From Candidatus Poribacteria bacterium (GTDB lineage: Bacteria; Poribacteria; WGA-4E; WGA-3G), in the NCBI GenBank assembly GCA_963666305.1, contig OY762722.1:5092812-5156811 (forward strand): a DNA stretch of 64,000 nt, given 5' to 3'. Below the pieces are notes generated by a model. It did no database searches and was not told the origin of the DNA. It worked only from the letters and a program-made list of their open reading frames with translations. Positions 1 through 64,000 of the stretch are shown in pieces (positions within the stretch are counted from its first letter, which is position 1; every line of letters starts with the position of its first letter). A program made the position numbers and the translations under genes.

Positions 1-9165: not shown

Positions 9166-10788
9166 CTACTCTCCTTCCCGATACTTCAATTCCTGCCAGA
9201 TGGCGCGCATCTGCCACACATCCATTGAAACGACCTTCGCCTCTCCGCCGATTGCGAAAAGCGAAATACCGTTGCTCTCTTCTTGCTGTGGATAGACGCG
9301 GGCAACGGCGCACTGCCGAGAGAATAAGGGAAACAATTTGTCGATGCCCTTTCTTGGAAATGCCCATTCTGGCTGACACTCTCCATTGTCAGCAAAGACT
9401 TCGATAAGACTTCGGTCGAGAAAGATGCGGAGACGGACCTTGCCGTCGCTGCTCAGACGGAACGGGGCATTTTCTGGGGGTCTACCAACAAGGTCTGTCC
9501 GCAGGGAGGAATAGGATGTGTCGATCTGCAGGCTATCGTTGGTCTTGCCGTGCCTGTGGTTGTAGATAGATATTTTTGTCCGTTCACTTCCATTTGGGGA
9601 GCGGAACACATACAGCCCGAACTCCCGTGCTGTTCCGATGTCAAGGATCATGTCTATTTCAATCGCTTTGCCTGCTGCATTGTCAATGACGCGTTCTTCA
9701 TTTGCCGACAGTGCGATGTCAGTGAGTCGAGTGTGCATGCCACGTAGACTTTTCACCTCTTCTACCGGTTCCATCGCCAGGGCATTGTCCTCTTTCAGCG
9801 TGAGGTGCCACGGGAGGGTCATACACAACCCCGACGCGGCTTCTTCACTCTGCCGCCCATCGGAGCAATTTAAGATGGCGATGAGGCGACCACGGGAATC
9901 TATTGTCGCAGAGGGACAGGAGGCCATCCCTCCACCGAAGGTGCCGTGGTTTATTCTACCGTGATATTCAGGTGTAAACTTGTGTGTTCCAGAGTCGTAT
10001 TCGCCGATGTAGTAGCGCGCCGAACGTTTATGACTGAAGAGGAGCAGGATGTGTTTACCGTTTCCAATAGGCAGGAAATTTGGCACCGCACCATCTTCAC
10101 CCAAGTCGCAGAAAACATCGTCAATCAGCAACGGATGGAGATATTCCCAGTGCGTCAAATCCTTTGAGTAAAAGAGGTGTGAAGCAGATCTGCGCCGTTC
10201 ACGAATCCAACCGTTTGCTGATGTTCCTGAGATCGAATAATACCCGTCCGCTTCTTTCCAGATGCACGGATCAAAGACGTTATAAGGCTGTTCGTATTGA
10301 TTCGTCTCGACATTCGGAATGACTGGATTATTCGGATGCTTTTTCCAGTTGAGTAGGAGTGGATCGTTGGCAGTGGCGATACTATTCCCCGACATTTTAC
10401 CGTGGTAGATAGCGATAACCCGTTCATCTTCTACGAGGCACTGCCCGCTAAAGCAGTGCAGTTCGGTATCTGGATACAACGCGGGCGGGAGATCGTGCCA
10501 GTGCACGAGATCTTCACTATAACAGTGTCCCCAGTGCACTCGATTGACATCCGGCGGACCAAATTGATAAAACAGGTGATACCTGCCCTGCCATTCGCAA
10601 AGCCCGTTTGCATCCCCCATGCCGTAGAGAGAGGACATGTGATATATCGGACGGTAAGGATCTGATGCCCACGCCTCTCGCCTTTTCTTGTAGTCGCGCA
10701 CCGTTTCATCCGTTTCAAGGGCAGCGAATTGCTCTACCTCTGTATCGGGATAGGTTTTACCTCGGAGTCTTTCCCACGTGTCTGTCAT
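9166..10788 (-). CDS. Glycoside hydrolase family 32 protein (divergent)
   Basis: GDANG, YHLFYQ, HWGH, FSG, FDP and C-terminal DRSLIEVF. Confidence 0.85.
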   Translation of the reverse strand: MTDTWERLRGKTYPDTEVEQFAALETDETVRDYKKRREAWASDPYRPIYHMSSLYGMGDANGLCEWQGRYHLFYQFGPPDVNRVHWGHCYSEDLVHWHDLPPALYPDTELHCFSGQCLVEDERVIAIYHGKMSGNSIATANDPLLLNWKKHPNNPVIPNVETNQYEQPYNVFDPCIWKEADGYYSISGTSANGWIRERRRSASHLFYSKDLTHWEYLHPLLIDDVFCDLGEDGAVPNFLPIGNGKHILLLFSHKRSARYYIGEYDSGTHKFTPEYHGRINHGTFGGGMASCPSATIDSRGRLIAILNCSDGRQSEEAASGLCMTLPWHLTLKEDNALAMEPVEEVKSLRGMHTRLTDIALSANEERVIDNAAGKAIEIDMILDIGTAREFGLYVFRSPNGSERTKISIYNHRHGKTNDSLQIDTSYSSLRTDLVGRPPENAPFRLSSDGKVRLRIFLDRSLIEVFADNGECQPEWAFPRKGIDKLFPLFSRQCAVARVYPQQEESNGISLFAIGGEAKVVSMDVWQMRAIWQELKYREGE

Positions 10789-10800
10789 ATTGGATGACCT

Positions 10801-11511
10801 CTATTCAAAATCTCGCTTATCGCTGTAAGTTTTTGATTTTGCGTGGCGCGAACTACTTCTCAAACTCCACGTCTTGCCAGCAAAATTGCATTCAATAAGT
10901 TGCTGAAAAATTGGATGGCGCGGTGATGGTTTGAGTTCAAGTCGATCTGTAGCAGATGAGAACGGATAACTCTCCGTCTCACCCGCGAGAATAGCGAAGA
11001 ATTTACCGCGGCTATTTGGAAGAAAGACAGGTCCCCTCCACTCCTGATATTCAGTTATCGGAGGCGTGTCCTGAACAGACATTTCTGCATTGAGGAGAAT
11101 TTCTGTTCTGTCCTGCAATTTGATAGAGGCAGGGAGTTTATTTTCAAGTTGGATATCACCCTGAAAATACGGGGTCTGAAAAAACACCCTTTCCGAGAAA
11201 ACCAAGAGTTTGGACGAATTAAAGGCGTATGGTAGATAATAGCCGTCCATGCTCGTTCCATTTTCGTTGAGACAAACACCAACAGCGATAACAAACTCCC
11301 TAAACTTGAACCCCCGCCATGTAGCATCTATCGCACTGAGTAGTAGGACTGCCTGATCCGCTTCGTGATATGGGAACAGGCGTTCCTTGTGCAACACCGT
11401 TTCCCAGAACGATAAATCCGCTGTGCCGTGGAGTGTGACCTCTCTGACGTTATCTAAATCCGCGGCGTATTGAATGGAGATATTTGAAGGAGTGGCGTTA
11501 CATAATTTCAT
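10801..11511 (-). CDS. Hypothetical protein (possibly acetoacetate decarboxylase-like fold)
   Basis: 236-aa ORF co-oriented with neighbours; fold suggestion is weak. Confidence 0.55.
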   Translation of the reverse strand: MKLCNATPSNISIQYAADLDNVREVTLHGTADLSFWETVLHKERLFPYHEADQAVLLLSAIDATWRGFKFREFVIAVGVCLNENGTSMDGYYLPYAFNSSKLLVFSERVFFQTPYFQGDIQLENKLPASIKLQDRTEILLNAEMSVQDTPPITEYQEWRGPVFLPNSRGKFFAILAGETESYPFSSATDRLELKPSPRHPIFQQLIECNFAGKTWSLRSSSRHAKSKTYSDKRDFE

Positions 11512-11643
11512 ATCCTTTAGGTGAGTATAATGGGTAATTCGGAAATCAGGGGATGCAGGAGACTTGAAGCTGATACCCAGAATTCAGCATCAAGTCCCCA
11601 GTATCAAATAGGGAAATAGCAGCAAAAAAACAGATGATTCTTG

Positions 11644-12387
11644 TCAATCGGAATGACCTTTCAGTCTTGCCCATAGCGTTGTTAATTTGCTTGTAGCTTC
11701 AACCGACAACCCTGATCCGCCACCAAATTTGACATCAATCTCAAATTCATGAATTGTCTCGTGCACATCCCGTTCTCTGGGTGTGACAGGTTTCTTCCAA
11801 CGGTCTTTGTTCGGTTTTCCTTTCGGGACTTTCGTTGCTTCAACATCGGGCATTGAATCCACAATTTTCGACACATCCCATACAGGAATTTCGCCTACAG
11901 GAGAGAGTGTTGCGATATTGGCTGAACGTCCGATTTCAACCCCATTCAGCCAGAGGATGTAGGAATCGTCATAGTCAATCCGAAACATAACTTTTTTCGT
12001 TGTGACCGCCTCAGGCACATCGAAGTGATAGCGCGTGTAAAGTGAACCGACCTCCCCCGATTTGATTTCCGTATTGTCATCACCATCACCGTACCCGATG
12101 CTGGTGATGTCCTTTTTCCAGTTCGTATCGTCAAATTCGAGTTCAGTCCAACCCTCAACGTCTTCGTCAGGAACATGATACTTCACCTCAAAGCCCTCGT
12201 CAAAAATAACATCCTTTCCGACAGTGAGTTGAATAATCAGGGTCATATCACTACTGCTAAATCCGTCATTATAACACCCCGCAGCGAGCACATTATCCTT
12301 TGTAAAGATCTTAGGGGTATCAAGGGCATAAGATAGAGATGCGAATACACAGCAGAGGCATAGGTAAAAGAGAATTTTTCTAATCAT
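11644..12387 (-). CDS. Secreted beta-sandwich protein with C-terminal VExxSKLTTLWAxLK motif
   Basis: Signal peptide; FDDTNW..IGYGD and DYDDSYILWLNGVEIGR; shared tail. Confidence 0.75.
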   Translation of the reverse strand: MIRKILFYLCLCCVFASLSYALDTPKIFTKDNVLAAGCYNDGFSSSDMTLIIQLTVGKDVIFDEGFEVKYHVPDEDVEGWTELEFDDTNWKKDITSIGYGDGDDNTEIKSGEVGSLYTRYHFDVPEAVTTKKVMFRIDYDDSYILWLNGVEIGRSANIATLSPVGEIPVWDVSKIVDSMPDVEATKVPKGKPNKDRWKKPVTPRERDVHETIHEFEIDVKFGGGSGLSVEATSKLTTLWARLKGHSD

Positions 12388-12630
12388 GGAAATATCTCCC
12401 TATTGGTCTAATCATGGAAATATCTCCCTATTGGTCTAATCATGGAAATATCTCCCTATTGGTCTAATCATGGAAATATCTCCCTATTGGTCTAATCATG
12501 GAAATATCTCCCTATTGGTCTAATCATGGAAATATCTCCCTATTGGTCTAATCATGGAAATATCTCCCTATTGGTCTAATCATGGAAATATCTCCCTATT
12601 GGTCTAATCATGGAAATATCTCCCTATTGG
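12379..12630. repeat. Perfect tandem repeat, 9 x 28 bp (tctaatcatggaaatatctccctattgg)
   Basis: Nine identical units counted directly, no spacers; on the minus strand each unit holds AGGGAG + ATG. Confidence 0.95.
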
Positions 12631-12821
12631 TTTCAAAGCATTCAGAGCGAAAAATAAAATCTCAGAGACATTCTTCCGATCGATTGCCTGATAATAGCAA
12701 ATTTGACGGACATCGTCAATGAAAAATCAAACTGATTTTCCATTGACTTATCTGCCTAAAACCTATATCCGTTTTAAAATCCTACTGCTATAACGTGCAC
12801 AAGTGCGGTGCCTATTGGAAA

Positions 12822-14381
12822 TTAAGCATAGATGTTCTGCATCTGCCAAGCATCTAAGGATTTGAGTTCACAGGCTTGCCCTTGTGAGCGCAGTGATACA
12901 CCGACACTCTCTTCCTTGTCGGGATAAACGCGCATCGCCACACACTGCTTCCCATTCGCGAAGACTTCTACAACGCTTTTGTCAACAAATACCCGTAATT
13001 TGAGAGTCTCGTCTTGTGCAATGGAGACGGCTCCGGTTTCCGGTGCACGTGAAAGGACATCCGACGCGACTGATGAATACGAGGAGTCGATCGTGAGTAG
13101 ACTGTCGCGCACGCGATCCGGCACATCTGGGTTGCGCATACCGCGCTCTCTGAAGAACGCAATACGGGTGAACTCTTCCTTCTGCGGTGACCGAAGGACA
13201 TTTAGTTCAACCATCGGTGCCGATTTCGGATCGATTTCGAGTTCAAGTTCCATCGCGTTGCCGTTTATGCCTTCCAGCACGACCTCCTCGTTTGCGGGAA
13301 GCGTCATCGCATTGACACGCTGATGCGCATACCGTAGCGATTCAATGTCGCCAGCGGGCTCAACGCCGACTTCATCTCTGGAGAGGAGAGTGAGGCGACG
13401 CGGCAGTGTCATAATCTGATTCCAACCTTTGGTAGGCTTCGCTGGATTCATATTGTAAATAACAATAAGACCGCCGTTACCGTCAGGTGTAGCAGAAGGT
13501 GCGTGAACACCGGCAGGGGAAGCCGCCCCGAAGTTATTCTTTGCACCTGCTGTCACGACAAATTTATCGCGCTCAGTATCATAATCACCGAGTAGATACT
13601 GTCCGCCACTCATGTGGCTGAAGAAAAGGAGCATGTGCCGATCACCGATGGGCCAAAAGTAAGGACACGCACCGTCATCACCGACTAAAGTGTACATATC
13701 ATCTTCAATGAAGGGGTGTAGATAGACCCAGTTTGCGAGGTCTGCTGAGCGCAGTAGGAAATTCGCGCGTACCCGTTTACCGCCCGGTCCGTGTGGGAGT
13801 GTGCCACCCGAAAGCGAGTAATACATACCATCTTTTTTCCAGATGCACGGATCGAAAACACGATAGACCGGTGTGGTGCCATCAGCGTGTTGCGATGGGA
13901 CAACCGCTTTTCCAGAAATTTTCTCCCAATTGAGAAGCAATGGATCGCTTGACACTGCTACCATATTGCCGACAACCGTTCCGTGATACATCGCAATCAC
14001 ACGGTCTTCCTCCACAACCGTTGCCCCGGAGAAACAGCATCTTTCAGGATTCGGATATATCGCGTAGGGCAAGTCGCGCCAATGGATGAGGTCGTCGCTG
14101 ATCGCGTGTCCCCAATGCTGACGCGTATCTTCAGGTGGATATGCCTGATAGAAGAGATGCCATCGTCCCTGCCAGAAACAGAGACCGTTCGGATCGTTAA
14201 GCATCGCTTCAGGATTGATATAGTGATAGATTGGACGGTGCGGATCGCCTTCATACGTTTTCCGATAAGCGTTGAGCCGTTGCATCAGTGGATTCGTCTC
14301 CAACGCCGCTTCCTGCTCTTCCAATGTATCTGGGAACGTATAATGTGGTACACGCGAAGTGTAGTCTTCGTTGGTTTCCAT
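12822..14381 (-). CDS. Glycoside hydrolase family 32 protein
   Basis: MLNDPNG, WHLFYQ, HWGHA, FSG, FDP, DKSVVEVF. Confidence 0.9.
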   Translation of the reverse strand: METNEDYTSRVPHYTFPDTLEEQEAALETNPLMQRLNAYRKTYEGDPHRPIYHYINPEAMLNDPNGLCFWQGRWHLFYQAYPPEDTRQHWGHAISDDLIHWRDLPYAIYPNPERCCFSGATVVEEDRVIAMYHGTVVGNMVAVSSDPLLLNWEKISGKAVVPSQHADGTTPVYRVFDPCIWKKDGMYYSLSGGTLPHGPGGKRVRANFLLRSADLANWVYLHPFIEDDMYTLVGDDGACPYFWPIGDRHMLLFFSHMSGGQYLLGDYDTERDKFVVTAGAKNNFGAASPAGVHAPSATPDGNGGLIVIYNMNPAKPTKGWNQIMTLPRRLTLLSRDEVGVEPAGDIESLRYAHQRVNAMTLPANEEVVLEGINGNAMELELEIDPKSAPMVELNVLRSPQKEEFTRIAFFRERGMRNPDVPDRVRDSLLTIDSSYSSVASDVLSRAPETGAVSIAQDETLKLRVFVDKSVVEVFANGKQCVAMRVYPDKEESVGVSLRSQGQACELKSLDAWQMQNIYA

Positions 14382-14483
14382 CTTTTCTCCTCTGTTGTGT
14401 AATATCTACAAAATTCTGTGGCTTTTAGCATAGCACAGAAGTCGTTGAATGTCCACAAATTTTAACTGTATTCTCATTTTGAA

Positions 14484-14512
14484 TTGACTTAGTTTTTTAA
14501 CTATGCTATACT
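14484..14512 (+). promoter_or_regulatory. Sigma70-type promoter
   Basis: TTGACT-17 bp-TATACT with extended TG. Confidence 0.6.
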
Positions 14513-14577
14513 GCGGGGATACCGTTTTAGCCCGACAGTTGATACGGCACATTCAATTGTCAAAGGAGAACGAAACG

Positions 14578-15573
14578 ATGGACAAACCTGAGAAACAACC
14601 CCATCAAAAGGCGACGATGCACGTCGGTGTTCAAGGCATCGGAACATCTTCTAAAGAGTTGGAATTCCTCCTGCGCCACGGTGTAACGCACATGGATGCC
14701 TCCGTTGGGGATACTGAAACCGAAACGCTGGTTCGACACAAAGCGGAAGCGGCAGAAGCGGGTGTCAGCCTTGAAATGATTCATATCGGGCTTCCAAGGA
14801 GCATTACGCTTGCCCAAGATCCGCAGCGCGATACGGATATTGATGCCGTTTGCAAAATGATTGAGAATGCTGCCGCTGCTGGATTGCGAGGATTAAATTA
14901 TAATTTTTGCATCCTAAACCATCAGCGGACAGAGAGCACACCCGGACGTGGCGGCTCAAGTTACAGCACGTTTGACCTCTCCAAATACGACAACGCAACG
15001 CTTTCAGAGGCGGGTGAGGTGAGTCGCGAAGAAGCATTTGATCGGATCGCGTATTTCATCGAGCGTGTGATTCCAGTCGCTGAGGCAAACCGAATCCAGC
15101 TGGCGTGCCACCCGAACGATCCACCCGCGCCCATTCTGAGAGGCGTTGAACGATGGAATTACCCCATTTTTGACGGTTTGAAACGTTTCGCTGAAATTGT
15201 GGATAGTCCGTATCACGGCTTTAATTTTTGCTGTGGCACAGTGTCAGAGGGTTTAGATGATCCAAGCACCGAGTTCTACGAAATCCTCCGCTATTTCGGC
15301 GAGCAGAAAAAACTTTTTAACATTCACTTTCGTAATATTCGCGGTGGACTGCACAACTTCCAAGAGGTATGGCCCGACGAGGGACACTTGGACATGCACC
15401 AGGTTGCACAGACGCTTCGAGATGTAGAATACCCCTACATGTTAATGCCCGACCACGCACCAGGGCATCCAGATGATCCATCGCCACCCGGTGTTTCAGG
15501 TAGGGTTCGACAGGCGTGGGCATTCCAGTTCGGATACATTATCGCTCTGATTCAGGCGGTAAACTCGGTATAG
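14578..15573 (+). CDS. uxuA: Mannonate dehydratase (UxuA) family protein
   Basis: LACHPNDPP, NFCCG, IHFRN, MPDHAP motifs; AAGGAG before ATG 14578. Confidence 0.75.
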   Translation: MDKPEKQPHQKATMHVGVQGIGTSSKELEFLLRHGVTHMDASVGDTETETLVRHKAEAAEAGVSLEMIHIGLPRSITLAQDPQRDTDIDAVCKMIENAAAAGLRGLNYNFCILNHQRTESTPGRGGSSYSTFDLSKYDNATLSEAGEVSREEAFDRIAYFIERVIPVAEANRIQLACHPNDPPAPILRGVERWNYPIFDGLKRFAEIVDSPYHGFNFCCGTVSEGLDDPSTEFYEILRYFGEQKKLFNIHFRNIRGGLHNFQEVWPDEGHLDMHQVAQTLRDVEYPYMLMPDHAPGHPDDPSPPGVSGRVRQAWAFQFGYIIALIQAVNSV

Positions 15574-15650
15574 TCAGTTAATCAGTTTCAGTTATAGGGA
15601 CACAGTCTTTTTCAAAACGTCCCATAATGGTAAATTCATAGGAGGAAAAA

Positions 15651-16433
15651 ATGAAATCCATTATAGTTTGCTTAGCGATCATCACCATCAGTCTGACCCT
15701 CACAATACAAACTTATGCGGAGATCGACCTTGGAACCGCAAGAGGTATTTGGCTACTTGACGAAGGTGAAGGCACTATTATTAACGATATGTCTGGAAAC
15801 GAAAATCACGGTGAACTTCAGGGCGGAGAATGGGTCGACGGACCAGATGGTCCTGCTCTAAGTTTGAACGGGCAAGACGATCGTGTTATCATCGCAGACT
15901 CCGACAGTATGTATCTGGAAAAGGCATGGACGATCACCGCCTGGACTTTTGTAAATAGCACCGAAAACGGTTTTGGACATATTCTCGGCAAAAGACCCGC
16001 ATCTGGAACGGTGGCAAATTACGCTTTCAGGACCAGCGGCAATGGCACCGGCTGGGAAGCATACTATTCGCGAGGCGGATGGAAAGGTGCTTGGAATCAA
16101 GGAACCGTAAAGAAAGATGAATGGCTGTATATGACCGCCACTTATGACGGGGAAGATACCATCAAAATCTATGAAAATGGATCTGAAATCGGTTCTGTCA
16201 GCGGCCATGGTGGACCAGCACCTCGGAATGATACTGACACCAACATCGGCGGATGGACCAACAACACCTCAGAGACGCTTGACGGTATGCTCTATGAGGT
16301 CGCAATTTTTAGTGTCGTGCTGGCAGAAGAAGACATAAACGCTCTGATGGATAATGGGCTCCCATCGCTACTCACTGCAGTTGAACCTTCTGGTAAACTC
16401 GCAACGACATGGGCAAACCTGAAATCTCAATAA
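15651..16433 (+). CDS. Secreted LamG-like protein with C-terminal VEPSGKLATTWANLK
   Basis: Signal peptide, WLLDEG, LamG pattern, AGGAGG RBS. Confidence 0.85.
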   Translation: MKSIIVCLAIITISLTLTIQTYAEIDLGTARGIWLLDEGEGTIINDMSGNENHGELQGGEWVDGPDGPALSLNGQDDRVIIADSDSMYLEKAWTITAWTFVNSTENGFGHILGKRPASGTVANYAFRTSGNGTGWEAYYSRGGWKGAWNQGTVKKDEWLYMTATYDGEDTIKIYENGSEIGSVSGHGGPAPRNDTDTNIGGWTNNTSETLDGMLYEVAIFSVVLAEEDINALMDNGLPSLLTAVEPSGKLATTWANLKSQ

Positions 16434-16436
16434 CAC

Positions 16437-16525
16437 AGGACTTACGCAAAATTGATGGCATACTCATAAAATGTTGGCGAGGTTAGGAAACCTCGTTAGC
16501 AAATACAGGGATATGCGTTAGTTCT
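16437..16525. mobile_element. Small MITE-like element carrying a REP-like hairpin
   Basis: Ends aggacttacgca / tgcgttagttct (10/12 inverted match); internal cgaggtt-agga-aacctcg palindrome also found at 44026. Confidence 0.5.
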
Positions 16526-16569
16526 ATAATAGTTGGATCAATGGTACACTCAACTTTTAGGAGGTAAAC

Positions 16570-17352
16570 ATGAAATCCATTATAGTTTGCTTAGCGATCA
16601 TCACCATCAGTCTAACCTTCACAGCACAAACTTATGCGGAGATCGACTTTGGAACCGCAAGAGGCATTTGGTTACTCGACGAAGGTAAAGGCGATAAAAT
16701 TGAGGATATTTCTGGAAACGAGAATCACGGTGAACTCCAAGGCGGAGAATGGATCAAAGGACCAGATGGTCCCGCCTTAAGTTTAAACGGACAAAACGAT
16801 CGGGTTATCATCGCGGACTCCGATAGTATGTATCTGGAAGAGGCGTGGTCAATTACTTCATGGGTGCATGTCAATAAATCCGAGAACGGTTATGGACATA
16901 TTCTCGGCAAAAGACCCGCGGCGGGTACAGTGGCAAATTACGCATTCAGGACAAGCAGCTCCGGCACCGGTTGGGAAGCGTACTTTGCGAACGGCGGCTG
17001 GAAAGGGGCTTGGAATCAAAGTCAAGTGAAAAAAGATGAATGGTTGTATATGACGGCAACTTATGACGCAAAGGATACCATCAAGATCTACGAAAATGCT
17101 GAGGAGATCGCTTCTGTTGGTGGGATGGGTAAACCCGCACCACAGAATGATACTGATGTCAATATCGGTGGTTGGACCAACAACACCTCAGAGACCCTTG
17201 ACGGTATACTCTATGAGGTCGCAATTTTCGCTTCCGTCCTGGAACAAGAGGATATAGAAGAACTAATGGAAAAGGGGATGCTGACTCTATTGCCCGTTGA
17301 GCCTGCTGACAAACTTGCCACTACATGGGGTAGCATCAAATCTCGGCAATAG
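16570..17352 (+). CDS. Secreted LamG-like protein, tandem paralog, C-terminal VEPADKLATTWGSIK
   Basis: Same length (260 aa) and highly similar to 15651-16433. Confidence 0.85.
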   Translation: MKSIIVCLAIITISLTFTAQTYAEIDFGTARGIWLLDEGKGDKIEDISGNENHGELQGGEWIKGPDGPALSLNGQNDRVIIADSDSMYLEEAWSITSWVHVNKSENGYGHILGKRPAAGTVANYAFRTSSSGTGWEAYFANGGWKGAWNQSQVKKDEWLYMTATYDAKDTIKIYENAEEIASVGGMGKPAPQNDTDVNIGGWTNNTSETLDGILYEVAIFASVLEQEDIEELMEKGMLTLLPVEPADKLATTWGSIKSRQ

Positions 17353-17366
17353 CCTAAGCAAGACGG

Positions 17367-17410
17367 GCGCAACTGGCATGCCAATTGAATGACCAGTTGC
17401 GCCGGTTTTG
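17367..17410 (+). terminator. Probable intrinsic terminator
   Basis: ggcgcaactgg ... ccagttgcgcc 11-bp stem followed by a short T run. Confidence 0.55.
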
Positions 17411-17435
17411 CAGATGTTCACCTTAGAGAAACAGC

Positions 17436-17687
17436 ATGGCTGTGTATATTGAACGCGCACGAAAACTGAGCCGTCAGGCATCCGATGACATTGACCATGG
17501 TAGGCTTGAGGCAGCGAAAATTGCCTTAAACAAAGCGATTCGCTTCGCACCGGATTTGGCAGCACCACACACCAATCTCTCAATAGTGACCGCCAATTCG
17601 GAGGACGTAGATGTCGACAACCTTCAAACAGCACCAGTAGGTACTCCGCTCGGTGTTCCTACTGTATGGTGTGAAATAGTGGATTAA
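17436..17687 (+). pseudogene. Short TPR-like fragment
   Basis: GRLEAAKIALNKAIRFAPDLAAPHTNL resembles one TPR unit, then degenerates. Confidence 0.4.
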
Positions 17688-17860
17688 CGAATATACAATG
17701 TTGCCACTTTATGAATGATGTTATTTTCATCTTGCTTTATTTTTCCCATCAGGATATAATACTCATATCAGGACACTAATAAGTAATAAATAAGCTTAAC
17801 TTGATGCGATTTTTCAGTCATATAATCTGGGTCGCTTTGCTAAGATAGCAACTTAGGTTA

Positions 17861-18051
17861 ACCCAAGTTGCCAGTTTCCATTTACTTAGAAGAAACACCC
17901 AAGCAAAAACCCTCTACGGGGTGCAGTTCCTTAAATACCCGATTTTCTATTCTCACTGCGAAGCAATACCACCCCTACGGGGTGTAAGAGATGTTTTTCC
18001 TTGAAAAATCCGTGTTGAAACGTCCATGACCTATTAGGTGGCAACTTGGAT
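17861..18051. mobile_element. 191-bp MITE with 13-bp TIRs and 7-bp target duplication
   Basis: acccaagttgcca / tggcaacttggat (12/13); taggtta at 17854-17860 and 18052-18058. Confidence 0.7.
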
Positions 18052-18072
18052 TAGGTTAATATGGAGATTACT

Positions 18073-19353
18073 ATGGCGAAGTCCCCGAACGTACTTCTTA
18101 TTCTCGCCGATGACCACGGCTATGGCGATATTTCAGCTCACAACGGTCCATCAATTCAGACACCCAATATTGACAGAATTGCCGCAAACGGAGTGCGTTT
18201 TACTAAATTTTATGCGAATTCCTCTGTCTGTTCCCCCAGTAGAGCATCCCTCATGACCGGACGCTACCCTGACCGAGCCGGAGTGCCGGGCGTCATCCGC
18301 ACCCATCCAGAAAACAGTTGGGGCTACTTTCGACAGGATGCAGTCACACTCCCCTCAGTTTTGAAACAGAAAGATTATCATACCGCACTTATTGGTAAGT
18401 GGCACCTCGGACTTGAACCGGAGAATCATCCATGTAAGCGAGGCTTCGACCATTTCCACGGCTTTCTCGGCGATATGATGGACGACTACTATACGCATCT
18501 CCGACACGACACTAATTACATGCGACACGGCTCCGACACGATCAATCCGCAAGGACACGCCACAGATCTCTTCACGGAATGGAGTGTGGATTTCATTCGT
18601 GCGCAGGCGCAATCATCTCGGTCTCCCTTTTTTCTCTATCTCGCCTATAATGCACCACATACACCGATCCAACCGCCCGACGATTGGGTGGAACGGATTA
18701 GGGAACGCGAGCCGGATATTTCCCCGCAGCGCGCCAAATACATTGCCCTTGTCGAGCACATGGATGCTGGTATTGGGCGAGTACTCGATACACTTGTTGA
18801 AACAGATCAGTTGTCCAATACGCTTGTCATTTATACCTCCGACAACGGCGGGTCGATGGACGTTGGGGCGCACAACGGTCCCTTGCGCGGGCAAAAGGGC
18901 GAAATGTACGAGGGCGGCATTCGAGTTCCGACGTGTGCAATGTGGCCAGGGCACGTTCCAGAAGGACATGTCACCGATCAGGTTGCATTGCTGATGGATC
19001 TTTTCCCGACTGTATGTGAGGCAGCAGATGCACCGATCGCCCATGAGATCGAAGGACATTCAATTTGGCAAACGCTTCAAGGCGAACAGCAAGATTTCTC
19101 TGACCGCGTCCTCTACTGGTTGCGAAGAGAGGGAAGACAGCAATTTTTTGGGCAGTGTCAGCATGCCGTACGACGTGGGGACATCAAATTGTTGCACAAC
19201 CGACCTTTTGAGCCATTGGAACTCTACGATTTGTCAAGCGATCCACTGGAAACAACAAACGGTTCACAGACACAGATCGACCTCTTTAGTGAAATGAGTC
19301 AATTATTTCAGACGGAGACGCAGAAGGCTGGGCGTGTTCCGTGGCAGCGGTAA
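18073..19353 (+). CDS. Arylsulfatase family (Cys-type formylglycine) sulfatase
   Basis: PNVLLILADD, CSPSRASLMTGR, GKWHLG, SDNG, KGEMYEGGIRVP. Confidence 0.93.
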   Translation: MAKSPNVLLILADDHGYGDISAHNGPSIQTPNIDRIAANGVRFTKFYANSSVCSPSRASLMTGRYPDRAGVPGVIRTHPENSWGYFRQDAVTLPSVLKQKDYHTALIGKWHLGLEPENHPCKRGFDHFHGFLGDMMDDYYTHLRHDTNYMRHGSDTINPQGHATDLFTEWSVDFIRAQAQSSRSPFFLYLAYNAPHTPIQPPDDWVERIREREPDISPQRAKYIALVEHMDAGIGRVLDTLVETDQLSNTLVIYTSDNGGSMDVGAHNGPLRGQKGEMYEGGIRVPTCAMWPGHVPEGHVTDQVALLMDLFPTVCEAADAPIAHEIEGHSIWQTLQGEQQDFSDRVLYWLRREGRQQFFGQCQHAVRRGDIKLLHNRPFEPLELYDLSSDPLETTNGSQTQIDLFSEMSQLFQTETQKAGRVPWQR

Positions 19354-19709
19354 CTGCCTAAGAGGCATCAGTTATCAGGAGGGATGGAAGGATCGGTGCC
19401 CAATCTTTCAACCTCTTAATTTTGTAACTGAAGACTGTCCCACTGCCAAGCATGTTAACTAAAGACTCTAATATCTCAATATATGTTACACTTAAGAATT
19501 AACTATGGGCGGCTCTAAGTATTTAAAGAATCATACACATTCGCATCTCGATCAGAATTAACTAAAAACGATCATAGAACGAAATTATGCTTTAAATGGC
19601 ATAATTTGTCTTTGCTTTACATTTGGAACGATGATCAGAAGCCCATAGTTAGAAATCCAAATAGAAAAGGCGGTTCCTATTTTGTTTTACGAACGAAACC
19701 TACATAATA

Positions 19710-21108
19710 CTAAAGTTTGGACAATATTAAGAATTAAGGTGTGGGAAAGCAGAAAAGCAGGTATCCTTTCATAAACATATCCGTGTTTTGAAAGGAAGAA
19801 AAAAATGAACCTGCTTCTCCACTTAGAAAGTATTCTATCGGATTTTCGATTTATGTTCAACTCCCAAAACTTTGCGCTTTTCCAAGCATTCATCTATGGG
19901 TTTATTACCCACACCCGCGAGGGCAGCTTGACGCAGCTTTACCAATCGAGTGCCTCACAGACGCGATATTGGTCTTTCCCCAAGTTCCTTTCCCGAGGGA
20001 AATGGGACCCCGATGCGGTGGCTGCCCATCTCATGAAATATCTTCAAGCCATATTTCCACAGTGGGTCTACGTTTATGATCAAACCCAAGCATTGAAAAC
20101 GGGTGCCTCGCAATGGGGACTTCACTTCTTCCGAAACTTCAGTTACCAAAAGCATCGCGTCAATCAATCGAAGTTTCACTACGGACATGAGTTTGGTGCC
20201 CTCGGCCTCTTATGTGCGACACCAACGCAGTGGTTGCTTTTTCCAGTGTGGGTGAAACTTATCGTCCCGCAGACCGTTCGTGATAAAGGCGATGCCATCC
20301 TCAAACGTATCTGTTCAAAGATCCCTTGCGGATTAATTCTCTTTGATCGTGGCTTCGCTCGCCGAAAGGTCTTTGAAATGCTCCTCGGATTCGGACATCA
20401 CATCTTGTGTCGTGCGAAGTCAAATGCGGTGTTCTATCGGATACCTAAACCTCCAAAACACCCCAAACCCGGACGTCCCCAGAAATATGGAGACCGCTTG
20501 AACATCCGGCGCCTGCGGTATCAAACGATGTCCATCGCAGACAAAGACTGCCAGATCGCTTCACACCTCGTGCGGACGAAAATGTGTCCCGTGGATGTCC
20601 GACTCGTCGTCATACGCACCCGACCCAAACGTTCAAAACCATATCGGTATTTCCTCGTCTTTACAACCGACTTGACCCTCGAAATACCCCAGATCGTTGA
20701 ATACTATCAGCACCGCTGGCAGATTGAGACCGCTTTTCGAGACCTCAAACAGGAGTTTGGATTCAGCGCATATCGCGTGAAATCTCGAAAAAGCATCAAT
20801 CGCTTCGTGCAACTGAGTTGCGTCGCAGCAAGTCTGACGAAACTCATCTTCTCAATGCCACACCCAACGGAAAACCCCATAAACGTCAAGACCGTCTGTG
20901 ATTCCCTCGGCATTCATTGGTATCACCCCCGGAAACTCACACAAGGGCTTCGAGTCGCTTATCTACAGACACAGATCCGGGCGTTCGGATTTTCTACGAG
21001 TACCCCTGAAAATACAAACCCGCAGAATATTAGCACCCTTGTTCAACAAGATACCACGCTGCCTTTTGACAAGGCCGCTTGAAAATCATAATATTGTCCA
21101 AACTTTAG
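19710..21108 (+). mobile_element. Complete IS4/IS701-superfamily insertion sequence (1399 bp)
   Basis: Perfect 20-bp TIR ctaaagtttggacaatatta / taatattgtccaaactttag; 9-bp TSD tacataata at 19701-19709 and 21109-21117. Confidence 0.93.
19805..21082 (+). CDS. DDE transposase
   Basis: YVYDQT, LFDRGF, YxxRWxIExxFRDLK (YREK) motif. Confidence 0.9.
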   Translation: MNLLLHLESILSDFRFMFNSQNFALFQAFIYGFITHTREGSLTQLYQSSASQTRYWSFPKFLSRGKWDPDAVAAHLMKYLQAIFPQWVYVYDQTQALKTGASQWGLHFFRNFSYQKHRVNQSKFHYGHEFGALGLLCATPTQWLLFPVWVKLIVPQTVRDKGDAILKRICSKIPCGLILFDRGFARRKVFEMLLGFGHHILCRAKSNAVFYRIPKPPKHPKPGRPQKYGDRLNIRRLRYQTMSIADKDCQIASHLVRTKMCPVDVRLVVIRTRPKRSKPYRYFLVFTTDLTLEIPQIVEYYQHRWQIETAFRDLKQEFGFSAYRVKSRKSINRFVQLSCVAASLTKLIFSMPHPTENPINVKTVCDSLGIHWYHPRKLTQGLRVAYLQTQIRAFGFSTSTPENTNPQNISTLVQQDTTLPFDKAA

Positions 21109-21182
21109 TACATAATACATCAGCACGTGAGGATAGCCTTGACGCGACCGGTGATTCTCGGACGCGAGATCACAATGATGTC

Positions 21183-22064
21183 ATGGAAATTCCCTCAGAA
21201 ATAGGTGGAGGAAAGCAGGTGGATTCATCAACATCCAAGCACGTTGTACATCCAATCAACCCAGTGGAAAAAATTGGCTATACTTCTCTGCATGATGCGG
21301 CACGCGACAATGCTTATGAGGCAGTAGCAGCATTGCTGGAAAACGGCGCAGACACCAACGCAAAAGACAAATATGGTTATCCTCCCCTGCACTGGGCAGC
21401 ATGGCACAATGCTTATGAGGCAGCCGCAGTATTGCTGAAAAATGGCGCAGATGCCAACGCAAAAAACGATAAGAACTTTACGCCGTTGCATTGGGCGGCG
21501 TGGAATAATGGACATGAAACAGCAGTCGTATTGCTGGAGAATGGCGCAGAGGTCAACGCAGCGAATGAAGATGGCGATACGCCTCTACACTGGGCGGCGT
21601 GGCGTAATGTTTATGAGGCAGAAGGGATATCGCTGGAAGACCAGTTAGGTGTCAACCCCAGAAGCAAATCTGGTTATACGCTCCTGCATTGGGCAGCGTG
21701 GCGTAATGCCTATAAAACAGCAGTCGTATTGCTGGAGAATGGCGCAGAGATCAACGCAGCGAATGAAGATGGCTGTACCCCACTACACATTGCGGCGGAA
21801 GATGATACCTCTGAAGTGGCAACGGCGTTGGTAAAAAATGGCGCGGACATCAACGCGAGAGACCAAAATGGCGATACACCTTTGCACGTCGCAGCGCAGT
21901 ACAATGCGTATGAGACGGCGTTGGTATTGTTAGAAAGTGGCGCGGATGCTAACGCTGAGGATGATAAAGGTCATACACCTTTACACATTGCGGCAGAGAA
22001 GAAAGCGCATGAAGCAGTAAAGATACTATGCCGTCACCGAGAAAGAAGGGGATGGTCATGGTAA
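21183..22064 (+). CDS. Ankyrin repeat protein (5' end probably interrupted by the IS)
   Basis: About 8 GxTPLHxAA...LLENGADxNA units; the frame continues upstream of the IS to TTG 19682. Confidence 0.9.
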   Translation: MEIPSEIGGGKQVDSSTSKHVVHPINPVEKIGYTSLHDAARDNAYEAVAALLENGADTNAKDKYGYPPLHWAAWHNAYEAAAVLLKNGADANAKNDKNFTPLHWAAWNNGHETAVVLLENGAEVNAANEDGDTPLHWAAWRNVYEAEGISLEDQLGVNPRSKSGYTLLHWAAWRNAYKTAVVLLENGAEINAANEDGCTPLHIAAEDDTSEVATALVKNGADINARDQNGDTPLHVAAQYNAYETALVLLESGADANAEDDKGHTPLHIAAEKKAHEAVKILCRHRERRGWSW

Positions 22065-22383
22065 TCGTCTTTTCATTCAGATGGCAACCAGTGTTACGCT
22101 GCCAGAGTAAAAAATAAATTAATTCATATAATAGGTGGATCGCCACAGCAGAAAATGACGCTGGTAAGTTAAGCCTTGAAGGTATCACGCAACTTTCCAC
22201 CAATCCTGAAAGGAACAAGGACTGTCTCTGATGGCAATTTCCCGCCTCGGAACAGAGAGCGGTGGTTACACTTAATGTCAAATGTCCAGAGATTTAATCA
22301 TACATTTCGCTAAAGAAGGCAATCATACAATCTCTGGTGATTCCTTGTTCGGTAAGTGATCTCTAAAGAATCATGGAAAGCCA

Positions 22384-24690
22384 ATGACAAACACAGACAC
22401 AAATAATCTTGTTTTATGGTATCAGAAACCAGCTGAAACATGGACAGACGCACTCCCGATTGGAAACGGACGGCTCGGTGCTATGGTGTTCGGCGGTGTA
22501 GAGCGAGACCGCATTCAACTCAACGAAGAAACGCTTTGGGATGGTAGTCCCCGCGACACCAACAACCCAAAGGCTTTGGAAGCACTCCCGAAGGTGCAGC
22601 AGTTGCTCTTTGATGACAAAAATGAAGAAGCCACTAAACTTGCTGGCGAGACAATGCTTGGCGTACCAGAACGTATCAAGTCCTATCAATCCTTGGGCGA
22701 TCTGTTTTTGGAGTTTTCCCATGATGGTGATCCTACTGAGTATCACCGAGAGTTAAATCTGAATACAGGTATTGCAAAGACAACCTATCGTTGTGGAGAT
22801 GTCAATTTTAGCAGAGAAGTTTTTTCGACAGCAGTAGACAACCTCATTATCATTAGAATTGAATCCGACACAGTAGGGCAACTCGCTTTCGATGTCGCGA
22901 TAACTCGGGAACAAGATGCCACTGTTGAAGCAATTGCCGCTAATATCCTTAGATTGGACGGGCAATGTGGCAACGATGGAATGCACTTTTCAGTGTATCT
23001 ACAGGTGCAAATTGAAGGGGGGAAGGTCCAGTCGGAGAACGACCGGCTCGCTGTGCGCGACGCAAATGCCGTGACGCTTCTTCTCGCCGCTGCGACAAGT
23101 TACATTAATCAGAACGATGCGAGTGGAAGTCCGCACGCGCTCTGCGAAGGTCATCTCACTGATATTGACGCAAAATCTTATACGACAGTTCGAGCAGATC
23201 ACATTGCCGATCATCAGGACCTCTTTCAACGAGTGCATCTGGATCTTGGCACTACCGACGCTGCGAATCTCCCGACCGACGCGCGCTTGGAAGCAGTAAA
23301 AGCAGGGGCATCGGATCCGGAACTTGTTGTCCTTTACTTTCAGTATGGACGCTATCTGATGATGGGGAGTTCGAGACCCGGATGCTTGCCTGCAAATCTA
23401 CAAGGCATCTGGAACGAGCACATGAACGCTCCTTGGAATAGCGATTTCCATACCAATATCAACCTCCAAATGAACTATTGGGTCCCTGAGATCTGCAACC
23501 TTGCGGAGTGCCATATCCCCTTATTCGATTATATGGAGACACTTGTTCGACCGGGGAGTCGCACAGCGAAGAGCCACTACGGTGCCGACGGTTGGGTTGT
23601 CCACCATCTTTCTGACGTCTGGGGTTTCACGACACCTGCTGATGGCATCTGGGGTATTTGGCCCGTAGGTGCCGCGTGGCTATGTGAACATGTGTGGGAA
23701 CACTATCTTTTCGGTGGCGATAAAGATTTTCTCATAGGACAGGGCTATCCACTCATGAAAGGTGCCGCCCGCTTTATACTGGATTTTCTCGTTGAGGCAC
23801 CTGAAGACACGCCTTTTGCTGGTAAACTCGTCACGAATCCATCACACTCACCCGAAAACAGTTTCCTAAAGCCTGATGGCACACGCTCCCTTTTTACCTA
23901 CGCGGCAACAATGGACATGGAAATTATTCACGAACTCTTTACCAACTGTATCGCTTGCATTGATGTCCTTGAGGAAGATACCGAATTCCGTGCTGAATTG
24001 GTTTCTGCTCTTGAACGACTCGCACCGCTCCAGATTAGCAAACAAACAGGACGGTTGCAGGAATGGGTCTTTGACTATGACGAACCGGAACCAGGACACC
24101 GGCACATGTCCCACATGTATGCACTCCACCCAAGTTGCCAGATTACGCTGCGTGGGACACCGGAGTTAGCAGCCGCGGCAAAGAAATCGTTAGAATATCG
24201 CTTGGCGCACGGGGGTGGACATACGGGGTGGAGCCGCGCATGGCTCGTCAACTTCTGGGCACGGCTTGAGGATGCCGAGGAGGCATACACGCATCTCCAG
24301 GCGCTTTTGGCGAAATGTACCCTAACGAACCTATTTGATACACATCCACCTTTCCAGATCGACGGAAATTTCGGGGGAACCTCCGGCATCGCAGAGATGT
24401 TGCTTCAGAGCCATGCAGGTGAGATCCACTTGTTGCCCGCGCTTCCAAAGACGTGGGGTACAGGAAACGCCAGTGGATTGCGCGCCCGCGGCGGATTTGA
24501 AGTGGCAATGGCTTGGGAGAATGGACAACTCATCGAGGCACACCTTCATTCCACATTGGGAGAAGACTGCACTGTCCGAACAGCCGTAATTGTTTCGGTG
24601 ACGTGCGATGGCGTTCCAGTTGAAACGGAACAATCGGAGTCGGTTGTCAGGTTTGAAACAGAGGTAGGGAAAACGTACGCACTTTTTTAA
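22384..24690 (+). CDS. GH95 alpha-L-fucosidase
   Basis: [52 protein letters not shown]. Confidence 0.95.
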
Positions 24691-24771
24691 TTTACCTTGC
24701 GGTTCGGTCAGGTGTGTTGAATGAACAACGATCCTCTCCGTAGATCTGAAGAAACGCCCAAGCAAAAACCC
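24688..24771 (+). repeat. Dispersed ~80-bp intergenic element, copy 2 (full)
   Basis: taatttaccttgcggttcggtcaggtg...ccgtagatctgaagaaacgcccaagcaaaaaccc. Confidence 0.75.
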
Positions 24772-24856
24772 TGCGCCGTTGTTGCAGGCTATGGTTTTTC
24801 GTACAAATTCTCAACATATAGAAATCGTTTATAGTCAAGCCCACAATGGTGAATCC

Positions 24857-25789
24857 TTAAAAAAACAAACGCTCTTGATCGGTATATTGCTTAATCCGCT
24901 CATTTGCCAACTCGACGTATTTCTCCTCAATGTCGTACCCAATATAGTGCCTCCCTGATTTCAAAGCACTCAGGCACGTGGTCCCGCTTCCACAGAACGG
25001 ATCCAAGACGACATCACCTACAAAGGTATAGAGTTGAATTAACCGATGGGGCAACTCCTCAGGAAAAGGCGCAGGATGTCCGATCCGTTTCGCCGAGACA
25101 GACGGAAACGTCCAGACGCTTTTTGTCCATTCTAAGAAATCCTCTTTGCGAATCGAATTTTCTTTTCCATTGCGTTTCCGAGAAAAGGAATCCTTTGAGA
25201 AAACGAGGATATATTCATGAACGTCCCTTAACACCGGATTCGCCGCTGATAACCAACTTCCCCACGCCGTCGAAGACCCAGCACTGGAAGCTTTGTCCCA
25301 AATAATCTCACCCCGCATGCAGTAACCTATCGCTAACATGTCTTCTATGATGTAACTATGTAACGGGATATAGGGTTTCCGTCCTAAGTTAGCGATATTG
25401 ATACACGCCCTACCGCCGGTAACCAATTTTTTATAGGTTTCAGCGAAAACAGCGTAGAGGAGTTCCCTATATTCCTCAAGCGATAAATCCTCGTCATACT
25501 CCTTTTTCGCATTATACGGCGGAGACGTAACCATCAGATGAACACTACCATCAGGGATTGCAGACATGTCTGTGCTGGAAGCACAATAGAGTTGGTCGAG
25601 ATTTTCGGCAGGGATTGGGTTTTCTATCCACGTATCGGGCTTTGGAGGTGCCTGATCGGCGTAGAGTTTGCTCCCATAAAACGCACTCGCATCGTGATTG
25701 ATTCTGCCGGGGGTTCCAAACGCGCTGGTTTGAGTCCCTTGTTTTCGAGATTCCGAGTCCATTTTACCCATATTTTCCATCCACCTCAA
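24857..25789 (-). CDS. Site-specific DNA methyltransferase (N4-C/N6-A, beta class), orphan
   Basis: VTSPPY motif IV before DPFCGSGTT motif I; HPAPFP. Confidence 0.9.
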   Translation of the reverse strand: MRWMENMGKMDSESRKQGTQTSAFGTPGRINHDASAFYGSKLYADQAPPKPDTWIENPIPAENLDQLYCASSTDMSAIPDGSVHLMVTSPPYNAKKEYDEDLSLEEYRELLYAVFAETYKKLVTGGRACINIANLGRKPYIPLHSYIIEDMLAIGYCMRGEIIWDKASSAGSSTAWGSWLSAANPVLRDVHEYILVFSKDSFSRKRNGKENSIRKEDFLEWTKSVWTFPSVSAKRIGHPAPFPEELPHRLIQLYTFVGDVVLDPFCGSGTTCLSALKSGRHYIGYDIEEKYVELANERIKQYTDQERLFF

Positions 25790-27027
25790 TATCGATCCGG
25801 GGACCAGAAGATGACCTCGCGTTCAGGAAACAACACACCTAAAAACGCAGAGACTTCTGGAGATACCGAAGCCTCGGAACTTACCTGCTCCCACCCTATC
25901 TCGCCGAATAGAAGTTGCCAGAAATCTGCTTCAGTTAAATCTATTCCCAAGTCAACAGTATCCGCATCTTCAGGTACGATTTGCAGTGTACCATCGGCAT
26001 TGTGTCGTAGGGATGCTTGCTGATTGTTGAGAGCAGGCAATTTGACAGTGAGCGGTGGAAAAGTCTCTTCAACATCCGCAATTCGCGATTCCCATCCGAC
26101 GACAAAGCGACGCAAAAGCACAGGTAGGTTCACAGCGTAGAGCATCATCTTCGTGTCGATTGTCGGCGTTAACGCATCATTGCCTCCCGCTGTGAGTCGT
26201 TCTACAAATGGGTGTTGGGGCGAGAACATGCCTTCTATCTGCTCAACCTCTTGTGCTTCACACGCTTCCAGAAAGTGGGATACAAGCGCGTCCAAGACTT
26301 CTGGATTATCGGGGATGTATCCCACCTCACGCACTTCTGCGGTCTTTGTGGGAGGGGTTTGTAACCCCGAATCATGTATTTCATAGTTGAGATACCCATT
26401 GATGTGTCCGTCTTGGCGTGCGACAACGGTTGGAAGGACCTCGCGGATACGTGAGGGTGTCATATCCCAGTAAGCGCGTGTCCGCGCGATAGTTCCACTC
26501 TGCTGGACATTGATGAGGTCGTATAATCTCGCCACTGCATCTAAATCTGTTTCTGGGTTGAAATCGGTTAGTTGCCACCCCGACGAATTTACCGTACGTG
26601 TCGTCGCACTGCATGTCAAACTGAAGCCGTGTAACGGCAAAGAGGTCCATCCCAAACGGCGATAAAAATCCGCTGGAATGATAGTAAATAGGGCACCGAT
26701 GTCGCATCCAACCATTCCCAGATAGTTAATTGTATCACGCATGAGGGCAGACGCGTACCCAACTCCCCGATACTGTGGATGTGTGCAAACACCACCAATG
26801 CCGCCCATCGTTACGAGAGAGGCACCAACCTGCATCCGCCGTTCCCAAACGCGCAGCGTCGAAATAACTGTGTCGTTCACAACGACAACCCGGGTTTGCG
26901 GAAGCCTGTAGCTACTGTCACCGCGCACATACTGCCAATAGCGTTCATGACCATCGGGATTAAACGCCAAACAGCAGAGCTCAACAACCTGTTCTAATTC
27001 TGATTCGCGAGCCGCTCTAATCTCCAT
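25786..27027 (-). CDS. GNAT acetyltransferase, Eis-like
   Basis: GGIGGVCTHPQYRGVGYA, FYRRLGW. Confidence 0.85.
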   Translation of the reverse strand: MEIRAARESELEQVVELCCLAFNPDGHERYWQYVRGDSSYRLPQTRVVVVNDTVISTLRVWERRMQVGASLVTMGGIGGVCTHPQYRGVGYASALMRDTINYLGMVGCDIGALFTIIPADFYRRLGWTSLPLHGFSLTCSATTRTVNSSGWQLTDFNPETDLDAVARLYDLINVQQSGTIARTRAYWDMTPSRIREVLPTVVARQDGHINGYLNYEIHDSGLQTPPTKTAEVREVGYIPDNPEVLDALVSHFLEACEAQEVEQIEGMFSPQHPFVERLTAGGNDALTPTIDTKMMLYAVNLPVLLRRFVVGWESRIADVEETFPPLTVKLPALNNQQASLRHNADGTLQIVPEDADTVDLGIDLTEADFWQLLFGEIGWEQVSSEASVSPEVSAFLGVLFPEREVIFWSPDRY

Positions 27028-27171
27028 ATTTTTAACGATTGGGTTTCTGCTTTAATAGCATTTCGTGGGTTGGAAGGATGGAAGACGGGAAGGGTGGGTC
27101 CCATCCTTCCTCCCTTCCCTCTTTCCATCCATTCTTCCTTTATTCCTCTTATTACCGATAATTGATAACTG

Positions 27172-28221
27172 TTACTGCATTGAAAAAACAACGCCTAACG
27201 CCTCATTCGGCGTTTGAATCAATTTTTCACACCCTTCAGGGGCCTGATCAATCGGAATAACATCTGTAATCAACGGTTTCACTTGGATTTTGCCTTCCGA
27301 CATCAGCCGCAGTGATAATTCTAAGTTGCGTTGTGTGGGCCAAGGGACAAACACCGGTGGGTAATCCGCACCGTGTTCATAGTCCTCATCGTGGTAACCG
27401 GGTCCAGTGCGCGCCGCACTAATAACATCGACGTTACCGAGCCCCGCCGCAAATCCGTGTGTAATGTTCGCCCCGCCGACAATGACAATCCGTCCGACTT
27501 TATGGGTATCCGGTGCTGTCTTGAGCATCGCACGGATCTGCTGAAACGCACTTGTTCCATCGCCACCGAAGGCGATAATCCCACAATCCATGCCGTAGCC
27601 TTTGGTGAATTCCTTCCCAATCGGAATCGGATCTGTGTCCGAGACGTTTATCGCACGGTGTATCCCCGCGGCTTCAGCAATGCCTATCCGCAGTGGCAAC
27701 CTATCCAAGCCAATAACATAGGCACCCGCGGCTCTGGCTATCTGACACGCGAATTGTCCAACAATGCCTAATCCAGCAACGACAACGTTCTCGCCAATAC
27801 GGATGCGTCCGCGTTGCACTGCGTGGAGTGCAGTTGCTGCGAGATGAATAGATGCGGCTTCTTCGTGGCTGACGTCATTCGGAATTTTCGCGCACAGGTT
27901 ATGTGGGATACAGGCGTGCGTGGCGTGAAGCGCATATCCGCCACCCATACCAGCCACACTATCACCGATCTCGAATTCGTCGCAGTCGCCCTCTTTACCG
28001 ATGACAACACCGGCATTCGTGTATCCGAACGGACGTTGCCGTGCTTCAGAACCCGGATTCTCGCGGCGCCGCTTGACCCCACCGAGTTCCGTGCCGGGAC
28101 TCACCATTGAGGCGTGAACTTCAATTAAGAGTTGCCCGATTTTCGGTGCTGGTGTTTCCTGTTCCTCCGTCCAGATACGTCCCGCTTCATTCATCATCAA
28201 AACTTTTCTCGTTTTACTCAT
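27172..28221 (-). CDS. Zinc-binding alcohol dehydrogenase (MDR) family protein
   Basis: VSPGTE, FGY, VAGLGIVG. Confidence 0.8.
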   Translation of the reverse strand: MSKTRKVLMMNEAGRIWTEEQETPAPKIGQLLIEVHASMVSPGTELGGVKRRRENPGSEARQRPFGYTNAGVVIGKEGDCDEFEIGDSVAGMGGGYALHATHACIPHNLCAKIPNDVSHEEAASIHLAATALHAVQRGRIRIGENVVVAGLGIVGQFACQIARAAGAYVIGLDRLPLRIGIAEAAGIHRAINVSDTDPIPIGKEFTKGYGMDCGIIAFGGDGTSAFQQIRAMLKTAPDTHKVGRIVIVGGANITHGFAAGLGNVDVISAARTGPGYHDEDYEHGADYPPVFVPWPTQRNLELSLRLMSEGKIQVKPLITDVIPIDQAPEGCEKLIQTPNEALGVVFSMQ

Positions 28222-28284
28222 AAACAGTCCTTTTGATTCCTTTATATTTCTGGGCGCGTTCTGCCAGCGCGCTAAATCGAATAT

Positions 28285-29280
28285 TTACTGGTAAGGTTCC
28301 AAATCAATCCCGGGATATGCATCCTCAAGACGTGCAAGAGCGTCCGGTGTGTAGTATGCATCACCAGGAGCGGGCCACCCCAAAACGCGTCGCACGGCAG
28401 GGGTCGTCTTTATGACAAACTTCATGTAGTTCGGGCTACTCCAACCCGGCACGGGACGCGTCGTTTTGCACCAATCGTCATTGTCGGCACGATGGAAGTG
28501 ATAGCCCATCCATCCGCGCTGTCTACTTTTGTTCTGAAAGGGTTGTGCGGCGTGAACCAAGTAACTGGAACGGAATGCAACACTCCCCGCTTTCGCCGTA
28601 AGGGGGATCGGATCCGCGAGTTCTCCTTTAAATTCCCGTAAGTCAGGAATACCCATTCCACCTGCTCTGCCCGGGTACTTCGCCCATATTTTATCCAACT
28701 GGTTCTGTGAACCTGGGCAGACAAGCATCGGTGCCCCGTCCAATTCGACGTCATGTGGGAAGATAGCGGACAAAATATATCCATAGCGTTGCCAATCCGG
28801 GTGCGGGGGCAAAGGTGAGTTCGTCGCATTATCAATGTGGTAACCCTGCCACAGATATTCACTATGACGGCTATCGGTGAGTCCTTCTCGGAGAAAGATT
28901 TGCCCATAACCGAGCCGAATTTCTTCCGTGCCTAACAGTTGCTGTGCGATTCCGAGGTATGCCTCGTTTTCGAGCAGTTTGTCTACCGCTTCTAAACCGG
29001 TCGGAAAATGCAGTGCCTGACCGAAGGGACCCGCAAGTCGTTGCATCGCATCGGTCTTCTCATAAGCACTTTTTAACGCTTCCGGTTGTGGGTCCCATTT
29101 CGCTCGATATTCAGCGTAAGTCAATCCATCATAGGCATTTCTTTCGATCTCTTCCAGCGCGGGCACAAACGCTTCCGGTGAAAACACGTTGGGCACCACG
29201 ATTATTCCATCCTGTTTCCATGCTGCCAATTGTTCCGTTGTCAGTTGCATGACATCTACCTCCCTGTGAACGTCTCCCAT
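28285..29280 (-). CDS. PhyH family dioxygenase
   Basis: QDGIIVVPNVF, YHID, AGSVAFRSSYLVHAA; start may be 29250. Confidence 0.8.
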   Translation of the reverse strand: MGDVHREVDVMQLTTEQLAAWKQDGIIVVPNVFSPEAFVPALEEIERNAYDGLTYAEYRAKWDPQPEALKSAYEKTDAMQRLAGPFGQALHFPTGLEAVDKLLENEAYLGIAQQLLGTEEIRLGYGQIFLREGLTDSRHSEYLWQGYHIDNATNSPLPPHPDWQRYGYILSAIFPHDVELDGAPMLVCPGSQNQLDKIWAKYPGRAGGMGIPDLREFKGELADPIPLTAKAGSVAFRSSYLVHAAQPFQNKSRQRGWMGYHFHRADNDDWCKTTRPVPGWSSPNYMKFVIKTTPAVRRVLGWPAPGDAYYTPDALARLEDAYPGIDLEPYQ

Positions 29281-30293
29281 TTGTCCTCTTGGACTGCTTC
29301 ATCGTCTGTCTTTTGTTGAATTGTCTGCCACCATTTCCAATTTTCGACGTACCACTGGATCGTCTCACGCATACCATCTTCAAATGCAATAGTCGGTTTC
29401 CAACCCACATCACGGGTGATCTTGCTTGAATCCAAGAGATAACGACAATCATGCCCGGGTCGGTCCGGAACATAAGTTTTCAGATGCTGTGGTTTGTCAA
29501 GAATATCCAATATGAAATCGCTAATCTCTTCAATACTCTTCTCCACGCCACTCCCGACATTGTAGGTCTCGCCAATTTTGCCGTACTTGAGAACTGCCGC
29601 GATTGCCCGGCAATGATCCTCAACATGCAACCATTCGCGTCGGTTATGACTGCTTCGGTAGAGCGTTAACGGTAAATCTTGGATTGCATTCGTTGCAAAG
29701 AGTGGAATGAGTTTCTCCGGATGCTGATACGGACCGTAATTGTTTGCACAATTGGAAATCGTTATCGGCATACCGAAACTATGAAAATAAGCATTCACGA
29801 GATGATCCGCTGCCGCTTTAGAGGCATTGTAGGGCGTCTGTGGACGATAGGGTGCGGTTTCACTAAACCTATCGGGAGAATCTAAAGGCAATTCACCATA
29901 TACCTCACATGTAGAGATGTGATGAAACCGCTGCATGCCGTACTTCCGAGACGCATCCAGTAACACCTGCGTTCCTATCACGTTCGTTTCGAAGAACCGC
30001 CGCGGATGCAAAATCGCCCGACTGTTGTGTGACTCTGCAGCGAAATTGACAATTACGTCCGGACCCTCTGTTTCCAGAATGTTTTCCACAAGGGCAACGT
30101 CCAGAATGTCGCCGTGCACAAACCTGTACCGCTTTGGGTAATAGGTTTCCGCTATGTCCGTCAGATTGGAGAGATTTCCAGCGTACGTCAGCCGGTCAAA
30201 GTTGACAATTGCATCGTCCGAATTGTGTTGTAGCCAATATCGGATGAAGTTGGTACCGATAAACCCAGCACCACCCGTGACCAATAATTTCAT
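29256..30293 (-). CDS. rfbB: dTDP-glucose 4,6-dehydratase
   Basis: LVTGGAGFIG, LTYAGN, NFAAESH, YNASKA, NNYGPYQHPEKLIP, DRPGHD. Confidence 0.9.
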   Translation of the reverse strand: MKLLVTGGAGFIGTNFIRYWLQHNSDDAIVNFDRLTYAGNLSNLTDIAETYYPKRYRFVHGDILDVALVENILETEGPDVIVNFAAESHNSRAILHPRRFFETNVIGTQVLLDASRKYGMQRFHHISTCEVYGELPLDSPDRFSETAPYRPQTPYNASKAAADHLVNAYFHSFGMPITISNCANNYGPYQHPEKLIPLFATNAIQDLPLTLYRSSHNRREWLHVEDHCRAIAAVLKYGKIGETYNVGSGVEKSIEEISDFILDILDKPQHLKTYVPDRPGHDCRYLLDSSKITRDVGWKPTIAFEDGMRETIQWYVENWKWWQTIQQKTDDEAVQEDKWETFTGR

Positions 30294-31063
30294 CAAAGTT
30301 TTCCTTCCGAAAGGTCGGATAGGGTCATCCAATCTGGATCTATTTCGTCGACCTCGGTGATGTCATCTTCAGATATCGCGAGTGCTTTGTCTATCATCTG
30401 CTTTTTCAAGTGGGTCTCCGCTGATTTTCTTTTTCCTGTCGGCGCGAGAATGTCTAAATCTACTTTTTCATGTGCCGCGGCGACCTGTTTTTGAGCCTGG
30501 TTGAGTTCGTGGCGAACAAAGATAAAATAAACATCATCACCGTTTGGCATGTCGTCAAGCGACTCAAGAAGATTTAGAAATGTATTCGGTTCGTTTTCTT
30601 CTAACCATTTCATTGACTCAGCAAAGGCAACTCGCGTTCTATATTGATACATGTTATGATTGCGTTCTCGCAGGACAGACCAAAGCCGTTTCACTCGGTT
30701 GATATGTTGCTCTGTTAGTGTGCCTTCGCCATTAAGGGCAAGTTTTCGTCTTTTCCGTTCTGCTTTTGCCGCTACGCGTTCCGCTGCCTGCTGCTCTTCT
30801 CGTGCCGCATAGTCCTCTAATAGTGCCTGCTCGCGTGCTTTCCTCTGGGCATCAAATCGAGCGTAAAGTGCCGCAACTGCCGGTTCTATCATAACAGTCT
30901 TAAATTTTTCCGGATCCCGGCGTTCAACGTACAACAACGATTCATAAGCAAGCGGATCCGCATTCGGCGAATTTAACGTCGCCAGTCGTAAGACTCGCTC
31001 GGCATGCTGTTCTGTCTTTGTGCCGACGCCATTCAAACGTAATTTACCGCGTTTTTTTGCCAT
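30293..31063 (-). CDS. Hypothetical protein with internal duplicated motif and coiled-coil
   Basis: LxLNGxGTxTEQHxxRV twice; TGATG overlap with rfbB; AGGAG before 31063. Confidence 0.7.
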   Translation of the reverse strand: MAKKRGKLRLNGVGTKTEQHAERVLRLATLNSPNADPLAYESLLYVERRDPEKFKTVMIEPAVAALYARFDAQRKAREQALLEDYAAREEQQAAERVAAKAERKRRKLALNGEGTLTEQHINRVKRLWSVLRERNHNMYQYRTRVAFAESMKWLEENEPNTFLNLLESLDDMPNGDDVYFIFVRHELNQAQKQVAAAHEKVDLDILAPTGKRKSAETHLKKQMIDKALAISEDDITEVDEIDPDWMTLSDLSEGKL

Positions 31064-31430
31064 CAAGCCGCTCCTTCTACTTGTGTTGAACAACTATATC
31101 TTATCAAAAATGAGTGTGGTCTGTCAATCTAAATTAGTTTTTATGGGTATGTAAATATTTCGGCAGTGTTCTGCTGTGGAAACGGTGTTTCTACCAAAGC
31201 CCTCGTCAAAACACATAGCACTTTCTTCGGCTTGCTGCTACAGAGAATCCTGATCTCTCTAAACATATCATGCCGCAGAAGCCCCTTGGCGTATTTAGTG
31301 TCAAAAACTTTACACACCTGAAAAGGATAAAATAGTTGACCAATAATCGTGAATATCATAGAATAAAAGTCAAGTCCAAATCGTAATACTTTAGCAGTGC
31401 AGGGTCCCGTGCCTTGCGAAGGGGAAAATA

Positions 31431-32369
31431 ATGCGCCAACGCAAATTAGGGAATACAGGGTTAACCGTTTCTGAAATCGGCATGGGAACATGGGAACTCG
31501 GTGGTCGTGAATGGGGAGACATCGGTGAAACCGATGCCGTTGATCTCCTCCGATACGCCTTTGAAAGTGGTGTCACCTATTACGATACGGCAGACCAATA
31601 CGGCGGAGGCCGTGCTGAACGAATCCTCGGTGAAGCATTTTCAGCTCTCGGCAATAGAGTTACCATTGCAACGAAACTTGGCTATGAATTGGATTCCGAT
31701 GGCTGGATTAGCCACGGATGGGAACATCCATCGTTCAATGTCTCACCGGATTACATCCGCATGGCAGTTGAAGGGAGTCTCACGCGATTGAAGCGGGATG
31801 TAATAGACATCTATCAATTCCACTCACCTCCGCCTGCAGAGGCGTGGGATGACGCGTTTGGGACAATGGAGGAACTCAAAACCGAAGGGAAAATTCGCTT
31901 TTATGGGTTGGGTCTCGGAAGTGAGGCAGATGCGCTGAAGGCAATAGAAGAAACCGGTATTTCTTCGTTGATGCTCACCTACAATATTCTCACCCAAGAG
32001 ATGGCAACTCCTGTGATGGAAACCGCCGCCGAGAACGGTGTCGCTGTTGTTGTTCGACAGCCGTTATCGTCAGGTTTACTCTCTGGGCAACTCGGTCCGG
32101 ACACCGTCTTTGCGGAGAACGACTATCGAAAGACGTGGTCCCGTGAGAAATTTCTCGCCGATCTGGAGCGGGTAGAACAGGTTAAAGCGATCATACAGAA
32201 TAAAGCACGAAGTCTCCCACAAGCCGCACTTAAATTTATTTTAGCACACTCGGCTGTCTCTTGCGTTGTTCCAGGGATGATGACCCCTGCACAAGTTGAC
32301 GACGGGGTTGCGACTTCGGGTGCGGGGTCTTTGCCTGCCGACATTTTGAAGCAATTACGTAACGATTGA
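31431..32369 (+). CDS. Aldo/keto reductase
   Basis: LGNTGLTVSEIGMGTW, DTADQYG, IATK, IDIYQFH. Confidence 0.92.
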   Translation: MRQRKLGNTGLTVSEIGMGTWELGGREWGDIGETDAVDLLRYAFESGVTYYDTADQYGGGRAERILGEAFSALGNRVTIATKLGYELDSDGWISHGWEHPSFNVSPDYIRMAVEGSLTRLKRDVIDIYQFHSPPPAEAWDDAFGTMEELKTEGKIRFYGLGLGSEADALKAIEETGISSLMLTYNILTQEMATPVMETAAENGVAVVVRQPLSSGLLSGQLGPDTVFAENDYRKTWSREKFLADLERVEQVKAIIQNKARSLPQAALKFILAHSAVSCVVPGMMTPAQVDDGVATSGAGSLPADILKQLRND

Positions 32370-32377
32370 GGGGCTAT

Positions 32378-32683
32378 ATGAAGGTTATCGCGGATCTCTG
32401 TGTTGTTCCAATGGGAGTTGGTGTCTCAGTCTCGAAATATGTCACGGCGTGTGAAAAAGTGCTGAAGGAAGCGGGTTTGGAGACAAAACTGCACGCTTAC
32501 GGCACCAACATCGAAGGCGAATGGGATGTTGTATTTGCCGCGATCCGGCGGTGTCACGAAGTCGTCCATGAGATGGGAGCACCCCGAATTACAACCACAC
32601 TCAAGTTTGGCACACGCGTCGACAGAACACAGACAATGGACGATAAGGTTAGCAGCGTCCAAAAGCAATTGCAGGCAGAATGA
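32378..32683 (+). CDS. MTH1187/YkoF thiamine-binding family protein
   Basis: VVPMG..SVSKYV, HAYGTNIEGEWD, RVDR. Confidence 0.85.
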   Translation: MKVIADLCVVPMGVGVSVSKYVTACEKVLKEAGLETKLHAYGTNIEGEWDVVFAAIRRCHEVVHEMGAPRITTTLKFGTRVDRTQTMDDKVSSVQKQLQAE

Positions 32684-32719
32684 CTGATGTACATCTTCAA
32701 GTTTAAGTGGAAAATAAAT

Positions 32720-32748
32720 TTGACTTTTCTGGTAACCCGTGCTAAACT
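32720..32748 (+). promoter_or_regulatory. Sigma70-type promoter
   Basis: TTGACT-17 bp-TAAACT with extended TG. Confidence 0.55.
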
Positions 32749-32801
32749 ATTTCCGTTAGTTGAACAGAAACGATAATCAAAATATGGAGGTAATTTAAAA
32801 A

Positions 32802-33494
32802 ATGAAAAGCAGATTTATGCTTTTGGCAGTGTGTGCTATCGGAGTTCTTCTTATGGCACAATTTGCTACTGCCTTAGACAAAATTGAAGGTCCTTGGTAT
32901 TGGATGATCACCGAGAGTCCCGCTGGCGGTGGTGGTGCCCTTGTAACAGATGAAGACGGTATCGACGAGGCAACAAAGGGTAAACTAACCGAGGAAGATG
33001 TCGCAGAACAGGGCATTACAAAGGATATTCTGAAGGTCAAATTTGCCGAAAATTACGAATGGACCGAGGGAGAAATCGCCGCAGCCGGGGGGAACAACAT
33101 CAATGATATGCTCATAAAGATTAAGTTGGGCCCCGGGGGCGATGTCAATGACCACTGCTCCTACGCCGTGATCAACGCTGTATCAAAAACTACGAAGAAG
33201 GGTGCTGAAGCCCGTGTCGGCAGCGATGATTCCGTCAAGGTCTGGATGAACGGTGAGGAGGTTCACAAAAACCCTGTCAACCGCGGTGCTGGTGATTTTC
33301 AGGACACTTTCGAGGTAGATATCAAGAAAGGCGATAACGTTTTCATGGTTAAAGTCTGTGAACGCGGCGGTGGTTGGAGCATGTTCGCCGGGATCGACGC
33401 GCCTTTGGAATATAACCTGGAGTTTAAGGGACTTCCCGTTGAACCCGCTGGCAAATTAGCAACACAGTGGGCAGAAGTCAAAAGTTCTTACTAA
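32802..33494 (+). CDS. Secreted beta-sandwich protein with C-terminal VEPAGKLATQWAEVK
   Basis: Signal peptide; GSDDSVKVWMNG...VKVCERGGGW domain. Confidence 0.8.
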   Translation: MKSRFMLLAVCAIGVLLMAQFATALDKIEGPWYWMITESPAGGGGALVTDEDGIDEATKGKLTEEDVAEQGITKDILKVKFAENYEWTEGEIAAAGGNNINDMLIKIKLGPGGDVNDHCSYAVINAVSKTTKKGAEARVGSDDSVKVWMNGEEVHKNPVNRGAGDFQDTFEVDIKKGDNVFMVKVCERGGGWSMFAGIDAPLEYNLEFKGLPVEPAGKLATQWAEVKSSY

Positions 33495-33758
33495 GTTGAT
33501 ATTTTAGCCGGTATTACTGTTTCCGGAACTCACAATTCGGAACCGTTTTTATCGGCTAAAATCGCACAAAGTTTTTTGTGCTTGATTTAATTGTGGTATA
33601 TTTGTTAAACTAATCTAAATATGTTGTCCTATCTTTGTAAGTATCGGTACAATATTGTAGCCGCGATTTCTGATTGAGGTGCAGCCGAGCCCGCAAGAAC
33701 AGGCAACACTGATTTCACTGTGTTTCGTTTAAAAGTAAAAAATTAATTGGAGGATTTC

Positions 33759-34985
33759 ATGTATAGAAAATTGTTCACAATAGGGTTCGCATGTCTCATA
33801 GCACTTTTCGTTATGGCACAAACTGCCGATGCCCAAGATAAAATTACGGGTCCGTGGCTCTGGATGATTGCGCCAACCGCGGCAAACGAAGGTGGGGCGA
33901 ATTCGACCGATATCGATTCACTTGCTGAAGCCAGTGGTGGTGATGTCACTGAGGACGATGTCGCAGCAAACGGTGCCAGCGAAGGCGACGCAGTCGGTGA
34001 CCTGGTATGGACGCTCGGTGAGATCGCCGATACCGGTGGTAACAATGTCAACGATCTCGTCAATGAGATTGGCTTGGGTGAAGGCGATGTCAACGACCAC
34101 TCGTCTTATGCACTCATCACGCTTGAATCCGACTCTGATCAGAGCGGTGTCGATATGAAAGTCGGCAGTGATGACTCTGTCAAGGTCTGGCTCAACGGTG
34201 AAGTGGTTCACACAAACGCTGTCAACCGCGGTGCCGGTGATTTTCAGGACACATTTCAGGTTGACCTGCAAACAGGCAATAATCTCTTACTCGTGAAGGT
34301 CAGTGAACGTGGTGGTGGTTGGAGCATGTTCGCCGGTGTTGATGCCGACGTGAATGCTGTCTATAAAGCCCCCGGTGCTGTAGATGGAAAAATTACGGGG
34401 CCCTGGCTCTGGGTGATTGCCCCGACTGCAGCAAACGAAGGCGGCGCAAATTCGACCGATATCGATTCGCTTTCTGAAGCCAGTAGCGGTACTGTCACTG
34501 AGGACGATGTCGCAGCAAACGGTGCAAACGAAGGCGACGCAGTCGGTGACTTGGCATGGACGGTCGGTGAGATCGCCGATACAGGCGGCAACAACGTCAA
34601 CGATCTCGTCAATGAGTTAGGCTTGGGTGAAGGTGATGTCAACGACCATTCCGTTTATGGACTGGTCCTCCTTGAGGCTGATGAAGCTCAGGATGGCGTT
34701 CCGGCGAAAGTCGGTAGTGATGACTCCGTCAAAGTCTGGTTCAACGGTGAAGTGGTTCACACAAACGCTGTCAACCGCGGTGCTGGCGACTTCCAAGATG
34801 ATTTCACAGTTGACTTGAGAGCAGGTACTAATGTCCTGTTGGTGAAGGTCAGTGAACGTGGCGGCGGCTGGAGCCTGTTCGCCGGTGTCGGTGGCACGTG
34901 GACTCTCCGTCCTGGTAACAATTTCGTTTCCGTCGAACCTACGGGGAAACTCTTCACAACTTGGGGAAGCCTGAAAACCAAGTAA
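33759..34985 (+). CDS. Secreted acidic protein with two tandem copies of the same domain and C-terminal VEPTGKLFTTWGSLK
   Basis: KITGPWLW...GSDDSVKVW..ERGGGWS duplicated; paralog of 32802. Confidence 0.85.
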   Translation: MYRKLFTIGFACLIALFVMAQTADAQDKITGPWLWMIAPTAANEGGANSTDIDSLAEASGGDVTEDDVAANGASEGDAVGDLVWTLGEIADTGGNNVNDLVNEIGLGEGDVNDHSSYALITLESDSDQSGVDMKVGSDDSVKVWLNGEVVHTNAVNRGAGDFQDTFQVDLQTGNNLLLVKVSERGGGWSMFAGVDADVNAVYKAPGAVDGKITGPWLWVIAPTAANEGGANSTDIDSLSEASSGTVTEDDVAANGANEGDAVGDLAWTVGEIADTGGNNVNDLVNELGLGEGDVNDHSVYGLVLLEADEAQDGVPAKVGSDDSVKVWFNGEVVHTNAVNRGAGDFQDDFTVDLRAGTNVLLVKVSERGGGWSLFAGVGGTWTLRPGNNFVSVEPTGKLFTTWGSLKTK

Positions 34986-35015
34986 TGCTTGGCTTTGCCA
35001 TGCATAGTTAAAATG

Positions 35016-35059
35016 AAAGGACGCAGCCAAAAAGTATCGGCTGCGTCCTTTTCCTTTTT
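35016..35059. terminator. Bidirectional intrinsic terminator
   Basis: aaaggacgcagcc / ggctgcgtccttt 13-bp stem between convergent genes, with T tail. Confidence 0.8.
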
Positions 35060-35067
35060 AAGTCTTG

Positions 35068-35919
35068 CTATCGTCCCATGAGTTCCATAAAGATTGGTAA
35101 CGATTCCCTAAATCCGTCCTCGCGTGTCCCGCCCACCGGTGTGTAGACGCTCTCTAAGGAGATCGCACCGTCGTATCCATCCCGTTTCAAAGCATTCACA
35201 ATGTCATTGTAGTAAGGATCCATCTGTCCTTGACGCATCGCACAGAAATCGAATGTCGCCGCTGGTAGGTTCACAACTCCATCCTTGAGATGAACGTGGG
35301 CAATGTGTTCGCGGATAATTTCATAGCCGTTCGGATAGGGGATCTCGGTACAATAGAGGGAACTACACGGATCCCAGAGTACTTTTAGATGTGGCGCGTC
35401 TAACTCATCAATCAACTTTCTCGCAAGGTATGCCGATGTCACGTTACCGGAGATTGCGGTTTCAATGACAAGTGTAACACCCGCTGCATTGGCGATTCGC
35501 AACGGTTCCTCTAACCTGTTCAGGAGTGTCGTCCACGTCCCTTCGGAGATAATGGGTTCTGCTCCAAAAAGCACCATCTCTTTTCGGAAACTAAAAATCC
35601 TTACGAGGTTCGTGCCGAGTGCTTGGGCAACATCAATACACCGTTGTAACGTCGCAATGTGTCCACGATACGCAGGCGCATCAACTGCCGTATCCACAGG
35701 AAGTGCCGTGAGATTGTGATGCGAGATACACGACACCTTTAGATTCCGTTCCTCGATTAACGCCTTGACTCGTTCTATGTCCGCATCCGTCAGATCGCCA
35801 ACCTGCTTTTCCCAAAGGTACTGTAATTCAACGTATTCCAATCCAGTTTCTACCATCGCATCGAGCGCATACTCGAAGTCCCGGCTGATTCCATCTGTGA
35901 TAGTTCCCAATTTGAACAT
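35068..35919 (-). CDS. Sugar phosphate isomerase/epimerase (xylose isomerase-like TIM barrel)
   Basis: LVIET, WDP, HVHLKD, ISLE metal ligands. Confidence 0.85.
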   Translation of the reverse strand: MFKLGTITDGISRDFEYALDAMVETGLEYVELQYLWEKQVGDLTDADIERVKALIEERNLKVSCISHHNLTALPVDTAVDAPAYRGHIATLQRCIDVAQALGTNLVRIFSFRKEMVLFGAEPIISEGTWTTLLNRLEEPLRIANAAGVTLVIETAISGNVTSAYLARKLIDELDAPHLKVLWDPCSSLYCTEIPYPNGYEIIREHIAHVHLKDGVVNLPAATFDFCAMRQGQMDPYYNDIVNALKRDGYDGAISLESVYTPVGGTREDGFRESLPIFMELMGR

Positions 35920-35996
35920 TCAATCCCTCTCAATTTCTTTGTCTTTGTAGGCTTCAAAAGCACTAAATACACTCTCGCAAGATTCTTGCCTCACAA

Positions 35997-36890
35997 TTAT
36001 TCCGTTTTTCGGATCTCAATACCTGCAATGTTTTCAAGGATTTTGACAATCGTCCAGTTATCCTCGTCAGGATTTACGGATTTCCCCGCTTGAAAGAGTT
36101 CAAAAGCGGCACTCGCTGCGAAAAGCGGTACACCACAATCGCTTGCCATATTTTTCGCCAAAGTGAGGTCCTTATACATTGTGCCGATATTACTCTGCCC
36201 TTTGAAATTCCGATCTAATATATTTTGTGTTGTGTCCCTGAACAGGAAATTTCCAACGACACTTGTGCTGACAACATCGCGAAGTGTTTCCGGTGCTACA
36301 CCTGCCTTCACCGCCAACGTTAGTGCTTCAAAGATACCGGCATAAGTAACGCCAATTAGGACTGCAAGTGCTGACTTGACGGTTTGACCCATCCCAGCCT
36401 CTTCTCCAACATGGTAGATATCCCGTCCGACGGCTTCAAGCACCGATTTTGATGCTTCAAACGTCTCCTTGGGTGCCGATACCATCATTGTGAGGGTTCC
36501 AGCGGTGGCACCCGGTGCCCCACCACTGACAGGGGCATCGACAATATTAAATCCTTTTTCTGTCACCAGTTCGGCGACCTCTATCACCTGTGAGCGTCCG
36601 ATTGTCGCCGTACAGATAACTGTGCCTCCCGGTTTGAGTTCTGCCAGTAGTCCATCTTCTGTAAGAAGTGCCGCTTTGACCTGTTCAACATTCAGAACCA
36701 TGATAAAGACGGTGTCTGCAGCCGCGCCCACTTCGCGCGGCGATGTAGCGGCGTATGCTCCCTCTTGCACAAGTGTTTCCAACGGCTCTGGGCGGACATC
36801 ATACACAGTGAGTTCGTGTCCCGCTTTCAGGATGTTTCTTGACATCCCCATCCCCATATTGCCAACCCCGATTAATCCAACTTTTGCCAT
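35997..36890 (-). CDS. 3-hydroxyisobutyrate/tartronate semialdehyde dehydrogenase family
   Basis: VGLIGVGNMGMGM, DAPVSGG, GQTVK, KDL. Confidence 0.88.
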   Translation of the reverse strand: MAKVGLIGVGNMGMGMSRNILKAGHELTVYDVRPEPLETLVQEGAYAATSPREVGAAADTVFIMVLNVEQVKAALLTEDGLLAELKPGGTVICTATIGRSQVIEVAELVTEKGFNIVDAPVSGGAPGATAGTLTMMVSAPKETFEASKSVLEAVGRDIYHVGEEAGMGQTVKSALAVLIGVTYAGIFEALTLAVKAGVAPETLRDVVSTSVVGNFLFRDTTQNILDRNFKGQSNIGTMYKDLTLAKNMASDCGVPLFAASAAFELFQAGKSVNPDEDNWTIVKILENIAGIEIRKTE

Positions 36891-37137
36891 AAATTACCTC
36901 AAGGAATTTCATAAATAATAGTATATAGAATTGACACAGATTGCGCATCTTTTAAGAGTTGTACTGTGTATATGGATCCCGCTGTAACTGTGCCAATAAA
37001 CGTCGGTTGAGTTTATCATGGATTTTCAGAAATGTCAATCAGTTTCCGATCCGGGTATGTCATGCATTTTTTATGTGAATTTTTCTGGTTTATGCTATAA
37101 TTAGACATTCACACATGAAAGAAAAGGAGCCAAATAA

Positions 37138-38163
37138 ATGGCAGATACCATCAAAGGTGCCGTCCTCGGATATGGAGCGGCATTCAATATGGGCAAAGCC
37201 CACGCAAACATGATGAAAAATACAGACGGCATCGAATGTGTTGCCATCTGCGACATCGATCCGGCGCGAACAAAAGCTGCGCAAGAGGATTTCCCCGGAG
37301 TCCGCACCTATAACTCGGTTGAAGAACTCAATGCGGACGATGGCGTCAATCTTATCGCGAATGTCCTTCCGCATAGTCTGCACTGTGGTCCAACCGTAGC
37401 AAGTCTTAAAGCAGGTAAGGATGTCGTTGTCGAGAAACCGATGTGCGTCACAATCGCAGAAGCCACTGAAATGATCACGACCGCCAAAGAGAACGATGTT
37501 ATGTTGTCTGTTCATCACAATCGGCGGTGGGATGCCGACTTTTGGACGCTTCGTGAACTCGTTCATTCCGGTGTTATCGGCAAAGTTTTTAGTGTTGAGA
37601 TGTGGGGTGGCGGTTATGGCAGACCCAACCCAGATTGGTGGCGCAGTGTCAAGGCGATCTCAGGTGGACAATTCTACGATTGGGGTGCCCACTATCTGGA
37701 TTGGCTACTCAATGTCCTTGAGGCCCCGATGATCAACGTCACTGGCTTCTATCAACCGAACCTCGTCTGGGACGATATTACCAACGAGGACCATGTCCAA
37801 GCCATTGTTCGGTTTGCAGGTGGGGAAGTGGTTGCGGATGGAGCGGCGGCGAATATCCAGATGTCTAACATCGCGAAAATTGGGGGATCACGATGGAAAC
37901 TGCTCGGCTCACACGGGGCGATTACTGACGGAGACGGAGGGTTTAAGGTCTTATCTGAAGCCAAAGGACATCCCAAAGAGCAACAGATTGGTTACCATCG
38001 TAGACCGGGACCTACCTACTATGAGAATATCGTCGCTCATTTAAATGATGGCACGCCGTTACTTGTGACACCGGAATCCGCGCGCCGCGTTATCGCTATC
38101 ATGGATTTGGCGGAAAAATCTGCCAAAACACATCAGGCAGAAACAGTACCTTACGAGTTTTAA
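37138..38163 (+). CDS. Gfo/Idh/MocA family oxidoreductase
   Basis: GYG, VEKPM, HNRRWD, DWGAH. Confidence 0.9.
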   Translation: MADTIKGAVLGYGAAFNMGKAHANMMKNTDGIECVAICDIDPARTKAAQEDFPGVRTYNSVEELNADDGVNLIANVLPHSLHCGPTVASLKAGKDVVVEKPMCVTIAEATEMITTAKENDVMLSVHHNRRWDADFWTLRELVHSGVIGKVFSVEMWGGGYGRPNPDWWRSVKAISGGQFYDWGAHYLDWLLNVLEAPMINVTGFYQPNLVWDDITNEDHVQAIVRFAGGEVVADGAAANIQMSNIAKIGGSRWKLLGSHGAITDGDGGFKVLSEAKGHPKEQQIGYHRRPGPTYYENIVAHLNDGTPLLVTPESARRVIAIMDLAEKSAKTHQAETVPYEF

Positions 38164-38451
38164 TTTTTCCTTGCAGTTACACGACGCGACGCATGATTGA
38201 ACGTTCTTCGCTTAAGAGCTGAAAAAATGTCCAAGTAATACGCAAAAATACCCAAGCAAAAACACCCCTCCATTCATTTCGGGCTACGTTTCGGTGCTAT
38301 TTTAATTGGGGTACTCGGGGCGTAGGTCGCTATTAGAAATTTCGTAAGTCTTGCAGATCTTAATGCCGTTACGGACTCTAATCACGTAGAGAATGACAGG
38401 AAACCCGCAAGGACAACGGACGCAGCGGACCAGAGGTCCATAATTAAAAAA

Positions 38452-39467
38452 ATGAAAGCTATCGTTTTTGAGAAAATTCAGCAACTACGTATCCATGAGA
38501 AACCCATCCCGATACTCACTACCGGTGATGTGCTCATTCAGATGGAACTCTGCGGCATTTGCGCCTCTGACCTTGCCGCGCTACGCGGAGATGTATCGGA
38601 TTACGCGCCTCCCGTCGTGATGGGACATGAATTCTCAGGCATCGTGGTAGAAAGTCAACACCCGATGTCAAAATCGGTGAACGGGTTACTGTCAATCCGA
38701 TGCTTTCCTGCGGTGTATGCCCGGAATGCCAGAACGATCTGGACAAATACTGCAATACCATTGAGGGCATCGGTCACGATATTGATGGTGGTTACGCCGA
38801 ATATATGAGGATGCCAAAACATGGTGTGGATACCGGCAAGCTTATCCGCGTCCCAGACAGCGTTCCACCTGAAGAGTTACTCTTTTTAGAACCTTTGGGC
38901 TGCTGTCTGAACGCAATGCGGGAAACACTTTTCAAGAATTCTGTCGCTATCTTGGGTGCCGGTCCTATCGGCTTGATACTCACGCAATTGACGAAACGAG
39001 CGGGTTTAACAACCTACGTGGTTGAACCGCAGGCTCACCGCAGGGCTGTCGCCGAAACGCTCGGTGCCGATCACACTTTTGATACTTCGCCCGGGGCTGT
39101 CACGCAACTCCAAGACCTTACTGGTGGCGGCGTTGATACTGTCATCTCTGCCACAACCAACAATGCGTCCGCAATAGCACTCGCTTTTGATATTGTCCGC
39201 CGAGGGGGATGCCTCAACTTCTTTGGGCTTGCCCCGGATGGCGAAACGCTCAATATCAACTTAGAAGAATTCCACTACGCGGGTCATAAACTGATGGCTT
39301 CGTGGGCGTTTTCTCGCTCCAGTCTTGAAGAGTCGCGGCAACTCCTGATAGAAAAGGCACTCAATTTCAAACCGCTGTTAACAGATCGGTTTCCAATTGC
39401 CCAAGGTTTAGCCGCGTTCGACAATGCTGGTGCAGGGCTTGGCATCAAGACGGTAGTTCATCCATAA
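38452..39467 (+). pseudogene. Zn-dependent alcohol dehydrogenase split by a 1-nt frameshift near 38660
   Basis: CGICASD and GHE in the first frame; CGVCPEC..C and GAGPIG in the second; adding one base at caaca^cccgat restores HPDVKIGERV. Confidence 0.8.
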
Positions 39468-39773
39468 TTAGGTCTCATCAGTTGACAATTTTCCAACTCT
39501 ATATTATCCGATAGCGGTGTCTTTCAACTCGGAAATTCCTGCGTATAACATACAAATTTTGTGAATTAACACTCAATTTCTGCACGTTTATAGTTCAAAA
39601 ATTATAAATAGATTTAATCTCTTCAGCAGATGTGATTTTTTTGCGAAAAAAAATTGATGTTTACCTTCACTCCGATAAACCTAATAGGTATCTGTATTTT
39701 AGATGCATCACAGCAAAAAACACGTTTGGAATATCGGTAGTTTTGACCCGAAGATACATTTTATTTCAGGAAC

Positions 39774-39788
39774 TGGCACAAAATTTGC
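39774..39788 (+). promoter_or_regulatory. Sigma54 -24/-12 promoter consensus
   Basis: TGGCAC-aaaat-TTGC in a long AT-rich intergenic region. Confidence 0.55.
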
Positions 39789-40121
39789 GATGTAATTCAT
39801 GTTAGGACGTTATTATTGGTCAAGTTGTGTATACAATACAATCATCGGTATGCCTATTTTCGTTTGAACCGCAAATTAAATGTCCTGCAGTATAGGGTGG
39901 GTTGAGCGGAGAGAAATAAACGCTATTAAATTTCTAAAGGTTTTTTGACAAACACTCCCCCGTAACATATTTTAAACGCATTTTGTTTGACTTCGTTGCT
40001 TTTTTGTGGTATCTTTAATAATAGAATAGGGGTTAAATAGGTCTAATTACAGACATAATACGGAGATACCAATTTCGGTGTGGGCAACACCCAAGCAAAA
40101 ACACCTGAAACTTGTAAAAAT

Positions 40122-40961
40122 ATGATCCTCGGTGCACATGTATCTACTTCAGGCGGCTTACATAACGCCATTACAAATGGCGACAAACTCCACTGCGACA
40201 CAATCCAAATCTTCTTGAGAAACCCAAACCGATGGGTGGCGAAACCGCCGATCCCTGCCGTAATGGACAAGTTTCGTGATGCTTGGACAGCATCCGCCAT
40301 TGGGGAAGTGATTGTTCACGATATTCACTTGAGCAACCTCGCTTCGCCGAAAACAGAGGTCCTCGAAAAATCACGCCAACAGTTTCAGGAGCAGATGGAA
40401 CTTGCGGATACGCTCGGTCTCCGCTACATCGTGACACACCTCGGCGCGCACCTTGGCGAGGGTGAAAGGTTCGGCTTAAAGCTGTTAAGCGAAAGTTTCG
40501 ATTTTCTATTCAAAAACGTTGAGGCACCAGATGTCACTGTTCTCCTTGAAACCACCGCTGGGCAAGGCACAAACCTCGGCTATTGCTTTGAACATTTGCG
40601 TGATGTCATCAGTATGTCGAAATACCCCGATCGGTTTGGTGTCTGTTTGGATACGTGCCATGTTTTCGCCGCTGGCTACGACCTCCGGACGGAGGCTGAT
40701 TGCGAGGCAACATTTAATCAGTTCGACGAGGTTATCGGCTTAGCGCGATTAAAGGCTTTTCATCTCAACGACGCAAAATCAACCTATCAGAGTCGCGTGG
40801 ACCGGCATGAACACATCGGCGATGGCAATATCGGTGCAACTGCATTCGCTTATATCCTCAACGATTCCCGGTTCGCGGAAATTCCACTTATCATTGAAAC
40901 ACCACAGATGGAGACAATGCACGAGACAAACCTCGCGACCTTACGCGGATTACGCGTGTAG
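40122..40961 (+). CDS. nfo: Endonuclease IV
   Basis: LGAHVSTSGG, LLETTAGQG, CLDTCH, HLND, DRHEHIG, ETP. Confidence 0.93.
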   Translation: MILGAHVSTSGGLHNAITNGDKLHCDTIQIFLRNPNRWVAKPPIPAVMDKFRDAWTASAIGEVIVHDIHLSNLASPKTEVLEKSRQQFQEQMELADTLGLRYIVTHLGAHLGEGERFGLKLLSESFDFLFKNVEAPDVTVLLETTAGQGTNLGYCFEHLRDVISMSKYPDRFGVCLDTCHVFAAGYDLRTEADCEATFNQFDEVIGLARLKAFHLNDAKSTYQSRVDRHEHIGDGNIGATAFAYILNDSRFAEIPLIIETPQMETMHETNLATLRGLRV

Positions 40962-41197
40962 AGTGGTCTGCAGGTTTTCCCTATTGCGTGTAAAGAAGGG
41001 CGGGAAGTAAAGGGTGTCTATCGGTTTTTGGGAAGTTGCTTTTCTCATTCTTCTTTTTTTAGGAATCGTCATTGTGTCTCGTCTTGTTGAACGTTTCCGG
41101 GTGAAACGTATTTGTCCTGAGTGTGGATTGGCGATTCGTACACATACACAAATCTGTCCGTCGTGCAAGTACAGTTTTCCTACAAAGGCATAAAATC

Positions 41198-41404
41198 ATG
41201 GATAAAACGAAATTAAAAATCGATGGAATGTCCTGTCAACATTGCGTCAAAACGGTAACGGATGCCCTCACAGAACTTCCGGGTGTTCGGCGTGCGAAGG
41301 TAAACTTACGCAAAGCCGAGGCTGTCGTTCATTTCGATGCCTCACGCGTCACTCCAGCACATCTCACAGAGGCGATAACTGCTGTGGGTTTCAAGGTCAT
41401 TTAA
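41198..41404 (+). CDS. copZ: Heavy-metal-associated domain copper chaperone
   Basis: GMSCQHC in a 68-aa HMA domain. Confidence 0.85.
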   Translation: MDKTKLKIDGMSCQHCVKTVTDALTELPGVRRAKVNLRKAEAVVHFDASRVTPAHLTEAITAVGFKVI

Positions 41405-41527
41405 TTAGGACTCTATTGGCTAATGAATCGAATAGACTATGCATTTGTAAAGTCAAACGGGTCCTTTGCAATTACGCATTGGCTGGCAGCATTCGGATTT
41501 TCAAAAAAATAAGATTGGAGAGAATTA

Positions 41528-42319
41528 ATGAAAAAATTGCTCATTGCAATTTTTATAGTGTCTTTAACTATCACTGGATGTGACATCCCCTATACAGGTC
41601 ACATGCTAACAGTTGATGACGTAGACCAGTATCTTCACTCGACTGGTGAGGACGCTGTTTGCCTGCAAGACGGACTTGACTCTCTCTGCGTAAAGCTCAC
41701 TCCGGGAGCAAGAGGACCGCAAGGACCACCCGGACCCCAAGGACCCCAAGGACCCCAAGGACCCCAAGGACCCCAAGGACCACCCGGAAACCCTGGTGTA
41801 AATGCTCCAGTCATCCACATTCATGAACAGAGCATCCTTTACGACTTCTATCATGAAAACAAACTTTTTCTGCGGGCAGAGAAGCAGATGGACACCTCTG
41901 AACTCTTAGAACAATTAGCGGCACAACAAGGCGATGACCCTTTGGCACAGACTATTGAAGCAAACAGCGTTTTCCCTGAGGAGGTGGAGGAAGGCTGGAT
42001 AGTGAGGATATACTATCAAGATCCAATCCCCCTCAATCGTGGACTCACACTTGGAACCAGTGGATTTGATGTCACCATAACGGTAGATGCGTTTTATGGA
42101 TTAAAGACTCCTATAGACACCAATACACCGGTATCACAAACCAGAGGTCCCGATGGGGAAGCAATTCAGTTCTTTGTTGAGACTGAGTCTAATTGGATAA
42201 CCATTTCTGTGGTAGGCTTAGTACCCGACTTTAGAGCAACATTCACATTCTCAGATGGAGTGGGCACAAGTGCGTCAGTGCCATTGGGCGAATCTATTTT
42301 CTACCTGAGTCCTCAGTAA
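41528..42319 (+). CDS. Lipoprotein with collagen-like (Gly-X-Y)11 linker
   Basis: Lipobox ITGC; GARGPQGPP(GPQ)5GPPGNPGVN. Confidence 0.8.
41732..41776 (+). repeat. In-frame tandem repeat 5 x ggaccccaa
   Basis: Directly visible; encodes (GPQ)5. Confidence 0.9.
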
Positions 42320-42439
42320 AGTTAGTGATTTAGCAATTGGTAGCGGCATGCCAGTGAAGGTTTTAGACATAAACGAACTTTCAACAAATGCAATATGTTT
42401 TAGTCGAACTGACGCTAACTAAGACAAGAATGGAGGTAA

Positions 42440-43447
42440 TTGATGAAAAAATTGCTCATTGCAATTTTTATAGCGTCCCTGACTGTCATTGGATGTGAAC
42501 TTCCTTATACAGGTCCCATACTAACGGTTGATGATGTAGACCGGTATCGTCACTCAGTTGATGAGGACACTGGTTGCCTGCTTGCCGGGTTTGATTCTAT
42601 TTGTCTAAAGGTTATTCCGGGGGACATAGGACCCCAAGGACCACCAGGACCACCAGGACCACCGGGACCCCAAGGACTCGAAGGACCACAGGGGAACCCT
42701 GGTGCCAACGCTCCCATCATCCACATTCATGAAAACAGCATCGTTTACGAGTTCTATTATGAAAACAAACTCATTCTGCGCGCAGAAAAGCAAACAGACA
42801 CCTCCGAACTTTTAGCACTATTAGCAGCACAACAAGGTAGTAATCAGGATAATGGCGGAAACAACGGTGGAAACGGTGATGGAAACGGGAATGGGAACGG
42901 CAACGGGAGTGGAAACGACGGTGGAGACGGTGGTGGAGACGGCGGTGGAGACGGCGGTAGTGGAGACGGCGGTGGTGGAGACGGCGGCAATGGAGGGACC
43001 ATTCATCCGGGAAGCCCTGATGAGGTAGATGCGCACCACATTCGACCCAGGGGATGGCACGTGTCAATACCTTACCTTACGCCCCCCCAAAATGTTGATT
43101 CGATTCCCGCTACGTTTGCGGCACATCAAAATAAAGTGCTCCGTATCAAAATAACAGGCAAAAATGGTATAATAGTGGACCCTAATGAAAATCCGCCTTC
43201 TTCCGTAGTGACGACATTTGGGAAAACCGAGCATGGACACCCTACCGTATACGGCATCCAGTTCACTGTTCCTATTACCTCAACGAATTATGGTGGCTGG
43301 GACGATAACGATTATGATGACTGGATAACCATTCGGGTGGAAAGTTTGGTACCTGGTAATCCCAAAATTGTCGAGCTTACAGCAAGATTCAAGATTGAAG
43401 GCGGTGTAGTTTCAGCGGATACCAACGTAACCTCCCAACTTGATTAA
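42440..43447 (+). CDS. Paralogous lipoprotein with collagen-like (Gly-X-Y)10 and a Gly/Asn/Asp-rich linker
   Basis: Lipobox VIGC; N-terminal module shared with 41528. Confidence 0.8.
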   Translation: MMKKLLIAIFIASLTVIGCELPYTGPILTVDDVDRYRHSVDEDTGCLLAGFDSICLKVIPGDIGPQGPPGPPGPPGPQGLEGPQGNPGANAPIIHIHENSIVYEFYYENKLILRAEKQTDTSELLALLAAQQGSNQDNGGNNGGNGDGNGNGNGNGSGNDGGDGGGDGGGDGGSGDGGGGDGGNGGTIHPGSPDEVDAHHIRPRGWHVSIPYLTPPQNVDSIPATFAAHQNKVLRIKITGKNGIIVDPNENPPSSVVTTFGKTEHGHPTVYGIQFTVPITSTNYGGWDDNDYDDWITIRVESLVPGNPKIVELTARFKIEGGVVSADTNVTSQLD

Positions 43448-43805
43448 TGATTGAACCTATACCTAATGAATAATGATTCTACAAAGAAAAAATCTCTGAA
43501 GTTAGCAGAGAAGGTCCGAAGAAGAGTTAGACTTATTTGTTATTGGTTGGTTATGTAAAATAGAGATTTAAGAGAGACAGAGACGGTTTTTACCGCGTTA
43601 TACCAGGTCCAAATGTTGTCCTGGCATCGAGGTTATAGTGAAATCCGAAAATGCGGAAGCATCTCAGAAAACGATATAACCGTTCCTTTTCTTCGCTGGT
43701 GGGTATTTTTGCGGATTCCCTCAAGTAACCCCGCCAATCTTTTAATCTATGCGTCATTGTATATTTTGCAAATATCCCTAAAAAGGTCAAATCATTCAAT
43801 TCCCT

Positions 43806-44098
43806 GTAGGAGCGACCTTCCGGTCGCGACTCCTGATTTCCAAAAATCTATAGAAAACATGAGGGTGGTGTACGGATACTACCCCCTACGTGAGTGAACC
43901 ACATTGACATTTCAAACAATGCTTCACGTTGGGTAAGAGCTGCTCCCACTGTAGCGCAAACTGTTCGTTCGCGTAGAACACAGCACAAACTATGGTAGGT
44001 TTTAGAATTACCTATACACTATAACGGCGAGGTTAGGAAACCTCGCCAGCGATAGAGTGAACCTACCGAGGCAGTCGGGGTTGAAAACCCCTCCCACA
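43806..44098. repeat. Cluster of several different REP-like palindromes
   Basis: gtaggagcgaccttccggtcgc (43806), gtagcgcaaactgttcgttcgcg (43951), ggcgaggttaggaaacctcgcc (44026), tcggggttgaaaacccctcccaca (44075); three have copies elsewhere in the window. Confidence 0.65.
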
Positions 44099-44150
44099 AG
44101 TTATTGAAATGCTACTTATTTACAGGTTTTACCATAAATAACCCTAAGGG

Positions 44151-44179
44151 TTGCAAACCGCGGCAGAGTCGGGTATAAT
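44151..44179 (+). promoter_or_regulatory. Sigma70-type promoter for obgE
   Basis: TTGCAA-17 bp-TATAAT. Confidence 0.6.
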
Positions 44180-44282
44180 TAATAAAGAGTGATTCATATC
44201 TAAACGTCCTACAGTGACAAAGCATTTTGGTTGACACAGCAGACAATCGGAATTAACCCTTATTCTCTAAAGGGTGTAATCT

Positions 44283-45572
44283 ATGGACACAGCAAGAATT
44301 CAGGTCAAAGCAGGCGATGGCGGGAACGGATGCATCAGTTTCCGCCGAGAAAAGTACGTTCCTCGCGGCGGTCCCGATGGCGGGGACGGTGGCAACGGCG
44401 GAAACGTCCGCCTCGTCGCTACCCTTTGGATGAGTACGCTGATCGATTTGCATCATAATCCGCGTCAGGTCGCTGAAAACGGGGGACACGGCATGGGCAA
44501 GCAAAAAGACGGTGCCGATGGCGCAGATTGCGTTGTTAGAGTCCCTGCTGGCACCATCGTCAGAGACTCAGAAACGGCCGAATTGCTTTCAGATCTGACG
44601 GAGCCTGATGACACTGTTGTTGTCGCGCGTGGGGGAATTGGCGGTAAAGGCAATGCCCGTTTTAAGAGCAGTACCTTTCAGGCCCCGCGCGTTGCAGAAA
44701 AAGGGGAACCCGGAGAAGCACGCGAAATAAGTCTTGAAGTCAAACTCATCGCCGATATTGGGTTGGTCGGCTATCCGAACGCCGGTAAATCGACACTGCT
44801 GGCGCGCACCTCTGCCGCGACCCCGAAAATCGCTGCCTATCCATTCACCACACTCCGTCCGAATCTGGGTGTCGTCCGCATCAATCGGGAGCAGAATTTC
44901 GTACTCGCCGACATTCCAGGGTTGATAGAAGGCGCGCACGAAGGCGCAGGCTTGGGGCATCAATTCCTGCGGCACATCGAGCGCACCAAGATGCTGATAC
45001 ATGTCATCGATCTGAGCGCGACAGATGGACGAGACCCGATTGAGGACTACGAACAACTCAACCTTGAACTGGAGCATTACAACGAACTGTTGACAAAACT
45101 CCCACAAATCATCGCTCTGAATAAGATAGATATGCCGGAAGCTACGGCGAATTTGGAACGCGTCCAAAAATATTTCGGTAAGCGGAAAGTCTTCCCTATC
45201 TCCGCTGTTACAGGCGAAGGCGTGAACCCACTCATACAACAAGCGTACCGCTCCTTACAATATCTTGAAACACGCGCCCGAAAGGAAGCCGAGACAACGA
45301 TTGTCTTTGAGCCGGAAATTCCATCGGAGCCGCGCGCACGGTTTGAACTTGCTGAGGCACAGGAAGGGTTTGTTGTCAGCGGTGAAGAACCTCGCCGCGC
45401 CGTTCTCATGACCGACATGGAAAACGAGCAAGCACTGATTCTGCTGTACCGGAAACTGAAAAGGATCGGAGTGATTAACGCACTGGAACGCGCAGGTGCA
45501 GTGGAAGGAGACACCATTCAGATTGATGAATTTGAGTTCACCTATAGTCCACGAGCAATGCGATCCAGTTGA
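44283..45572 (+). CDS. obgE: GTPase ObgE/CgtA
   Basis: FRREKYVPRGGPDGGDGG, GYPNAGKST, YPFTT, DIPG, NKID, C-terminal OCT domain. Confidence 0.97.
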   Translation: MDTARIQVKAGDGGNGCISFRREKYVPRGGPDGGDGGNGGNVRLVATLWMSTLIDLHHNPRQVAENGGHGMGKQKDGADGADCVVRVPAGTIVRDSETAELLSDLTEPDDTVVVARGGIGGKGNARFKSSTFQAPRVAEKGEPGEAREISLEVKLIADIGLVGYPNAGKSTLLARTSAATPKIAAYPFTTLRPNLGVVRINREQNFVLADIPGLIEGAHEGAGLGHQFLRHIERTKMLIHVIDLSATDGRDPIEDYEQLNLELEHYNELLTKLPQIIALNKIDMPEATANLERVQKYFGKRKVFPISAVTGEGVNPLIQQAYRSLQYLETRARKEAETTIVFEPEIPSEPRARFELAEAQEGFVVSGEEPRRAVLMTDMENEQALILLYRKLKRIGVINALERAGAVEGDTIQIDEFEFTYSPRAMRSS

Positions 45573-46689
45573 ACAGCGTGTCTGTTTGTCGGACGTGAAA
45601 CGCATTGTTGTAAAAGTTGGCAGCAGTACCATTTCCGAAGGAGCACATCTCAACGAAGATGCACTCCATGGGCTTGTCCACGATTTAGCACTCGTTAAAC
45701 AGGACGGTGTAGAGGTTATCCTCGTCACATCCGGGGCAATCGCCGCGGGCTGGCCCCGACTCGGTTTGAAACAGCGTCCGCAGACGCTACCGCGCTTACA
45801 AGCCGCCGCCGCCGTTGGACAGATCGAGTTGATGGCAGTCTACGAGGAACTATTTCGCAACTATGGACAGCGGACGGCACTCATGCTGCTCACACGCGAC
45901 GATTTTTCCAACCGAGAACGCTACACCCGCATGAACGACACAATGCGCGCCCTCCTACATCTCGGTGTGATTCCGATTATCAATGAAAACGATACAGTCG
46001 CCGTGGACGAGATTCGGGTTGGTGATAACGATACCCTCTCTGCTTATGTAACGAACCTCGCCCAAGCACAACTCCTCGTCATCCTTTCAGATCAGGCTGG
46101 TTTTTACACCGCAGATCCGAGACACGATCCTAACTCGGAATTGATACACACTGTTACAACCATCTCAAAGGCAGTCTGGAAAGCCGCCGGGCAAGCTGGC
46201 ACAACAAGCGGCACTGGCGGGATGGTGACGAAATTGCAAGCCGCTGATATCGTCACCGGATCAGGAGAGATGATGGTGTTGGCATACGGACAGGAACCGC
46301 TCGTCGTAACAAGGCTCTTGAAAGGCGAGCTTCTCGGAACGTTATTCCTTCCAAATTCGCGTATCTCTGGAAGGAAACGGTGGATCGCCTATTCACGCCC
46401 GCCTAAAGGCAGACTCTTTGTGGACAATGGCGCACGCGATGCCCTCGTGCAAGGTGGTAAAAGCTTACTACCTGCTGGCATCCGACGCGTTGAAGGTGAT
46501 TTCGACTATAGCGATACAGTCTCGTGCTTCACCGAAAACGGCACGGAATTCGCACGCGGTTTGGTGAACTATAATGCCATAGAGACAGCCAAACTCGCAG
46601 GAAAACACACCAAGCACATTGAGAATATTCTCGGCTACCGCGATTACGATGAAATCATACACCGAGATAATTTGGTATTACTCGACTAA
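45526..46689 (+). CDS. proB: Glutamate 5-kinase (start uncertain)
   Basis: VVKVGSS, VTSGAIAAG, INENDTV, GDNDTLS, GTGGMVTK, PUA domain. Confidence 0.95.
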   Translation: MNLSSPIVHEQCDPVEQRVCLSDVKRIVVKVGSSTISEGAHLNEDALHGLVHDLALVKQDGVEVILVTSGAIAAGWPRLGLKQRPQTLPRLQAAAAVGQIELMAVYEELFRNYGQRTALMLLTRDDFSNRERYTRMNDTMRALLHLGVIPIINENDTVAVDEIRVGDNDTLSAYVTNLAQAQLLVILSDQAGFYTADPRHDPNSELIHTVTTISKAVWKAAGQAGTTSGTGGMVTKLQAADIVTGSGEMMVLAYGQEPLVVTRLLKGELLGTLFLPNSRISGRKRWIAYSRPPKGRLFVDNGARDALVQGGKSLLPAGIRRVEGDFDYSDTVSCFTENGTEFARGLVNYNAIETAKLAGKHTKHIENILGYRDYDEIIHRDNLVLLD

Positions 46690-46701
46690 TTTTGTACATC
46701 T

Positions 46702-47478
46702 ACCTATCTGTGGACCGAAATAGGTAGCTCCGCTGGAGCAACTCAGGTTGGTATATTTGTGTATCTACAGACATTTTGCTCCGATGGAGCAAGGATAGGC
46801 ATTGTATTTTCTGTCGCGAACCAGAACTCTCTGTGCAACGAAACACGGAACTCCGTTGGAGCAACTCAGATTGGTATATTTGTGTATCTACAGACATTTT
46901 GCTCCGATGGAGCAAGGATAGGCATTGTATTTTCTGTCGCGAACCAGAACTCTCTGTGCAACGAAACACGGAACTCCGTTGGAACAACCACGCGCATTGT
47001 ATTTTCTGACATTAGGCAGAACCTATCTGTGGAACGAAACACGGAACTCCGATGGAGCAACTCAGATTTGTATATTTGTGTATCCACAGACATTTTGCTC
47101 CGATGGAGCAAAGATAGCATCGTATTCTCTGTCGCGAGGCAGAACCTGTTTGTAGAATAAAGCACGGTTTCCGTCAGGCAGAACCTATCTGTGGAACGAA
47201 ACACAGAACTCCGTTGGAACAACTCAGATTGGTATATTTGTGTATCCACAGACATTTTGCTCCGATGGAGCAAAGATAGCATCGTATTCTCTGTCGCGAG
47301 GCAGAACCTGTTTGTAGAATAAAGCACGGTTTCCGTCAGGCAGAACCTATCTGTGGAACGAAACACGGAACTCCGTTGGAACAACCACGCGCACTGTATT
47401 TTCTGCCGTTAGGCAGAACCTGTTTGTAGAATAAAGCACCCTGTGTCTCTTTTACTCCGTTAGGAGTTACCTATCTAT
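46702..47478. repeat. Mosaic palindromic repeat array (REP/BIME-like): 2 x 123 bp plus 2 x 162 bp built from shared modules
   Basis: Units start at 46741/46864 and 47060/47222; hairpin ttgctccgatggagcaa at 46776, 46899, 47095 and 47257. Confidence 0.9.
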
Positions 47479-47526
47479 AAAACCTGAAAACACAAAAATC
47501 GAAACATCCAAAAGAGGCGAATATCA

Positions 47527-48009
47527 ATGGCAAACACTTATATCCAACTTTACGTTCATATCGTATTTTCCGTTAAAGCGAGACATGCCCTGATACCTAA
47601 ACGCCACAAGCCAGAACTCCACCAATATATTACCGGTATCATCACAAATCGAAAACAAAAGGTTATTCAAATTAACTCAATGCCGGATCACATCCATATC
47701 CTCATCGGAATGACACCAGATATCGCGCTCTCAGATCTGGTGCAGTCTATCAAAATCGGCAGCACCCGATTCATAAATCGGCAGGGTTGGATCGCTGGAA
47801 AATTTCAATGGCAAGAAGGTTTTGGCGCGTTCAGTTATTCCCGCTCCCAGTTAAATACCGTCGTTGCTTACATCGAGAATCAGGAAGAACATCATTCTCA
47901 GCAGACCTTCCATGAGGAATATCTTGAGTTTCTGAAACGTTTCAACATCCCCTACGATGCAAAATACGTCTTTGATTTGGAAACACCGATCGAATCTCCC
48001 AGAAGATAG
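47527..48009 (+). CDS. tnpA: HUH Y1 transposase (IS200/IS605 TnpA or REP-associated RAYT-like)
   Basis: HIVFSVK, MPDHIHIL (HUH), WQEGFGAFS, YIENQEEHH catalytic Tyr. Confidence 0.9.
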   Translation: MANTYIQLYVHIVFSVKARHALIPKRHKPELHQYITGIITNRKQKVIQINSMPDHIHILIGMTPDIALSDLVQSIKIGSTRFINRQGWIAGKFQWQEGFGAFSYSRSQLNTVVAYIENQEEHHSQQTFHEEYLEFLKRFNIPYDAKYVFDLETPIESPRR

Positions 48010-48173
48010 ATTTGCGATACGACGGATATTCCTAACTTCGCTGGATGCCCGCACTTTTTTTACAACAAAATTTGGTTGTGCGACTCTGTTGAAAATTTTC
48101 TAAAATTTATGTTATAGTACCAATTACCATTTCCAATTACCGTCTACTTACGGCGACCTCTCAAAGGAACACT

Positions 48174-49436
48174 ATGAACGGAAACATCCAAGAATTGATC
48201 CAATCGCAGGCGCGAAAGGCAAAATCGGCAATGCGTGTTCTATCACGAAGTTCCGCCGATGTCCGAAACCACGCGCTCTTAGTAATGGCTGAAAGCTTAC
48301 AAAATTCCAAAGATAAAATTCAGGAAGCAAATCGCATTGATCTCGAAAACGGCGAAAAAACAGGACTCGCTGCGCCACTCATGCAACGCCTCCTATTGGA
48401 CGACCAGAAGATTGAACGCATGGTGGACAATCTCCGCCAAGTCGCCGCACTCCCCGATCCAATTGGCGCGATCATCAGTATGGGAGAACGTCCCAATGGG
48501 CTCAAAATTGGCACAGTCCGTGTGCCTATCGGTGTCGTCGCTGTGGTATATGAGTCGCGTCCCGACGTTACTGTTGAAGTATCGGCACTCTGCATCAAGT
48601 CCGGAAACGGGGTCATCCTCCGAGGCGGTTCCGAAGCCATTAACTCCAACGCAACGCTCGCGAGCCTCCTCAGCAATACCGCTGCTGCAGAAGGCGTACC
48701 AGATGCCATTCAGTTCGTTAACACAACCGACCGGCAAGCGGTCTATGAACTCATCCAATTGCCAGACTACGTTGACCTTATCATTCCACGCGGTAGCAAC
48801 GAATTCGTCCAGTTTTTGATGAAAAAATCCGATGTCCCGGTCTTAGGACATGCCGATGGCATCTGTCACATCTACGTTGATGAAGCCGCCGACCTTGACA
48901 TGGCAACCAAGATCTGCATGAATGCGAAAGTTGGCTACAAGGTTGCTGTCTGCAATGCCTTAGAGACACTCCTTGTCCATACAGATGCCGCCGAGAAATT
49001 CCTTCCCACTTTCTGTGACAAGCTACACGGTGCGGATGTTGAAATCCGTGGATGCGAACGAACACAGCAAATCTATCCGGCAGCGAAACCCGCGACCGAA
49101 GAAGATTGGCGGACAGAATACCTCGATTATATCTTATCCGTTCGGGTGGTAGACGACATGAGCACAGCCGTTGATCACATCGAAACCTACGGCTCACATC
49201 ATTCCGATGCGATTATCACCGAAAGTTACAGCGCGGCGCAACGGTTTCTCAAAGAGGTGGATTCCGCCGCAGTCTATGTCAATGCCAGCACTGCCTTCAC
49301 TGATGGCTATGAATTTGGATTAGGTGCCGAGGTCGGGATTAGCACACAAAAACTCCACTCCCGCGGACCGATGGGACTTGAGGGATTGACGACTTATAAG
49401 TATACCATCTACGGAGACGGTCAAGTGCGCGAGTAG
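48174..49436 (+). CDS. proA: Glutamate-5-semialdehyde dehydrogenase
   Basis: VPIGVVAVVYESRP, LRGGSEA, CNALET, GAEVGISTQKLHSRGPMGL. Confidence 0.96.
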   Translation: MNGNIQELIQSQARKAKSAMRVLSRSSADVRNHALLVMAESLQNSKDKIQEANRIDLENGEKTGLAAPLMQRLLLDDQKIERMVDNLRQVAALPDPIGAIISMGERPNGLKIGTVRVPIGVVAVVYESRPDVTVEVSALCIKSGNGVILRGGSEAINSNATLASLLSNTAAAEGVPDAIQFVNTTDRQAVYELIQLPDYVDLIIPRGSNEFVQFLMKKSDVPVLGHADGICHIYVDEAADLDMATKICMNAKVGYKVAVCNALETLLVHTDAAEKFLPTFCDKLHGADVEIRGCERTQQIYPAAKPATEEDWRTEYLDYILSVRVVDDMSTAVDHIETYGSHHSDAIITESYSAAQRFLKEVDSAAVYVNASTAFTDGYEFGLGAEVGISTQKLHSRGPMGLEGLTTYKYTIYGDGQVRE

Positions 49437-49441
49437 GTGTC

Positions 49442-50785
49442 ATGTCCATTCATGCCTCCCAGTCCCAAGCCTCCCTCCTCAAGAACGTACTTATTATTAC
49501 GCCGCTAAGTCTGATTGGACGTGCGGGCACATTTCTCATCTACGTCGTTCTCGCTAATTGGTTCGGCGATCCAGCAGAAATGGACTTTATCTACTATTAC
49601 TGGGGCATCGCCGTATTCCTGATAGAATTGCTCAGTGCCGCTTCCGCCTATTCTGTCCTCATCCCGATGTTAGCTGAAGCTCGCGCGAAAGGCGAAACCG
49701 AGGCACAACGTTGTGTACAATCCATTTTTTCCCAATACATCATATTCATGCCGGGACTCTGCTGTTTCCTTGTCTCCCTGTCATGGGTTGTTTCCCAACT
49801 TTTTTTGCCAAGCGTGGGGCTACCCTCCTCTACGACAACCGGCATTGTGTGTGGATTCCTCTGCTTCGCGATTATTGCCGCGGCCCGCTGGATGCTCAAG
49901 GCGATCTTAGACACCTATCAAGCCTTTCATCTACCGGTCATTGTGCAAGGACTCCGTGCCATTCTTGTCATCGGCGTAATATATCTATGCAAGCCATATC
50001 TGACTTGGTTTAGCATACCACTTGCCCTGATCATCGGCGAGCTTTTCCAATTGCTTCTCCTATTTCGACGATGTTGTACCGTCCTGAATCTATCTGCGCT
50101 TCATCTTAAACTCAGTTGGCAGACAACACCCTACACAACGCAATTCCGACAGCAATGCCTACTGATGATGGGCGCAGCGATCTCAGACGGGTTAAACCCT
50201 GTCGTCGATAGAGGCATGGCGAGTTCGTTGGGAACAAGTTCCGTCTCGAAATTAGATTACGCGCTCCGTCTGTGTGCAATCCCTGAAACACTCACGGGTG
50301 TAACGCTTCCAGTCTTACTTTCGCATTGGGCAAAGATATCGTCCCCCGATTCGCAATCCGAGAACGGTCTAACTGCTAACCAGACTCGGCTACAGCAAAG
50401 CGTCTGGCAAAGTGTCATTGTGCTACTAATCCTGATGGTCCCGTTCCTAATGTGCCTATACCTTTTCCGAGTGGACATTGTCACGCTATTATATGGACAC
50501 GGCGAATTGTCCGAGGCAGGACAGTCCCATATCGCTTCGCTGCTCGGCATCTATCTATTAGGAATGCTCCCGCGTTTAATCAGTCGCTTGCTAATCCGGG
50601 CACATCTCGCACGTCAAGCCCACTCAACCGTTGTTACAGCAACGCTCATCAGGCTTATCCTAAACCCGTTTCTCAATTGGTTCTTCATGCAATATTGGGG
50701 ATTAGAGGGAATCGCTTGGTCAACAGCTTTGTTGTCTTACCCAATTCTTGCGTATATTGCGTTTGCGTTCTGGCGCGGAAGATGA
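49442..50785 (+). CDS. MurJ/MviN-like MOP flippase
   Basis: Multiple TM segments; VVDRGMASSLGTSSVSKLDYALRL pattern. Confidence 0.7.
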   Translation: MSIHASQSQASLLKNVLIITPLSLIGRAGTFLIYVVLANWFGDPAEMDFIYYYWGIAVFLIELLSAASAYSVLIPMLAEARAKGETEAQRCVQSIFSQYIIFMPGLCCFLVSLSWVVSQLFLPSVGLPSSTTTGIVCGFLCFAIIAAARWMLKAILDTYQAFHLPVIVQGLRAILVIGVIYLCKPYLTWFSIPLALIIGELFQLLLLFRRCCTVLNLSALHLKLSWQTTPYTTQFRQQCLLMMGAAISDGLNPVVDRGMASSLGTSSVSKLDYALRLCAIPETLTGVTLPVLLSHWAKISSPDSQSENGLTANQTRLQQSVWQSVIVLLILMVPFLMCLYLFRVDIVTLLYGHGELSEAGQSHIASLLGIYLLGMLPRLISRLLIRAHLARQAHSTVVTATLIRLILNPFLNWFFMQYWGLEGIAWSTALLSYPILAYIAFAFWRGR

Positions 50786-50944
50786 AGATTCTTATTTTTT
50801 CTCTAACAAGAAAATTGACTTTGAGGTAAAATATTATATGTTATACAGATTGTGGTCTTTGTGTGCGTGATTTGTTAGATAACATCTATCGGTCCGCAAA
50901 CTCTCACTGCAAGGCAAGTTTGAGGTACAATACTGCTACGAATC

Positions 50945-51907
50945 ATGAGCCACCCTCAACTATATAAGGATATGATGACCTTGAACATACCGAAAAAAAT
51001 CCCAATGGGAACCCCCTTTGAATTCGGTGAACATCGCTTTCATTTTGGCGAGGAGATCGTCGAATTAGCAGATTCCACCTCACTTCTCAATAATCCCAAT
51101 GCGTTGCACAGAAGGATGCGTAGAGATGGCTATCTTTTTATTCGAGGTTTCCATCCGCGGGAGCATGCGAAGAAAGCCGCACATTGGACATTGCAAGCCA
51201 TTGCGCAAAGCGGTGGGTTAAAGTCGGGTACTCCGGTTGAAGAGGGTATCATCGGCGCAGCGAATCAGACATTTAGCTTCTTTCGGCAAACTGAGGTAGC
51301 TCATGCTAAACCGATTCTTGATGTTGTGGACAGCCAGCGAACGATGCAATTCTATGAAGAATTCCTCGGTGGTCCAGTCACCACATTCGACAAACGATGG
51401 CTTCGCTGCATGGCAAAGGGTGGACACAACCATTTTCACTATGATAGCGTTTACGTTGGGCGCGGCACACAGAACCGGTACACAATGTGGAGCGCATTGA
51501 CGGACATCGGCTTGGAAAATGGGCCACTCGTCATTTGCCTCGGTTCCCATCAGCATGATCGATTAAAGTCCACCTATGGCGCGACCGATGCGGATCGAGA
51601 CTTGACCGAAGCCGTGTTTAGTACCGATCCACGAGAGATGGTTGAGAAATTCGGATTCACTTTGGCAACAACACATTTCCAGCCAGGGGACGTTATTATT
51701 TTTGGACTTTACATGATGCACAGCAGTGCCCCCAATCGCTCTAATCGCTATCGTATCAGCATTGATACGCGATACCAACTCGCCAGCGAAGAGAAGGACG
51801 ACCGCTTCTTTTTCCGGGAAAACGGCAGTTGGCTTGGCAATTTTTACAACAAAGGTGCAAGTTACAGACCGATAGCGGAACTCCGCCGAGAGTGGGGATT
51901 GGAATAA
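50945..51907 (+). CDS. PhyH family dioxygenase
   Basis: RDGYLFIRG, HYDSVY, PGDVIIFGLYMMHSS, RISIDTRYQ. Confidence 0.85.
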   Translation: MSHPQLYKDMMTLNIPKKIPMGTPFEFGEHRFHFGEEIVELADSTSLLNNPNALHRRMRRDGYLFIRGFHPREHAKKAAHWTLQAIAQSGGLKSGTPVEEGIIGAANQTFSFFRQTEVAHAKPILDVVDSQRTMQFYEEFLGGPVTTFDKRWLRCMAKGGHNHFHYDSVYVGRGTQNRYTMWSALTDIGLENGPLVICLGSHQHDRLKSTYGATDADRDLTEAVFSTDPREMVEKFGFTLATTHFQPGDVIIFGLYMMHSSAPNRSNRYRISIDTRYQLASEEKDDRFFFRENGSWLGNFYNKGASYRPIAELRREWGLE

Positions 51908-52111
51908 TAACACGACTTGCGCAATATACTTACTTATGAAAGGACTGCCTTCGGCACACATACCTCACTTCTTAGGCATATAGCAGCACTCTGGTGATAT
52001 TAGCGAAAATGCCACGGAAATGTTATTGTTTCGTAACCTCCGGTATGTTAAAATAGTAGGTCTATCAGAAAAAACACCACCCAATGCGCTGGTGCGAAAA
52101 GAGGGATTCGT

Positions 52112-53746
52112 ATGGTTTACAAGCAATGGAATTGTGCCGTTTTAATTGTCATTTTGATTTTTTACTGGATTGGAAACAGTGTAGCAGCAAATTCAACGGC
52201 AACTGGCACTGTATTTCTCGATACAAACAGAAACCAGGTGAAGGACGACAACGAGAAAGGATTGCCTGGGGTTCGCGTCTCTAATGGGCAGAAGGTTGTA
52301 AAAACCGATGCCAACGGGCAATATTCGCTCACAGTCAGTGAGGATACCATTCTCTTTGTCATTAAGCCACGTGGGTTTATGACACCCTTTGATGAAAATC
52401 GTCTTCCAAGATTTTATTACATTCACAAACCGCACGGTTCACCAGAAGGACTGAAATATGCTGGCATCGCACCAACCGGTCCATTACCGGAGTCAGTTGA
52501 TTTTCCGCTCACTGAACAGTCCGAGGCTGATACTTTCAAGGTGCTCGTCTTCGGGGATACACAACCGTATAATATGCAAGAAATTGAGTGGTTAGCACAT
52601 GACGTAATTGAAGAAGTTATTGGCATTGATGCAGTATTCGGCCTCAGCCTTGGCGATTTAGTCGGTGACGATTTAAACTTATTCCACCCGCTTAACGAAG
52701 TAATGGCCACCGTTGGAATCCCTTGGTACAATGTCCACGGGAACCATGATATGAACTTTCTTGCTACGGGTGATCGGTACGCCGATGAGACATTTGAACG
52801 TGTTTATGGTCCGGCGTGCTATTCATTCGATTGGGGACCTGTCCATTTCATCAACATCGACAATGTGCTTTTTTACCACGATGAAGAGAACAAGCCTCGC
52901 TACTCAAGTGAGGTCGGCGAACGGCAGTTGACGTTCGTTCGAAACGACCTTGCTTTTGTACCAAAAGATCAGCTCGTTGTTGTATCCTTACATATTCCGT
53001 TGACCGAGATGCGCGATGTAAAGGAATTGATGAATCTGCTCGGCGATCGACCCTACACGTTATCCCTATCAGCGCACACGCACTTCCAACGGGATGATTT
53101 CGTCGGACCGGAGCACGGTTGGCATGGGGACGACGCACATCATCACCACAATCATGCAACCACATCAGGCAGTTGGTGGCGGGGCGCGCTTGATGAAATC
53201 GGTATTCCCCACACAACCATGCGAGATGGTGCACCGAACGGATACGGCATCTTCACATTCAGCGGAAATCAATATTCAATTCGGTTTAAAGCCGCCCGGC
53301 GTCCAGCAGATTATCAGATGAATATATGGGCACCTTGGGAAGTTGCATCAACAGAAACTGGCAAAACAGATGTAATTGTTAACGTTTTTGGCGGCACCAA
53401 ACGCTCAACGGTTGAAATCCGTCTGGGCGAAGTTGGGGCATGGGAACCGATGACCTATATGCCGCAGGAAGACCCATACTATAAAGCACTTAAGGCACGA
53501 GACGATACGAATCATCTTGAGCGGAAACTGCATATAGCCCTTCGAGAAACAATGAAGCCGCAGTTGAAGGAAGACAGCGAACTGCCACAAAGGGGGCAAG
53601 GGATTAGTGGAATTACAAAATCATTGCATATCTGGCAAGCGAAGCTCCCAGCGAATGTTCCCAAAGGAACGCACGTTATCTACGTCCGTACGACTGATAT
53701 GTTTGGTCAAACTTTCACAGGGCACCGAATCATCCGAGTGCAATAG
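52112..53746 (+). CDS. Secreted calcineurin-like metallophosphoesterase
   Basis: GDTQ, LGDLV, GNHD, LHIP, AHTH, SGSWW, DGAPNGY. Confidence 0.88.
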   Translation: MVYKQWNCAVLIVILIFYWIGNSVAANSTATGTVFLDTNRNQVKDDNEKGLPGVRVSNGQKVVKTDANGQYSLTVSEDTILFVIKPRGFMTPFDENRLPRFYYIHKPHGSPEGLKYAGIAPTGPLPESVDFPLTEQSEADTFKVLVFGDTQPYNMQEIEWLAHDVIEEVIGIDAVFGLSLGDLVGDDLNLFHPLNEVMATVGIPWYNVHGNHDMNFLATGDRYADETFERVYGPACYSFDWGPVHFINIDNVLFYHDEENKPRYSSEVGERQLTFVRNDLAFVPKDQLVVVSLHIPLTEMRDVKELMNLLGDRPYTLSLSAHTHFQRDDFVGPEHGWHGDDAHHHHNHATTSGSWWRGALDEIGIPHTTMRDGAPNGYGIFTFSGNQYSIRFKAARRPADYQMNIWAPWEVASTETGKTDVIVNVFGGTKRSTVEIRLGEVGAWEPMTYMPQEDPYYKALKARDDTNHLERKLHIALRETMKPQLKEDSELPQRGQGISGITKSLHIWQAKLPANVPKGTHVIYVRTTDMFGQTFTGHRIIRVQ

Positions 53747-54446
53747 CCAATATCAGCATTCAACCACCATTATAGCCCCTGTAACAACTTGCGCTGGAGT
53801 CCTTAATTGCCTGCCGGTTCATTCGACAACTGCCTGTAGGTCATCTCTATGTCTTCCAAACACAGAATGCCATACCCGCATTCTGTGTTAACGCCTACAA
53901 GGCAGACTCTTTAAATTGACACCCATACGCATCGGTTGATGAAACCCAACACCAGTACAGTACTAATCGTTTAGTATGAAGTGTTGGGTTTTGTTTTAAT
54001 TGCGGAATATTGAAGCAAATGGGTACCTCAAAAGAAATCCAAATTTTCAGGACCTTTATATCCCGTTTAACCCGAACAATGTACTTAAGTCAAGGCAGGT
54101 TGATATACTATTTGGATTACATAGAAACAGACATGTCTGGTAGGGCATATCACAGGAAGCTTTTTCAGTAGAATACATTTAATGGCTACAAATCAACTAA
54201 TTCGCGCTCCCAATGTGCCGCTCGTGCGAACACGCTTTTCCAGCAAAGGATAACTTTATGACAAAGATAAAATTAAAATTGAGTGATATGTTCTGTCGAC
54301 TTCGCATTAAAACACGGAAAGATGCGTTGACAGGATTTAAGGGTGTTCAGCGCGCTAATGTGAATCTGCACGAGGATGAAGCGGTCATCCGTTCTTATAC
54401 CTCGCACACCACCTCTACCGACCTCACAGAGCCAATAACAGAAGCC

Positions 54447-55187
54447 GTGAGAAAAACCGCACTCTTATCGTTAAGGTTGATCGGTAGTATCCTAATTGTA
54501 CTACTCAGCATCACCGGTTGTTCTGATGTACCTTATACGGGTCCGATACTAAAAGTTAGAGACGTAGAGCAGTTCCTTCAATCAGCGGGTGAGAGCACCG
54601 CCTGTCTTCAAGACGGGTTTGATTCAGTTTGCATAAAACTTGTCGGAGAGGGAGCACCTGATGGGTCAAACGATAGCGATGCCCCCATTGTCCACGTTCA
54701 CCCAACGAGTCTTTCTTATGTATTTTCTTATGAAGGTCAGCCTATCTTACTTGCGGAACGGGCAATGGACACTACCCAGATTGTGCAGGAATTGGTAAAT
54801 GCGGGAAAGATTCAGCTGCCCCCAGATGGCGGGGTGTGGGGCACTGGTAACAATAATGCCAATGTTCATAACGATTGGCGTATCCAGATATACTATCCAG
54901 ACGCATCCAGCCAAATAAATCATAGGCTCAGGTTTACAGACATCAGGGTTGTAGAAGGAACGAGAATTAGACGGGACAGCCAAAGAGACCTTGAGATAGA
55001 GAACTTTACACGAACCGAGGCATTCGATGGCACCCGCGGTGTTCAATTCTCCATTGACGCTGGAGTCTCACAGATAGCGATTCAAGTAGATGGATTAATC
55101 CCCGACAATACCGCAGAATTCTATATCAACGCAGATGCTGTGGAATCCGATCCAGGCAGTAATACCCTACGATTGCGCCCCCTATAG
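54447..55187 (+). CDS. Third paralog of the 41528/42440 lipoproteins, lacking the collagen linker (start uncertain, ORF open from 54213)
   Basis: ITGCSDVPYTGPIL...CLQDGFDSVCIK...APIVHVH. Confidence 0.75.
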   Translation: MRKTALLSLRLIGSILIVLLSITGCSDVPYTGPILKVRDVEQFLQSAGESTACLQDGFDSVCIKLVGEGAPDGSNDSDAPIVHVHPTSLSYVFSYEGQPILLAERAMDTTQIVQELVNAGKIQLPPDGGVWGTGNNNANVHNDWRIQIYYPDASSQINHRLRFTDIRVVEGTRIRRDSQRDLEIENFTRTEAFDGTRGVQFSIDAGVSQIAIQVDGLIPDNTAEFYINADAVESDPGSNTLRLRPL

Positions 55188-55220
55188 TCCACTCAAAAAT
55201 ATGTGTGTCTTCAGCAGATG

Positions 55221-55937
55221 CTAAACTTTGGCGAAATGTTCAGGGTGATTTGAGGTAATACCTTGCACACCGAATGCTTTCATTTCGCGCATACGACGGA
55301 TATCGTCCACAGTCCAACACCAGAGAGCGATACCGCGCCGTTGGACTTCGTAAGCGAATTCCGCTGTAATCAGTTGGTGATTGACATTCAGCAGATTGCT
55401 GCCGAGTTTTCCGAGTTGCTGGCACAACTGTACAGGAGAGGCGTGATTGTTGTGATTCCCGATGAGCCACCCAGTTGGAATACGAGGCTCTAATGAACGA
55501 ACGGTCTGTAAAACAGTGGTATGGAAGGAAATAATAACGGTGAGATCCTGTGTATGGGTCTCACGGATTCTTGAGACGACGGTCTCTGCTATCAAAGGAT
55601 CCTTAATTTCTAAAACGGCAACGGTCTTCTTTGCGATGCATTCCAGTGCCTCTACAAGCGTCGGCACCGGCTCTCCAACAAATTCTGGAGCGAACCATCC
55701 TCCAGCATCGGCACGTTTAATTGTTTCTAAAGTGGTTTGGTTGACACGTCCACAGTGATTTGTTGTTCGATCCAAGGAAGCATCGTGTATCACTACGACT
55801 TCGCCATCGGCGGTCCCGTGTAAATCAAGTTCAACCGCATCCACACCGATTTCGATTGCCTTCTTGAATGCCGAGAGCGTATTTTCTGGGGCATTTCCCG
55901 ATGCACCACGGTGTGCAATCCGAATCCAAGGACTCAT
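55221..55937 (-). CDS. Glycerophosphodiester phosphodiesterase
   Basis: IAHRGASGNAPENT, ELDLH, HDASLDRTT, WTVD. Confidence 0.92.
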   Translation of the reverse strand: MSPWIRIAHRGASGNAPENTLSAFKKAIEIGVDAVELDLHGTADGEVVVIHDASLDRTTNHCGRVNQTTLETIKRADAGGWFAPEFVGEPVPTLVEALECIAKKTVAVLEIKDPLIAETVVSRIRETHTQDLTVIISFHTTVLQTVRSLEPRIPTGWLIGNHNNHASPVQLCQQLGKLGSNLLNVNHQLITAEFAYEVQRRGIALWCWTVDDIRRMREMKAFGVQGITSNHPEHFAKV

Positions 55938-55954
55938 GACACCTAATCTCCTAT

Positions 55955-55977
55955 AGCGACCCGGAGGTCGCTCCTAC
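55955..55977 (-). repeat. GTAG-type REP-like palindrome
   Basis: Reverse complement gtaggagcgacctccgggtcgct matches 43806. Confidence 0.65.
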
Positions 55978-55980
55978 CTA

Positions 55981-57405
55981 CTATTTGTTATCGCTCTGCT
56001 TAATTTTCTTCAAAAGAGTCGTCCGACTCATGCCGAGCAATGCCGCTGTTTTGCTGTGGTTACCCGAAAATTCATCTAACACCAGTTCAATGAGTGCCTT
56101 ATCCAGCAGAGCAACAACTTCCTCGTAAAGCCCCCGTTTCCCTTGTGTGATAGCCTCTTTTGTAACGTCTTGTAAAATAGATTTAAGGGCTACTTGTAGT
56201 TGTGAGGTTGCAGTAGAATCTATCTGATGCCCTGTTCGGATTTCTGGCGGCAGGTCATCCGGAAGAATCACATCTGCCCGACAAAGCGTCCCGGCACTTC
56301 GGATACAATTTTCCAACTCACGAACGTTGCCGGGCCACGGATAATCTTGTAGCAATTCCATTCCTTCCTTAGAGATGCCACGGATCGGCTTACCGAGTTC
56401 CTCCTGTATGAGTTGCAGGAAATGCGTAATCAGTAGCGGAATGTCCTCTTGGCGTTTCCGTAAGGGTGGAAGGTGGAGCGCGATGCGTTTGAAACGGTAG
56501 TAGAGATCCTCACGGAACTGCCCTCGCTTCACCATTTCACTGAGTTCCTGATTCGTGGCAGCGATAACACGCACATCCACTTTAAGTCGCCGGGTGCCCC
56601 CTAACCTTTCAATTTCTTGTGATTGCAAAGCGCGAAGCAGCTTCACCTGTAACGTCGGGGTCATATTGCTAACTTCATCGAGGAAAAGCGTACCCCCATT
56701 AGCCAGTTCAAACCGTCCGGGTTTCCCTTCTTTTTTCGCTCCTGTGAACGCTCCGGCTTCGTAACCAAACAGTTCACTCTCTAAGAGGTCATCGGGGAGC
56801 GCACCACAATCAACAGGGACAAATGGTGCCTCCTTCCGAGAACTACCTGTGTGGATCGCTCGTGCAACCAGATCTTTGCCTGTCCCTGTTTCACCTTCAA
56901 TCAGCACAGTCATCGTATTGCTCGCCATAATCCCGATGAGTTTGTAGATTTCGCGCATCTGGCTGCTCTTTCCAACCAATCGGTGACCACTCTCTGCTGT
57001 TGGCGATTCGTCTGCTGTTTCTACAGGCAAAGTACTACGGACGGATTGTGTCCGGAAGGCACGTTCCAGGACGCTCTTGACGATATCCAGATCGATCGGT
57101 TTTGGGACGAAATCAAACGCCTGCAAACGCATCGCTTCTATGGTTGTTTCCACGTCGTCATAAGCCGTAATGATAATTACAATTACCCACGGGTGGTGCT
57201 CCTTAATTTCGCCTAACGCCTCCAGACCACTCATCCCCGGTAATTTCACATCAAGTAAGACAATGTCCGGTTTATCAGCTGCGATGCGGCGTAAACCTTC
57301 CTCGGCATTATTTGCAGTGCTGGGGCGATAGCCTTCGCTTTCTAAGAATTGCTCGAATGCCCAACAGATTTTTTCGTCGTCGTCAATTACCAATACATTT
57401 TTCAT
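55981..57405 (-). CDS. Sigma54-dependent response regulator (NtrC family)
   Basis: REC domain (DD, LLD, KP), GETGTGKD, GAFTGA, FLDE, WPGNVREL, Fis HTH. Confidence 0.95.
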   Translation of the reverse strand: MKNVLVIDDDEKICWAFEQFLESEGYRPSTANNAEEGLRRIAADKPDIVLLDVKLPGMSGLEALGEIKEHHPWVIVIIITAYDDVETTIEAMRLQAFDFVPKPIDLDIVKSVLERAFRTQSVRSTLPVETADESPTAESGHRLVGKSSQMREIYKLIGIMASNTMTVLIEGETGTGKDLVARAIHTGSSRKEAPFVPVDCGALPDDLLESELFGYEAGAFTGAKKEGKPGRFELANGGTLFLDEVSNMTPTLQVKLLRALQSQEIERLGGTRRLKVDVRVIAATNQELSEMVKRGQFREDLYYRFKRIALHLPPLRKRQEDIPLLITHFLQLIQEELGKPIRGISKEGMELLQDYPWPGNVRELENCIRSAGTLCRADVILPDDLPPEIRTGHQIDSTATSQLQVALKSILQDVTKEAITQGKRGLYEEVVALLDKALIELVLDEFSGNHSKTAALLGMSRTTLLKKIKQSDNK

Positions 57406-58691
57406 TTTTTTACTTCTGTGGTTCTTCTGCCGCCCTCTATTGACAATAAAAACTTTTCGCCATCTTCGCTCATCTCATTGTTGGTTTCTTCGGTTTTTTC
57501 CTCTAATTTCTGCTTGAGAACCGGATAAGAATCCACAATCGGAATCTCATTGAGGGATGTCAAAGCCGATTTTCGTCCTTCCGCTCTCTCAGTCGCTTCA
57601 GCGAATCGTTCACTTTTTTTAGCAACCTGTGCCGCATCTCGTGCTTTGAAGTCTGGAAGTACTCGCTCCGCAAACAGTTCCAGTGATTCGCATATATCCT
57701 CATGAAGGTTCGCGCCAGCCTGTTGAATGAAGACAACTTGGTCCACGCCAGCATCTTCCATTATCTCCAAGTGTTCACGGACCTGATCTGGCGTGCCGAT
57801 CCCGGCTCTACCTTCGGCTGGATCCTGTGGTGTTTGCTTATATAACTGCCAAATATCCGTTTCCCCGGGTATTTGCGAGCCATTGTGATAGTAATGTGCG
57901 AGCCCAAATCGGAAGAAACGCAAACCATCTAAACCACGGGCGATGGCAGTCTCTTCGTCGTCATGGCACGAAAACCCCGACACCATGGCGATGTTCGGGT
58001 TCACCCGCTGCGTTAAGGGTTCGCACTCTTTCTCGAAAATCTCATAATACTCTTCCACCCAAAATTTTGCTTCGTTTGCATCGACAAAGGCAAAGGTTAA
58101 TGCGCCAAGTCCATATCTGGCAGCGTATCGAAGGCTATCGCGGCTGGAACAGGCTACCCACGGTGGCGGATGTGGTGTCTGTAACGGTTTCGGAACGATG
58201 TTGCGGGTCGGCATCGAAAAATACTGTCCGTCATACCCTGCGTAAGGTGATTGGCACATCATTTTCGCCGTTTCACGTGTGCATTCCGCCCACATCTCAC
58301 GTTTACATTTTGGATCAACATTGAACCCACCGAGTTCCATACGGGAAGCGGATTCCCCTGTGCCCCACTCTACACGTCCATTTGAAACGAGGTCAAGTGT
58401 GGCAATGCGTTCGGCAACACGCGCCGGGTGATTGTAAGCCGGGGGCATCAGCACTATACCGTGCCCCAATCGAATCTGTGTTGTCCGCTGGCTACATGCT
58501 GCGAGAAATACCTCTGGTGCTGAAGAATGTGAATACTCTTCAAGAAAATGGTGTTCAACTTCCCAGATATAGTCGAATCCAAGTGTATCCGCCAATTCTA
58601 CCTGTGCTAACGCATCTTGGAAGAGTTTATGTTCTGCTCCCTCGTGCCATGGGCGCGGAATCTGATGTTCATAAAACAGTCCAAATTTCAT
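57402..58691 (-). CDS. LLM-class flavin-dependent oxidoreductase
   Basis: WEVEHHF, RVAERIATLDLVSNGR, PKPLQTPHPP. Confidence 0.9.
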   Translation of the reverse strand: MKFGLFYEHQIPRPWHEGAEHKLFQDALAQVELADTLGFDYIWEVEHHFLEEYSHSSAPEVFLAACSQRTTQIRLGHGIVLMPPAYNHPARVAERIATLDLVSNGRVEWGTGESASRMELGGFNVDPKCKREMWAECTRETAKMMCQSPYAGYDGQYFSMPTRNIVPKPLQTPHPPPWVACSSRDSLRYAARYGLGALTFAFVDANEAKFWVEEYYEIFEKECEPLTQRVNPNIAMVSGFSCHDDEETAIARGLDGLRFFRFGLAHYYHNGSQIPGETDIWQLYKQTPQDPAEGRAGIGTPDQVREHLEIMEDAGVDQVVFIQQAGANLHEDICESLELFAERVLPDFKARDAAQVAKKSERFAEATERAEGRKSALTSLNEIPIVDSYPVLKQKLEEKTEETNNEMSEDGEKFLLSIEGGRRTTEVKK

Positions 58692-58695
58692 TTTT

Positions 58696-58769
58696 TAATT
58701 ATACCTTGCGATTCGGTCAGGTGGGTTTGATAATTGAAGTGCCTTTACGTAGATCTGAAGAAACACCCC
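58696..58769 (+). repeat. Dispersed ~80-bp intergenic element, copy 3
   Basis: taattataccttgcgattcggtcaggtgg...cctttacgtagatctgaagaaacaccc. Confidence 0.75.
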
Positions 58770-58793
58770 TTTACTGACAACTGACTGTTAATT

Positions 58794-59567
58794 TTACATT
58801 TCGGTATTGAGTGTATGCATCTCTTCGTCAGTTAATTGCCATGCGAAAACGTCTAAATTCTCGCGTAAATGCGGCACCGAACCCGATTTCGGAATTGTGA
58901 TGATGTCCTGTTGCACCAACCACCGGAGTGCTACCTGTGCCGCAGTCTTTCCGTGGTTTTCCCCGATGCCACGTAGGACTGCATCACCGGCAAGGTCTCC
59001 AACAGCAAGCGGACGGTGTGCCGTCATCACAATATCGCGTCCGTGGCAGTAGTCCCGCAGTTCTGATCGGTTTCTGCGCACATGGTATTCCACCTGATTC
59101 GTGCAAATCGGGAGTTCGGAGACTTCACACGCTTCCTCGACCTGAGCGATGCTAAAATTGCTGATGCCGATGCTTTTAACCTGACCTGCGTCATAGAGTT
59201 TCTGGAAAGCCTCAAAAGTTTCGGCAAATGGAACAGAATCGCTCGGATGGTGAATCAATAACAGATCGACGTAATCCATCTGCAAATCGCCCAGACACTC
59301 CTCAAATTGGGTAAAGACATCGGCATGTCCGAGATGGCTACGCCAAATTTTGGTGGTCAGAAAGATTTCCTCACGATCAACAGAGATGTCGCGGAGTGCT
59401 TTCCCGATTTCGCGCTGGTTCTGGTACATCCACGCCGTGTCAATATGTGTATAGCCCAATGCGATGGCTTCTTTGACGATCTGTCGACACTGTCTGCCTT
59501 TGAGTTGCCAGGTTCCCAAACCCAATATCGGGATTTCATGTCCTGATGCAAGTGTAACGTTTTTCAT
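58794..59567 (-). CDS. Aldo/keto reductase (2,5-diketo-D-gluconate reductase-like)
   Basis: LGLGTW, IDTAWMY, TTKIW, IGISNF, IPKS. Confidence 0.92.
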   Translation of the reverse strand: MKNVTLASGHEIPILGLGTWQLKGRQCRQIVKEAIALGYTHIDTAWMYQNQREIGKALRDISVDREEIFLTTKIWRSHLGHADVFTQFEECLGDLQMDYVDLLLIHHPSDSVPFAETFEAFQKLYDAGQVKSIGISNFSIAQVEEACEVSELPICTNQVEYHVRRNRSELRDYCHGRDIVMTAHRPLAVGDLAGDAVLRGIGENHGKTAAQVALRWLVQQDIITIPKSGSVPHLRENLDVFAWQLTDEEMHTLNTEM

Positions 59568-59834
59568 AATACCCCATCATAGACGATTTAGAAAAAAAAG
59601 TCAAGTCGTAAGAAGACGCTTACCTGTAGGAGAGGGGAAACACCCAAACAAAAACACCCCGATCCCCGACACACCCCTGCAGAAGCCACACCTCTGACTT
59701 GCGTGTCCTGAAAACTGAACACCGCTGAGAAGTCTACTAATTTCCCAATAACCTTTGACAGTATTGTGGAACATGGACAATTCCACATCAACAGAATGCC
59801 GTGAGTGGTTTTTGGGAGGAAAAATCAAAAAAAG

Positions 59835-59863
59835 TTGACAAACACATAGAGATGGTGTATACT
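59835..59863 (+). promoter_or_regulatory. Strong sigma70-type promoter for the tRNA pair
   Basis: TTGACA-17 bp-TATACT. Confidence 0.75.
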
Positions 59864-59878
59864 ATTAACAACACTCAC

Positions 59879-59964
59879 GGTCGAGTGGTGGAATCGGTAG
59901 ACACAACGGACTTAAAATCCGTCGCCTGTAAAAAGGTGTGAGGGTTCAAGTCCCTCCTCGACCA
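59879..59964 (+). tRNA. tRNA-Leu(TAA)
   Basis: Acceptor GGTCGAG/CTCGACC, anticodon arm acgga-cttaaaa-tccgt, long variable arm, GTTCAAG; CCA not encoded. Confidence 0.93.
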
Positions 59965-59987
59965 TGATTTAAGATAAGGATTCTTGC

Positions 59988-60061
59988 CGCAGGGTAGAGC
60001 AGCCAGGTAGCTCGTCGGGCTCATAACCCGGAGGACGGGGGTTCAAATCCCCCCCCTGCAA
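59988..60061 (+). tRNA. Initiator tRNA-fMet(CAT)
   Basis: C1:A72 mismatch, GGG/CCC anticodon stem, CTCATAA loop, GTTCAAAT. Confidence 0.93.
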
Positions 60062-60225
60062 CTTCTTGAACTTTTTTGTGTTTAAGGAACACAATTAGAT
60101 TCGGGAAGTCTGGCAGCCGAAACGTATTCAAGCCGCTTCTGCACCCGCGCAATCGCCCGCATCGCGCTTCCTCACATTCTGATTTCTCAATTTGATACCG
60201 TACTTACAAGAAAAGGCAAAAATAC

Positions 60226-60254
60226 TTGACTTTTTCTGTAATATGTATTATACT
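60226..60254 (+). promoter_or_regulatory. Sigma70-type promoter for tRNA(CAT)-tilS-hpt
   Basis: TTGACT-17 bp-TATACT. Confidence 0.7.
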
Positions 60255-60301
60255 TAATGTATGAATTTTAGGGCAGAATTTACACGCCCATTCAGACATG
60301 T

Positions 60302-60375
60302 GCCGGTGTAGCTCAGTGGTTTAGAGCACACGACTCATAATCGTGCTGTCCGGAGTTCGACTCTCCGCACCGGCA
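60302..60375 (+). tRNA. tRNA(CAT): elongator Met or Ile2
   Basis: GCCGGTG/CACCGGC acceptor, cacga-ctcataa-tcgtg anticodon arm, GTTCGA. Confidence 0.9.
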
Positions 60376-60451
60376 TTGCCCTTTTTGGCGTAGTTTGCAA
60401 CCCAGTTAACATTCAAACGGCGAAACTCACTGTCAAAAACAGGCATACCTC

Positions 60452-61939
60452 ATGACAGCCGACTTTGTGCGACAGATGCACCGCTTTATTTTGCGGCACG
60501 CAATGATCAAGAATGGCGAAACAGTGCTTGTTGCAGTCTCAGGTGGTGCGGATTCTCTCGCACTCCTATACGGTTTGCACGCCTTACGTTCGCAACTCAA
60601 CTGCCAACTTCATGTCGCTCACTTAAATCACTGTCTCCGTCCAGACGCTGATGTGGATGCGGACTTTGTCCAGCAGCACGCAGCGTATTTGGGATTGTCT
60701 TGCACCATTCAATGTACCGATGTACCCCGTCTGGTCAAGCAATGGAAACTCTCTGTAGAGGCAGCGGCTCGGAGAGCGCGGTATCAATTTTTCGAGGAGA
60801 TCTGCGCGCAAATTGGAGCTACCAAGGTAACCTTAGGACACCATCGGGATGACACCGCCGAGACGGTTTTGATGAACCTCTTGCGAGGGAGTGGGTCCAC
60901 TGGGCTGAAAGGGATTACACCCATCAGGAATTTCAAGTTTATTCGACCGCTCTCGGAATTTAGGCAACAACAGATTGATACGTTTCTTGCGTCCAAAGGG
61001 TTAGTACCACGACAGGATTCAACCAACACGGATACCCGTTATCTCCGCAATCGTATCCGCCATGAGTTGATACCAAGGCTTGAAAGCGACTATAATCCGA
61101 ATATCAAAGTCGGATTAAGCCGGACTGCTGATGTATTAGGTGCTGAATCGGAATACCTCGACACAGTTGCGCAAGAGGCGTTTGAGACCTGTCGGATCCG
61201 AGATCCGGATAGCGTTAAGGTACTCGCAGCATCGGAAAATGTCATGTTGGACAGATCGAAGTTCCGACAGTTTCACATCGCAGTGCAGAGACGAGTGCTA
61301 CGGCTGAGTTTCTTTGAAATGTTAGAAGATATGGGCGATCTCTATTTTGAGCATTGTGAAGCGATGCTAAACCTTGTTGAGGGAAATGCTCCCAACGCTG
61401 TATTAGCACTGCCGAATGGTATACGATTCCGGCGTGTATATCAGTGTCTCATCTTTGAGGCGAACACAAGTCCCAGATCACCGCTTCCGGTTCAGACCGA
61501 GAGTTTTGCTTATCCGTTGGCTGTTCCCGGTAAAACGTATATCACTGCTTTAAATACGGAAATAACCGCTGAATTGGGCGATATTCCGTCTGGCGAGACG
61601 CTTCCGTTACCGGATGGAAGATTTGAAGCAATTTTTGATTATGAAAAGGTAAGTAGAGCGTCCGCATATCCCCCTTCAGAAGCATTTTCGCTTACAGTAC
61701 GCAATCGACGGCAAGGCGACCGGTTTCAGCCTTACGGTATGCGGGGAACGAAAAAGATTAAGGATTTTTTGATAGATGCCAAGGTGCCTCGCTACGAGCG
61801 CGATCGCATTCCGATGCTTGTGCGTGGTGATGAGATCCTCTGGATCGTTGGTTATACCACCAGTGATCCGTTCAAGATTCATCCCGGTACGCGGCAATAT
61901 CTTTACCTACGTTATGTCAGTGACAAAACCTTTTCCTGA
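60452..61939 (+). CDS. tilS: tRNA(Ile)-lysidine synthetase
   Basis: VAVSGGADS, HLNH, EAAARRARY, HHRDDTAET, RNRIR, C-terminal TilS domain. Confidence 0.95.
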   Translation: MTADFVRQMHRFILRHAMIKNGETVLVAVSGGADSLALLYGLHALRSQLNCQLHVAHLNHCLRPDADVDADFVQQHAAYLGLSCTIQCTDVPRLVKQWKLSVEAAARRARYQFFEEICAQIGATKVTLGHHRDDTAETVLMNLLRGSGSTGLKGITPIRNFKFIRPLSEFRQQQIDTFLASKGLVPRQDSTNTDTRYLRNRIRHELIPRLESDYNPNIKVGLSRTADVLGAESEYLDTVAQEAFETCRIRDPDSVKVLAASENVMLDRSKFRQFHIAVQRRVLRLSFFEMLEDMGDLYFEHCEAMLNLVEGNAPNAVLALPNGIRFRRVYQCLIFEANTSPRSPLPVQTESFAYPLAVPGKTYITALNTEITAELGDIPSGETLPLPDGRFEAIFDYEKVSRASAYPPSEAFSLTVRNRRQGDRFQPYGMRGTKKIKDFLIDAKVPRYERDRIPMLVRGDEILWIVGYTTSDPFKIHPGTRQYLYLRYVSDKTFS

Positions 61940-62477
61940 ATCCGTTCTTATTTCTGAATCCTGTCTTCAGAATCGCATTCGTGAACTCGGCACGCAAATA
62001 TTCACTGACTATGAGAACCGAGAGTTGGTCCTACTTGGTGTCCTTAGGGGCAGCGTCCTCTTTTTCGCGGATCTTGCCCGTGCTATCTTTAAGGCGCAGC
62101 ATGAAAGCCAAACGAGAGAAGTCACACTTCGTTTTGAGTTTGTGCAACTCGTGAGTTACCACGATAGTACGCAACCTTCGACAGTAGAGCTTATCCGTGG
62201 CGGTAGTGATTATCTCAAACAACGACATGTCCTCATTGTGGAAGACATTGTTGATACCGGACATACTTTAAATTTTCTCTGTGAACACCTTCAGACGTTG
62301 AACCCGAAAACCGTTAAAGTCTGTACACTTCTTGATAAACCTTCTCAACGTCAAGTGTCTGTTGCTGTTGATTATATCGGTTTTGAGATTCCAGATACTT
62401 TCGTCGTTGGGTACGGACTTGATTACGCACAGCAGTATCGAAATTTACCATACGTTGCTGTTTTGGAATCGATTTAA
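61914..62477 (+). CDS. hpt: Hypoxanthine phosphoribosyltransferase
   Basis: GVLRGS, LIVEDIVDTGHTL, LLDK, FVVGYGLDY..YRNLPY. Confidence 0.93.
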   Translation: MSVTKPFPESVLISESCLQNRIRELGTQIFTDYENRELVLLGVLRGSVLFFADLARAIFKAQHESQTREVTLRFEFVQLVSYHDSTQPSTVELIRGGSDYLKQRHVLIVEDIVDTGHTLNFLCEHLQTLNPKTVKVCTLLDKPSQRQVSVAVDYIGFEIPDTFVVGYGLDYAQQYRNLPYVAVLESI

Positions 62478-62609
62478 GTGCTTTCAGCCCAGAATCAGGG
62501 CTGTATAAGCGCAAAATTCAGTGCAAAATGTGTTTTTTCATTTTTTCTTGACAATAAATTAAACATTTAGTAGGATATTTGAAGTTATTATCTTGAAAGG
62601 AGATTCATA

Positions 62610-63392
62610 ATGCGTAAATTTGTTTCATTTGGTGTCTGTGGCGTTTTGATTGTAGGGTTTATCCTTCTGACACAAGCCCAAATGTCAGACAAAGCGCAAC
62701 TGGGGCGCGAACTTTTCCACGACCCAACTTTTAAGGGAACGATTAAACCAGGGAATAGATCCGGCTTCGCAACTGGGCTTTCCTGCGCAAACTGCCATGC
62801 AGATTTCGATGACACCGCAAATCCAGATGGTCTGATTCGAGCAGGGCACAGTGTTGTCGGTGTCCCGCACCGTGGAGAAGCAAAAGGCGGGATGATTAAA
62901 GGCGAGGATTTCGCACGTGCCGCTGGCGGCGGTGGCTTCTGTTATGAGCATTTCTTACATCGGATCCCAGGCGATAAAGTTAATCCCACGGCAATTCCAG
63001 CAGAGCATGCCGAAGCACTCATGGCTTACTTTGAAGCCATCTCAGGGGACAACAAAGGACCCGAATTTGAAATCGCAATGCTGGATGACGATGGAAAAAA
63101 AGCTGCGGGTGAGAAAATCGGTGCTATGAGTGGTGATGCAAGCAACGGATGGCAACTTTTCGGACGCGCCTGCATTGTCTGTCACCCGGGACCTTCTAAA
63201 GCTGGCATCGGTCCGCAACTCGTCCGTTCCAGAGCACCTCGCGATATTGATAAAACAATGGTGCGTTGGGCTACCAAAATCCGCGGTGGTGGGTCTCTTA
63301 TGCCGTTCTATGCACCTGACATCCTTAGTGACCAAGACATCGCTGATATTCTCGCATTCCTGCGTCAGGAAATAGAAAGCACAAAGAAATAA
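62610..63392 (+). CDS. Secreted diheme cytochrome c
   Basis: Signal peptide; CANCH and CIVCH; MP..LSDQDIADILAFL. Confidence 0.85.
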   Translation: MRKFVSFGVCGVLIVGFILLTQAQMSDKAQLGRELFHDPTFKGTIKPGNRSGFATGLSCANCHADFDDTANPDGLIRAGHSVVGVPHRGEAKGGMIKGEDFARAAGGGGFCYEHFLHRIPGDKVNPTAIPAEHAEALMAYFEAISGDNKGPEFEIAMLDDDGKKAAGEKIGAMSGDASNGWQLFGRACIVCHPGPSKAGIGPQLVRSRAPRDIDKTMVRWATKIRGGGSLMPFYAPDILSDQDIADILAFLRQEIESTKK

Positions 63393-63396
63393 ACAT

Positions 63397-63440
63397 AATC
63401 TGTGGTTGGAATGGGTATTTCAGCCACAGATTCTATTTTT
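63397..63440 (+). terminator. Probable intrinsic terminator
   Basis: aatctgtggttg / cagccacagatt stem followed by a T run. Confidence 0.65.
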
Positions 63441-63565
63441 GAATCTGTTTGATTTTCTGTAACCAACTCTCTTCGCTATTCGTTTTTTCAAACAAAATAG
63501 TAGTCGTGTTAGTCCCAAAACGTATAAGCGTTTGGCGGATCTAAATATGAAGAGAGGTTGGTGTC

Positions 63566-64000
63566 ATGAGAGAATCTCGATTCCTTACAATATCTTTTTA
63601 CATTCTCCTTGTAGGTTTCGTACTAAGTTTCGCGAGTTGTGGTGGAAGCAACCTAAACAACCCTGTATCAGAAGGGGATGCAACCGCTGACGGTAGCGAA
63701 AGTACCGACGATGTCGTTGAACTTGCACAAGATCTAAACGCTGAGGAGACGACAGAGCAGCTTGCCGATCTTGACGTAAAAATCACCGTTACGAAGAAAA
63801 CGGTGGAACCCGGTGAAGAGGTAGAACTGGCTGCTTCCGTCAAAGGGGTTAGAGGTACCAGTGTCACATTGAACTGGCTGAATATTACAAAGCATGGGAA
63901 ACTTTCCGCCTCCAGCGAAAATCCAATTACTTGGACTGCTCCCCAAACATTAAATGGAGAGAACGTCCAAGTTGAAGTCGTCCAACTGATCGTGACTGTG
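63566..64000 (+). CDS. Lipoprotein, 3'-partial (not in the ORF track)
   Basis: GAGG RBS; MRESRFLTISFYILLVGFVLSFASC lipobox; frame open to the window end, Ig-like VEPGEEVELAA...WTAP. Confidence 0.75.
   Translation, partial: MRESRFLTISFYILLVGFVLSFASCGGSNLNNPVSEGDATADGSESTDDVVELAQDLNAEETTEQLADLDVKITVTKKTVEPGEEVELAASVKGVRGTSVTLNWLNITKHGKLSASSENPITWTAPQTLNGENVQVEVVQLIVTV

Follow-up and report, generated by a model that had tools for sequence, protein, structure and literature searches.

REP sequences and their RAYT partners are the textbook example of how a prokaryotic transposase becomes domesticated. To our knowledge, all characterised REP/RAYT systems combine class-2 enzymes (Y---NP motif) with GTAG-tagged palindromes, and Nunvar is said to have described in 2010 that the E. 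coli tnpA-REP gene (RAYT, class 2) is flanked by REP/BIME clusters. A later study attributes to the E. coli REPtrons tandem BIMEs that vary, amplification at the locus and repeats that stay behind when the gene is lost (Ton-Hoang et al. 2012, PMC3333891).

Regarding TnpA-Y1 subclass 1.2, Quentin, Siguier, Chandler and Fichant (2018, PMC6006769) list it as "REP: no" and mostly cyanobacterial and Bacteroidetes, and give as its hallmarks a length of ~148 aa, conservation of the C-terminal domain (~30 aa), low copy number and divergent intragenomic copies. The subclass probably corresponds to IS200 Group 3 of Bertels, Gallie and Rainey (2017, PMC5581495); in this group, the latter authors found neither duplicates nor plasmid copies, and flanking 16-mers were abundant (21 occurrences). 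A later paper tying subclass 1.2 to repeats was not found in the openly accessible literature.

The locus analysed here lies in a 64,000-nt stretch of contig OY762722.1 (hereafter the window) from a sponge-symbiont-type bacterium, whose genome is designated G000, and comprises one intact, solo Y1/HUH gene with a one-sided hairpin array inside the proB-proA spacer (Table 1). The true proB start probably lies downstream of 45496. According to the ORF list of the window, tnpB is absent from the locus, because the ORF that follows tnpA is proA, and inspection of the 3' flank of tnpA revealed no hairpin comparable to those of the array. The first-pass annotation, which had described modular hairpin repeats 5' of a solo tnpA and no matching array downstream, is thereby confirmed on both points. 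Furthermore, array and gene together represent a ~1.3-kb insertion, as it had proposed, because sister genomes have empty sites: proB and proA are adjacent without the cassette in G024 (CATCTAC|GGATATTCC) and in G006, and the proB-proA spacers of most genus members lack the array. Comparison of filled and empty sites places the left junction at 46703|46704 (±2) and the right junction somewhere in 48009-48024. The 15 nt following the tnpA stop may be the cassette end or a degenerate target copy, with a ~13-bp direct repeat, ATCTGCCGAACGG, as a possible trace. The copies in relatives were also compared with G000 as a source of clean cassette ends and were discarded, most of these sites being replaced or rearranged and not cleanly filled or empty.

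Table 1. Features of the proB-tnpA-proA locus (positions in the window).
Feature	Position	Strand	Basis or remark
proB (glutamate 5-kinase) ORF	45496..46689	+	Pfam AA_kinase 5.1e-40, PUA 1.5e-19
Repeat region, ~820 bp of modular hairpin repeats	46690-47526		between proB and tnpA
Inserted cassette (hairpin array + tnpA), ~1.3 kb	46704..48024	+	empty versus filled sites in relatives
123-bp tandem repeat x2.3 (modules C-A-B)	46707..46988	+	Tandem Repeats Finder, 94% matches, score 501
C unit: weak 4-5-bp hairpin CTCCGNTGGA(G/A)C	46728..46739	+	
A unit 1: box CTACAGACAT + hairpin TTTGCTCC-GAT-GGAGCAA	46765..46792	+	
Other A units	46888-46915, 47084-47112, 47246-47274	+	box CCACAGACAT at 47084-47112 and 47246-47274
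162-bp tandem repeat x2.3 (modules B-C-A-B)	47014..47385	+	Tandem Repeats Finder, 97% matches, score 716
B unit, reverse-oriented REP: TCTGTC-GCGA-GGCAGA + tail ACCTGTTTGTAG	47128..47155	+	
Gene-proximal reverse REP 2: TTCTGCC-GTTA-GGCAGAA (47401-47418) + CCTGTTTGTAG	47401..47429	+	
Gene-proximal reverse REP 1: ACTCC-GTTA-GGAGT (47454-47467) + TACCTATCTATAA	47454..47480	+	
tnpA, 160 aa, Y1/HUH, subclass 1.2 type	47527..48009	+	Pfam Y1_Tnp, E 1.8e-27
15 nt between tnpA stop and native spacer	48010..48024	+	junctions compared, 3 filled + 4 empty sites
Native proB-proA spacer	48025..48173	+	88-93% aligned to G006 and G024 spacers
proA (glutamate-5-semialdehyde dehydrogenase)	48174-49436	+	Pfam Aldedh 6.8e-20

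The tnpA product matches Y1_Tnp (PF01797) with 96.3 bits, well above the gathering score (23), over profile positions 3-121 of 121. Its key residues are H55-I-H57, W95-Q96 and Y115-IEN-Q119-EE-H122-H123; H55-I-H57 and Y115 align with ISDra2 TnpA, and DHIH, WQ and YIENQEEHH are invariant in alignments of 21 and of 40 homologs. On this basis the protein is predicted to be a catalytic HUH/single-tyrosine enzyme. The C-terminal tail is conserved to about residue 150, with T127, F128, E131, Y132, L136, F139, Y143 and D150 invariant. All three subclass 1.2 motifs given in Table 1 of PMC6006769 (DH[IV]H, WQ and Y---Q--HH) are present, and by these motifs TnpA is an IS200-related TnpA-Y1 enzyme of subclass 1.2. 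The E. coli REPtron enzyme differs in this respect: TnpA has YIENQ in place of the RAYT motif Y---NP and scores only 27.9 bits with the NCBIfam model REP_Tyr_transpos (cut-off 80), compared with 73 bits for IS200 (cut-off 55). The closest solved structures by sequence match are the TnpA proteins of ISDra2 (4.7e-9) and IS608 (5.6e-6), which places the enzyme in the common fold family of IS200/IS605 (subclass 1.1), whereas E. coli TnpA-REP was not found among the PDB matches at E<=1. The earlier reservation that the system might belong to an already described subgroup thus applies to the enzyme; it does not extend to the repeats, since subclass 1.2 is listed as REP-less in PMC6006769.

The IS200 score above its cut-off, together with the empty sites in G024 and G006, would also fit a decayed ordinary IS200-type insertion sequence, in which gene and left end transposed as a unit, the right end was lost and the hairpins are the IS ends. 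The behaviour of the homologs is compatible with such an origin insofar as they sit at different loci per genome, some being fragments or stop-bearing, and show a patchy distribution. Their copy number, however, is not that of an insertion sequence: G000 has a single tnpA, the genus survey yielded 1-4 homologs in 45/65 genomes, and intragenomic paralogs belong to different clades; several near-identical copies were found in no genome examined. The true IS200 copies of G000 encode a different protein with YVENQ and without HH, while the Y motif of TnpA has the HH pair characteristic of subclass 1.2, which is not an IS subclass. Moreover, dN/dS is 0.16 between tnpA and its G068 ortholog at the same fixed locus (dS 0.20); by this measure the TnpA protein is under purifying selection, which also argues against decay. 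The hairpins themselves, as shown below, are neither arranged like IS ends nor confined to the gene, and a decayed insertion sequence is considered quite unlikely.

Within the array, an independent repeat search agrees with both tandem repeats, the 162-bp repeat at 98%. The strong hairpin of the A units, (T)TTGCTCC-GAT-GGAGCAA(A), is present in four copies (46775, 46898, 47094 and 47256), which are the only exact ones in the 5.62-Mb genome. The A units score as diverged members of the dispersed family described below, with marginal E values (0.0019 twice, 0.028 twice) against a profile built without them. Eight B stem-loops (TCTG..-loop-..CAGA) are found at 46810, 46933, 47005, 47128, 47168, 47290, 47330 and 47402 (the last belonging to REP 2), the B tail ACCTGTTTGTAG being the reverse complement of a CTACAAACAGGT box, and six C units at 46728, 46851, 46974, 47047, 47209 and 47371. 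Plus-strand GTAG/GTGG occurs 3' of the CAGA-type hairpins (47029, 47152, 47191, 47314, 47353 and 47426); at the four strong hairpins, CTAC/CCAC lies 5' on the plus strand, so that a minus-strand reading gives GTAG/GTGG 3' of the hairpin. Forward A and C units opposed to reverse B units, the 123/162-bp tandem repeats and a strain-variable copy number are all BIME-like features. Robust structures in the array are limited to the 8-bp hairpin and box-box pairing, the C sites being weak in ssDNA folds too. A composite ssDNA structure of the 162-nt unit was considered and rejected as too weak, the unit folding barely better than shuffles (z -1.8 on the plus and -1.3 on the minus strand). In the DNA run, short-read contigs break within the array and summed depth there is 2-4x, which is consistent with real repeats and leaves their exact copy number unproven.

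G068 and G014 share this insertion, with different states of the array. In G068 the left arm measures 220 bp and is unduplicated, with repeats 5' of tnpA only, as in the window copy; in G014 it has expanded differently and tnpA is 5'-truncated. The gene-proximal reverse REP 1, 59 nt upstream of the tnpA ATG in G000, is kept in both relatives, and at the position homologous to REP 2 G068 carries TCTGCC-GTGA-GGCAGA. The first-pass annotation had considered the system caught amplifying; tandem duplication and fast array change are supported by these three states, the enzyme as their cause is not.

Hairpins accompany the gene outside this locus as well. In relatives, small GC hairpins lie on both sides, in inverted orientation, in 36/40 intact homologs, as an exact reverse-complement pair in 25/40, and a second homolog set gave both-side hairpins in 42/69 and exact pairs in 20/69. 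The earlier proposal that a solo Y1 gene has a REP/BIME-like cluster of hairpins linked to it is supported. The family unit of ~50 bp consists of a box CTA(T/C)A(G)ACAT, a 5-7-bp GC stem, a 3-nt loop and then ~20 nt, and the gene is flanked by two diverging unit sets, the left being the reverse complement of the right. The same-strand LE/RE hairpins of IS200/IS605 are therefore not seen, in disagreement with hairpins that are the ends of a decayed insertion sequence. As at IS608 ends, the subterminal hairpins are small and have a conserved site close by, at a distance of a few nt; IS200/IS605 elements differ from the present family in their multiple identical copies, whereas here inverted hairpins on two sides, the HH signature, the C-terminal tail and gene-free units are found. 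Compared with subclass 1.2 as described in PMC6006769, the family is alike in motifs, length (~150-160 aa), C-terminal tail, low copy number, divergent copies and lack of tnpB, and differs in that its genes occur in genomes labelled Poribacteria, as well as in a few further phyla, and are bracketed by inverted, dispersed hairpin units. The hairpin type tracks the TnpA tree: it requires 10 label changes, where 9 is the minimum possible and shuffles average 25.4 (0/200 shuffles as low), a statistic that is inflated by relatedness.

Related units (CTATAGACAT + 7-bp stem) are scattered intergenically in this genome and across the genus. A profile search of the genome (E<1e-3) gave 50 dispersed units outside the array, and copy centres fall inside long ORFs in 5/51 cases and outside in 46/51, long ORFs making up 86.8% of the genome. 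Such units, ~50 times without the gene, are a further point against IS ends. Across the genus, CACTCCGCTGGAGTG occurs in 62/65 genomes, with 0-1 for reversed-pattern controls. The window's own proximal hairpins are not dispersed in this way; together with the B motif they are near-private (8 matches in G000, 6 of them in the array, 4 in G068 and 5 in G014; controls 0-2). In the whole genome, no exact matches to the 16-17-mers of the window hairpins exist outside the array, and the window copy therefore does not show the flanking 16-mers of Bertels et al. The outside copies are split 38 minus / 13 plus, from which no replication-strand conclusion is drawn because the GC skew of the assembly is irregular, without a clean switch.

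The dispersed consensus box is (C/T)TATAG-ACAT, 4-7 nt from the stem, and the conserved box CTA(T/C)AGACAT lies 5' of the hairpin on the loop-GCT strand. This is not the GT[AG]G at the 5' foot of the palindrome that RAYT systems have. The inverted guide geometry of the first-pass annotation could not be upheld either: a CTAC reading is found in 8/51 dispersed copies, and since the consensus CTATAG is palindromic, each side offers an (A/G)TAG reading. Whereas the E. coli REPtron (PMC3333891) has GTAG at the base of a palindrome that is long and imperfect, the stem here is short and perfect and is separated from the CTAYAGACAT box by 4-7 nt. The units here are, in addition, mostly head-to-tail with a period of ~50 bp.

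Many dispersed units reside inside 145-190-bp elements with terminal inverted repeats (TIR) and 7-8-bp target duplications (TSD). At least 15 are complete, with TIR AACCCAAGTTGCYAC and 7-8-bp direct target repeats, and 4 or 5 of them are identical 156-bp copies with two units each. TIR and target duplications suggest that another transposase, of the DDE type, has spread them, which raises the alternative that TnpA is a bystander: the units would be cargo of these miniature elements, arrays would grow by slippage, and the pairing of gene and repeats would reflect insertion preference or hitch-hiking. In the GCACCCC clade the gene is indeed sandwiched between two TIR/TSD elements in inverted orientation. 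Two unit types abundant in G000, CACTCC...GAGTG (27 copies) and CACCCC...GGGGTG (45 copies), flank other TnpA clades, which G000 lacks; in addition, where G068 carries the gene at one site, G000 has an array of 8 units. Closed genomes without the gene contain 14, 0, 4, 19 and 0 repeat copies, and repeat counts do not strictly require gene presence. This alternative is nevertheless judged unlikely. Inverted hairpin flanks also occur in clades and phyla without the MITE TIR (GCCCC types; Verrucomicrobiota, KSB1 and Flavobacterium loci), the array in the window lacks this TIR, the hairpin type follows the TnpA clade, and the protein is under apparent purifying selection with all catalytic residues kept. 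Among 89 termini carrying the MITE-A inverted repeat, no full-length element was obvious, one pair lying 920 bp apart.

Contigs from RNA libraries bridge proB into the array (46506-46757) and span from 47484 through tnpA into proA, and three B hairpins with T-rich tails scored as terminator-like (4 sites versus 1.6 ± 1.4 in shuffles). Both observations would suit an array that serves the pro operon mainly in cis, at the level of RNA or transcription, as a cluster of terminators or stabilisers transcribed together with proB, next to which the transposase gene is incidental. These contigs, however, carry no strand, ends or levels and may stem from DNA carry-over. The array is missing from the proB-proA spacers of most genus members, proA retains its own conserved promoter-like site in the native spacer (TTGAAA-18-TATAGT, 48089-48118; 10/12 in a consensus scan), and no Rfam match at E<=1 was obtained for 46500-48300; the fold z-scores given above are weak. 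Such a role is therefore highly improbable, and the structured RNA suggested earlier is unsupported. Run X17 shows no tnpA cover and is uninformative.

Collectively, the locus is best read, with a probability of roughly 70%, as REPtron-like: a resident low-copy subclass 1.2 Y1/HUH nuclease with partner hairpin repeats, of which the right arm has been lost and the left arm locally duplicated. A cassette of left arm and gene would have landed in the proB-proA spacer in the lineage of the window, the right arm missing as far as the tnpA stop codon. The left arm would consist of reverse units near the gene, ACTCC-GTTA-GGAGT and CTGCC-GTTA-GGCAG, and distal forward units (CTACAGACAT + TTGCTCC-GAT-GGAGCAA), and forward and reverse units would form REPIN/BIME-like inverted pairs, subsequently multiplied by recent tandem duplication (123 bp, 162 bp). 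By analogy with IS608 TnpA and E. coli TnpA-REP, TnpA would bind the folded ssDNA hairpin and cut in or near the conserved box, an activity that could seed or maintain the repeats, while the array may grow by slippage or unequal recombination.

This REPtron-like reading shares with the E. coli REPtron (PMC3333891) a solo low-copy Y1 gene, inverted hairpins that bracket the gene in most homologs though not in the window copy or G068, intergenic dispersal of related units, strain-variable tandem BIME-like clusters, local amplification and repeats that outlast the gene. It is weakened by the near-private proximal hairpins and B motif of the window, the marginal scores of the A units, the abundant dispersed types that flank other TnpA clades, the repeats of gene-free genomes and the many units inside TIR/TSD elements, and also by the one-sided window copy having moved or been captured as a unit, in the form of an inserted cassette, unlike E. 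coli REPtrons. Pseudomonas REPIN/RAYT systems (Bertels and Rainey 2011, PMC3116915) likewise have several distinct enzyme paralogs in one genome, with a different repeat type for every paralog, and inverted pairs as the likely mobile unit, a form also taken by the A-B pair of the array; the present units differ in their far fewer copies, mostly direct tandem doublets, many of them in TIR/TSD elements.

A broader interpretation is put forward only tentatively, namely that subclass 1.2 enzymes are a second branch, independent or ancestral, of domesticated nucleases that handle REPs and recognise them by a design of their own. As part of this doubtful proposal, the design would be a short perfect hairpin with the CTAYAGACAT box a few nt away, resembling IS608 ends and not GTAG-at-foot; units would multiply head-to-tail at ~50 bp and pair as REPIN-like A-B doublets; and they would also hitch-hike in TIR/TSD miniature elements, two unrelated transposition chemistries cooperating on one repeat.

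Here, a subclass recorded as repeat-less appears to show the REPtron syndrome in a candidate phylum, including inverted flanks, clade-specific hairpin types, extragenic copies, local amplification and relics after gene loss. This bears on the question of whether REP-transposase domestication occurred once or several times. The family would also provide a simpler substrate for biochemistry (17-nt hairpin + 10-nt box), and the locus offers an insertion that is dated and has empty-site counterparts, one array in three sister states, and evidence for units that also travel in TIR/TSD elements. If the second-branch proposal is true, the group would be the missing IS200-RAYT link that is hinted at by Bertels et al.

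Repeats fill the roughly 820 bp that separate proB from tnpA, the Y1 gene, in a genome (G000) assembled as one contig of 5.62 Mb. Beyond the two tandem blocks, a module count gives four strong (T)TTGCTCC-GAT-GGAGCAA(A) hairpins, each preceded by CTACAGACAT or CCACAGACAT (box plus hairpin, the A unit), six weak CTCCGNTGGA(G/A)C sites, eight stem-loops of TCTG..CAGA type with AAC and CTGTTTGTAG or CTATCTGTGG after them (the reverse-oriented B unit), and one ACTCC-GTTA-GGAGT hairpin 59 nt 5' of the tnpA ATG. The region 3' of tnpA shows no hairpins comparable to the upstream array. Since repeat spans, module count and bare downstream side all agree, the first-pass annotation described the array accurately as repeats beside a solo Y1 gene with no downstream counterpart. 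The 162-nt unit folded as ssDNA yields z of only -1.8 and -1.3, so that thermodynamic robustness is limited to the 8-bp hairpin and to the pairing of oppositely oriented boxes. The array region has no match in Rfam.

Features of the locus and of related Y1 and miniature elements in G000
Feature	Coordinates	Details
proB ORF (AA_kinase + PUA)	window, end at 46689	
Tandem repeat, 123 bp x2.3	window 46707-46988	Tandem Repeats Finder, 94% matches; second repeat search agrees
Tandem repeat, 162 bp x2.3	window 47014-47385	Tandem Repeats Finder, 97%; second repeat search agrees
Y1 gene (tnpA), intact, 160 aa	window 47527-48009	Pfam Y1_Tnp, E 1.8e-27
proA	window, start at 48174	
Miniature element, 187 bp	window 17863-18049	inverted termini AACCCAAGTTGCCA ... 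TGGCAACTTGGAT
RAYT-like gene, YCYENP	G000 992200-992739	
Class-2 RAYT-like gene, YIRNNP	G000 1985866-1986537	GGCACGC-TCC-GCGTGCC hairpins on both sides
Class-2 RAYT-like gene, YVLNNP	G000 2492703-2493452	CGCAAACT-GTT-AGTTTGCG hairpin upstream only

TnpA scores 73 bits with the NCBIfam IS200 model (cut-off 55) and 27.9 with REP_Tyr_transpos, far below the cut-off of 80. In a solved-structure search the nearest entries are ISDra2 TnpA and IS608 TnpA, and E. coli TnpA-REP gives no match at E<=1. The motifs DHIH, W95-Q96 and Y115-IEN-Q-EE-HH are invariant in two homolog alignments; together with length and a conserved C-terminal tail, they agree with subclass 1.2 as described in the available text of Quentin et al. 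(2018, PMC6006769), where it is given as 'REP: no' and generally without IS200 terminal structures. The available text of Bertels et al. (2017, PMC5581495) describes 'IS200 Group 3' as RAYT-like, its members being neither duplicated nor plasmid-borne and having flanking 16-mers that occur 21 times; the two are suspected to be one group. A search of literature outside subscription journals found no later paper on subclass 1.2. The window locus behaves like REP/RAYT systems but departs from their sequence-level criteria, Y---NP and GTAG at the palindrome foot.

The gene is single-copy in G000 and occurs in 45 of 65 genomes of the genus with 1-4 copies (E<=1e-15). At that threshold it is absent from five genomes that are closed or nearly so. 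In the order it is found in 4 of 8 genera (41 genomes). For the flanks, 40 distinct intact genes were taken from order, genus and further homolog loci, leaving out loci where no intact ORF agreed with the motif pattern (L006, L012, L015, L017, L027-L030) and four duplicates (L051, L054, L055, L064). GC-rich perfect hairpins (>=5 bp) lie on both sides in 36 of the 40, and 25 have an upstream hairpin that is exactly reverse-complementary, over the inner 5 bp and loop, to a downstream one. The common plan reads hp2'-tATGTCTATAG, about 20 nt, hp1'-tATGT, 30-100 nt and ATG on the left, and stop codon, 5-40 nt, ACATA-hp1, about 22 nt and TTTTCTATAGACAT-hp2 on the right, with lineage-dependent stems (GCACTCC, GCACCCC, CGCTCC, GCCCC, GCCCT). 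A maximum-likelihood tree requires 10 changes of hairpin label (minimum 9; shuffled mean 25.4, 0/200 as low), a figure inflated by shared ancestry. Intragenomic paralogs belong to separate clades, each carrying a hairpin type of its own. A wider scan, over one genome per species, gave 564 relatives. Of the best 80 loci, 69 combined an intact gene with complete flanks; hairpins stood on both sides in 42 of these, and 20 had an exact inverted pair. Eight of these 80 carry other-phylum labels (Verrucomicrobiota, KSB1, Acidobacteriota, Flavobacterium, others), and in six of the seven scorable ones small GC hairpins, mostly GCTCC-loop-GGAGC, flank the gene on either side; in one Flavobacterium locus they occur downstream only. 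A right arm is wholly missing only in the window lineage, made up of G000, its relative G068 and the G014 remnant.

The GTAG/GTGG noted 3' of the hairpins is present and is the reverse complement of a family box, CTA(T/C)AG, lying 5' of the ACAT-hairpin on the strand with loop GCT. The inverted guide geometry read from it is not established: the family consensus CTATAG is palindromic and a minority of copies (8/51) have the CTAC form, and therefore substrate strand and guide or cleavage side are not readable from sequence alone. Because the box is kept across clades while stems vary, it would be the best candidate site of chemistry, with stem and loop conferring specificity, by analogy with IS608 and TnpA-REP. 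In many units, at G000 2462980-2463380 and at many relatives' loci, an alternative box, ATTGCTTCGCAGTGAGAATAG, takes the place of ATGTCTATAG next to the same hairpins, apparently through insertion of 15 nt inside the box.

Counted genome-wide, a related family is dispersed. Searched with a profile of 42 seeds taken from outside the array, G000 yields 50 copies (E<1e-3); adding the array seeds raises this to 55, of which four belong to the array. Positions beyond the seeding pattern spell the box (C/T)TATAG ahead of ACAT (T 32, A 39, T 36, A 43, G 38 of 51), and 5 of 51 copy centres fall inside stop-to-stop ORFs of >=150 codons, which make up 86.8% of the genome. G000 contains 27 copies of the 15-mer CACTCCGCTGGAGTG and 45 of CACCCCGTAGGGGTG; across the genus, the first is present in 62 of the 65 genomes and the second in 49 (reversed-pattern controls 0-1). 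The array A units appear to be diverged family members, since with a profile excluding them two reach an E value of only 0.0019 and the other two 0.028, both marginal. The hairpin families of G000 show strong single-strand bias (profile hits 38 minus vs 13 plus; CACCCCGTAGGGGTG 39 forward vs 6 reverse), as do two unrelated 17-mers (17:6 and 17:3); no clear replichore switch is visible in G000, the cumulative GC skew being irregular. At G000 ~3704150-3704250, two ~30-nt repeats ending CTACAGGGTTGAAA(C) adjoin a hairpin doublet and are reminiscent of a CRISPR repeat end.

The dispersal does not extend to the window enzyme's own proximal hairpins and B motif (8 hits in G000, 6 of them in the array; 4 in G068, 5 in G014, controls 0-2), which weakens a simple RAYT reading. 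A second A-B-A-B locus lies near 3.361 Mb. Furthermore, the two abundant hairpin types of G000 flank TnpA clades absent from it, and the closed genomes without the gene still carry 14, 0, 4, 19 and 0 copies. The other Y1 genes of G000 comprise two copies of IS200 and three RAYT-like genes of class 2. Two of the latter, the YIRNNP and YVLNNP genes, have hairpins of other types in their flanks; these types recur in the genome, and therefore several independent Y1-plus-repeat systems coexist. Numerous units are carried inside elements of 145-190 bp that have inverted termini AACCCAAGTTGCYAC and are bounded by direct target repeats of 7-8 bp; four or five identical 156-bp copies among them indicate recent movement by a DDE-type transposase. 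The 187-bp element in the window carries CACCCC-TAC-GGGGTG-type units and a TTTTTC-CTT-GAAAAA hairpin, and is one of at least 15 complete genome copies, several with 7-8-bp direct target repeats. Two elements of this kind, inverted relative to each other, bracket the gene in the GCACCCC clade. At 106.3 kb (relics) and 2.463 Mb (an 8-unit array), G000 has only repeats where relatives hold the gene, the same mode of loss as in E. coli REPtrons, where, in the available text of PMC3333891, the gene is lost while repeats stay. The stretch at ~98-107 kb is a hot spot: G063, G072, G077, G075, G078 and G024 have a subclass-1.2 gene beside orthologs of the genes in this stretch, G000 hairpin relics only.

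The proposed insertion between proB and proA is borne out by a DNA search of 65 genus genomes, local alignments and junction reading: the site is empty in G024 (CATCTAC joined to GGATATTCC) and G006, and G068 and G014 are the only other genomes that carry the insertion. The left junction falls between 46703 and 46704, and native spacer restarts between 48010 and 48025, at, or 15 nt past, the tnpA stop codon. The cassette may be flanked by a degenerate ~13-bp direct repeat (ATCTGCCGAACGG), and a conserved promoter-like site ahead of proA (48089-48118) is kept in the spacer downstream of it. Spacers of 1.1-1.4 kb occur in ~10 genus genomes without the gene there (e.g. G005, G009, G015, G041, G046, G052, G055, G073); that of G079 holds a repeat-carrying miniature element, and G006 has a 10-bp microsatellite (TGATTTCGCT x4) immediately past the proB stop. 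RNA-library contigs, which lack strand or end information, span proB into the array (46506-46757; 45967-46710; runs X15 and X16 of one study and one further run, X17) and cover tnpA in X16 (47484-48939, on into proA) and X15 (47492-48223), a weak hint of transcription given possible DNA carry-over.

The left arm of G068 is an unduplicated 220 bp (two units in forward orientation, a CTGCC unit in reverse and the proximal ACTCC unit), that of G014 shows a different expansion with the 5'UTR block duplicated too and the gene cut down to residues 76-160, and that of G000 carries the 123-bp and 162-bp duplications. Because these states differ, the array is, on sequence comparison, the fast-changing portion of a fixed locus; tnpA, with dN/dS 0.16 at dS 0.20 between G000 and G068, is constrained.

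Collectively, the window locus is REPtron-like, a Y1 gene with partner hairpins, and is built on an IS200-related subclass 1.2 enzyme. The cassette captured between proB and proA is one-armed, its left arm being a BIME-like cluster of alternating repeats, enlarged recently by tandem duplication. The pairing of enzyme and repeats was tested in the genus, order and other-phylum genomes named here only; the enzyme subclass that the locus matches is listed in print as repeat-less.
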